Virus record (IMG/VR): IMGVR_UViG_2675903654_000007
Coordinates: 1-8,736 of that record
Source: a virus
Lineage: Duplodnaviria > Heunggongvirae > Uroviricota > Caudoviricetes
Length of the DNA stretch: 8,736 nucleotides
Direction: 5' to 3' (one strand)
Shown: in pieces, positions 1 through 8,736 of the stretch
Position numbering within the stretch: the stretch's first letter is position 1
Layout of the letters: every line of letters starts with the position of its first letter
Translations under genes and position numbers: made by a program
The notes under the pieces: generated by a model
What the model was told of the DNA's origin: nothing
Seen by the model: the letters and a program-made list of their open reading frames with translations, nothing else
Database searches by the model: none

Positions 1-336
1 GATGATGCGACGGCGGCGGTAAGCCGGGTCCGCCAGATTCTGCGGATCTTCATCCGGCAGGCGACGCAGGGTCATCTGCGGATTCACCTCATGCTTCGGC
101 TTGACATATCCCGGCGTAAATTCAGAGGTGGAGCCGCCACGGGAACGGATAACCTCACCGGAAACAATCGGCGAAACGTACAGCGCCATGTTTACCAGTC
201 CCGGAATTTGTGAGAGATAGACTTTCTCCGTAGTGAAGGGATAGCTCTCACGGAAAAAGAGACGCAGAAACAGCGGATCAAACTTAAATTTCTGCTCATT
301 TGCCGCCAGCAGCTGGGCGGTTGTGTACATCGACAT
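1..336 (-). CDS. E: Major capsid protein gpE-like, N-terminal 112 codons only (3' end beyond window edge)
   Basis: Reverse-complement translation from ATG at 336 reads MSMYTTAQLLAANEQKFKFDPLFLRLFFRESYPFTTEKVYLSQIPGLVNMALYVSP..., matching lambda gpE N-terminus as recalled; frame runs open to position 1. Confidence 0.88.
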   Translation of the reverse strand, partial: MSMYTTAQLLAANEQKFKFDPLFLRLFFRESYPFTTEKVYLSQIPGLVNMALYVSPIVSGEVIRSRGGSTSEFTPGYVKPKHEVNPQMTLRRLPDEDPQNLADPAYRRRRII

Positions 337-391
337 AAAAAAATCCCGTAAAAAAAGCCGCACAGGCGGCCTTTAGTGATGAAGGGTAAAG

Positions 392-724
392 TTAAACGAT
401 GCTGATTGCCGTTCCGGCAAACGCGGTCCGTTTTTTCGTCTCGTCGCTGGCAGCCTCCGGCCAGAGCACATCCTCATAACGGAACGTGCCGGACTTGTAG
501 AACGTCAGCGTGGTGCTGGTCTGGTCAGCATCAACCGCCAGAATGCCAACGGCAGCACCGTCGGTGGTGCCATCCCACGCAACCAGCTTACGGGTGGAGG
601 TATCCAGCATCAGCGGGGTCATTGCAGGCGCTTTCGCACTCAATCCGCCGGGCGCGGTTGCCGTATGTGCCGGGTCACTGTTGCCCAGCGGCTGGTAATG
701 GGTAAAGGTTTCTTTGCTCGTCAT
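392..724 (-). CDS. D: Head decoration protein gpD (110 aa)
   Basis: ORF track 392..730; the second ATG (724) gives [27 protein letters not shown]..., the lambda gpD N-terminus, and is preceded by AAGGGA 5 nt upstream. Confidence 0.92.
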
Positions 725-733
725 AAACATCCC

Positions 734-1339
734 TTACACTGGTGTGTTCAGCAAATCGTTAACGGCATCAGATGCCGGGTTACCTGCAGCCAGCGGTGCC
801 GGTGCCCCCTGCATCAGACGATCCAGCGCAGTGTCACTGCGCGCCTGTGCACTCTGTGGTGCAGCTGCCAGAATGCGGCGGGCCGTTTCCACGGTCATAC
901 CGGGGGTTTCGGCCAGCACGCGTGCCTGTTCTTCGCGTCCGTGAGCCTCCACACAGTTGAGGATCCCCATAATGCGACTGTTTTCTGCCGCAACCGCTGC
1001 GGTGATCTGCGCGTTCACGTCCGGCTGTGCAGCGCTGGCGTTCTCGCCCTCCGTCGCTTGCACCACGCCAGTAACGTCAGCCTGCGAAGCAGTGGCTGAA
1101 ACAGTTGTTGATTGAGTCTCTTTGGTCATTCGCCCTCCTGAGAGACGGGATTTACGTGCATCCAGTGCATCACGCATGACGGTGATCGCATCGGTACTGT
1201 TAACAAGTTCATCAGCCAGTCCGGCATCAATGGCCTCCTGACCGCTGTACACTGCAGCCTCGGTATCCAGCACAGCCTGCACGGACAGGCCGGTATATGC
1301 CGACACCTTCTGTGCAAACATCCGGCGGGTTGCATCCAT
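734..1339 (-). CDS. Nu3: Scaffolding protein Nu3-like, in-frame internal start within the C reading frame, shares the C stop codon
   Basis: ATG at 1339 (MDATRRMFAQKVSAYTGLSVQAVLD...) is in frame with the C C-terminal ORF ending at 734; the position corresponds to the recalled lambda Nu3 start. Choice of internal start is uncertain. Confidence 0.6.
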   Translation of the reverse strand: MDATRRMFAQKVSAYTGLSVQAVLDTEAAVYSGQEAIDAGLADELVNSTDAITVMRDALDARKSRLSGGRMTKETQSTTVSATASQADVTGVVQATEGENASAAQPDVNAQITAAVAAENSRIMGILNCVEAHGREEQARVLAETPGMTVETARRILAAAPQSAQARSDTALDRLMQGAPAPLAAGNPASDAVNDLLNTPV

Positions 1340-1966
1340 CCGGGACTGCAGTGTTTCCCGGACATCATCCGGTAGATGGCTGTAGGGGTTGCCATCCACC
1401 TTATGGCTGCCGCTGTAAATCAGCGTGATTTCCACGCCCTGTTTCTCCAGTGCAGCGCCGTAATTACTGTGAGCCATCATGACGCCGATGGAGCCTGTCC
1501 GGGCGGTCTGCGTGACCAGACGCCGGGAGGCGGCACTGGCAAGCAGCTGACCTGCACTGCAGTTCATGTCGTTGGCCAGCGCCCATACCGGCTTTATGTC
1601 ACGCATACGGGCGATGATGTCAGCGCAGTCAAATAAGCCTGTTGCAGACGGGCGATAATGCCGTTGTAACCGGTCATCCCCGAATACGGCTGCAGCGCTC
1701 GCGTCCGACTGACCAGCGTGCCGGACACCGGCAGCACGGCGATGCCGTTCATGACCTGATAACTGCGGGCCTGTCGTGGTCCGTCATCATCAACGGATAA
1801 CGCCAGCGCCGCGGGTGCCTCTCCGGCAGTCAGGCTGTCGCCGGATACCGCATCCGTCAGGCGGCTGATCCCAAGCTGGCCTGCAAGCGCACAAAAGAAA
1901 ACCCGCGCATAGGCGGGTTCAAGCATCAGCGGCTCATTAAAGGCCATACTGGCAATATGCGGGAGA

Positions 1967-1986
<20 letters not shown>
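734..1986 (-). pseudogene. C: Prohead protease / minor capsid protein gpC, interrupted by a frameshift (N-terminal 130-codon ORF 1594..1986; C-terminal ORF 734..1606 in another frame)
   Basis: GTG at 1986 with AGGAGG upstream gives VTAELRNLPHIASMAFNEPLMLEPAYARVFF... (gpC N-terminus), which runs into a TAA at 1594 after ...IIARLQQA. The gpC sequence resumes in a different frame at RDIKPVWALANDMNCSAGQ (ORF 734..1606). Start overlaps the end of B by 20 nt as in lambda. Confidence 0.8.
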
Positions 1987-5589
<3,603 letters not shown>

Positions 5590-5615
<26 letters not shown>

Positions 5616-6135
5616 TCAGCAACCCCGATATCAGTTCATCCAGCGCGGCTGCTTTGTTCATGGCTTTGATGATATCCCGTTTCAGGAAATCAACATGTCG
5701 GTTTTCCAGTTCCGGAAAACGCCGCTGCACCGACAGGGGGATCCCGTCGAGAATACTGGCAATTTCACCTGCGATCCGCGACAGCACGAAAGTACAGAAT
5801 GCGGTTTCCACCACTTCAGCGGAGTCTCTGGCATTTTTCAGCTCCTGTGCGTCGGCCTGCGCACGCGTAAGTCGATGGCGTTCGTACTCAATAGTCCCTG
5901 GCTGGAGATCTGTCTCGCTGGCCTGTCGCAGTTCTTCAACCTCCCGGCGCAGCTTTTCGTTCTCAATTTCAGCATCCCTTTCGGCATACCATTTTATGAC
6001 GGCGGCAGAGTCATAAAGCACCTCATTACCCTTCCCACCGCCTCGCAGAACGGGCATTCCCTGCTCCTGCCAGTTCTGAATGGTACGGATACTCGCGCCG
6101 AAAATGTCAGCCAGCTGCTTTTTGTTGACTTCCAT
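5590..6135 (-). CDS. Nu1: Terminase small subunit gpNu1 (181 aa)
   Basis: MEVNKKQLADIFGASIRTIQNWQEQGMPVLRGGGKGNEVLYDSAAVIKWYAERD... matches the lambda Nu1 winged-HTH N-terminus; located immediately downstream of cosB. Confidence 0.95.
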
Positions 6136-6159
6136 TGTTCATTCCACGGACAAAAACAG

Positions 6160-6300
6160 AGAAAGGAAACGACAGAGGCCAAAAAGCCCGTTTTCAGCAC
6201 CTGTCGTTTCCTTTCTTTTCAGGGGGTGTTTTAAATAAAAACATTAAGTTACGAAGAAGAAGAACGGAAACGCCTTAAACCGGAAAATTTTCATAAATAG
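6160..6300 (-). promoter_or_regulatory. cosB-like terminase-binding region with three gpNu1-binding R elements and an AT-rich bend segment between them
   Basis: Three copies of CGTTTCC/GGAAACG between cosN and the Nu1 start (6165..6171, 6205..6211 inverted, 6266..6272), with an AT-rich tract between (6220..6260), the arrangement of lambda cosB R1/R2/R3 plus IHF site. Confidence 0.75.
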
Positions 6301-6312
6301 CGAAAACCCGCG

Positions 6313-6324
6313 AGGTCGCCGCCC
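6313..6324. other. cosN: 12-nt cohesive-end sequence (reverse complement of GGGCGGCGACCT) at the joined genome ends
   Basis: Window + strand reads cgcgAGGTCGCCGCCCcgtagc; the reverse complement is ...TACGGGGCGGCGACCTCGCGGGTTTTCGC, the canonical lambda cos junction. Confidence 0.88.
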
Positions 6325-6346
6325 CGTAGCCTGCCGGATCGCCGGA

Positions 6347-6353
6347 AAGGACC
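6347..6353. other. Probable cosQ element on the right-end side of cosN
   Basis: AAGGACC about 23 to 29 nt from the cosN nick position; the exact sequence and position of lambda cosQ are recalled, not verified. Confidence 0.45.
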
Positions 6354-6561
6354 CAATAAGTGATAATAATTATCATTTATATAAATACCATCACACATCC
6401 CACGTACACCATAAAACCACGACAAATAATCAATTTTGTCCAAGTCATGCATTAATTGATCTGTGTCAACTTAACGTAAAGACATCTTAAGACAATACAA
6501 ATCAGCAGCACTGAACACGGAAAAACACAATGTCATCAAAAAATAAAGCTTCCCAAACCAG

Positions 6562-6702
6562 ATGATTAATCAAATCCATATTGCCCTTGAACGTAAGGGA
6601 TCGGGTAATTTTTCGGCATGGGTTATTGAAGCCTGCAGGAGAAGGCTGGCAACAGATGCAAAGCACCTGCGCCCGGCCAGCATGAAAAATAACGAGAAAT
6701 GA
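6562..6702 (+). CDS. Short ORF (46 aa) with ribbon-helix-helix-like helix-loop-helix, probably an N-terminally truncated remnant
   Basis: MINQIHIALERKGSGNFSAWVIEACRRRLATDAKHLRPASMKNNEK; the G-S-G-N turn between two helices is RHH-like (Arc/MetJ/CopG). In-frame upstream codons hit TAA at 6544..6546 and the upstream ATG at 6530 is out of frame. Below the ORF-track length cutoff. Confidence 0.3.
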   Translation: MINQIHIALERKGSGNFSAWVIEACRRRLATDAKHLRPASMKNNEK

Positions 6703-6834
6703 ACGTTCGGTTACAGGAACCGGTAGCTACTGTCTTCTAACAATATTTCATCTTCATATCCGGCGAAACAAGACTTTACCCTGCAGGGATGTACTGAATA
6801 GCAACAGAGTGATAATTAACTTCTGATAAAATAA

Positions 6835-7161
6835 TCAGGGTGCTGAAGGACTAAAGATAAATGTTTTCTTCACGCCTTTACGCGGCTTGTCCTTCTCAAA
6901 TCGCCATTTTGCCATCGCCTTTACAACCTGCTCATCAAACAGATGGTGCGGCTCTGAACGGATAAACTCAATTCGGGTGACAGTACCATCAGCACCAATA
7001 TCAAACTTCACATCAACCCGTCCCTTTATATAATTTGCCGCGGCATAGGCCGGATATTGTGGTAATGCCTTAACCAACTGTCGAGGCATATCTGTTTTAT
7101 GTTGCGTACAGCCCATAACCAAAGAAGACAACAAAATAATTAACGGAAGATTTCTTTTCAT
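6835..7161 (-). CDS. Small lipoprotein (108 aa) carrying a TonB C-terminal domain, with no TonB N-terminal anchor or proline-rich spacer
   Basis: From ATG 7161: MKRNLPLIILLSSLVMGC (signal peptide with lipobox-like VMGC), then ...LPQYPAYAAANYIKGRVDVKFDIGADGTVTRIEFIRSEPHHLFDEQVVKAMAKWRFEKDKP..., matching the TonB_C signature (E. coli TonB: [55 protein letters not shown]). A second ATG at 7176 lacks an RBS. Confidence 0.75.
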   Translation of the reverse strand: MKRNLPLIILLSSLVMGCTQHKTDMPRQLVKALPQYPAYAAANYIKGRVDVKFDIGADGTVTRIEFIRSEPHHLFDEQVVKAMAKWRFEKDKPRKGVKKTFIFSPSAP

Positions 7162-7181
7162 TCTTATTCCCGGCATAGATA

Positions 7182-7224
7182 AGAATAAGTCTTATTCTAA
7201 CAATGCAGCCCTGTCGGTCATCAA
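7182..7224 (-). promoter_or_regulatory. Candidate sigma70 promoter for the TonB_C lipoprotein gene, with an overlapping perfect palindrome (possible operator)
   Basis: On the - strand: -35 TTGATG (7219..7224), 19-nt spacer, extended -10 TGtTAGAAT (7194..7202). Palindrome AGAATAAG-T-CTTATTCT (7182..7198) overlaps the -10 and start region. Sequence-only prediction. Confidence 0.3.
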
Positions 7225-7836
7225 TCCTCTGCTTAATGGCAATGACAATTATCCGACTTAAATCACAAATCAGACACATGACATAACAGAGTTTGCGAGG
7301 TAACACATCGTCCGGTTTCTTCCACCATCGCACCGGACCAGCGACCATGAGGGGACAACGCCGCGCTCCGTTAACACGGTAAACCCCGGTGTGTATCGTT
7401 TTTGATTATCCCCGCACACTCGCGCAGAGGAGTCTCCCTCTCGGGCTGTGGTCTCTGTTGATGCGGGAATACGGCGACGATACAGTGCATAGTTATGTCA
7501 GGCTAAAATGCCTTTATCAAATCTGGGTAACGCAATCTGCCATTGTTGGCTCCGGTTGTGGTGATGATGTCAAGCAAGCCCATCTTGACTATCTCAACTA
7601 GTCGATTCATGACATATGTCACATTTATACCAACCAGATCATTGCGTTGAGTTTACAACTCAATAATTCTTGGTTGGACGTCAAGTTTTGACGGTATTCG
7701 GGTGGCAGTTGATAGCAATCTTGGAACCGTCCACCTAATAGCTGCTTGTGTGGCGTTTAAATTGTGGAGTGCTCGCAACAGAACTTTTCTTTCTTGTTTG
7801 CGAGCGATGTTTAGCAACTTTTAAGAGAGTTAAGTC

Positions 7837-8067
7837 ATGGAGTTTTTGAAAGAGCATCATTTGCCTTCAATAATTTTTGGAATTTTTTCCGCCATTTTTT
7901 GGATTATTTCATGTTTTGCATCTTCCAAAGAACACCCACCAAAAACGGAACAAGGCAGTTTCTCATCACTGGGTTGTTTTAAAGCCATTGAAATACAAAG
8001 TAAATGGAATAAACGGGCTGCTTTTTGCGCAGCGTTAGCTGTTCTTGCTCAAGTATTTAGCTTTTAG
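7837..8067 (+). CDS. Small hydrophobic protein (76 aa), two predicted membrane segments or a lipoprotein signal; accessory gene in the position of lambda bor
   Basis: ATG at 7837 preceded by AGAGAG about 9 nt upstream. MEFLKEHHLPSIIFGIFSAIFWIISCFASSKEHPPKTEQGSFSSLGCFKAIEIQSKWNKRAAFCAALAVLAQVFSF has an N-terminal hydrophobic stretch ending in IISC (lipobox-like), a basic loop and a hydrophobic C-terminus. AT-rich, opposite strand to the late genes, followed by a hairpin terminator. No similarity to Bor recognised. Confidence 0.6.
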   Translation: MEFLKEHHLPSIIFGIFSAIFWIISCFASSKEHPPKTEQGSFSSLGCFKAIEIQSKWNKRAAFCAALAVLAQVFSF

Positions 8068-8084
8068 TTTCAAAAGTGTAAATC

Positions 8085-8120
8085 AGAACCACTCGTATAG
8101 CGGGTGGTTCTCTGTTTTAT
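8085..8120 (+). terminator. Rho-independent terminator downstream of the 76-aa ORF
   Basis: AGAACCACTCG (8085..8095) pairs with CGGGTGGTTCT (8101..8111) around loop TATAG, followed by CTGTTTTATT. Confidence 0.55.
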
Positions 8121-8183
8121 TCGTGTTGCGACTAAAACTAACTAAAATCACGCATATAAAAGATAATGGGAAAATTATCGCTA

Positions 8184-8621
8184 TCATCGAAGGCATTGCG
8201 TCCTAATGTACTCCTGCAAGTAGTTAACCTGCGCGGTTATCCTGTCGATTCCACTTCGGAGACGGTAATAATTGAGTTCAGCATCTGCTGTAAGTCCTGG
8301 GGTTTCTCCATTGCCCATGCCGCTGGCTCCGGTCGTTGACTTTGCACAGGTGGCGGCGACTTGCAGGCGCTTACGCCCAGCAGAAACATCAGCACGGAGA
8401 CTTTCGATAGTCGCATTAGCATCAGCAAGCTCCTTTGTGTATCTGGCGTCAAGTTCTGCTACATCACGTTGCCGCTTCTGCATATCAGCGATGATGGATG
8501 TGGCTTTATCGCGCTGCTCTTTGTAGGCGATGGCGTTATCACGGTAATGATTAACAGCCCATGAAAGGCAGACGATGAGGCAGATGACCAGAACGTAGAT
8601 AATCGCGGTTACTCTGCTCAT
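8184..8621 (-). CDS. Rz: Spanin inner-membrane subunit Rz (i-spanin)
   Basis: From ATG 8621: [39 protein letters not shown]...[23 protein letters not shown]..., an N-terminal TM helix plus coiled coil, similar to lambda Rz. The ATG overlaps the endolysin stop (ATGA). The track start at 8633 is a GTG. Confidence 0.85.
8237..8422 (-). CDS. Rz1: Spanin outer-membrane lipoprotein subunit Rz1 (o-spanin), embedded in the +1 frame of Rz
   Basis: ATG at 8422 preceded by AAGGAG 7 nt upstream; [20 protein letters not shown] (lipobox VSAC) then proline-rich [22 protein letters not shown], the lambda Rz1 architecture, entirely inside Rz. An alternative ATG lies at 8416. Confidence 0.7.
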
Positions 8622-8736
8622 TGTTGCCCCCACAAACAGACTTCACGCTCAATCTCACGGCGAGTCATCAGCCCTTTCCATTGCTTACCGCCAGCGTATG
8701 TCCAGCGCCGTAGCTGATCACATGCGCCTTTGATAT
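8618..8736 (-). CDS. R: Endolysin, lysozyme type (not the lambda transglycosylase type), C-terminal 38 codons only
   Basis: Reverse-complement translation ends ...[36 protein letters not shown], which I recognise as the C-terminus of phage 21 / E. coli RrrD-type lysozymes; lambda R ends differently. 5' end outside window. Confidence 0.8.

Follow-up and report, generated by a model that had tools for sequence, protein, structure and literature searches.

Few DNA sites in biology are as well characterised as the cos site of phage lambda, and a lambda-type cos beside lambda-like terminase genes is a thoroughly known, ordinary feature. A 238-bp lambda fragment (48446-182) has been used as a sufficient substrate for cos cleavage (PMC4856287). 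cosQ has been described as a highly conserved element of 7 bp, bp 56, 58 and 59 of R3 are important, and positions 56 and 59 of R3 decide between lambda and 21 specificity (PMC4669245). Furthermore, the spacing of cosQ, cosN and cosB matters for accurate nicking (PMC4669245; PMC4856287).

Several systems resemble the site studied here, which lies in an 8,736-nucleotide stretch of DNA (the window, meaning the whole stretch that was analysed). The cos sites of N15-type phages and of phage-inducible chromosomal islands (PICIs) have cosQ and cosN sequences and spacing in common with the window. However, the cosB of N15 consists of a single R3-type site and a distant rR2, and the PICI cos has no R repeats at all and uses RppA, whereas the window harbors the complex tripartite cosB of lambda with three R sites. 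Two defective prophages of the K-12 chromosome, Qin (nohA-ynfO) and DLP12 (nohD), show the same order as the window, namely a DUF3950 gene, a Fur box, cosQ, cosN, cosB, and a Nu1 homologue. In both of them the terminase large subunit and the head genes are deleted, while in the window Nu1, A, and W are intact and B and C have suffered small deletions. Sp4 and Sp14 of O157 Sakai are likewise prophages of the lambda-like cos/Nu1 kind that are defective in head or packaging functions. Packaging of the Sakai prophages has been shown experimentally, whereas that of the window, which excludes integrase, replication, and tail genes, is predicted.

The cos segment and its alignment to lambda

We joined the right and left ends of the lambda genome (NC_001416) and aligned them to the window. 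The region matches lambda base for base from about 48290 to past Nu1, a match that we read as homology and not as chance; chance resemblance was rejected on this base-for-base agreement. Homology to the right end and to the left end of lambda is unbroken through cosN, and the genome ends are therefore joined, as in a prophage, which is what the initial annotation had proposed. That annotation had also placed a lambda-type cos in this region, and a sequence scan found the 12-mer, the CGTTTCC elements, AAGGACC, the palindrome, and Nu1 in the places described. The lambda cos architecture it had assigned was borne out by the alignment to lambda and to isolated phages, with cosB (as R3-I1-R2-R1), cosN, and cosQ. 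The elements, in window coordinates, are these.

6348-6354, minus strand: cosQ GGGTCCT, the packaging-termination signal, identical to lambda, at positions -30 to -24
6313-6324, minus strand: cohesive-end 12-mer GGGCGGCGACCT, the single exact match in the window
6308-6329, minus strand: cosN, the 22-bp nicking site (lambda 48498-17), containing the 12-mer
6275-6307, minus strand: I2, spacer/bend segment (lambda ~18-50), identical to lambda
6257-6276, minus strand: R3 of cosB, the critical TerS binding site, core CGTTTCC at 6266-6272 (lambda 53-59)
6234-6246, plus strand: I1, IHF site core AATAAAAACATTA (lambda 91-79), identical to lambda
6203-6222, plus strand: R2 of cosB, inverted relative to R3 and R1, core CGTTTCC at 6205-6211
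6159-6177, minus strand: R1 of cosB, accessory TerS site, core CGTTTCC at 6165-6171, identical to lambda

About 0.07 matches to the 12-mer with at most one mismatch would be expected by chance. The AAGGACC motif overlaps the reverse complement of cosQ GGGTCCT, which we take to be lambda 48473-48479, and cosQ is unchanged in 154 of the 158 unique lambda-type cos sequences recovered from IMG/VR. The extent of I2 is that given in PMC4856287. R3 is the same as in lambda, bp 56, 58, and 59 included. Elsewhere in the window CGTTTCC has one unrelated match, at 884; the three copies in cosB were identified by a repeat finder as the cores of longer repeats, direct between R1 and R3 and inverted between R1 and R2 and between R2 and R3, which is the lambda pattern. 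The I1 core shows one mismatch to WATCAANNNNTTR. A scan with the IHF consensus was non-specific (82 matches against 62 expected), and the assignment of I1 therefore rests on its identity to lambda and not on the motif. Overall, every sequence feature of a lambda-type cos is present: the 12-mer, a cosQ about 30 bp upstream of the nick, a tripartite cosB with I1, and a matching TerS.

The window agrees with lambda (48446-48502 and 1-190) in the 12-mer, cosQ, I2, the cores and orientations of the R sites, the I1 core, the spacing of the elements, and the place at which Nu1 starts. Over the 238-bp substrate (window 6381-6144) we counted 14 substitutions and one 1-bp deletion, at lambda positions 48447, 48450, 48459, 48470-72, 48486, 48493, 48498, 70, 73, 97, 102, and 134, with base 137 deleted. 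None of them falls in the overhang, cosQ, I2, the R cores, or the I1 core, so that all differences in the minimal cos lie outside the subsite cores. Lambda 1-69, which comprises the overhang, the right half of cosN, I2, and R3, is identical in the window. Furthermore, no indel was found from 48444 to 136 and thus none between cosQ and R2; the cosQ-cosN-cosB spacing is therefore that of lambda. The sole difference in cosN is 48498 T>C (window 6329), at its outer edge, and this change lifts the two-fold symmetry of cosN from 10 of 22 positions in lambda to 12 of 22.

Terminase match and probable function of the site

The terminase that should act on this site is closely related to that of lambda. 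Nu1 is identical to lambda Nu1 at 178 of 181 residues (98%) and matches the PHROG terminase small subunit family at 1.8e-76; its residues 1-74, which include the winged HTH that reads the R sites, show no difference at all from lambda. Similarly, 637 of the 641 residues of gpA (99%) are those of lambda gpA, the differences being R50C, D184E, H384Y, and I459V. These values agree with the earlier description of the terminase as complete. The D184E substitution lies a few residues past the Walker B-like segment VDVAGYDEL. In addition, positions 56 and 59 of R3 are in the lambda state. Given this and the lambda-identical recognition domain of Nu1, site and enzyme match, both having lambda packaging specificity.

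With no variant in the subsite cores and with Nu1 and gpA nearly identical to their lambda counterparts, the site is very probably a working cos of lambda specificity. There is a precedent in lambda recombinants that acquired the cos-region genes of the defective prophage DLP12, nu1 among them, and are viable (PMC3945230). We consider it highly likely that the segment represents the cos of an E. coli prophage of the lambda-like Nu1/A type and should work as the lambda cos does. By analogy with lambda, Nu1 dimers would sit on R3 and R2 across an IHF-bent I1, with R1 as an accessory site, and Nu1 binding would position gpA on cosN (6308-6329). gpA would then nick with a 12-nt stagger and generate the ends GGGCGGCGACCT, the cosN-cosB spacing being provided by I2. 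As in the lambda mechanism, terminase would remain on the cosB end, dock on the portal, and translocate the DNA. A terminase arriving from the lysis-gene side would be expected to nick the bottom strand at cosQ (6348-6354) and so end packaging; at this next cos, cosQ together with cosN would be required for the terminating cut.

The main alternative is that the segment is a relic, homologous to lambda cos but inactivated or severely weakened in a defective prophage by its private changes (48498 T>C, 70 G>T, and the shorter R2-R1 spacer). The same prophage does carry a frameshifted C gene and a 26-aa deletion in the portal protein, and with its head genes in decay it may have come under weaker selection for a working cos. 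To see which of the changes occur in phages, we aligned six isolated phages (2H10, Kati, PhiR47_2, phiSTEC1575-Stx2k, Stx1_9793, and Perceval, whose record begins at the cohesive end). Most of the variants are present in them. Indeed, 48459T, 48486C, 48493G, 73G, 97C, 102C, and 134A each occur in at least one of the six; 102 T>C, which flanks the R2 core, is common to 2H10, PhiR47_2, and Perceval; and the deletion of base 137, which shortens the R2-R1 spacer by 1 bp, is common to all six. Positions 48470-72 and 70-73 are variable among these phages. Two changes, 70 G>T and 48498 T>C, are private to the lineage of the window with respect to the six; apart from them and the stretch 48470-72, almost all variants of the window recur in isolated phages.

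Of these two changes, 70 G>T (window 6255) is rare, being found at 2 of 221 loci, but it sits in the R3-I1 spacer within the variable stretch 70-73. 48498C, for its part, was found in 90 IMG/VR contigs and T in at least 120; in prophage contigs whose terminases are intact, C is almost as frequent as T. Most contigs with the C allele retain full-length terminase ORFs; integrity was judged by ORF length, and since gpA has a GTG start, 581 aa counted from the first internal Met correspond to an intact protein of 641 aa.

The exact 99-bp stretch from cosQ to R3 is common to 12 IMG/VR contigs, and the exact 196-bp cos has one match among the 221 loci, on the closest E. coli chromosome. The exact cos was found in no isolated phage, none matched a 72-bp junction query perfectly over its full length, and 48498C was absent from the isolated phage records that span the junction. 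Because of this, we infer cleavage and packaging from the homology to lambda, the agreement of the subsites and of their spacing, and the intact terminase genes with their lambda-identical DNA-recognition domain. The word intact in the initial annotation is best read as probably intact: 48498 T>C falls within the 22-bp cosN, although it is a common natural allele. On balance, with every subsite core as in lambda and the terminase genes intact, a relic is improbable, and a functional cos of the lambda type is the reading we retain. Sites of this type are widespread: lambda-type cos matches were found in 4,445 of 5,426 complete E. coli genomes (82%), with up to 8 copies per genome. For annotation, the value of the cos lies in fixing the orientation and the packaging specificity of the prophage.

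A Fur-box motif next to cosQ

In the initial annotation the palindrome GATAAT-A-ATTATC (6362-6374) stood among the elements of the cos site, which included a probable cosQ. It is not part of cosQ and is better described as a Fur-box motif, with the following position.

6361-6375 (lambda 48452-48466): Fur-box-type 7-1-7 palindrome TGATAATAATTATCA, adjoining cos and outside cosQ

The 13-mer extends by one base on each side to the 15-mer given above. It agrees with the 7-1-7 inverted repeat TGATAATNATTATCA at 15 of 15 positions, where 0.01 matches would be expected by chance, and with the 19-bp Fur consensus at 15 of 19 positions; a repeat finder lengthened it to 12-1-12 at 92%. It lies 6 bp upstream of cosQ, and its centre is 232 bp upstream of the Nu1 start. 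On the lambda strand its central base is T in the window and C in lambda.

In K-12 Qin, the site at -233 of nohA is an in vivo Fur target and gave a gel shift with 150 nM Fur; it had been picked by Chen et al. with a combined Fur and sigma-70 model (PMC2189734). By alignment, the palindrome of the window is homologous to this nohA site, from which it differs in the central base and the flanks. A strong Fur site is predicted upstream of nohB in DLP12 as well. We therefore describe the palindrome as a predicted Fur-binding motif separate from cosQ, and the reading of it as a packaging signal is corrected to that of a Fur operator motif.

The motif is conserved in lambda itself, and its perfect form was found at the same distance in 101 of the 158 unique lambda-type cos sequences taken from IMG/VR. 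Of 11 unrelated left-flank families, 7 retain it when up to 3 mismatches are allowed. The other four, which comprise 29 unique sequences, are without it, and some of these have a lambda-type R3. Judging from this distribution, the motif appears to be a frequent yet dispensable neighbour of cos.

The closeness to cosQ raises the question of whether the palindrome could belong to the packaging signal by extending cosQ, instead of being a Fur operator. It is located inside the 238-bp cos substrate fragment (PMC4856287), and where it is kept across unrelated left flanks, the boundary of homology often falls just outside it. On the other hand, it is missing from the four families just described, even beside a lambda-type R3, and cosQ has been described as an element of 7 bp (PMC4669245). 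Together with the perfect 7-1-7 Fur box and the gel shift of the homologous nohA site with Fur (PMC2189734), this makes a packaging role very unlikely, and we keep to the Fur-binding motif.

A separate question is whether the Fur box is a functional companion of lambda-type cos sites and not a chance neighbour, which we regard as unlikely. If it were a companion, iron might regulate, in lysogens, a promoter that reads toward Nu1/A or toward the divergent DUF3950 gene, or Fur sitting on the box might affect the arrival of terminase at cosQ. A simple sigma-70 scan of 6340-6400 on both strands gave no promoter-like site. In the literature that we searched, we found no paper that connects terminase of lambdoid phages with a Fur box, and the role of the box in phage biology seems not to be taken up there.

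The DUF3950 gene itself (6531-6702, plus strand) is a homologue of ynfO of K-12. Relative to K-12 it has lost 28 bp, and this deletion brings an early stop into the long frame; what is left is an ORF of 46 aa beginning with an internal ATG (6562). The same short ORF is annotated in the closest genome.

Prophage context, head-gene lesions, and possible packaging in trans

The late genes are on the minus strand, and the window thus reads opposite to the conventional lambda orientation. The genes that define the context are listed here.

8184-8633: Rz-type lysis gene (Pfam Phage_lysis), at the right end of the window
5590-6135, minus strand: Nu1 (TerS), start codon at 6135, 181 aa
3690-5615, minus strand: A (TerL), 641 aa, with a GTG start like that of lambda
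3487-3693, minus strand: W
1967-3490, minus strand: portal gene B

Downstream of B, the minus strand carries C, D, and then the start of E, while the right end of the window also carries the end of the endolysin gene. Among 5,426 complete E. coli genomes, the closest match is a chromosomal prophage of strain Z1323CEC0019, with 99.6% identity in three pieces. From this match we take the window to be a lambdoid prophage or a circular form of one. That the cos belongs to a PICI-like hijacker and not to a phage is next to inconceivable and was rejected on gene content: PICIs do carry lambda-like cosQ and cosN, but their cos is without lambda R repeats and adjoins rppA (PMC9026076), whereas the window has three lambda-identical R sites followed by homologues of Nu1, A, W, B, C, D, and E in lambda order.

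The head-gene lesions reported in the initial annotation are real. With the closest genome as reference, 79 bp of portal gene B are replaced by a single A at 2645. This lesion is in frame and removes 26 aa (residues 283-308 of 533), leaving 507 aa; it was found in no other complete E. coli genome among the matches listed. Gene C (S49 peptidase, 734-2121, minus strand) has one A at 1635 in place of 68 bp of the same genome, and this head protease/scaffold gene is thereby frameshifted. Both lesions have the odd form of a deletion plus one A, which could reflect a common mechanism or an artefact of assembly or editing.

Despite these lesions in portal and protease genes, the cos makes this prophage a candidate for mobilisation with the aid of a helper. 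Packaging of the element in trans, which had been suggested before, is plausible by analogy and has precedent. In O157 Sakai, complementation by co-resident prophages allows defective lambdoid prophages to be packaged (PMC2669165), and viable lambda recombinants have been obtained with nu1, R, or Rz genes of DLP12, their junctions clustering at cos (PMC3945230). When a helper packages a passive prophage, one cos serves to initiate packaging and a second cos to terminate it (PMC4669245). The element must therefore first excise and replicate, or lie in tandem. In other words, packaging in trans would need excision, replication, and a second cos a genome length away, at a spacing of about 38-51 kb.

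In a prophage, with the genome ends joined, the late operon spans the lysis genes, cos, and Nu1, as in lambda. Here, Rz and Nu1 are separated by a gap of about 2 kb that contains an ORF with a TonB_C domain on the late strand, two small ORFs on the opposite strand, and terminator-like hairpins. From lambda biology, Q-modified polymerase is expected to read through this gap into Nu1.

The TonB-domain ORF lies at 6835-7176 on the minus strand, between Rz and cos, and encodes 113 aa. Its C-terminal TonB domain is recognised by Pfam at 2.7e-15, while its PHROG family bears the label 'Rz-like spanin'. Ahead of this ORF lies a perfect 8-1-8 palindrome, AGAATAAG-A-CTTATTCT (7180-7196), and it overlaps a promoter-like -10 element. 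Scanning the entire window with Rfam gave no matches. Just 3' of the Rz stop we observed a strong hairpin with a 12-bp stem (8085-8111) that is terminator-like on the plus strand, and weaker terminator-like sites were seen on the minus strand at 8103-8089 and 8033-8017. The strong hairpin may insulate the accessory genes from flanking transcription.

Follow-up and report, generated by a model that had tools for sequence, protein, structure and literature searches.

The AT-rich stretch at ~6136-8183 of the window (the whole stretch of DNA that was analysed, 8,736 nucleotides) is very probably the spacer that separates lysis from packaging genes in a lambda-like prophage, and a composite of pieces that were acquired separately. 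The Rz-to-cos interval is the classical place for optional 'moron' genes in lambdoid phages. The AT-rich stretch is an ordinary variable spacer and the phenomenon is already known, because the same contrast is seen in the corresponding interval of lambda. As a compositional island it changes little, being one more AT-rich, fast-turnover moron region as in lambda.

Read in the direction of the late transcript, the order is Rz/Rz1, a hairpin, orf76 (antisense), a stump of a small terminase gene (terS), the 3′ end of a rha gene, a conserved element, a TonB-like gene, a truncated DUF3950 gene (antisense), cosQ, cosN, cosB and Nu1. By position these features are:

5590..6135, minus strand: Nu1, small terminase subunit (ORF list; RefSeq 'DNA-packaging protein' at the identical locus; 52.9% GC)
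6136..6312, no strand: cosB region, the terminase and IHF binding side of cos (AT-rich lambda core DNA, 43.4% GC)
6313..6324, minus strand: cosN, the 12-base cohesive-end sequence (reverse complement of GGGCGGCGACCT; exact match)
6325..6636, no strand: diverged homologue of lambda right end 48502-48169 (69.5% identity to lambda, 80% to K-12 DLP12)
6348..6354, minus strand: cosQ heptamer AGGACCC (exact reverse complement of lambda GGGTCCT, 48473-48479)
6562..6702, plus strand: ORF of the DUF3950 / YlcI-YnfO family, 46 aa (Pfam PF13132, E=8e-19; PHROG 949)
6835..7161, minus strand: TonB-C-terminal-domain lipoprotein gene, 108 aa (Pfam PF03544, TIGR01352, phmmer, fold search)
7194..7221, minus strand: promoter-like site ATGACC-16-TAGAAT with upstream TG, 33 bp upstream of the TonB-like start codon (consensus scan)
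7308..7485, minus strand: conserved non-coding element 'EL', 178 bp, 59% GC, candidate structured RNA in the late transcript (alignments, covariation)
7498..7541, minus strand: 3′-end remnant of a rha-family regulator gene, 44 bp, at a mosaic joint (92% match to Stx phage Lys8385Vzw)
7524..7836, minus strand: relic of a foreign packaging module, the decayed 5′ portion of a small terminase gene of Terminase_2 type (tblastn)
7837..8067, plus strand: orf76, 76 aa, two hydrophobic helices, small uncharacterised family (RefSeq hypothetical)
8085..8111, plus strand: intrinsic-terminator-like hairpin, a 12-bp stem followed by CTGTTTTATT, which ends orf76 and lies between the convergent orf76 and Rz (terminator scan)
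8184..8633, minus strand: Rz (i-spanin) with embedded Rz1 at 8237-8452 (ORF list; RefSeq 'lysis protein')

Composition and edges of the low-GC block

The earlier note had described 6330-8180 as AT-rich against GC-rich head and terminase genes, with long A/T runs and AT-rich codons in both accessory ORFs, and our calculations agree on each of these points. GC content is 41.8% in 6330-8180, 56.5% in 1-6135 (C, B, W, A and Nu1) and 51.7% in the Rz part (8184-8736), with a binomial z of ~12.8 for the contrast to the head and terminase genes. C and B carry apparent deletions of 67 bp and 78 bp. Runs of at least eight W bases occur at 7.6/kb in the block and 1.6/kb outside it, and A or T homopolymers of at least five at 5.9/kb and 2.9/kb. 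GC3 is 40.4% in the TonB-like ORF, 27.3% in orf76 and 46.8% in the DUF3950 ORF, compared with 57-68% in D, C, B, A and Nu1. Two-boundary maximum-likelihood segmentation located the low-GC block at ~6100..8295 (42.2% GC inside, 56.4% outside, log-likelihood gain 66.6), and on a CAI-like index with the late genes as reference the accessory ORFs reach 0.52-0.62 against 0.72-0.77. GC content and codon adaptation thus both differ clearly from those of the flanking late genes.

The edges of the block are not where they had been placed. It starts at ~6100-6136 and ends at ~8200-8295. The left switch, described as just outside cos, falls at the Nu1 start and cosB (~6100-6150), hence cos lies inside the block; the right switch, described as just downstream of Rz, falls at ~8200-8250, within the last Rz codons. 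Nu1 itself still counts as GC-rich flank, and GC content starts to fall at its start codon. GC content is 34-44% in cosB, and cosN is a local GC spike. The block is also uneven, reaching 59% GC at 7308-7485.

The cos site is of the lambda type: cosN and cosQ match exactly, cosQ is ~30 bp from cosN towards the right end, and cosB separates cosN from Nu1. Identity between 6136-6324 and lambda 190-1 is 96.8%, and it falls to 69.5% exactly at cosN (6324/6325). cosQ lies within the island claimed earlier and is annotated at the same relative place in phage 21. The diverged right-end homologue at 6325..6636 contains cosQ and the 5′ part of the DUF3950 gene, which adjoins cos or terminase in most related loci; its ORF is antisense to the late genes and is N-terminally truncated relative to the 64-aa versions in lambda and K-12 (YlcI and an unannotated lambda ORF). 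At the other end, Rz/Rz1 closes the lysis cassette and forms the right-hand flank of the interval; Rz shares 96.5% identity with its O157 prophage counterpart and 75.6% with lambda Rz. The segment had been taken as accessory throughout, but cosQ, the DUF3950 gene and the 178-bp element are conserved lambdoid core.

Low GC alone is not proof of foreign origin, because the homologous interval of lambda has 40% GC and two thirds of the present interval is non-coding or decayed. We give real, though less than even, credence to an account in which the low GC is mainly intrinsic: non-coding cos flanks (bendable, IHF-type), promoters, terminators and pseudogene debris drifting AT-ward, in a stretch that was always AT-rich in this lineage. 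Coding sequence makes up 34% of 6136-8183, and the other 66%, non-coding or decayed, has 42.3% GC, or 39.7% when the GC-rich element is left out. The lambda cosB and cosQ side is likewise AT-rich, the terS relic has 42.2% GC against 50.4% in the same part of the intact Citrobacter gene, and every lambdoid interval examined lies below its own head genes (40-49% against 52-57% GC). However, decay alone cannot explain the low GC, because the accessory genes are equally AT-rich (41.5% GC over coding sequence; GC3 27-40%) while being under purifying selection. Gene content, moreover, clearly turns over between phages. This account complements the mosaic model and does not exclude it. In the composite that we favour, the low GC would be owed in about equal parts to the AT-rich accessory genes, which are under purifying selection, and to the non-coding or decaying DNA.

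The accessory genes

The TonB-like gene and orf76 can be taken as real genes, because their dN/dS values are 0.13 and 0.18 (the latter against the Citrobacter copy) and both belong to conserved families. The product of the first matches the TonB C-terminal domain in Pfam PF03544 (57 bits, E=2.7e-15, cut-off 24.6), in TIGR01352 (57.1 bits, cut-off 27.1) and in phmmer comparison with E. coli TonB C-terminal domain structures in the PDB (1e-16). A fold search with its AF2 model, a low-confidence model (mean pLDDT 66.5), returned TonB C-terminal domains as all of the top 14 matches. Residues 1-18 form a lipoprotein signal peptide (MKRNLPLIILLSSLVMGC) with Thr at +2 and the lipobox LVMGC, which is kept across the family, and homology to TonB starts at about residue 24-26. 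The membrane anchor of TonB, used in ExbB/ExbD coupling, and its proline-rich spacer are absent from the 108 residues, full-length TonB models of NCBIfam score far under their cut-offs, and TonB Q160 and R166 are not kept in the alignment (Leu/Tyr and Tyr). With a lipoprotein signal in place of anchor and spacer, the protein cannot transduce energy.

We suggest that the protein may be exported and lipid-anchored to the outer membrane, where its TonB C-terminal domain, free in the periplasm, would compete with host TonB for the Ton boxes of transporters, and that TonB-dependent phages and colicins would be blunted by this competition. The decoy mechanism is proposed from the homology and from the dominant-negative effect of periplasmic TonB fragments that Howard et al. 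reportedly found in 2001. If so, the lipoprotein could represent a new kind of exclusion factor, acting as a decoy for Ton boxes. This protein, little more than a TonB C-terminal domain with a lipid anchor, is present in phage 21 and in ~8% of complete E. coli genomes, and is a candidate general block on TonB-dependent phages and colicins. The host-benefit roles proposed earlier for the genes in this stretch are an assumption. In E. coli and Klebsiella phages the TonB-like gene is late-oriented and directly follows the lysis genes; a role that benefits the phage, by competitor exclusion or progeny protection, seems at least as likely. Literature searches found no description of a phage TonB-domain lipoprotein, and PADLOC matched none of the three proteins to a defence system.

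The same lipoprotein might instead be a late-only lysis accessory or spanin-type protein, and neither a lysogenic-conversion nor an exclusion factor, which we consider unlikely. PHROG 1267, labelled 'Rz-like spanin', does match the family (E=3e-42), the gene always stands shortly past the lysis genes in late orientation (E. coli phages, phage 21 and a Klebsiella phage), and the product is a predicted outer-membrane lipoprotein like Rz1. However, the prophage already has Rz and Rz1 at 8184-8633, detectable homology is to TonB C-terminal domains only, and the TonB-like gene is missing from most related phages that share these lysis genes. A unimolecular spanin combines an N-terminal lipoprotein signal with a C-terminal membrane segment. 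Reading the sequence directly, we found no C-terminal membrane segment and no Rz1-like proline-rich region, so that the protein resembles neither a member of a two-component pair nor a unimolecular spanin. The PHROG label itself looks positional, since PHROG also gives the name spanin to a spurious ORF across the 178-bp element.

The second gene, orf76, has 36.4% GC (GC3 27%), runs convergent with Rz and encodes a putative small membrane protein. In a set of 5.8 billion proteins its family is represented by just 3 clusters, and W22, Q54, N58, A61 and A62 are conserved in 20 distant relatives, which are 74-99 aa long. The gene occurs in 11-12 of the 5426 E. coli genomes. The hairpin that ends orf76 is a separate piece, because Citrobacter homology stops at the orf76 stop codon.

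Morons in the sense of Juhala and Hendrix have been defined by their presence in some but not all related phages, by a GC content unlike that of their neighbours, by a promoter and terminator of their own, and by expression from the repressed prophage to the benefit of the host, with Bor as the lambda example (PMC3594210), and they vary among phages 21, 434 and lambda (PMC9119081). Both genes are extra genes between conserved neighbours, the TonB-like gene in 28 and orf76 in 4 of 120 related loci, and both deviate in GC content (43.1% and 36.4% against 53-60% in neighbours). As signals, orf76 has the strong hairpin at 8085-8111 and the TonB-like gene the promoter-like site at 7221-7194; that site is weak, and promoter-like sites overall were no commoner in the consensus scan than in shuffles. 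Promoter prediction for orf76 was unconvincing, and the terminator scan gave no clear terminator after the TonB-like gene.

Joints, relics and a conserved element

A census of 120 related loci supports the earlier view of an accessory region between the lysis genes and cos/terminase, in that neighbours are syntenic and gene content turns over. The order was fixed as Rz, slot A, element, slot B and TerS. Slot A holds Bor, Rha, KilA-N, orf76 or nothing; slot B holds TonB-like, DUF3950 and DNase+HNH genes; and the TerS beyond slot B is of four unrelated types. Comparison of Rz-to-cos intervals thus defines two independent cassette slots, separated by the element.

Module exchange, also proposed earlier, is recorded in mosaic joints at 6324/6325, ~6550-6636 and ~7541 and in the relics of terS and rha. 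Identity to Stx phage Lys8385Vzw is 92% over 6550-7541, and the match stops 44 bp inside the rha gene of that phage. In tblastn, 7524-7763 matches the TerS of a Citrobacter sedlakii prophage (55% identity, 82 aa, stop codon, E=6e-22); the alignment at protein level is confined to this part, and the upstream end of the relic at 7836 is inferred. Its reading frame is interrupted by an in-frame stop, and the N-terminus is disrupted. DNA homology of 73.6% was found between 7550-8068 and L009 5707-6229, and the relic region weakly matches an annotated 'terminase small subunit' in E. coli GN25. The intact layout, with orf76 adjoining terS, is seen in the Citrobacter sedlakii prophage.

In the simplest history, one parent would have been a pac-type phage with orf76 adjoining terS, and the other a cos-type Stx-like phage with rha, the element, the TonB-like gene, DUF3950 and cos. 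A non-homologous join of the two would have made the composite, and a subsequent cosN exchange may have supplied the lambda-type head genes; this order of events is deduced entirely from present-day relics. A dead terS stump beside a working cos and Nu1 is a rare 'fossil' of illegitimate recombination between unrelated packaging systems, and gives a concrete illustration of the mosaic origin of lambdoid phages.

It is highly improbable that 6330-8180 is, as the earlier note proposed, a single AT-rich island brought by one horizontal event to a cos-proximal hotspot with host-benefit cargo: the contrast in composition is sharp and the whole interval is rare (11 of 5426 E. coli genomes, including EPEC E2348/69), but its sub-segments differ strongly in distribution and partners (6640-7540 at >=80% coverage in 414 of the 5426, the TonB-like gene included, and 7560-8183 in just 12), lambda has homologues of both the 310 bp next to cos and the 178-bp element, no direct repeats were found flanking the interval, and the internal gene relics imply at least two joins. 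A genomic island inserted as one unit would be expected to show flanking direct repeats or a recombinase and a single contiguous history, whereas the interval consists of at least five pieces with separate histories.

The conserved and apparently structured non-coding element is the most interesting by-product of our analysis, and literature searches for its sequence found no description. It is also present in lambda (46864-47047), phage 21, 933W-type Stx phages, K-12 DLP12 and a Citrobacter prophage, and in about one third of E. coli genomes. In all loci examined it stands between the lysis cassette and the packaging genes, with any type of terminase, and its edges are sharp (identity 0.85-0.99 inside against 0.3-0.5 outside in 93 contexts). 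Searching one genome per species with the exact core gave no match; under so strict a criterion it is essentially confined to Escherichia, bar the divergent Citrobacter copy found afterwards.

Covariation in the element fits an RNA structure within the late transcript. In a hand-built structure, used in place of a first RNAalifold structure with weak covariation, there are 14 double-change pairs against 2.8 in shuffles. All six helices keep pairing through these 14 double substitutions, and the late-sense strand has 56 G.U pairs against 13 A.C mismatches. The case for an RNA rests on covariation because thermodynamic evidence is nil: in single-sequence folding the element was no more stable than shuffles on both strands (z -1.2 and -1.3), and neither was its middle hairpin. 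Covariance models of Rfam 15 gave no match in 7308-7485 at E<=1, and over 6000-8736 at the same threshold gave chance microRNA-like matches on the cosB inverted repeat only.

Several known identities were rejected. A protein gene does not fit, as no frame is open in all variants and the PHROG 'spanin' ORF in 933W-type phages looks spurious. AgvB and AsxR are ruled out by position, being located 3′ of pR′ (PMC4104026), and the Pas sRNAs, described near Q, esterase and holin genes or in structural operons, also differ in position. We propose, tentatively and with considerable doubt, that the element forms a structured RNA, not described before, within the late transcripts of lambdoid phages including lambda. 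Such a structure, at the border of the two cassette slots, could act as a processing or stability element, as an insulator overridden by Q-modified polymerase, or as the precursor of a trans-acting RNA.

Comparison with lambda and other phage systems

The Rz-to-cos interval of lambda has the same position and the same contrast (40.3% against 56.9% GC), and shares with 6136-8183 cosN, cosQ, a cos-adjoining DUF3950 gene and the 178-bp element, although identity drops to 70% directly past cosN. The lambda interval contains bor, a lambdap78/ybcV-like gene, lambdap79, the unannotated DUF3950 ORF and cosQ, whereas 6136-8183 is without bor, p78 and p79 and has the TonB_C lipoprotein gene in late orientation, orf76 and two gene relics. 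The bor gene of lambda is a moron for an outer-membrane lipoprotein (PMC3594210). At the right ends of phage 21 and of the E. coli phages PhiR47_2 and ev017, a TonB C-terminal domain gene lies directly downstream of the conserved element and is followed by cos, as in the present prophage. Its product, however, is just 70% identical to the protein of 6835..7161, and these phages keep bor between Rz and the element and have neither orf76 nor a terS relic.

Compared with E. coli TonB, the phage lipoprotein is ~40% identical over 79 residues of the C-terminal domain, including the YP motif, and has the same predicted fold; unlike TonB, it has a lipoprotein signal peptide and no anchor or spacer. 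Its proposed role would be analogous to that of Cor (phi80, N15) and Llp (T5), small phage lipoproteins that block a receptor, the TonB-dependent outer-membrane transporter FhuA, and so exclude superinfecting phage (PMC11436027; PMC9586334). No sequence relationship was found between these and the TonB-like protein, which matches TonB C-terminal domains only. Moreover, Cor and Llp act on one receptor, whereas the proposed target of the TonB-like protein would be the periplasmic Ton box of many transporters.

Composition of the lysis-to-packaging interval

The window covers the late region of a lambda-like E. coli prophage, with the strand shown running opposite to late transcription. Its features are as follows.

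Left end: head genes D', C, B (portal) and W, in that order
3690-5615: terminase A
5590-6135: Nu1
Right of Nu1 and left of Rz/Rz1: cos, then the 2-kb interval
6562-6702, plus: DUF3950 ORF
6835-7161, minus: TonB-like gene, 108 aa
7308-7485 (lambda NC_001416 46864-47047), minus-strand sense: conserved element, 178 bp, 59% GC, sharply bounded
7837-8067, plus: orf76
8184-8633: Rz/Rz1

Positions 6136-8736 match E. coli Z1323CEC0019 at 100% identity and a prophage of EPEC E2348/69 at 99.7%, and RefSeq labels for the same interval are DUF3950 protein, TonB family protein, hypothetical protein and lysis protein. When the window is aligned with its closest genome, NZ_CP148401, gene C (protease/scaffold) is short of 67 bp at window 1634-1636 and portal gene B of 78 bp at 2644-2646; a single base stands in place of each missing stretch, without flanking repeats. 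The frame of C is shifted by its deletion, giving ORFs 734-1606 and 1594-2121. This prophage copy would be head-defective if the two deletions are real rather than artefacts.

GC content is 41.8% in 6330-8180 and 56.5% in 1-6135, a difference with a z of about 12.8, and two-boundary likelihood segmentation placed the low-GC block at about 6100-8295. Head and terminase genes have a GC3 of 57-68%; it is 40% in the TonB-like ORF and 27% in orf76, and these two ORFs are also set apart by a codon index trained on late genes. Within the block, long A/T runs reach 4-5 times the density seen outside it. The AT-rich block among GC-rich late genes described in the earlier note is therefore borne out. 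However, that note placed the switch of composition just outside cos, which is not the case, since the left edge of the block is the Nu1 start codon and cosB (34-44% GC), cosN (6313-6324) and cosQ (6348-6354) all lie inside it. Coding sequence makes up only 34% of the interval and is about as AT-rich as the non-coding remainder, and the conserved element stands within the block as its 59% GC stretch. Host-benefit roles for genes of the interval do not follow from composition. In cosB (window 6160-6216, between Nu1 and cosN) there is a 26-nt imperfect inverted repeat, which accounts for the only Rfam hits (chance, microRNA-like).

Mosaic make-up of the interval

The interval was compared with lambda, annotated phages and 5426 complete E. 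coli genomes. Identity to lambda is 96.8% over cosB and cosN (6136-6324) and drops exactly at cosN (6324/6325) to 69.5% over 6325-6636, which suggests a past exchange with a crossover at cosN. The latter segment is still homologous to the lambda right end, comprising cosQ and the 5' part of the DUF3950 ORF. In the window this ORF has lost its basic N-terminal 18 residues through frame disruption and retains the whole Pfam domain. Lambda itself has a 64-aa YlcI/YnfO (DUF3950) ORF adjoining cos (about 48150-48350, minus strand; window counterpart 6480-6702), which is unannotated in RefSeq NC_001416. Further on, Stx1 phages such as Lys8385Vzw match 6550-7541 at 92% identity, up to a point 44 bp inside the 3' end of rha in those phages. 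The segment with the TonB-like gene reached at least 80% coverage of a 6640-7540 query in 414 of the 5426 genomes, and 7560-8183, carrying orf76, was present in only 12. No flanking direct repeats were found around the interval.

On the minus strand, the conceptual translation of 7524-7763 aligns with the Terminase_2-type small terminase of a Citrobacter sedlakii prophage over residues 17-98 of the latter (55% identity, an in-frame stop, E=6e-22). In that prophage, an orf76 homologue (75% identical) is located 26 bp upstream of an intact, divergent terS. Together, the relic with its in-frame stop and the intact pair in Citrobacter indicate that a dead stump of pac-type terS has been kept beside the functional lambda-type cos and Nu1, and this stump is direct evidence that phages differing in packaging module were joined non-homologously. 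Horizontal module exchange is thus supported by the stump and the mosaic map, but the single acquired island of the earlier note is replaced by a patchwork, in which core elements conserved among lambdoid phages are found along with much non-coding debris.

In the Citrobacter locus (positions 5411-6228), the orf76 homologue starts with TTG so close to the start of terS that its promoter must lie within the coding sequence of that gene, a possible reason for the terS stump kept upstream of orf76 in the window. The orf76 product has two hydrophobic helices. Among 5.8 billion proteins it has just three close clusters; its distant relatives, about 20 proteins of 74-99 aa, share the conserved pattern W...Q-x-K-W-N-x-R-A-A. 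Its dN/dS is 0.18, and a strong terminator-like hairpin follows the gene.

Conserved element and TonB-like gene in related loci

A panel of proteins was placed on 120 IMG/VR contigs bearing the core of the conserved element, which form a biased sample. In late-transcript order the layout was always Rz, slot A, conserved element, slot B and small terminase.

Slot A: empty, Bor (antisense), Rha, KilA-N with a small ORF, or orf76 (antisense)
Slot B: empty, TonB-like, DUF3950 (antisense), or DNase with HNH
Small terminase: four unrelated types (Nu1, DUF1441, 933W-type, HK97-like)

This is the comparison that the earlier note proposed, and it does reveal variable cassettes, but with at least two slots flanking a constant landmark.

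The conserved element sits between lysis and packaging genes in many lambdoid phages, lambda included (between bor and lambdap78; in K-12 DLP12, between bor and ybcV). Its identity is 0.85-0.99 over 93 distinct contexts, and flanks fall to 0.3-0.5 within a few bases. It is present in about 1900 of 5426 E. coli genomes, where the 6640-7540 query had up to 9 matching places per genome, and in 398 phage records, including 933W-type Stx phages; phage 21 has it, and a Citrobacter prophage carries a divergent copy. Every reading frame is closed in at least one variant, Rfam gave no match to 7308-7485, and no literature on the element was found. Identification as AgvB or AsxR is ruled out, because those lie 3' of pR' (PMC4104026), and published positions of Pas sRNA do not fit.

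A hand-built model of six helices, derived from the same 19 diverse copies used to assess it, has 93.8% of cells paired. Both sides changed in 14 pairs, compared with 2.8 +/- 1.4 in column shuffles (0/500) and 5-7 in slid controls, much of this covariation coming from the single Citrobacter copy. On the late-sense strand there are 56 G.U pairs versus 13 A.C mismatches, and the middle hairpin has been swapped for unrelated hairpins in three lineages. Folding energies were no better than those of shuffles. From these sequence patterns, a structured RNA within the late transcript is likely but unproven.

The TonB-like gene occurs in 28 of the 120 loci, always directly after the conserved element, and is combined with packaging modules of at least two kinds, Nu1-type and HK97-like. 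Its product starts with a lipoprotein signal peptide, after which comes a TonB C-terminal domain (Pfam PF03544, E=2.7e-15; also TIGR01352). The lipobox is kept across the family (LVMGC, LAVGC or LSVGC; +2 Thr, Ser or Ala), and identity to E. coli and Salmonella TonB C-terminal domain structures is about 40% (E about 1e-16), YP motif included. Top fold matches of its AlphaFold model, which is of low confidence (mean pLDDT 66.5), are all TonB C-terminal domains. However, the protein is not a TonB, since the membrane anchor and proline-rich spacer are missing. Its dN/dS is 0.13 (against a homologue of 70% identity). Homologues occur in classic phage 21, there annotated 'TonB C-terminal domain protein', and in a Klebsiella phage (41% identity), each after lysis genes in late orientation.

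The sequence gives no support to the PHROG label 'Rz-like spanin' for this protein. Two PHROG families that carry this label, 6954 and 1267, look wrongly named: one of them represents an ORF called across the non-coding element (phage VT2phi_272 locus, 1988-2233), while the TonB-domain lipoproteins make up the other. PADLOC gave no match to the protein, and no paper on it was found. Periplasmic TonB fragments are dominant-negative. By homology and by analogy with such fragments, we propose that the protein may act as an outer-membrane-tethered decoy, which would occupy Ton boxes and blunt TonB-dependent phages and colicins.

The same contrast in other lambdoid phages

In lambda, the Rz-to-Nu1 interval has 40.3% GC and Nu1-C has 56.9%. 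Five more intervals (K-12 DLP12, SF-468, an O157 prophage, Stx phage Lys8385Vzw and a Citrobacter prophage) have 40-49%, compared with 52-57% for their own packaging and head genes. The compositional island as such is of low interest; what merits follow-up is, above all, the conserved element shared with lambda, and also the TonB-domain lipoprotein. The AT-rich interval is not special to this prophage and is a well-known kind of feature; the GC-rich left arm and AT-richer right end of lambda have reportedly been known since the lambda sequence of Sanger et al. (1982).

Follow-up and report, generated by a model that had tools for sequence, protein, structure and literature searches.

The 46-residue open reading frame (ORF) next to the cos site in the analysed stretch of prophage DNA (8,736 nucleotides, termed the window) is very probably a decayed allele of a gene for a small DNA-binding regulator of the YlcI/YnfO family (DUF3950, PHROG 949). 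The initial annotation had proposed a decayed small regulator with a truncated N-terminus, or alternatively a helix-only product able to dimerise with a partner. The truncation is established by alignment to intact alleles, among them a progenitor of 98.8% identity that differs by a 28-bp deletion, and decay of a small regulator is the best-supported reading of the locus. The ORF is already contained in RefSeq. It is a truncated derivative of a known family and nothing new in kind, but provides a clean example of a small prophage gene that was disabled by a frameshifting deletion and is annotated as an ordinary protein.

Location of the ORF in the prophage

The window, which represents an E. 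coli lambdoid prophage, is reversed relative to the lambda map. The relevant features are:

Minus strand of the window: head genes
3690-5615, minus strand: terminase large subunit (A)
5590-6135, minus strand: Nu1
6313-6324, minus strand: cosN, 12-nt cohesive end, AGGTCGCCGCCC on the plus strand and GGGCGGCGACCT on the minus strand
6348-6354, minus strand: cosQ heptamer, AGGACCC on the plus strand, homologous to the annotated cosQ of phage 434
6835-7161, minus strand: TonB_C lipoprotein gene
8184-8633, minus strand: Rz

Positions 6313-6324 match the lambda cohesive end. The 46-residue ORF is located about 200 bp from cos on the lambda-right side, and its transcription is directed away from cos. 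Between 6280 and 8736 the window differs from E. coli DCE7 (NZ_CP090611.1) at 1 base in 2457. The preceding segment, 5992-6279, comprises the 5' end of Nu1 and the cosB region and gave no alignment to NZ_CP090611.1 at the chosen blastn threshold. Its length is kept and its flanks are 97-100% identical to that genome, a pattern that indicates a mosaic replacement of the terminase-binding module. The small-terminase gene is annotated as 546 nt in some carriers of the deleted allele and as 549 nt in others.

A near-perfect palindrome of 25 bp adjoins cosQ at 6356-6380 (ATAAGTGATAAT-A-ATTATCATTTAT), and a version of it also occurs in phage 434 (ATGATAAT-A-ATTATCAT). The palindrome may serve in packaging or as a binding site. 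Apart from this palindrome, the region upstream of the ORF contains short weak repeats, and no operator assignable to the ORF was found among these repeats. No Rfam family scored above threshold across the whole window.

On the other side of the ORF, the gene at 6835-7161 codes for a 108-aa lipoprotein with a lipobox (L-V-M-G-C) and a TonB C-terminal domain (TIGR01352, E=2e-15), named 'TonB family protein' in RefSeq. It occupies the place of ybcW/ybcV/bor in lambda, and in many Stx and EPEC prophages it is found together with the DUF3950 gene. A candidate moron, it might disturb TonB-dependent uptake. Between this gene and Rz, on the strand opposite to the late operon, is a 76-aa ORF with hydrophobic segments (7837-8067, plus strand; hypothetical protein WP_157778920.1), which is conserved in all examined carriers of the deleted allele.

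Two further lesions were noticed among the head genes. In gene C (S49 prohead protease, minus strand), 68 nt are missing around position 1635 and 1 nt is present instead, relative to NZ_CP090611.1, which splits the gene into two frames (ORFs 1594-2121 and 734-1606). The lost segment presumably holds the D-T-P-G-G region, as in lambda C. This deletion is absent from the complete RefSeq E. coli genomes, where the best matches listed align in three pieces (1646 versus 1501 nt). It looks as if either the source prophage is defective or the source assembly is faulty. The portal gene B (1967-3490, minus strand) has lost 78 nt in frame around position 2644 when compared with NZ_CP090611.1, which leaves a portal protein of 507 instead of 533 aa, and this deletion is absent from the best matches listed among the complete genomes searched.

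A 28-bp deletion truncates the gene

The features of the decayed gene are:

6530..6565, plus strand: ancestral start ATG 6530 with its 11 codons, MSSKNKASQTR*
6544..6546, plus strand: TAA that closes the 46-residue frame upstream; in the ancestral frame, bases of AAT-AAA (N5-K6)
6547..6548, plus strand: junction of the 28-bp deletion, where the progenitor has ACCAGCAGAACTACCACCCGTAACATTC
6548..6561, plus strand: untranslated remnant, codons 16 (last two bases) to 20, (R)FPNQ
6562..6702, plus strand: residual 46-aa ORF including its stop (TGA, ending at 6702), MINQIHIALERKGSGNFSAWVIEACRRRLATDAKHLRPASMKNNEK

The ORF itself, the in-frame TAA upstream of it and the different frame of ATG 6530, which is 32 nt upstream of ATG 6562, are all present as initially annotated. 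The frame upstream of ATG 6562 translates as ...HNVIKK*SFPNQM. The window keeps the ancestral ATG TCA TCA AAA AAT AAA and resumes at GC TTC CCA AAC CAG ATG. What is missing in between, ACCAGCAGAACTACCACCCGTAACATTC, comprises codons 7-15 (TSRTTTRNI) and the first base of codon 16, and the 28-nt gap is identical against every intact allele aligned. Since 28 is not a multiple of three, the downstream gene is out of frame and translation from ATG 6530 ends after 11 codons, of which the first six (MSSKNK) are the original N-terminus and the remainder is out of frame. The same shift brought the TAA at 6544..6546 into frame with the 46-residue ORF. The initial annotation regarded the DNA-contacting strand as cut off by this TAA. 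The strand is indeed missing from the ORF; its residues, however, are absent by deletion and not merely located behind a stop codon.

The only long frame that remains opens at an internal Met (residue 21). Consequently the ORF corresponds to residues 21-66 of an intact YlcI/YnfO (DUF3950) protein of 66 aa. It retains most of helix 1, which is short only of its first two residues, the K-G-S-G-N-F-S turn, helix 2 and the C-terminal tail, whereas the end of the former β-strand and the helix-1 cap are encoded by the untranslated remnant at 6548..6561. Direct reading of the sequence further reveals that the TGA of the leader (6563-6565) overlaps ATG 6562-6564 (ATGA).

A progenitor allele, P0178 (66 aa; e.g. 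CP101978.1), was obtained by cluster look-up and reads MSSKNKTSRTTTRNIRFPNQMINQIHIALERKGSGNFSAWVIEACRRRLATDATHLRPASMKNNEK. Its gene neighbours are identical (Nu1 / DUF3950 / TonB_C / 76-aa ORF / Rz). The DNA alignment with the window has 10 mismatches in 862 columns, the 28-nt gap and one 1-nt gap, corresponding to the identity of 98.8% over 833 aligned bases. From Met21 onwards the P0178 protein is the same as the window ORF except for K34T. P0178 contains the 28 bases ACCAGCAGAACTACCACCCGTAACATTC and thus encodes the basic arm and the strand, while the window copy has neither. The truncated allele and this progenitor constitute a natural pair for probing the role of the N-terminal arm and strand.

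No flanking microhomology was found at the deletion junction, and slippage between direct repeats was therefore rejected as its origin. A sequencing error was also rejected, because the deletion occurs in 11 complete genomes and the exact protein on 483 contigs.

Family membership and intact relatives

The ORF matches Pfam PF13132 (DUF3950) with 67.7 bits (E=8.1e-19; gathering cut-off 25 bits), with model positions 1-30 of 30 aligned to ORF residues 1-30. With such a score it is no chance frame. On NCBIfam NF041551 (YlcI_YnfO_N), in contrast, it reaches 20 bits over model positions 14-39 of 42 only, below the curated cut-off of 30 bits, because this model includes the N-terminal T-x-K-N-I-R-F-P part that the window ORF is missing. 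The intact lambda protein scores 37.6 bits over positions 2-39. Similarly, the window ORF matches PHROG 949 with E=1.2e-16 at profile positions 21-59 of 61 only, compared with E=2.5e-35 at positions 1-60 for the lambda protein. The window ORF is thus a truncated derivative of the YlcI/YnfO family and not a complete member. It is identical to RefSeq WP_001339565.1, and RefSeq annotates the same coordinates as a CDS in DCE7, E2348/69 (locus E2348C_RS26660) and other strains. The sub-threshold NF041551 score would explain the RefSeq name, 'DUF3950 domain-containing protein', and the fact that the Pfam model starts at the internal Met may be one reason why the ORF stays annotated as an ordinary protein. 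WP_001339565.1 would be better handled as a pseudogene.

An exhaustive profile search returned only 171 cluster representatives, so the DUF3950 family is small. Two very long predicted proteins in this set, P0027 (3694 aa) and P0127 (3504 aa), contain 17 and 6 separate DUF3950 profile matches, respectively, and are probably artefacts that arose by translating lambda-type DNA present as repeats or as contamination.

Most lambdoid prophages carry a YlcI/YnfO gene, which is encoded opposite to the late operon and separates the lysis/moron region from cos/terminase. In lambda, 434, O276, JLK-2012 and E. coli R1 a gene of 64-80 aa has this map position and this orientation, and these intact relatives all begin MS(S/T)KN(R/K)T.RTTTRNIRFPN.MIEQI.... 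In lambda the homolog at the homologous place is 64 aa long (MSTKNRTRRTTTRNIRFPNQMIEQINIALEQKGSGNFSAWVIEACRRRLTSEKRAYTSIKSDEE), which confirms the longer intact ORF quoted for lambda in the initial annotation; the sequence given there was exact. Arithmetic from the alignment and the ORF length of 195 nt places it at about 48,110-48,304 (complement). In phage O276 the ORF is annotated as 'YlcI/YnfO family protein', in phage 434 as 'DUF3950', and it is without annotation in several of the lambda-type records searched.

Homologs in Rouxiella and Tatumella stand alone among unrelated ordinary chromosomal genes, which argues against a role tied to packaging. Most of the related loci retrieved with an alignment of close members were lambda-type DNA with the DUF3950 gene that contaminates assemblies of unrelated organisms, among them Streptomyces, Cohnella, Pedobacter and Nanosynbacter; the contigs concerned measure about 48.5 kb or about 3.5 kb (loci L014-L041, L044, L047, L054 and L055), and only the loci of Rouxiella and Tatumella were informative. 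The contigs of about 3.5 kb are probably the nanopore lambda control strand. One of them was deposited as 'Arcanobacterium hippocoleae plasmid unnamed1' (CP136411.1, 3566 bp), and the terms ylcI and ynfO occur in a published paper on an Arcanobacterium hippocoleae genome (PMC11171008).

Conservation and selection

In an alignment of 25 members (30-70% identity), I15, R16 and F17 are nearly invariant, all of which are lost in the window. Of the nearly invariant positions, F37, S38, V41 and A44 are kept. The most conserved residues therefore include both the N-terminal I-R-F and the F-S-A-W-V-x-E-A of the second helix. Among diverged intact alleles, pN/pS is 0.08-0.14 over codons 1-50, a range to be read with pS at 0.6-0.9, where synonymous sites are near saturation. 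Purifying selection on the N-terminal 20 codons is the same as on the remainder. The conservation and the low pN/pS together demonstrate that the full-length gene is a real, constrained coding sequence. Hence homologs with an intact N-terminal strand do exist, and a clear coding signature is present (pN/pS about 0.1); absence of the one or the other would have spoken against a decayed regulator gene.

Probable ribbon-helix-helix fold of the intact family

The intact DUF3950/YlcI/YnfO family probably adopts a ribbon-helix-helix (RHH) fold. The sequence pattern of the intact proteins runs from a basic arm and N-I-R-F-P through a first helix and K-G-S-G-N-F-S to another helix, as is typical of RHH proteins. 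A profile of 25 members searched against the PDB gave as its two top matches the CopG-family entry 9kkd (E=0.053) and CdbA (6sbw, E=0.12), both RHH proteins and both aligned in register. Alignment of the family with NikR and CdbA places the I-R-F of the intact relatives on the strand of these proteins. With hhalign, the NikR N-terminal domain aligned over 40 columns comprising strand, helix, turn and helix (E=0.004, probability 8%); the corresponding values were E=0.007 over 22 columns for Arc and E=0.14 for CopG.

AlphaFold models of an intact 66-aa homolog contain helices at residues 19-32 and 37-55 with KGSGNFS between them. The mean pLDDT of the two models is 66 and 73; over residues 11-50, pLDDT is 76-85. 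In Foldseek searches the second model superimposed on NikR (2hza) with an rmsd of 1.0 Å over 40 columns (TM 0.57, E=3.9), and the first had ParD2, NikR and Arc as its best matches, with E values of 3-9 that are non-significant for so small a domain. All of these best matches are RHH or RHH-like proteins. The strand is not formed in the AlphaFold monomer models. In an obligate RHH dimer the sheet exists only in the dimer, so that a monomer without a strand is expected. None of the matches to a solved RHH protein is individually significant (E=0.05-0.12 for the profile, above 3 for Foldseek), and a single-sequence phmmer search against the PDB gave no RHH match, only chance matches to ribosomal protein L16. 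The RHH character suggested in the initial annotation is accordingly supported, though unproven, by weak but mutually consistent results, namely the profile matches to 9kkd and 6sbw, the NikR superposition and the hhalign comparison with NikR.

The window ORF itself keeps the two-helix part with its turn of the G-x-(S/T/N) type. The strand is missing, since N-I-R of the NIRF motif is deleted and F-P is located upstream of the start codon.

Frequency of the deleted allele

Copies of the family were found in 4184 of 5426 complete E. coli genomes (about 77%), at up to 12 places per genome. The listed non-deleted copies that span the site align over 214-216 nt, versus 186-188 nt of the window, which reproduces the difference of 28 nt. 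The deleted form is present in 11 records only of these 5426 genomes. Ten of the 11 are at least 99% identical, one is an apparent recombinant, and nine are identical over 201 nt. No further disabling mutations have accumulated in the remnant, and the deleted allele looks young. The sequence suggests that the allele of Z1323CEC0015 is a recombinant with JLK-2012-like sequence downstream of the deletion. The differences between Z1323CEC0015 and the window are unusable as a measure of selection on the remnant, because they predate the truncation.

In a larger protein collection, 483 contigs encode the exact 46-aa protein, compared with 28 for the intact progenitor. The head and lysis genes of the prophages in which it occurs are otherwise intact. 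Given these counts and these prophages, loss of the gene is at least well tolerated. A selective benefit of the truncation is possible, and the excess of contigs can reflect the sampling of successful host lineages.

Other 46-aa entries (P0004, P0007, P0177 and P0179) were considered as independent truncations and rejected as start miscalls. At the four P0007 loci that were read, the upstream frame is intact or the contig ends; at locus L008 (1441-1641), for example, the frame upstream of the internal Met reads MSSKNRPRRTTTRNIRFPNQMIEQ.... Many of the 46-aa DUF3950 proteins in databases are thus intact 66-aa genes started at Met21 or fragments at contig ends. A Pfam model that begins at Met21 may encourage such miscalls.

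Expression and possible function of the remnant

The intact protein most likely would be a small transcriptional regulator made in the lysogen. As an RHH dimer it would insert its paired β-strands into the major groove of DNA, with the basic arm (KNKTSRTTTR) presumably adding further contacts. Its gene would be expressed from the strand opposite to the late operon, as are bor and other lysogen-expressed morons. By removing arm and strand, the 28-bp deletion should eliminate the DNA-reading element. The remnant would then be devoid of the β-ribbon, which in RHH proteins reads the DNA and completes the dimer core. By this analysis the remnant, if made at all, is most likely non-functional.

ATG 6562 lacks its own Shine-Dalgarno sequence, and a consensus scan of the plus strand from 6250 to 6835 revealed neither a promoter nor a terminator for the ORF. 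The remnant could nevertheless plausibly be translated to some extent, because the overlap of the leader TGA with ATG 6562 provides an ATGA termination-reinitiation arrangement. In a K-12 RNA-seq survey, the transcripts of ybcW and ylcI were described as converging and overlapping (PMC12288877), and ynfO continues to be listed among the uncharacterised genes (PMC11551758). Neither a published function of any family member nor experiments on homodimerisation or sequence-specific DNA binding were found in the literature. For the strongly constrained gene of lambda and K-12, our analysis offers a concrete hypothesis, namely a small DNA-binding regulator whose fold is most likely RHH.

Three other explanations have to be weighed against decay. 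Reinitiation at the ATGA could yield a 46-aa helical hairpin that forms heterodimers with intact paralogs, which would be inactive for want of one strand of the β-ribbon, and acts as a dominant-negative modulator between prophages. We regard this as unlikely, and as quite improbable the more specific proposal that the strandless remnant poisons the RHH regulators of co-resident lambdoid prophages, letting one prophage interfere with others. Potential partners exist, as each of the 11 complete genomes in which the deleted allele occurs has 2-10 copies of the family and the part from helix 1 through the turn to helix 2 is 85-89% identical to some intact proteins of other prophages. Such poisoning, if true, would explain why the truncated allele outnumbers its progenitor in the contig counts, but sampling of host lineages could produce the same excess. 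The stop/start overlap follows automatically from ATGATT in the shifted frame and hence is no sign of selection. The missing Shine-Dalgarno sequence at ATG 6562 also speaks against production of the hairpin. In characterised RHH proteins (Arc/MetJ-type folds) the strand belongs to the dimer core, and poor folding and pairing are expected of a chain without it.

It is highly improbable that the family actually functions in the short form, with the longer forms being N-terminally extended variants or over-called starts. The Pfam model does span exactly residues 1-30 of the 46-aa ORF, and databases contain many 46-aa 'DUF3950' entries; those examined, however, turned out to be internal-ATG calls on intact genes or contig-end cuts. 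The N-terminal 20 codons are under equal purifying selection, I-R-F is nearly invariant down to 30% identity while Met21 is replaced by I or L in many members, and both the PHROG and the NCBIfam models include the N-terminal part. The chance that recoding, by a -1 frameshift or transcriptional slippage on the A-rich TCAAAAAATAAAG, joins MSSKN... to ...FPNQMINQ is close to nil. The 46-residue frame is indeed -1 relative to ATG 6530, and A_AAA_AAT (6538-6544) has the form of a slippery heptamer. A -1 slip at this site, however, lands directly on the TAA at 6544-6546, and recoding was rejected for this reason. In addition, a slippery site is absent from 6547-6562, the A run consists of six bases only, and a fused product would still be short of the nine deleted residues, most of the strand included. 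A decayed allele thus remains the preferred interpretation of the ORF.

An antitoxin of a type II toxin-antitoxin system was considered and rejected as well, since there is no co-directional adjacent toxin gene, the downstream TonB_C lipoprotein gene is convergent and cos is located upstream.

Comparison with known systems

The lambda copy shares with the window ORF the site between the lysis/moron genes and cosQ/cosN/Nu1 and the orientation opposite to the late operon. The two are 66% identical over the part that is kept, and the upstream leader DNA can be aligned. The lambda copy is intact and has MSTKNRTRRTTTRNIRFPNQ before the shared Met, whereas the window is short of nine of these codons and frameshifted. 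The C-terminal tails also differ (TSEKRAYTSIKSDEE in lambda against ATDAKHLRPASMKNNEK in the window), as do the gene neighbours, which are homologs of ybcW/ybcV/bor in lambda and the TonB_C lipoprotein gene in the window. YlcI (DLP12) and YnfO (Qin) of K-12 belong to the same family and have the same prophage position, adjoining nohD/nohA (Nu1-like). Both are full length and gave NF041551 and PF13132 their names, in contrast to the window ORF with its NF041551 score under the cut-off.

The intact family shows the strand-helix-turn-helix pattern, about 45 residues long, of the RHH proteins Arc and Mnt of P22, CopG, the N-terminal domain of NikR and the ParD-type antitoxins. Like Arc and Mnt, its members are very small phage-encoded proteins. 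In contrast to ParD-type antitoxins, no partner toxin gene is present at the window locus, and in contrast to all of these RHH proteins, the window copy has lost the strand that defines the fold.

What the first reader, a model, noticed from the sequence alone, without database searches (positions are those of the whole stretch)
6835..7224. Phage-encoded lipoprotein that is essentially a free TonB C-terminal domain: candidate TonB-box decoy
Seen: ORF 6835..7161 (-) encodes a lipoprotein-type signal peptide followed by a domain with the TonB_C signature (YP..A..GxVxVxFxIxxDGxV...WRF), and nothing corresponding to TonB's N-terminal membrane anchor or proline-rich spacer. It lies in an AT-rich island between cos and the lysis genes, with a candidate promoter overlapped by the palindrome AGAATAAG-T-CTTATTCT. 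Established: free periplasmic TonB C-terminal fragments act as dominant-negative inhibitors of TonB-dependent transport, and lambdoid phages carry lysogenic-conversion morons next to cos (bor, cor-type exclusion genes). Inference: an envelope-anchored TonB-CTD could occupy the TonB boxes of outer-membrane receptors such as FhuA, BtuB or FepA, excluding TonB-dependent phages and colicins or modulating iron uptake. I am not aware of this as a described exclusion mechanism.
Basis: partly seen in the sequence, partly recalled or inferred. Interest (0 to 1): 0.8.

Follow-up and report, generated by a model that had tools for sequence, protein, structure and literature searches.

The report
Prophage lipoprotein mimicking TonB's C-terminus
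A prophage gene present in about 30% of complete E. coli genomes encodes an outer-membrane-anchored copy of only the receptor-gripping end of TonB; it probably grips nutrient receptors without powering them, but nobody appears to have tested what it does.

Summary
ORF 6835-7161(-) encodes a 108-aa lipoprotein precursor (lipobox VMGC, +2 Thr). Its mature part is a TonB C-terminal domain: Pfam TonB_C E=2.7e-15, and the AF2 model lies 1.0 A from TonB in the BtuB:TonB complex. It has no membrane anchor and no proline-rich rod. It sits in an AT-rich island between Rz/Rz1 and an exact lambda cosN.

It is not a tonB fragment. It belongs to a distinct paralog family of about 110-aa lipoproteins under purifying selection (dN/dS 0.13). 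The gene occurs in 1,618 of 5,426 complete E. coli genomes. Divergent phages of Klebsiella and Rahnella carry it in the same post-lysis position. Pantoea, Erwinia, Raoultella and Enterobacter carry it as a lone chromosomal gene.

New here: 9 of 9 of those chromosomal genes have near-consensus Fur boxes 26-48 nt upstream of the start codon.

The decoy idea (uncoupled binding of TonB boxes) remains the most economical mechanism, but it is untested. TonB R158, Q160 and R166 are not conserved, and iron-starvation induction of relatives fits a pure inhibitor awkwardly. Ten literature searches found no functional study. Verdict: real, widespread, uncharacterised and directly testable.

The parts
6835..7161 (-). 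CDS of the 108-aa TonB_C lipoprotein precursor, stop codon included
   Evidence: ORF list and sequence. PGAP annotates the same CDS as 'TonB family protein'. Pfam TonB_C E=2.7e-15. dN/dS is 0.13 against the phage 21 allele. All 80 IMG/VR copies are intact.
7108..7161 (-). Signal peptide with lipobox LVMG-C18. [quoted passage not shown]
   Evidence: Read from the sequence. 27 of 32 family members match my lipobox pattern, all with a non-Asp +2 residue; one more (P0195, LNAC) I read by eye as a lipobox. Localisation is inferred from the +2 rule, not shown.
6850..7083 (-). TonB C-terminal domain, residues 27-104. Strand beta3 is residues 94-103, and the protein ends 5 residues later, so it lacks TonB's last 8 residues
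   Evidence: AF2 secondary structure and pLDDT. Foldseek rmsd 1.0 A to 2gsk_B. Residue map to TonB 153-231.
7167..7171 (-). Shine-Dalgarno GGGAA, 5 nt before the ATG
   Evidence: Read. Conserved as AGGAA in the type B allele.
7194..7202 (-). Candidate extended -10 element TGtTAGAAT. A weak -35 (ATGACC) lies at 7216-7221
   Evidence: Consensus scan. ATTGTYAGAATAAGAC is invariant between the type A and type B loci, while the sequence around it has diverged. No transcription evidence.
7182..7198 (.). Perfect 8-1-8 palindrome AGAATAAG-T-CTTATTCT overlapping the -10. It lies where chromosomal relatives carry Fur boxes
   Evidence: present in 74 of 80 type A copies. Matches the 19-bp Fur consensus at 13/19 (p~0.02) but the 7-1-7 core at only 9/14. 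Absent from type B because of a 13-nt indel.
6313..6324 (-). cosN, an exact lambda cohesive-end sequence. It fixes the gene at the right end of the mature genome
8184..8633 (-). Rz i-spanin with Rz1 o-spanin embedded at about 8237-8419. This is the end of the lysis cassette upstream of the island
   Evidence: Pfam Phage_lysis 1.1e-34. Pfam Rz1 2.3e-20.

Best explanation
The gene encodes an outer-membrane lipoprotein whose only folded part is a TonB C-terminal domain, held by a tether of about 8 residues under the outer membrane.

Shown here: identity, fold, export signal, purifying selection, and membership of a conserved paralog family.

Inferred: like TonB's own C-terminal domain, it pairs its exposed edge strand beta3 (residues 94-103) with the TonB box of TonB-dependent transporters, and possibly with the TonB boxes of incoming group B colicins, by beta-augmentation. 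Because it has no transmembrane helix, no ExbB/ExbD contact and no proline-rich rod, it cannot transmit force. Binding therefore competes with real TonB. The result would be a brake or shield on TonB-dependent entry of phages such as T1 and phi80, of colicins B, D, Ia and M, and of siderophore-microcins, at some cost to siderophore and B12 uptake.

Chromosomal relatives are predicted to be Fur-repressed, so they would be made when transporters are derepressed. The prophage copies have largely lost the Fur box. They are probably expressed from a conserved extended -10 promoter and by read-through of the Q-antiterminated late transcript.
For: - Fold and sequence: TonB_C E=2.7e-15. rmsd is 1.0 A to TonB as bound to BtuB and to FhuA. 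The six aromatic residues Y163, F180, F202, W213, Y215 and F230 are kept as Y36, F53, F75, W86, F88 and F103.
- The TonB box binds in parallel to beta3, and its activity depends more on secondary structure than on side chains (PMC11658791).
- The protein stops just after beta3, so that edge is not covered by a C-terminal tail.
- Lipobox with a non-Asp +2 residue in 27 of 32 family members by pattern, plus one by eye. The Serratia clade instead has a plain Sec signal. From my own knowledge, that is the architecture of the inhibitory laboratory constructs.
- Overexpressed periplasmic TonB domain inhibits iron import through TonB-dependent transporters (PMC9841981 citing Howard 2001).
- Precedent for outer-membrane lipoproteins that act on a transporter from the periplasmic side: Llp and Cor on FhuA.
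- A link to the TonB system: 9 of 9 chromosomal relatives have Fur boxes scoring 11-14 of 14, 26-48 nt upstream of the start codon.
- Selection and spread: dN/dS 0.13; 1,618 of 5,426 E. coli genomes; the same post-lysis position in three phage lineages that share only about 35-41% identity.
Against: - No binding or phenotype data exist, and none could be generated here.
- TonB R158, Q160 and R166, which by my recollection of the 2GSK and 2GRX structure papers and the suppressor genetics lie near the TonB box and FhuA Glu56, are K31, L33 and Y39. Tyr39 is invariant in the family, which suggests a shifted specificity.
- Induction of relatives by iron starvation is paradoxical for a pure inhibitor of iron uptake.
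- From my own knowledge, transporters outnumber TonB many-fold when derepressed, so saturating them would need high expression.
- Carrier phages examined (phage 21, an ST131 prophage) have lambda-family J tips and no cor, so there is no sign of self-exclusion logic.
- No PADLOC defence model matches.
- The promoter is only a consensus match.
Confidence: 0.4

Rival explanations
1. It is a positive or accessory factor of iron acquisition rather than an inhibitor. The outer-membrane-tethered TonB_C domain would bind something other than a transporter's TonB box, such as a periplasmic binding protein, an imported protein substrate or the ExbD periplasmic domain. It would organise uptake under iron starvation, and the phage copy would then be a fitness moron.
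For: - Strong Fur boxes upstream of 9 of 9 chromosomal members, which are lone genes in ordinary neighbourhoods.
- A TonB-like C-terminal domain can bind a non-TonB-box ligand: FusB binds ferredoxin directly (PDB 9hi3; abstract of PMC7593965).
- The family-invariant Tyr at the TonB R166 position points to a family-specific surface.
- Phage 21 also carries the iron/manganese importer sitABCD.
Against: - No partner is encoded next to the gene in any context seen.
- Phage alleles have mostly lost the Fur box.
- The sit linkage is not general: the ST131 prophage has none.
- The domain is closest to the enterobacterial TonB CTD, whose known ligand is the TonB box.
Confidence: 0.25
2. It is a lysogenic-conversion envelope lipoprotein in the manner of Bor/Iss or Lom. 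It would affect host interaction (serum resistance, adhesion, envelope robustness) and have no connection to TonB-box binding.
For: - It is an AT-rich moron beside the lysis genes. In phage 21 and strain 3385 it sits next to bor/iss.
- It is common in EPEC, EHEC and ST131 genomes.
Against: - The fold is unambiguously TonB_C, and relatives carry Fur boxes.
- Homologues occur in plant- and insect-associated Erwiniaceae, where a role in serum resistance seems unlikely.
Confidence: 0.1
3. It is a lysis-cassette accessory, as PHROGs suggests by labelling the family 'Rz-like spanin'.
For: - phrog_1267 'Rz-like spanin', E=3.4e-42 over the full length.
- The gene always lies just downstream of the lysis genes and is co-oriented with them, in E. 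coli, Klebsiella and Rahnella phages.
- It is an outer-membrane lipoprotein, as an o-spanin is.
Against: - The window already encodes Rz and Rz1.
- The protein has no C-terminal transmembrane domain, so it is not a u-spanin. It is globular rather than short and Pro-rich.
- From my own knowledge, lambda itself lacks this gene, so it is not needed for lambdoid lysis.
- Family members lie outside prophages.
Confidence: 0.05
4. It is a functionless remnant of a captured tonB gene, as some records annotate it ('TonB fragment', 'partial tonB-like').
For: - Record annotations.
- Frameshifted C-terminal variants are common among type B copies. One 112-aa variant cluster holds 130 sequences.
Against: - It has its own lipoprotein signal.
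- dN/dS is 0.13 across alleles that are 70% identical.
- All 80 type A copies examined are intact.
- It scores 106.5 bits against a family HMM built without the E. coli alleles, versus 77.2 bits against an enterobacterial TonB-CTD HMM.
- Architecture and length are conserved across genera.
Confidence: 0.05

Closest known systems
C-terminal domain of E. coli TonB (PDB 1U07; 2GSK with BtuB; 2GRX with FhuA)
   Same: - Same fold (rmsd 1.0-1.1 A).
- 40.5% identity, ungapped, over TonB 153-231.
- The YP motif and all six aromatic residues are kept.
- Basic pI (9.8 vs 10.4).

   Different: - No N-terminal transmembrane helix and no Pro-rich rod; a lipoprotein anchor instead.
- Ends right after beta3, without TonB residues 232-239.
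- R158, Q160 and R166 are replaced by K, L and Y.
- It forms its own paralog family.
Engineered periplasmic TonB fragments (Howard et al. 2001, as cited in PMC9841981)
   Same: An exported TonB C-terminal part with no energy coupling. Those constructs inhibit iron import through TonB-dependent transporters. The Serratia relatives even have a plain Sec signal, which by my own knowledge is how those constructs were exported.
   Different: - This is a natural gene.
- It is lipid-anchored to the outer membrane.
- It has diverged from TonB.
- Its phenotype is untested. The original paper could not be read.
Superinfection-exclusion lipoproteins Cor (phi80, N15) and Llp (T5)
   Same: Small phage-encoded lipoproteins of the inner leaflet of the outer membrane. 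They act on a TonB-dependent transporter (FhuA) from the periplasmic side.
   Different: - Different fold. The model finds TonB structures in the PDB and nothing in the viral structure library BFVD, where the Llp authors report many Llp-like hits.
- Llp works allosterically on the plug, not on the TonB box.
- Cor and Llp match the carrier phage's own receptor. No such match was found here.
Bor/Iss lipoprotein moron of lambda and phage 21
   Same: A small outer-membrane lipoprotein gene in the AT-rich stretch between Rz and cos. The two are adjacent in phage 21.
   Different: Bor is transcribed against the late operon, whereas this gene runs with it. The folds are unrelated. From my own knowledge, Bor's known phenotype is serum resistance.
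Other non-canonical TonB_C proteins: the paralogs HasB and FusB, TonB-dependent transporters with an N-terminal TonB_C domain (NCBIfam MxcH), and secreted proteins of 2-5 tandem TonB_C domains
   Same: The TonB_C domain is reused outside the standard TonB. MxcH-type transporters place a TonB_C domain at the outer membrane. Tandem-repeat proteins with signal peptides lack anchors and rods.
   Different: HasB and FusB are still inner-membrane energy transducers. I know of no function for the fused and tandem forms. None of these is a single-domain lipoprotein, and none is phage-borne.

Membership tests
Pfam TonB_C (PF03544) domain family | HMM score above the gathering threshold | tested here: met
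   57 bits against a cut-off of 24.6, E=2.7e-15. TIGR01352 scores 56.9 against 27.1.
Pfam TonB_C (PF03544) domain family | TonB-CTD fold: a three-stranded sheet packed against two helices | tested here: met
   AF2 mean pLDDT 86. Foldseek finds 1u07, 2gsk_B and 2grx_C at rmsd 1.0-1.1 A, with TM-score normalised to the target of 0.88-0.94.
Pfam TonB_C (PF03544) domain family | Binds TonB boxes by beta-augmentation on beta3 | not testable with these tools
   Beta3 is present and is the last element.
TonB energy transducer (NCBIfam TonB equivalogs) | N-terminal transmembrane helix that couples to ExbB/ExbD | tested here: not met
   The N-terminus is a cleavable lipoprotein signal. Equivalog models match only their C-terminal ~80 positions.
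TonB energy transducer (NCBIfam TonB equivalogs) | Proline-rich periplasm-spanning spacer, and a whole-protein score above the cut-off | tested here: not met
   Only about 8 residues separate Cys18 from the domain. Scores are 50-74 bits against cut-offs of 265-448.
Short lipoprotein TonB_C paralog family (defined here) | About 105-130 aa, lipobox, a 14-23 residue tether to the PxYP motif, and the motifs SEPxHLFD and KWRFE..KP | tested here: met
   Alignments A2, A3 and A5. Lipobox statistics. Family HMM 106.5 bits versus TonB-CTD HMM 77.2 bits.
Fur regulon | A Fur box (GATAATGATAATCATTATC, or 7-1-7 TGATAATnATTATCA) in the promoter | tested here: inconclusive
   Window: 13/19 (p~0.02) but only 9/14 on the 7-1-7 core. 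Nine chromosomal relatives: 11-14 of 14, each p<=0.011. Type B allele: none. Binding was not tested.
Cor/Llp exclusion lipoproteins | Outer-membrane lipoprotein signal | tested here: met
   Lipobox VMGC with Thr at +2.
Cor/Llp exclusion lipoproteins | Llp/Cor fold | tested here: not met
   Top PDB matches are all TonB C-terminal domains, and no Llp entry appears in the list. There is no BFVD hit at E<0.001.
Cor/Llp exclusion lipoproteins | Blocks infection through the receptor of the carrier phage | not testable with these tools
   In phage 21 and the ST131 prophage no cor gene is annotated near J. Phage 21's J tip is 51% identical to lambda's; the ST131 J tip was not compared.
Spanins (PHROG phrog_1267 label) | An i-spanin transmembrane domain with coiled coil, or a short Pro-rich o-spanin, or a u-spanin with a C-terminal transmembrane domain | tested here: not met
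   The domain is globular TonB_C and the C-terminus is ...FIFSPSAP. The window has its own Rz and Rz1.
Lambdoid moron | Variable presence, deviant base composition, own promoter and terminator | tested here: inconclusive
   Variable presence: the flanking ~190-nt module occurs in 4,140 genomes and the gene in 1,618. GC is 0.41-0.43. There is a conserved extended -10. No terminator-like site was found downstream.

The most novel reading that the evidence does not exclude
This would be a natural, widespread TonB-box decoy. An outer-membrane-tethered, force-uncoupled TonB C-terminal domain would capture the TonB boxes of transporters, and of incoming colicins as they emerge under the outer membrane. 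That would give lysogens broad tolerance to TonB-dependent phages, group B colicins and siderophore-microcins. Chromosomal relatives in Erwiniaceae would deploy the same shield under Fur control, exactly when their receptors are derepressed. It would be a new class of exclusion or tolerance mechanism, aimed at the energy-coupling step rather than at a single receptor.
Probability: 0.3. Interest if true: 0.8.

Novelty: new variant of a known kind. Interest (0 to 1): 0.6.

Why it matters
TonB-dependent transporters are the gateways for siderophores, vitamin B12, many phages, group B colicins, siderophore-microcins and 'Trojan horse' antibiotics.

A natural protein that jams the TonB-box handshake would be a single-gene, receptor-independent way to change sensitivity to all of these. 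It is carried by prophages in about 30% of complete E. coli genomes, including EPEC, EHEC and ST131 strains. That bears on phage-therapy host range, on bacteriocin-based competition in the iron-poor inflamed gut, and on uptake of siderophore-antibiotic conjugates.

If the protein instead helps iron uptake, it reveals an unknown outer-membrane component of the Ton system in Enterobacterales. Either way, the predicted Fur control of the chromosomal family gives a concrete experimental handle.

Tried and rejected
- Self-exclusion logic. I asked whether carrier phages use a TonB-dependent receptor or carry cor. Phage 21 has a J tip 51% identical to lambda's and close to those of many Stx phages. 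Neither phage 21 nor the ST131 prophage has an annotated cor. Two other type A prophages are tail-less remnants. No link was found, but the sampling was not systematic.
- sitABCD linkage. Phage 21 carries sitABCD but the ST131 prophage does not. I treat it as an anecdote.
- Serratia colicin adjacency. A homologue sits beside a pore-forming colicin and its immunity gene. However, the colicin's N-terminal domain matches Pfam ColA_N and resembles colicin A as I recall it, so it is probably Tol-dependent. Other Serratia strains hold a SIR2 gene at that spot. The adjacency is probably a variable hotspot and not a functional pairing.
- Upstream ~190-nt element as a leader RNA of this gene. It is an independent module found in 4,140 genomes. 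The consensus fold has only 2 compensatory pairs, and single-sequence folding gives z=-1.6 on both strands. Rfam finds nothing.
- Defence-system and viral-structure libraries. PADLOC gives no hit and BFVD gives no hit.
- Spanin reading from PHROGs. Rejected on anatomy.
- Literature. Ten full-text searches and a 2024 review of superinfection exclusion yielded no functional study. Howard 2001 (PMC99666) is not held.
- Loci search. The first attempt with a too-diverse alignment failed. A narrower alignment worked.
Full report
CHECK OF THE OBSERVATION

The window is the late region of a lambda-type prophage, read on the minus strand. In order it holds Rz (8184-8633) with Rz1 embedded, an AT-rich island, an exact lambda cosN (6313-6324), Nu1 (5590-6135), terminase A, W, the portal gene B and the protease gene C.

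Inside the island, ORF 6835-7161(-) encodes 108 residues. The start at 7161 has a GGGAA Shine-Dalgarno 5 nt upstream, and PGAP uses the same start in identical prophages, for example WP_000828067.1 in EPEC E2348/69. The N-terminus MKRNLPLIILLSSLVMG-C is a lipoprotein signal with Thr at +2.

The rest of the protein is a TonB C-terminal domain:
- Pfam TonB_C scores 57 bits against a cut-off of 24.6.
- Full-length TonB models match only at their C-terminal ~80 positions and far below their cut-offs.
- The protein aligns without gaps to E. coli TonB 153-231 at 40.5% identity.
- The AF2 model is confident. Its best solved-structure matches are TonB CTDs, including TonB as bound to BtuB and to FhuA, at rmsd 1.0-1.1 A.

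GC is 0.36-0.44 in the island against 0.53-0.55 in the packaging genes. The palindrome at 7182-7198 is exact and overlaps a TG-extended TAGAAT -10 element.

Four qualifications apply:
- The region holds no more promoter-like sites than shuffled sequence does.
- The right arm of the palindrome lies in a 13-nt insertion found only in this allele.
- The gene runs with the late operon.
- From my own knowledge, cor genes are not cos-proximal.

IS IT A REAL GENE?

Two alleles circulate in E. coli. Type A is the one in this window. Type B is the phage 21 allele, 70% identical in protein.
- Between the two alleles dN/dS is 0.13. dS is about 1.5, which is near saturation.
- All 80 type A copies fetched from IMG/VR are intact. 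They make only eight protein variants.
- A blastn search finds the gene in 1,618 of 5,426 complete E. coli genomes: about 416 carry type A and about 1,200 carry type B. Carriers include O157:H7, O111, E2348/69, ST131 and NC101.
- Fifteen deposited phage genomes carry it. Their labels range from 'TonB C-terminal domain protein' (phage 21) to 'TonB fragment' and 'partial tonB-like membrane protein'.
- Some type B copies are frameshifted at the C-terminus, so decay does occur.

WHAT FAMILY IS IT?

An exhaustive profile search shows that the nearest full-length relatives are proteins of about 105-130 aa with the same layout.
- 27 of 32 members match my lipobox pattern, all with a non-Asp +2 residue, and one more looks like a lipoprotein by eye. 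A Serratia clade has an ordinary Sec signal.
- They share the motifs SEPxHLFD and KWRFE..KP. These differ from the AKPANMFE and RRWRYEPGKP of TonB.
- An HMM of the family, built without the E. coli alleles, scores the window protein at 106.5 bits. An HMM of enterobacterial TonB CTDs gives 77.2 bits. E. coli TonB behaves the opposite way, at 82 and 164 bits.

The protein is therefore a member of a distinct paralog family, sister to the enterobacterial TonB CTD. It is not a recently captured fragment of tonB.

WHERE THE FAMILY LIVES

In phages the gene always lies just after the lysis cassette and before the terminase genes or cos, co-oriented with the late genes. This holds for E. coli lambdoids, Klebsiella phage ST13-OXA48phi12.4 (41% identity) and a Rahnella prophage (36%).

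In Pantoea, Erwinia, Raoultella, Enterobacter and Serratia it is a lone chromosomal gene among unrelated metabolic genes.

A REGULATORY CLUE

Nine of nine chromosomal genes from Pantoea, Erwinia, Raoultella and Enterobacter have a near-consensus Fur box 26-48 nt upstream of the start codon.
- Matches to the 7-1-7 core TGATAATnATTATCA are 11-14 of 14. Enterobacter has TGATAATTATTATCA, and Erwinia and Raoultella are one base off.
- Each site reaches p<=0.011 against 4,850 background windows.

These genes are therefore predicted members of the Fur regulon. They would be co-induced with tonB and the transporters under iron starvation.

The phage copies differ. The window's palindrome lies at the equivalent place and matches 13/19 of the long consensus, but only 9/14 of the core. 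The Klebsiella phage copy is marginal. Type B and the Rahnella copy have nothing. What type A and type B do share, amid otherwise diverged sequence, is ATTGTYAGAATAAGAC, which is the extended -10.

My reading is that phages took a Fur-controlled host gene and rewired its expression. This is inference; no transcription data were available.

HOW IT MOST LIKELY WORKS

Shown: the fold, the export signal, the absence of all energy-coupling parts, and an edge strand beta3 (residues 94-103) followed by only five more residues.

Established by others:
- TonB boxes pair in parallel with beta3 of TonB, and what matters is mainly secondary structure (PMC11658791).
- Overproduced periplasmic TonB domain inhibits import through TonB-dependent transporters (PMC9841981 citing Howard 2001).
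- Phage lipoproteins of the inner leaflet of the outer membrane can control a transporter from below, as Llp and Cor do on FhuA.

Inferred: the mature lipoprotein sits within a few nanometres of the periplasmic rim of the transporters. It binds their TonB boxes, or those of colicins as they enter. Because it cannot pull, it competes with TonB. I put this at about 0.4.

Points against:
- TonB R158, Q160 and R166 become K, L and Y, with the Tyr invariant in the family.
- Induction of relatives by iron starvation is odd for a pure inhibitor of iron uptake.
- Stoichiometry is unfavourable unless the real target is the few incoming colicin or phage molecules.
- The carrier phages examined show no cor gene or FhuA-type tip.

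RIVALS

- An accessory, positive role in iron uptake through a different ligand, about 0.25. This fits the Fur boxes, and FusB shows that a TonB-like CTD can bind a protein substrate.
- A Bor-like envelope or virulence lipoprotein, about 0.1.
- A lysis accessory, as PHROGs labels the family ('Rz-like spanin'), about 0.05. The window has its own Rz and Rz1, the protein has no spanin anatomy, and relatives lie outside prophages.
- A dead fragment, about 0.05. Selection and family conservation contradict this.

COMPARISON WITH WHAT IS KNOWN, AND NOVELTY

The domain is a bona fide TonB_C. The protein fails every other defining feature of TonB, and it fails the fold test for Cor/Llp and the anatomy test for spanins (see the membership table).

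Uncoupled TonB_C proteins are not rare. The profile search also brings up secreted proteins made of 2-5 tandem TonB_C domains, and NCBIfam knows transporters with an N-terminal TonB_C domain. I know of no assigned function for any of them.

Ten full-text searches and a 2024 review of superinfection exclusion gave no study of this gene or of a TonB-mimic exclusion mechanism. The library lacks most subscription journals, so absence of a paper is not proven.

I class the finding as a new variant of a known kind. It is a prophage outer-membrane lipoprotein moron aimed at the TonB-dependent uptake machinery, with a fold and a presumed target site different from Cor and Llp.

VERDICT

The gene is real, widespread and uncharacterised. 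The decoy hypothesis is plausible and cheap to test. The predicted Fur control of the chromosomal relatives is a new lead that any model must accommodate.

Noticed in passing
window 7300-7495 (-): An unannotated ~190-nt element lies just upstream of the TonB_C gene. It is better conserved between the type A and type B loci (roughly 88-90%, my estimate from the alignment) than the coding sequence is (~73%). It occurs at 11,120 places in 4,140 of 5,426 E. coli genomes, between the lysis cassette and ylcI/cos, whether or not TonB_C is present. The consensus fold has 45 pairs but only 2 are compensatory. Single-sequence folding gives z=-1.6 on both strands, and Rfam finds nothing. Its function is unknown.
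   Followed up: partly
window 6361-6375: A perfect 7-1-7 Fur-box consensus, TGATAATAATTATCA, lies 37 nt upstream of cosN, next to GGGTCCTTTCC (the cosQ area). Chance expectation is 0.01 per window. The same site occurs at the same distance from cosN in E2348/69 and 2013C-3264, and with a different central base in the DLP12 prophage of E. coli B. Phage 21 has a 12/14 version. I do not know whether Fur or a packaging protein binds it.
   Followed up: partly
window 7837-8067 (+), terminator-like hairpin 8085-8111: A second moron-like gene runs against the late operon, as bor does. It encodes a 76-aa protein with two hydrophobic segments by eye (PGAP 'hypothetical protein' WP_157778920.1; phrog_14357, unknown function), followed by a 12-bp-stem terminator-like hairpin.
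   Followed up: no
L007, L008, L009: 7001-9510 (Serratia): A Sec-exported, non-lipoprotein TonB_C homologue sits directly beside a pore-forming colicin and its immunity gene. As I recall those proteins, the colicin has a colicin A-like N-terminus and a colicin Ia-like pore domain. In other Serratia strains the same spot holds a SIR2-domain gene, so this looks like a variable competition/defence hotspot.
   Followed up: partly
L017: 8468-10501 (phage 21): Phage 21 carries sitBCD genes, and probably the whole sitABCD Fe/Mn ABC importer, as a moron downstream of its tail-fibre genes, together with bor and the TonB_C gene. The ST131 prophage with the same TonB_C allele has no sit genes.
   Followed up: partly
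proteins P0034 and P0037 (not in the window): Secreted proteins of 481-513 aa made of five tandem TonB_C domains, and many others with 2-4 domains, rank among the closest relatives in the exhaustive search. I know of no characterised function for this class of uncoupled TonB_C proteins.
   Followed up: no
window 6562-6702 (+): A DUF3950 (YlcI/YnfO family) small gene converges on the TonB_C gene. It is the usual neighbour of cos in lambdoid prophages.
   Followed up: no

Follow-up and report, generated by a model that had tools for sequence, protein, structure and literature searches.

What does a lambdoid prophage hold in 675 bp between two divergent accessory genes? The question is raised by positions 7162-7836 of the window (the whole 8,736-nt stretch of DNA analysed here), which belongs to a lambdoid prophage with 99.8% identity to PP5 of E. 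coli E2348/69. The gap corresponds to 1294879-1295553 of that genome, and in this near-identical copy RefSeq records no gene between the TonB-family and 76-aa genes that flank it. A sequence-only reading had recognised the divergence of the two flanking genes correctly, and had described the gap as non-coding and rich in palindromes, a regulatory region or small RNA whose palindromes might be operators for the divergent promoters.

Composition of the gap

The gap is a recombination patchwork, situated in the 'moron' zone between the lysis cassette (Rz, 8184-8633) and the packaging genes (Nu1, 5590-6135), and contains no live gene. The late operon of the prophage occupies the minus strand of the window; in that direction the gap very probably comprises, in order, a relic of a small-terminase gene (terS), a relic of rha, a conserved module of 180 nt and the promoter and 5'UTR region of the TonB-like gene (Table 1). 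Its homologies likewise fall into mosaic blocks, 7100-7541 being related to Stx1a phages and 7536-7797 to P22. The account that joins this anatomy to the RNA mechanism proposed below for the module is tentative, and we give it slightly less than an even chance of being right as a whole.

Table 1. Features within and beside the gap, in window positions.
Feature	Positions	Strand	Basis or remark
Upstream region of TonB-like lipoprotein gene	7162..7310	-	putative promoter and 5'UTR
Conserved 180-nt non-coding module	7310..7489	- (late-operon sense strand)	covariance model, phage matches
Long imperfect hairpin within module	7392..7484	-	inverted repeats, minimum-energy fold
rha gene 3'-end relic (last 16 codons and stop)	7498..7548	-	translation match
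Decayed 5' half of small-terminase gene (Terminase_2)	7549..~7815	-	tblastn, P22 homology
Palindrome TGACATATGTCA (7610-7621) and hairpin (7647-7663)	7610..7663		both in terS relic
Transcribed leader of 76-aa membrane-protein gene	7676..7836	+	RIL-seq; exact start approximate
Flanking gene, 76-aa hypothetical membrane protein	7837..8067	+	RefSeq WP_157778920.1

The term non-coding is apt in that nothing intact lies in the gap, but about 320 of its 675 bp (7498 to ~7815) are recognisable relics of two protein genes. Similarly, whilst it is correct that no ORF is convincing, the ORFs cited were an incomplete list, as frames of 83, 54, 49, 41 and 40 aa overlap the gap besides the 70-aa GTG frame. 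ARAGORN located no tRNA or tmRNA in the gap, and comparison of 7162-7836 with Rfam 15 (including AsxR, AgvB, STnc100, Esr41, IsrK and phage elements) gave no match at E<=1, in a scan that does find AgvB and STnc100 in Sakai Sp10. The suggestion of a regulatory region or small RNA is supported in part: the gap must serve both divergent genes; no small RNA is known or was detected there.

Gene relics, palindromes and flanking genes

On the minus strand, translation of the rha relic (QQWQIALPRFDKGILA, then a stop) matches the C-terminus of Rha from phage Lys8385Vzw (QQGQIALPGFDKGISA, then a stop), nucleotide homology to which extends to window position 7541; the remainder of full-length rha is absent. 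The terS relic was identified by tblastn with the TerS protein of phiES15, a query that itself matches Pfam PF03592 (Terminase_2) at E=4e-41, giving E=7e-17 and 46% identity over aa 17-98. We regard it as a pseudogene because it contains an in-frame stop, a local frameshift near the N-terminus and no equivalent of the C-terminal ~80 residues; no intact full-length reading frame is left, and the functional small terminase of the prophage is Nu1. P22 has this decayed Terminase_2 fragment too, between rha/orf25 and orf80, where its DNA shares 84% identity with window 7536-7797; both copies contain stops and frameshifts. The match explains a region of P22 long left unannotated. The surroundings differ, in that the P22 relic is followed by orf80 (DUF2560) and P22 has no module, whereas the window's relic is fused to the rha relic and the module and its opposite strand forms the leader of the 76-aa gene. 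A conserved protein-coding frame, the outcome that would have counted against the sequence-only reading, thus does emerge for one part of the gap (7498 to ~7815), by way of pseudogenes and not of sequencing error.

The three palindromic elements singled out previously are all present, namely the perfect 12-bp palindrome TGACATATGTCA, a hairpin with a 7-bp stem (TTGAGTT-TAC-AACTCAA) and an 8-bp inverted repeat, GCTCGCAA (7771-7778) and TTGCGAGC (7798-7805), that flanks 7779-7797. Their interpretation as operators for the divergent promoters was nevertheless not supported: all three are inside the decayed terS fragment, where the palindrome and hairpin span codons equivalent to ...VTYVM... and ...IEL*TQ..., and the dyad symmetry is not conserved in the homologous DNA of P22, whose equivalents of the first two elements are imperfect (TGACATGTGTCA and TTAAGTTTACAGAACAA). 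On this comparison the three appear poor operator candidates, and a false lead is removed. The hairpin also overlaps a possible -10 element, AATAAT, at 7662-7667. Judged against 300 dinucleotide shuffles of the gap, the sites are individually near chance, a perfect 12-bp palindrome being expected in 15% of shuffles and at least two hairpins (7-bp stem, loop of 3-8 nt) in 5%. The gap as a whole is nonetheless enriched in short inverted repeats, with 7 stems of at least 7 bp within 30 nt against 1.3 +/- 1.4 expected (equalled in 0 of 300 shuffles, although overlapping repeats are counted repeatedly); several of these are located at 7160-7198 or within the conserved module, rather than at the sites previously listed.

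Transcription of the relic's plus strand is documented by RIL-seq of EPEC (PMC8550237, Table S3), in which two intervals listed as 'E2348C_1253.E2348C_1251.IGR' (NC_011601, minus strand), 1294775-1295039 and 1294679-1294961, form 25 and 15 chimeras with MgrR (p=1.8e-9). In the window they correspond to plus-strand positions 7676-7940 and 7754-8036, indicating a transcript that runs from about 7676, the approximate start, into the 76-aa ORF. The leader so defined, which includes the 8-bp inverted repeat, is thus ligated in the lysogen to the PhoP-dependent sRNA MgrR on Hfq, and it is highly likely that the 76-aa gene has recruited the plus strand of the terS relic as its leader; the relic may supply the promoter as well. 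The best predicted MgrR duplex (7743-7756, -16 to -20 kcal/mol) lies within about 2 sd of shuffles, and for that reason we claim no MgrR site in the leader. The 76-aa protein matches no Pfam family, and its gene is followed by a terminator at 8085-8111 with a 12-bp stem and T-run.

On the other side of the gap, the gene at 6835-7161 (minus strand) encodes a TonB_C-domain lipoprotein (Pfam TonB_C, E=2.4e-15). Its upstream region contains a promoter-like sigma-70 site on the minus strand (ATGACC-16-TAGAAT with TG, 7221 to 7194), nested 8-bp inverted repeats at 7160-7198 and a weak Fur-box likeness at 7178 (13/19, local shuffle p about 0.06); in Stx1a phages this region, the TonB gene and the module are inherited as one block with 92-96% identity. 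Both flanking genes resemble the morons of lambdoid late regions (bor, lom) that Juhala et al. are said to have described in 2000, being small accessory genes inserted in the late operon. The 76-aa gene shares with morons a terminator of its own and transcription in the lysogen, whereas the TonB-like gene differs from them in running in the same direction as the late operon; the promoters of both genes are putative. Most of the gap is ordinary, consisting of dead gene fragments and moron promoter regions typical of lambdoid mosaics. The noteworthy part is the 180-nt module, which occurs in lambda and in DLP12 of K-12 and has no Rfam family.

Distribution and conservation of the 180-nt module

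A likeness of about 7310-7490 to lambda DNA upstream of bor, which the sequence-only reading had proposed, proved to be real by both blastn and a covariance model, so that homology of the module to lambda is confirmed at the nucleotide level. Blastn aligned window 7374-7484, the hairpin half, with lambda 46873-46981 at 78% identity (78-93% among module homologues), and model R1 detected the lambda copy at 134 bits between the lambdap78 stop and the bor ATG (46868-47033). R1 gave 211 bits for the window (7310-7489, minus), 138 for DLP12 and 213 for Sakai Sp10. Of the 99 other loci searched, which include lambda, DLP12 and IMG/VR contigs, 98 scored 134-219 bits; as the window was among the sequences used to build R1, independent support comes from blastn. 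A truncated copy from an iss plasmid scored 79 bits.

The lambda copy and that of DLP12 (NC_000913.3, 579009-579175, between ybcV and borD) are whole-module homologues in the same late-operon orientation, and the module sits between lysis (Rz) and packaging (Nu1) in the window as it does in both. The immediate neighbours are different, the lambda and DLP12 modules lying between two leftward morons (lambdap78 or ybcV, and bor) and that of the window between the rha relic and the TonB-like gene; the lambda type also has a shorter variable middle (166-167 nt) and a helix 2 that is perfectly Watson-Crick. Matches were found in 398 phage records, 385 of which align with 80% or more of the module, and some part of an 801-bp query containing it matches 1912 of 5426 complete E. 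coli genomes (35%), in up to 9 places each. Carriers include lambda, DLP12, BP-4795, 933W-type and Stx1a phages, together with all Stx phage types examined. At least 15 left and at least 12 right types of flank occur, in more than 40 combinations, and every flank class surveyed places the module between the end of the lysis cassette and packaging genes or morons.

Outside E. coli, scanning 185,579 species genomes (one per species) with a strict pattern of two motifs gave as true copies two E. coli records and two contigs of <500 bp labelled Modestobacter and Thiomicrorhabdus, the rest being chance matches; the short contigs were taken as contaminants and a wider taxonomic range was rejected. 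With so narrow a range diversity is low, and the module may simply be young. Matches in more than 500 IncF plasmids, where the hairpin half survives 170 nt upstream of iss, represent the lambda-derived iss locus and were not accepted as an independent clue. These plasmids have no late operon, which means that the module can persist by hitch-hiking.

Module copies measure 164-183 nt, with internal gaps whose lengths are mostly not divisible by 3, and across 55 variants even the best-preserved frame stays open in at most 13. A protein gene was consequently rejected, the ORFs annotated in a few records (e.g. Stx2 II ORF C87) being unconserved, and the earlier observation of nucleotide-level conservation without a conserved frame holds for 7310-7490. 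In most records, those of lambda and DLP12 included, the module carries no annotation. A search on borD/ybcV sRNAs, EcOnc names and lambda late-transcript processing yielded no publication on it, although older work on lambda may have been missed; as far as we could find, its function appears to be nowhere described.

Known small RNAs do not account for it. The Pas sRNAs of EPEC E2348/69 (PasA-D) map outside the gap, PasC, the only one in PP5, being at 1290832-1290909, about 4 kb away. HnrS (EcOnc10/11/12), a 66-nt Hfq-dependent prophage sRNA that represses hha and has identical copies in Sakai Sp9 and Sp12 (Poudyal et al., PLoS Pathog 2026, PMC13502914), occupies the same lysis-to-packaging interval, its terminator ending about 20 nt from the module in BP-4795 and Sakai Sp10, but it has another sequence, on the opposite strand and outside the module. 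The pattern CTTCTACCCAATCAGTACATTACTGC, used to look for the 66-nt sequence with its mazF/hha-complementary seed and intrinsic terminator, has no match in the window even when 3 mismatches are allowed, and HnrS is present in only 5 of 140 loci, all of BP-4795 type. The strong Hfq-CRAC peak EcOnc11 (Tree et al. 2014) was rejected as RNA from the module, as this peak is HnrS, beside the module and absent from the window; versions of the Sakai genome are shifted by about 140 nt, as detected by locating AgvB with Rfam.

Structure and possible roles of the module

The hairpin, which was found strand-neutrally as nested inverted repeats I1 and I5, spans ~93 nt, and in it an internal loop separates a 7-bp helix from one of 10-11 bp; the arms of helix 2 are TATTCCCGG / CCGGGAATA in lambda. 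Three diverged variants adopt the hairpin as their late-sense minimum-energy fold (z = -3.5, -2.9 and -2.2), and RNAalifold consensus energies are -30 to -35 kcal/mol for the minus strand vs -10 kcal/mol for the plus strand. Over 55 distinct sequences helices 1 and 2 are 98.2% and 99.6% paired, and overall 97.2% of cells pair in the late-sense structure compared with 87.1% in its mirror image. Six pairs show compensatory double changes (0/500 shuffles; 0-3 in slid controls), whilst further pair types are not above shuffles (67 and 178 of 500). In the strand-neutrally defined helices 1-2 there are 141 G.U cells vs 1 A.C cell, equivalent to 7 positions vs 1 (about p=0.07), and by position overall G.U exceeds A.C by 14 to 7 (p=0.19), cells being related by descent. 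Mutational strand bias was rejected as the cause, as unpaired columns contain C/T and A/G in equal number (11 and 11). When all 201 nt are folded together, neither strand has an unusual z-score (-1.2 and -1.0). Few independent events underlie the strand preference, and better pairing of the ~93-nt hairpin in the late-sense direction is suggested but not established. Conservation in the loops and long single-stranded stretches equals that in the stems, which fits sequence-specific recognition or simply recent common descent.

In the mechanism that we propose the module would act in cis, as RNA within the Q-antiterminated late transcript, by folding into this imperfect hairpin (about 18 bp plus internal loop) followed by a second domain. 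It would then be a processing or stability determinant, for example a site for a double-strand-specific RNase, at which cleavage would separate the lysis-cassette mRNA from the downstream packaging/head mRNA; a separating function of this kind would account for the constant position of the module at the junction through swaps of both flanks. Lambda has hairpins processed by RNase III, sib and N-leader, that are similarly long, imperfect (~18 bp) and furnished with an internal loop in a polycistronic phage transcript, but the likeness is one of shape alone, with no sequence relationship, and any involvement of RNase III would be pure analogy. We consider this mechanism possible but, step by step, somewhat doubtful. 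That the module represents a cis-acting RNA element, so far overlooked, in the late operon of E. coli lambdoid phages including lambda, whether a structured processing, stability or anti-termination-related signal at the lysis/packaging boundary that survives all module swapping, is in itself rather unlikely. Were it so, a new regulatory layer would be added to the expression of lysis and packaging genes, and in Stx phages the module would act on the same Q-dependent transcript as stx.

Alternatively, the module may have no function of its own and be a stretch of junction homology, the relic of an old bor-type moron or untranslated gene end, that was recently disseminated among E. coli lambdoid phages and persists because recombination between lysis and packaging genes passes through it, the structure being an inherited inverted repeat; in both its statement of origin and its statement of maintenance this is an explanation that we also think rather unlikely to be correct. 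It is consistent with the other travelling junk in the same gap (terS and rha relics common to P22 and Stx1a phages), the coincidence of mosaic breakpoints with the module ends, the narrow host range and low diversity, the persistence beside iss on plasmids, the IS3-family element that interrupts the module in contig L099, and covariation that is marginal by position. Against this, divergence in the module (0.175) is below that at fourfold-degenerate sites in the adjoining Rz (0.27), and the module is whole (164-183 nt) in nearly all of more than 100 loci and over 40 flank combinations, whereas the true relics of the gap are truncated and stop-riddled; moreover, single-sided changes in the two main helices are nearly all G.U on one strand. 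If junction homology is all that the module represents, it would be a clean example of a recombination linker between phage modules.

Two further readings place the activity elsewhere. The module may act on the plus strand of the window, that of the lysogen-expressed morons, as an upstream element of the bor/iss promoter or as a terminator/insulator that would stop ybcV, DUF3950 or HnrS transcripts running antisense into the lysis genes. Transcription units do end just before it (the DUF3950 gene 3-4 nt, ybcV 9 nt and the HnrS terminator about 20 nt upstream), its orientation is constant, with bor/iss 120-170 nt downstream of it, in lambda, DLP12, 933W-type phages and IncF plasmids, a stem GCACCGG...CCGGTGT precedes a U-rich tract, AUCGUUUUUGAUUAU, and in lambda the plus-equivalent strand folds better still (z = -4.1). 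However, the plus-strand consensus fold is weak, 20% of helix 2 cells would be A.C mismatches, and the U-tract begins 5-6 nt past the stem; a scan of 6700-8250 for intrinsic terminators (G+C-rich stem, T-run within 0-2 nt) reported no site within 7310-7489 on either strand, K-12 Term-seq data contain no 3' end for either strand in 5789xx-5792xx, and in the window the module has a divergent gene to its left, which leaves no transcript to be terminated. The borD promoter motif, as mapped, falls in the interval that separates the borD ATG from the module and not in the module itself, and more than half of the loci surveyed have no bor adjoining the module; for these reasons a bor promoter or PhoP box was rejected as its meaning. 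A plus-strand role of either kind is, in our judgement, distinctly unlikely. Least probable of all is a site at the DNA level, either a platform for a host or phage protein or a strand-specific single-stranded hairpin in rolling-circle replication or packaging. Long invariant blocks outside the helices (TAATCAAAAACGAT, GGTGGAAGAAACC and AGTGTGCGG) would suit such a site, as would a short central palindrome that co-varies in the alignment yet stays palindromic (GGAGTCTCC, GGAATTCC, GAAGTTC), and, since G.T pairs are tolerated in DNA hairpins too, the strand bias is compatible with single-stranded DNA. Opposing it, no known motif was recognised, no candidate binding protein is consistently linked, and the module is about 1.5 kb from cos in lambda. 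A packaging site in particular is disfavoured by the module's association with packaging systems of unrelated kinds (Nu1/cos, 933W-type, HNH-associated and Terminase_2-type terminases).

Promoters within the module were also considered and rejected: a late-sense GATAAT that is invariant in the alignment has neither a -35 element nor TG, the consensus sequences of sigma-E, sigma-32 and sigma-54 disagree with the spacing, and a promoter scan returned only a weak 9-of-12 site on the plus strand. In uninduced K-12 the late-sense strand over the DLP12 copy is transcribed as far as position 579345, where a Rho-dependent 3' end lies 170 nt past the module on its downstream side (Adams et al. 2021, supplementary file 2).

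Composition of the gap

The window derives from a lambdoid prophage with a minus-strand late operon. Positions 7100-7900 match E. coli Z1323CEC0019 at 100% identity and EPEC E2348/69 at 99.8%, falling within prophage PP5 in the latter. RefSeq annotates no features within the gap (7162-7836), which is bordered by a TonB-like gene and by a 76-aa gene with a strong terminator of its own at 8085-8111. The sequence-only reading had found no credible ORF here, and this holds, although its list of frames was incomplete (it omitted overlapping frames of 83, 54, 49, 41 and 40 aa).

The gap is real yet heterogeneous, comprising two homology blocks as judged by megablast and blastn. The first (7100-7541) shares 92-96% identity with Stx1a-type phages, e.g. 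Lys8385Vzw, whose counterpart runs from the TonB gene through into the 3' end of rha; the second (7536-7797) is 84% identical to an unannotated stretch upstream of orf80 in P22. A weak match in Cronobacter phage phiES15 falls inside its small-terminase gene (Pfam Terminase_2, E=4e-41), and tblastn of the encoded protein matched residues 17-98 to the minus strand of the window (E=7e-17, 46% identity, with an in-frame stop), residues 1-16 being discernible past a local frameshift and the C-terminal ~80 residues absent. P22 bears the same terS relic, with stops and frameshifts of its own. At 7548 the terminase frame switches to one reading QQWQIALPRFDKGILA*, the C-terminus of Rha (that of Lys8385Vzw ends QQGQIALPGFDKGISA*), and these frame matches therefore identify relics of terS and rha (Table). 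Dead coding sequence makes up about half of the gap, and one of its strands is reused as the leader of a moron, i.e. a small accessory gene inserted in the late region.

In P22 (P22-pbi, AF527608, locus 716-981, upstream of orf80) the decayed Terminase_2-type gene lies in a long 'non-coding' stretch from rha/orf25 to orf80, residues 1-42 and 36-90 being matched by tblastn in two frames, with stops; the functional small terminase of P22 is gp3.

Table. Features in and around the gap (window coordinates)
Feature	Position	Strand	Basis
Large terminase	3690-5615	minus (late operon)	
Nu1	5590-6135	minus (late operon)	Pfam Phage_Nu1
TonB_C-domain lipoprotein gene (gap border)	6835-7161	minus	Pfam, E=2.4e-15
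TonB-like gene upstream region	7162-7310	minus	
rha relic	7498-7548	minus	Rha C-terminus match, Lys8385Vzw
terS relic	7549-~7815	minus	tblastn, phiES15 small terminase
76-aa hypothetical membrane-protein gene (gap border)	7837-8067	plus	
Rz	8184-8633	minus (late operon)	Pfam Phage_lysis

Three palindromes previously proposed as operators are present, i.e. a 12-bp palindrome (7610-7621), a 7-bp-stem hairpin (7647-7663) and an 8-bp inverted repeat flanking 7779-7797, but the operator role is unsupported. The first two sit over former codons of the terS relic, are imperfect in P22 and occur near shuffle levels (the 12-bp palindrome arises in 15%, and a pair of 7-bp hairpins in 5%, of gap shuffles); both are most plausibly chance symmetries in coding DNA undergoing decay. 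As a group, short inverted repeats in the gap exceed the number expected from shuffles (7 vs 1.3), a count that includes overlapping repeats and several sites not previously listed. Part of the symmetry of the 8-bp inverted repeat, GCTCGCAA/TTGCGAGC (7771-7805), comes from an insertion of 4 nt that the P22 copy of the terS relic lacks; the repeat is located in the leader of the 76-aa gene, ~30 nt ahead of the start codon, and could influence translation of that gene.

A conserved non-coding module

The proposed likeness of 7310-7489 to DNA upstream of bor was borne out, this 180-nt segment (the module) being homologous to the lambda DNA that separates the stop codon of lambdap78 from the ATG of bor. 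It also occurs in K-12 DLP12 (579009-579175, between borD and ybcV), BP-4795, 933W-type Stx2 phages, phage 434 and ES18, and was matched in 398 phage records, in 385 over at least 80% of its length; an 801-bp query containing it matched 1912 of the 5426 complete E. coli genomes searched, at a median of 2 and a maximum of 9 places per genome. IMG/VR yielded 120 loci in a motif scan, and R1, a covariance model of the module, found it in 100/100 loci searched. Its position is constant, with the end of the lysis cassette on one side (Rz, or Rz then bor, rha or ant) and packaging genes or morons on the other (Nu1, 933W-type, HNH-linked or other terminases, DUF3950, ybcV, a TonB-like gene), and its flanks are of at least 15 types on the left and at least 12 on the right, in more than 40 combinations. 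Lengths are 164-183 nt, with gap runs mostly non-multiples of three; no conserved frame was found, any frame being open in at most 13 of 55 variants. Divergence is lower in the module (0.175) than at fourfold sites of the adjacent Rz (0.27), a comparison blurred by mosaicism. The segment resembling lambda forms a discrete non-coding unit that is widespread and unannotated. In one IMG/VR contig it is split after its first ~50 nt by an IS3-family element (transposase ORF 295 aa).

A strand-neutral repeat search located nested inverted repeats in the module (7392-7399 with 7477-7484; 7407-7416 with 7462-7471), and RNAalifold energies were -30 to -35 kcal/mol for the minus (late-sense) strand vs -10 kcal/mol for the plus strand. 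Across 55 distinct sequences, 97.2% of cells are paired in the late-sense structure vs 87.1% in its mirror, and double compensatory changes occur at six pairs (shuffles 0/500, slid controls 0-3), e.g. CCCGCA/TGCGGG to CCCGGA/TCCGGG in the lambda type. The two main helices contain 141 G.U cells vs 1 A.C cell in this set, an excess that is only suggestive when counted by independent positions (7 vs 1 in the main helices, 14 vs 7 overall); no transition bias was seen in unpaired columns. On the late-sense strand the fold of lowest energy is a ~100-nt hairpin (z = -3.5 in the window, -2.9 in lambda, -2.2 in Sakai Sp10). Full 201-nt folds are unremarkable, and further pair types in the module were no more numerous than in shuffles. 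The perfect repeat of lambda folds equally well or better on the other strand, and loops are conserved to the same degree as stems.

Our tentative best guess is that the module is a cis-acting structured RNA within the late transcript. That it is the relic of a recombination junction is somewhat less likely. More than 500 IncF (conjugative) plasmids (e.g. p13P460A-2, locus 2486-2601) retain the hairpin half (window 7390-7484) at ~78% identity. There it precedes iss, their version of bor, by about 170 nt, its orientation matching that of the lambda copy ahead of bor; persistence of the hairpin is therefore possible without a late operon. It is doubtful that the module acts on the moron strand, and that it is a DNA site we regard as improbable.

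Transcripts near the module and in the 76-aa leader

In K-12, a Rho-dependent 3' end with upstream reads is reported at 579345 on the plus strand (Adams et al. 2021, supplementary file 2; PMC7815308), which, followed in the late-sense direction, is 170 nt beyond the DLP12 module; uninduced cells therefore transcribe the late-sense strand at this locus. Among published Term-seq and bicyclomycin ends for DLP12 (NC_000913.3), 579345 is where a late-sense transcript running antisense to ybcV ends in a Rho-dependent manner, and two minus-strand ends antisense to rzpD, 578444 (Term-seq list) and 578204 (Rho-dependent list), are read as borD read-through. The presence of ends on both strands means that the DLP12 junction is transcribed in both directions without induction; in the K-12 data no Term-seq 3' ends fall inside the module on either strand.

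EcOnc10/11/12, which in EHEC is the strongest of the 'orphan' Hfq sites close to this position, is now named HnrS, a published sRNA. In BP-4795-type phages HnrS adjoins the module on the opposite strand, ~20 nt away (Sakai Sp10, NC_002695.2, locus about 5944-6009 minus; BP-4795, locus 2438-2463), and the window lacks it. Relative to NC_002695.2, Table S2 of Tree et al. 2014 gives coordinates ~140 nt lower, as judged from the AgvB Rfam match (Sp10 locus 921-982).

EPEC RIL-seq data (Pearl Mizrahi et al. 2021, Table S3; PMC8550237) list 'E2348C_1253.E2348C_1251.IGR' on the NC_011601 minus strand, with 25 and 15 chimeras with the sRNA MgrR at 1294775-1295039 and 1294679-1294961, respectively (p=1.8e-9). 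These fragments map to window 7676-7940 and 7754-8036, plus strand, showing that the lysogen transcribes the 76-aa gene, that the leader of this gene starts at or upstream of ~7676, and that this leader encounters MgrR on Hfq. A -10-like AATAAT (7662-7667) would fit a start near 7676. Prediction gave no convincing MgrR pairing site in the leader.

Upstream of the TonB-like gene and towards cos

The minus strand carries a sigma-70-like site (7221->7194) that is overlapped, including at the predicted -10 of the TonB-like gene, by nested 8-bp inverted repeats at 7160-7198 (ATTCTTAT/ATAAGAAT, AGAATAAG/CTTATTCT). The repeats have a 6-6-1-6 hexamer layout, with weak Fur-box likeness (13/19, p about 0.06). 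The top Fur-box-like sequence of the entire window (up to 15/19) is ATAAGTGATAATAATTATCATTTAT at 6356-6380, in the cos-proximal spacer from Nu1 to the DUF3950 gene.

This small DUF3950 (YlcI-like) gene (6562-6702, plus, i.e. the anti-late strand) accompanies Nu1-type packaging modules at many loci, its stop codon lying 3-4 nt from the module in some phages, and by eye the protein sequence has a ribbon-helix-helix DNA-binding look. Directly upstream of Nu1, a long near-perfect hairpin (6157-6219; chance-level Rfam match to mir-578, E=0.38) is presumably the counterpart of the one that precedes Nu1 at the lambda left end, within cosB.

Follow-up and report, generated by a model that had tools for sequence, protein, structure and literature searches.

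The window, by which we mean the whole 8,736-nucleotide stretch of viral DNA that was analysed, contains a 76-codon open reading frame (ORF) on the + strand, with its ATG at position 7837 and its TAG at 8065–8067. As the sequence-only reading had noted, the ORF (7837..8067) lies between Rz and cos, antisense to the late operon. Rz, the i-spanin gene and the last of the late lysis genes (8184..8633, − strand; Pfam Phage_lysis, E = 1.1e-34), is convergent with the ORF and contains the embedded Rz1 (8237–8452; from the ORF list). In lambda, the interval between Rz and cos holds bor, likewise antisense to the late operon, and Bor is an outer-membrane lipoprotein expressed in the lysogen. The resemblance between the two loci extends to convergence on Rz, a distance of about 1.5–1.8 kb from the right cos end (the right end of lambda aligns at approximately window position 6325), small gene size and AT-richness; like bor, the window gene is a candidate for expression in the lysogen. 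Its GC content of 0.364 stands against 0.516 for Rz, 0.529 for Nu1 and 0.540 for terL, which bears out the earlier remark that its AT content exceeds that of the flanking phage genes.

A terminase remnant in a mosaic segment

Head-to-head with the ORF lies a decayed 5′ fragment of a Terminase_2 small terminase gene (terS) that spans approximately codons 1–98 (7524..7817, − strand) and was detected by tblastn. The C. sedlakii terS matches this stub with E = 1e-20 and 55% identity, and the stub holds an in-frame stop at about position 7650 as well as a scrambled stretch; the working terminase of this prophage is Nu1/A. At the DNA level, window positions 7550–8068 are homologous to positions 5707–6229 of the related locus L003, and the homology with Citrobacter prophage DNA comprises terS codons 1–89 and the ORF, ending at the stop codon.

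The stub, the ORF and its terminator make up a mosaic segment (7519..8158) with a GC content of 0.39 that stands in place of the KilA-N region found in related lambdoid phages. Homology to JLK-2012 stops at 7518, and the common homology of the Rz end resumes at about 8159–8191. The comparison of the Rz-to-cos segment across lambdoid phages, which the sequence-only reading had suggested, showed that JLK-2012 and the Stx phages have both flanks in common with the window and carry a KilA-N gene instead of the ORF. The ORF was very probably derived from a Terminase_2 phage with the terS stub attached. On this reading, the packaging module was swapped for the lambda-type Nu1/A, and the gene survived the exchange together with about 290 nt of dead terS. 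Independent stubs of unequal lengths are found in Pantoea (26 codons) and Hafnia (~112 codons). For the purpose of annotation, it is useful to regard the region as a mosaic scar that keeps a dead terminase fragment.

Expression signals around the ORF

A Shine-Dalgarno-like GAGAG (7825..7829, + strand), found by reading the sequence, is located 7 nt before the ATG, where a ribosome-binding site had been proposed; the aligned place in the Citrobacter homologue carries GGAG. Downstream, folding confirmed a strong intrinsic terminator (8085..8120, + strand) composed of a 12-pair stem with a 3-nt loop (8085–8111) and a CTGTTTTATT tail. Its folding energy of −18.5 kcal/mol (z = −5.8) was reached by none of 200 shuffled sequences and is well beyond chance. 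This terminator is not common to the Citrobacter locus, in which homology ends exactly at the stop codon.

The upstream hairpin has a different standing. A perfect 8-bp inverted repeat (GCTCGCAA at 7771–7778 and TTGCGAGC at 7798–7805) was identified from the sequence and by folding (7771..7805), with a free energy of −14.7 kcal/mol and z scores of −2.1 on the + strand and −3.75 on the − strand. The window contains eight perfect 8-bp inverted repeats with loops of 3–30 nt, against 4.5 ± 2.7 in shuffles, and this repeat, taken alone, is not beyond chance. It sits in codons ~4–15 of the decayed terS fragment, and an equivalent hairpin can pair in all six terS 5′ ends compared, including that of GN25, which carries a different cargo; a covariation test on these six sequences gave 100% pairing and was not significant. 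The repeat that had been described as a stem-loop in the 5′ leader of the ORF exists, but its reading as a device of this gene is not supported: it is located inside the terS stub and is present also in intact terS genes that adjoin other cargo.

Promoter searches upstream of the ORF gave no convincing sigma-70 site. The + strand matches of a consensus scan were confined to the ORF itself and to sequence some 440 nt before it, and the best candidate in a loose PWM search was weak. Some relatives have an extended −10 element, TGcCATAAT, that overlaps the start codon of terS; it is not conserved in the window, and a comparison of 13 upstream regions gave no promoter element conserved there. Rfam searches of positions 6100–8736 returned no RNA family, barring weak miRNA-like palindrome matches near cos.

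A family of predicted two-helix membrane proteins

Among the six reading frames compared, that of the ORF alone is open in both the window and the Citrobacter homologue, the product of which is 74% identical. Comparison of the window with C. sedlakii gives a dN/dS ratio of 0.19, and the values inside a subfamily of 86-amino acid proteins are 0.06–0.17. Judged by these sequence comparisons, the ORF is a genuine gene that codes for a protein and evolves under purifying selection, and we are highly confident both that the gene is real and that it belongs to the family described below. The enteropathogenic strain EPEC E2348/69 carries the ORF (NC_011601.1, 1294648–1294878), as do isolates from animals and humans. 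A first IMG/VR scan recovered solely identical E. coli copies within one 2.4-kb block; across this block the E. coli copies are nearly identical (99–100%) and are therefore uninformative on selection within this prophage lineage. An apparent homologue with 75% identity (P0003) was discarded: it is this same locus disrupted by frameshifts, and the adjacent genes in that assembly are fragmented too.

The protein had been called unrecognised, but it is already in RefSeq, where the E2348/69 product is entered as WP_157778920.1 and labelled a hypothetical protein, and it belongs to PHROG 14357. Sensitive profile searches, which the sequence-only reading had put forward as a check, recovered this family: residues 3–73 of the window protein match positions 10–87 of the 90-position PHROG 14357 profile (E = 1.3e-6), and the profile is matched by 16 of 20 relatives with a best E value of 1.9e-32. 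The window protein and PHROG 14357 agree in length (about 75–100 amino acids) and in two-helix layout. An exhaustive profile search gave 22 proteins at E ≤ 0.001, mostly of 74–99 amino acids, and a second search gave 34. Three long proteins (823–2024 amino acids) among the matches were treated as spurious, the loop stretch alone having matched. The 75–76-amino acid branch of E. coli and Citrobacter has a loop about seven residues shorter than that of the 86–90-amino acid branch. Residues W22, Q54, N58 and A62 are invariant in the family and belong to a conserved juxtamembrane motif, W22 ... Q54-x-K-W/Y-N58-x-x-A-A.

The family reaches environmental Pseudomonas, Methylobacterium and a metagenome bin related to Tatlockia (Legionellaceae). 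Some members are found within the early region of a Pseudomonas prophage, and others on non-phage elements; one distant member belongs to an integrative element and precedes a CBASS-like SAVED/ThiF/JAB cluster by about 650 bp. The majority of the related loci recovered have the gene head-to-head with a Terminase_2 terS at a distance of 17–40 nt; this arrangement, with an intact terS, was found in L003, in L023 and in at least 21 of the 24 loci of a second IMG/VR scan of viral contigs. The 5′ end of the Terminase_2 terS is common to 191 E. coli genomes. In the prophage contexts examined, the strand of the gene is opposite to that of its neighbours. In lambdoid and P22-like prophages, the family normally occupies a slot that faces the Terminase_2 terS head-to-head, with the lysis cassette on one side and the packaging genes on the other, and is read from the opposite strand.

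Searches of Pfam, NCBIfam, PADLOC and PDB sequences gave no significant match for the protein or its 20 relatives: no defence family of PADLOC-DB 2.0 matched at E ≤ 1, and no holin, SLATT or toxin family of Pfam matched any of the 20 members. Foldseek against the PDB and BFVD returned generic helical hairpins alone, all with E > 0.5. A tblastn search with two family members against 50,697 phage records gave no match, to which low-complexity masking may have contributed, and a literature search on the accession, the PHROG identifier and the peptide found no mention. The gene belongs to an ordinary class of prophage accessory genes; what had been an anonymous ORF in a few E. coli prophages, that of EPEC E2348/69 among them, is now a member of a defined family with a conserved motif, a predicted topology and a canonical genomic slot.

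The AlphaFold (AF2) model of the protein is a helical hairpin with helices at residues 2–26 and 44–75 (pLDDT 89). As the sequence-only reading had described, two hydrophobic segments, with mean Kyte-Doolittle values of 2.14 and 2.09, surround a basic loop that contains six K/R and three D/E residues. Summed over 20 members, K and R total 113 in the loop, 16 at the N-terminus and 3 at the C-terminus; the C-terminus of the window protein is hydrophobic and contains no charged residue. From this charge distribution, a hairpin in the inner membrane with its loop in the cytoplasm is predicted, in which TM1 would span residues ~9–28 and TM2 residues ~61–76, both termini would be periplasmic, and a net basic loop of about 30 residues would face the cytoplasm. 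The conserved residues lie on the cytoplasmic side, which is not an obvious site for a blocker of periplasmic DNA entry.

The bor-like position of the gene and the IISC string, which formally fits the lipobox pattern [LVI][ASTVI][GAS]C, had suggested a Bor-like outer-membrane lipoprotein processed at that site. The string is literally there, but Cys26 is found in only 3 of 20 relatives, close relatives reading SSFA, SAFS or SAFA at this position, and the N-terminal region, MEFLKEHH, with one K and two E, is net non-positive. Furthermore, the protein ends in a second hydrophobic helix, and hhalign against Bor gave a probability of 0.08%, with no Pfam match, in keeping with the earlier statement that it bears no resemblance to Bor. 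An inner-membrane hairpin, not a lipoprotein, is the probable state of the protein; unlike Bor, it has two TM helices and no conserved lipobox, and we consider the lipoprotein reading extremely improbable and remove it as a wrong lead.

Possible roles in the lysogen

Considered in the light of the moron criteria (in the Juhala/Hendrix sense) as summarised in PMC3594210, the gene (i) deviates in base composition from its neighbours, (ii) represents extra DNA relative to homologous phages, with KilA-N in its place in JLK-2012 and the Stx phages and unrelated cargo in the same slot of E. coli GN25 and phage phiES15, and (iii) has its own terminator in the 8085–8111 hairpin and T-tract. We propose that transcription of the ORF would start inside or beside the terS stub, independently of the late operon, and that the gene would be expressed in the lysogen as a moron; we lean towards such independent expression. 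The conserved juxtamembrane motif may be the part through which the protein acts in the cytoplasmic membrane, and the likeliest role would be protection of the lysogen against other phages, through a block on genome entry or an abortive response at the membrane. A role in phage exclusion or defence is suggested by analogy and is put forward tentatively, as a possibility that we regard as somewhat unlikely. The composite picture, a lysogen-expressed inner-membrane moron product that possibly excludes phages, commands slightly less than even confidence. Small prophage membrane proteins are recognised as a source of phage resistance and host modification, though one that is poorly charted. Should this family prove to exclude phages, the list of small inner-membrane exclusion factors would grow by one, which would be useful but not unexpected.

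Precedent comes from HK97 gp15 (PMC3594210), the first-described moron product and a small inner-membrane superinfection-exclusion protein, from which our working model is borrowed. HK97 gp15 differs in being co-oriented with the tail genes and belonging to the YebO family, and hhalign gave a probability of 0.9% over five columns. T4 Imm is of similar size (83 amino acids), is a hydrophobic inner-membrane protein and, by its annotation, modifies the membrane in such a way that the DNA of a superinfecting phage remains in the periplasm; unlike the window protein, it belongs to a lytic phage, is expressed early in infection and is not prophage-borne, and the hhalign probability was 0.4%. Pid of P22/BTP1 was compared because BTP1 and P6 matched the region. 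Its gene, too, is a lone gene against the late operon in the lysis-packaging slot of a P22-like prophage, but Pid is a soluble, coiled-coil-like protein of ~100 amino acids that is not encoded beside a Terminase_2 terS, and the absence of similarity in a sequence comparison rules it out as a relative.

Several other accounts of the gene have to be weighed against a moron function. It could be an intact but silent passenger, brought in with the terS stub at the packaging swap, deprived of its native promoter context and now without function. The lack of a convincing promoter in the searches of the window would fit this, as would the divergence here of the terS-proximal −10-like sequence of relatives, the decay of the adjoining terS, and the 99–100% identity of the E. 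coli copies, which points to recent spread and is no test of selection. However, the ORF has stayed intact while the stub next to it gained a stop and a scrambled stretch, its dN/dS against Citrobacter is 0.19, and its Shine-Dalgarno sequence is better than that of the Citrobacter homologue, which also has no counterpart of the strong terminator; we judge a silent passenger to be distinctly unlikely. Much the same low probability attaches to a host-physiology or virulence factor, that is, a small regulatory membrane protein that binds an inner-membrane transporter, sensor or protease and serves a Bor- or Lom-like purpose. The bor-like position and orientation, the occurrence in EPEC E2348/69 as well as in isolates from animals and humans, and a conserved motif at the cytoplasmic membrane interface that would suit protein–protein contact are consistent with it, but the protein resembles no characterised factor, and the presence of the family in environmental Pseudomonas, Methylobacterium and the Tatlockia-related bin argues against a host-specific virulence role.

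A membrane-damaging effector, that is, a small hairpin that forms pores or depolarises the membrane and works as a toxin or abortive-infection killer and not by passive exclusion, would agree with the two-TM hairpin, with its Ala/Gly/Ser-rich faces suited to oligomerisation (G15xxS18A19 and A61A62xxA65A66) and with the distant member upstream of the CBASS-like cluster. Neither a cognate antitoxin nor an antisense RNA family nor a sensor partner was found (PADLOC; Rfam over 6100–8736), though, the gene stands alone against its neighbours in prophage contexts, and the 20 members match no Pfam holin, SLATT or toxin family, which leaves this account improbable to about the same degree as the two preceding ones. 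Still less probable is a modulator of the phage's own lysis or packaging, either an antiholin- or holin-like protein or a membrane partner of the terminase. Such a role would explain the location between Rz and terS and the tight linkage to terS, seen in at least 21 of the 24 loci of the second IMG/VR scan and in L003, L005 and L023, and the size and two TM segments resemble those of class II holins. Against it, the gene is antisense to the late operon and is therefore not co-transcribed with lysis or packaging genes, it has been kept beside a dead Terminase_2 terS in the window, Pantoea and Hafnia, and the family is also represented on non-phage elements and, in a Pseudomonas prophage, within the early region. 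A class II holin or pinholin was rejected, there being no holin match in Pfam for the 20 members, a strand opposite to S/R/Rz, and an uncharged C-terminus in place of the charged tail of holins.

Returning to a moron function, a bolder version, which we consider unlikely, would make the family a new class of prophage inner-membrane effector (for exclusion or abortive infection) and the first ~100 nt of terS a portable expression socket, composed of promoter and hairpin, for head-to-head cargo. The dead terS stubs beside the gene in E. coli, Pantoea and Hafnia would then have outlasted packaging-module swaps on account of the signals that they carry.

The gene and its surroundings

ORF calls and Pfam matches identify the window as the late region of a lambda-like prophage in reverse orientation, with Rz and its embedded Rz1 (8184-8633), Nu1 (5590-6135), the large terminase gene terL (3690-5615), W, portal, C and D all on the minus strand. 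The gene under study, an ORF of 76 codons (7837-8067, plus strand), lies between Rz and cos. Lambda bor lies there too, in the same antisense orientation, a parallel drawn by the sequence-only reading and borne out by the alignment of the right cos end of lambda to about position 6325. The features listed in that reading are all found in the DNA: a GAGAG Shine-Dalgarno sequence 7 nt before the ATG, a perfect 8-bp inverted repeat (7771-7778 / 7798-7805) and a hairpin with a T-tract (8085-8120), which folding against shuffles shows to be a strong terminator (dG −18.5 kcal/mol, z −5.8). The hairpin region (8072-8115) also has an 86% match within a 'hypothetical protein' of Escherichia phage Chlobot (PP925838.1, 20872-20915). 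As had been noted, the ORF is richer in AT than the flanking phage genes (GC 0.364 versus 0.516-0.540 for Rz, Nu1 and terL). Among 5,426 complete E. coli genomes, 11 carry the locus (99.5-100% identity), one of them EPEC E2348/69, where RefSeq labels the product a hypothetical protein (WP_157778920.1), and the identical protein occurs on 586 contigs of a large protein collection.

Comparative sequence evidence identifies the ORF as a real gene under selection and excludes a chance ORF. A prophage of Citrobacter sedlakii encodes a 75-amino acid homologue that is 74% identical; the differences between the two genes fall mostly at third positions (13, 12 and 26 at codon positions 1, 2 and 3), dN/dS is 0.19 (Nei-Gojobori), and this frame is the sole one of six that is open in both sequences. 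Within an 86-amino acid subfamily, dN/dS is 0.06-0.17. When 1.84 billion representatives were searched exhaustively with the profile, 22 proteins came up at E <= 0.001, mostly of 74-99 amino acids, and a second search returned 34. The family is equivalent to PHROG 14357, a group without functional annotation, and has no match in Pfam, NCBIfam, PADLOC or PDB searches. Its alignment displays a conserved G/A-x-x-S-A-x-x-W-x-x-S in the first helix and a second motif, Q-x-K-W/Y-N-x-x-A-A-x-x-A-A ... Q, with W22, Q54, N58 and A62 invariant.

One apparent 74-amino acid homologue (P0003; L004 6001-6225, GCA_900448305.1) was rejected, being the same locus with frameshifts; the terminase, Rz and TonB genes near it are fragmented too, which suggests sequencing or assembly indels. 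A distant member of 83 amino acids (L024 5733-5984) is carried by an element with an integrase, where it precedes a SAVED / ThiF / JAB (CBASS-type-II-like) gene cluster by about 650 bp and in the same orientation.

A two-helix membrane protein

AlphaFold2, run with the family alignment, gives a confident two-helix hairpin (H2-26 and H44-75, pLDDT 89), and both hydrophobic segments average about 2.1 on the Kyte-Doolittle scale. Summed over 20 members, lysines and arginines number 113 in the connecting loop, 16 at the N-terminus and 3 at the C-terminus. By the positive-inside rule, the loop is thus predicted to be cytoplasmic and both short termini periplasmic. The product is a two-helix membrane protein and not a lipoprotein: the cysteine of the IISC that had been taken for a lipobox is present in 3/20 members, close relatives carry SSFA, SAFS or SAFA at this site, and the N-terminal region is not basic. 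The earlier impression that the protein does not resemble Bor holds, as profile comparisons of the family with lambda Bor, HK97 gp15 and T4 Imm were all null (probabilities below 1%). Fold searches returned generic hairpins only.

The lipoprotein of the Rz-cos region is instead a 113-amino acid protein (6835-7176, minus strand), which combines a TonB_C domain (Pfam E = 2.7e-15) with a plausible lipoprotein signal (…LLSSLVMGC). This protein is kept in JLK-2012 and Stx phages, and its PHROG 1267 label, 'Rz-like spanin', looks like a misnomer.

The slot beside a small terminase gene

The window and the Citrobacter prophage share DNA homology over 7550-8068, ending exactly at the ORF stop codon; the part upstream of the ORF is the 5′ end of a small terminase gene (terS, Terminase_2 type) on the opposite strand. 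Citrobacter has an intact terS whose start lies 26 nt from the ORF; the window's copy is an unannotated pseudogene (7524-7817, minus strand) comprising the first ~98 codons (tblastn E = 1e-20), interrupted by an in-frame stop and scrambled over one stretch. As this prophage packages with Nu1/A, not Terminase_2, the remnant is the scar of a packaging-module swap, and the sequence comparison indicates that the ORF was imported together with the stub. In JLK-2012 and Stx phages, which share the window's flanks, segment 7519-8158 is replaced by a KilA-N gene.

In its canonical layout the family gene stands head-to-head with an intact Terminase_2 terS, and Rz and endolysin follow further downstream, encoded on the opposite strand; the Citrobacter locus (L003), L023 and at least 21 of the 24 IMG/VR loci are arranged in this way. 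Two of these IMG/VR loci (L044 and L045) whose Rz is 94% identical to the window's combine an intact Terminase_2 terS with a 90-amino acid family allele; a complete copy of this allele occurs in 11/5,426 E. coli genomes, again under a hypothetical-protein annotation. Stubs differing in length recur beside the family gene: one of 26 codons in a Pantoea prophage, whose terminase is of Sf6 type, and frameshifted ones of ~112 codons in Hafnia prophages whose own terminases have a GpA-type large and a DUF1441- or Nu1-type small subunit. In a Yersinia prophage the gene abuts Rz without a stub, and the copy in a Pseudomonas prophage belongs to the early region, likewise on the opposite strand. The terS 5′ end by itself, whatever adjoins it, occurs in 191 E. 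coli genomes. It lies next to genes for unrelated soluble proteins in E. coli GN25 (111 amino acids, L025 2746-3081) and Cronobacter phage phiES15 (an unannotated 72-amino acid ORF, L053 2584-2802), so the slot is a variable accessory-gene site of Terminase_2 prophages.

This setting alters the reading of the leader stem-loop. The 8-bp repeat exists, and its fold is only moderately above shuffles on the plus strand (z −2.1); perfect 8-bp inverted repeats are no rarity in the window (8 versus 4.5 ± 2.7 in shuffles). It sits within former terS codons ~4-15, and an equivalent hairpin can pair in every one of the six terS 5′ ends compared, even that of GN25, where the cargo differs; it is therefore a feature of the terS 5′ end and not an ORF-specific device. 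The six sequences contain one compensatory change (A-U to G-C) and G-U pairs workable on the ORF strand only; covariation is not significant at n = 6.

Expression and possible role

The ORF has moron-like traits, namely (i) its base composition, (ii) its terminator, and (iii) its sporadic presence among related phages. We infer that it is expressed independently in the lysogen and that its product acts at the inner membrane. HK97 gp15, a small inner-membrane moron product, blocks genome entry (PMC3594210), and lambda lysogens express the moron genes bor and lom as well as the rexAB operon (PMC7067206). By analogy, the product would most likely exclude other phages or serve some other defence at the membrane, an assignment that is tentative.

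Rival readings make the gene a silent passenger or its product a membrane toxin or abortive-infection effector, a modulator of lysis or packaging, or a host-physiology factor. Wherever the ORF is expressed a promoter must exist, since every neighbouring phage gene runs in the opposite direction. None is evident in the window: plus-strand matches in a consensus scan lie only inside the ORF or ~440 nt upstream, and a loose PWM yields weak candidates, the best of which (CTAATA-17-TAAATT) has its predicted RNA start at the hairpin. Several relatives carry an extended −10-like TGcCATAAT that overlaps the complement of the terS start codon (about 5977-5985 in L023 and 5976-5984 in L007, with equivalents in other loci), so the terS start may itself contain a promoter for the divergent gene; the motif is absent from the window and from the 90-amino acid allele.

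The gene is real but ordinary in kind, another uncharacterised small-membrane-protein moron. Its annotation as hypothetical and its grouping in PHROGs were already known. The analysis now defines the family and its motif, predicts a topology, describes the position head-to-head with Terminase_2 terS as the canonical slot, recognises the terS stub as a pseudogene, and corrects the lipobox and leader-hairpin readings.

Two further features lie near cos. An ORF of 46 codons (6562-6702, plus strand) of the DUF3950 / YlcI-YnfO family (PHROG 949, E = 1.2e-16) is another small gene that runs against the late operon. Directly upstream of Nu1, on the cosB side of cos, a palindromic stretch (6154-6221) gives weak miRNA-like Rfam matches (E = 0.12-0.66) and probably reflects terminase/IHF-site symmetry rather than an RNA gene.
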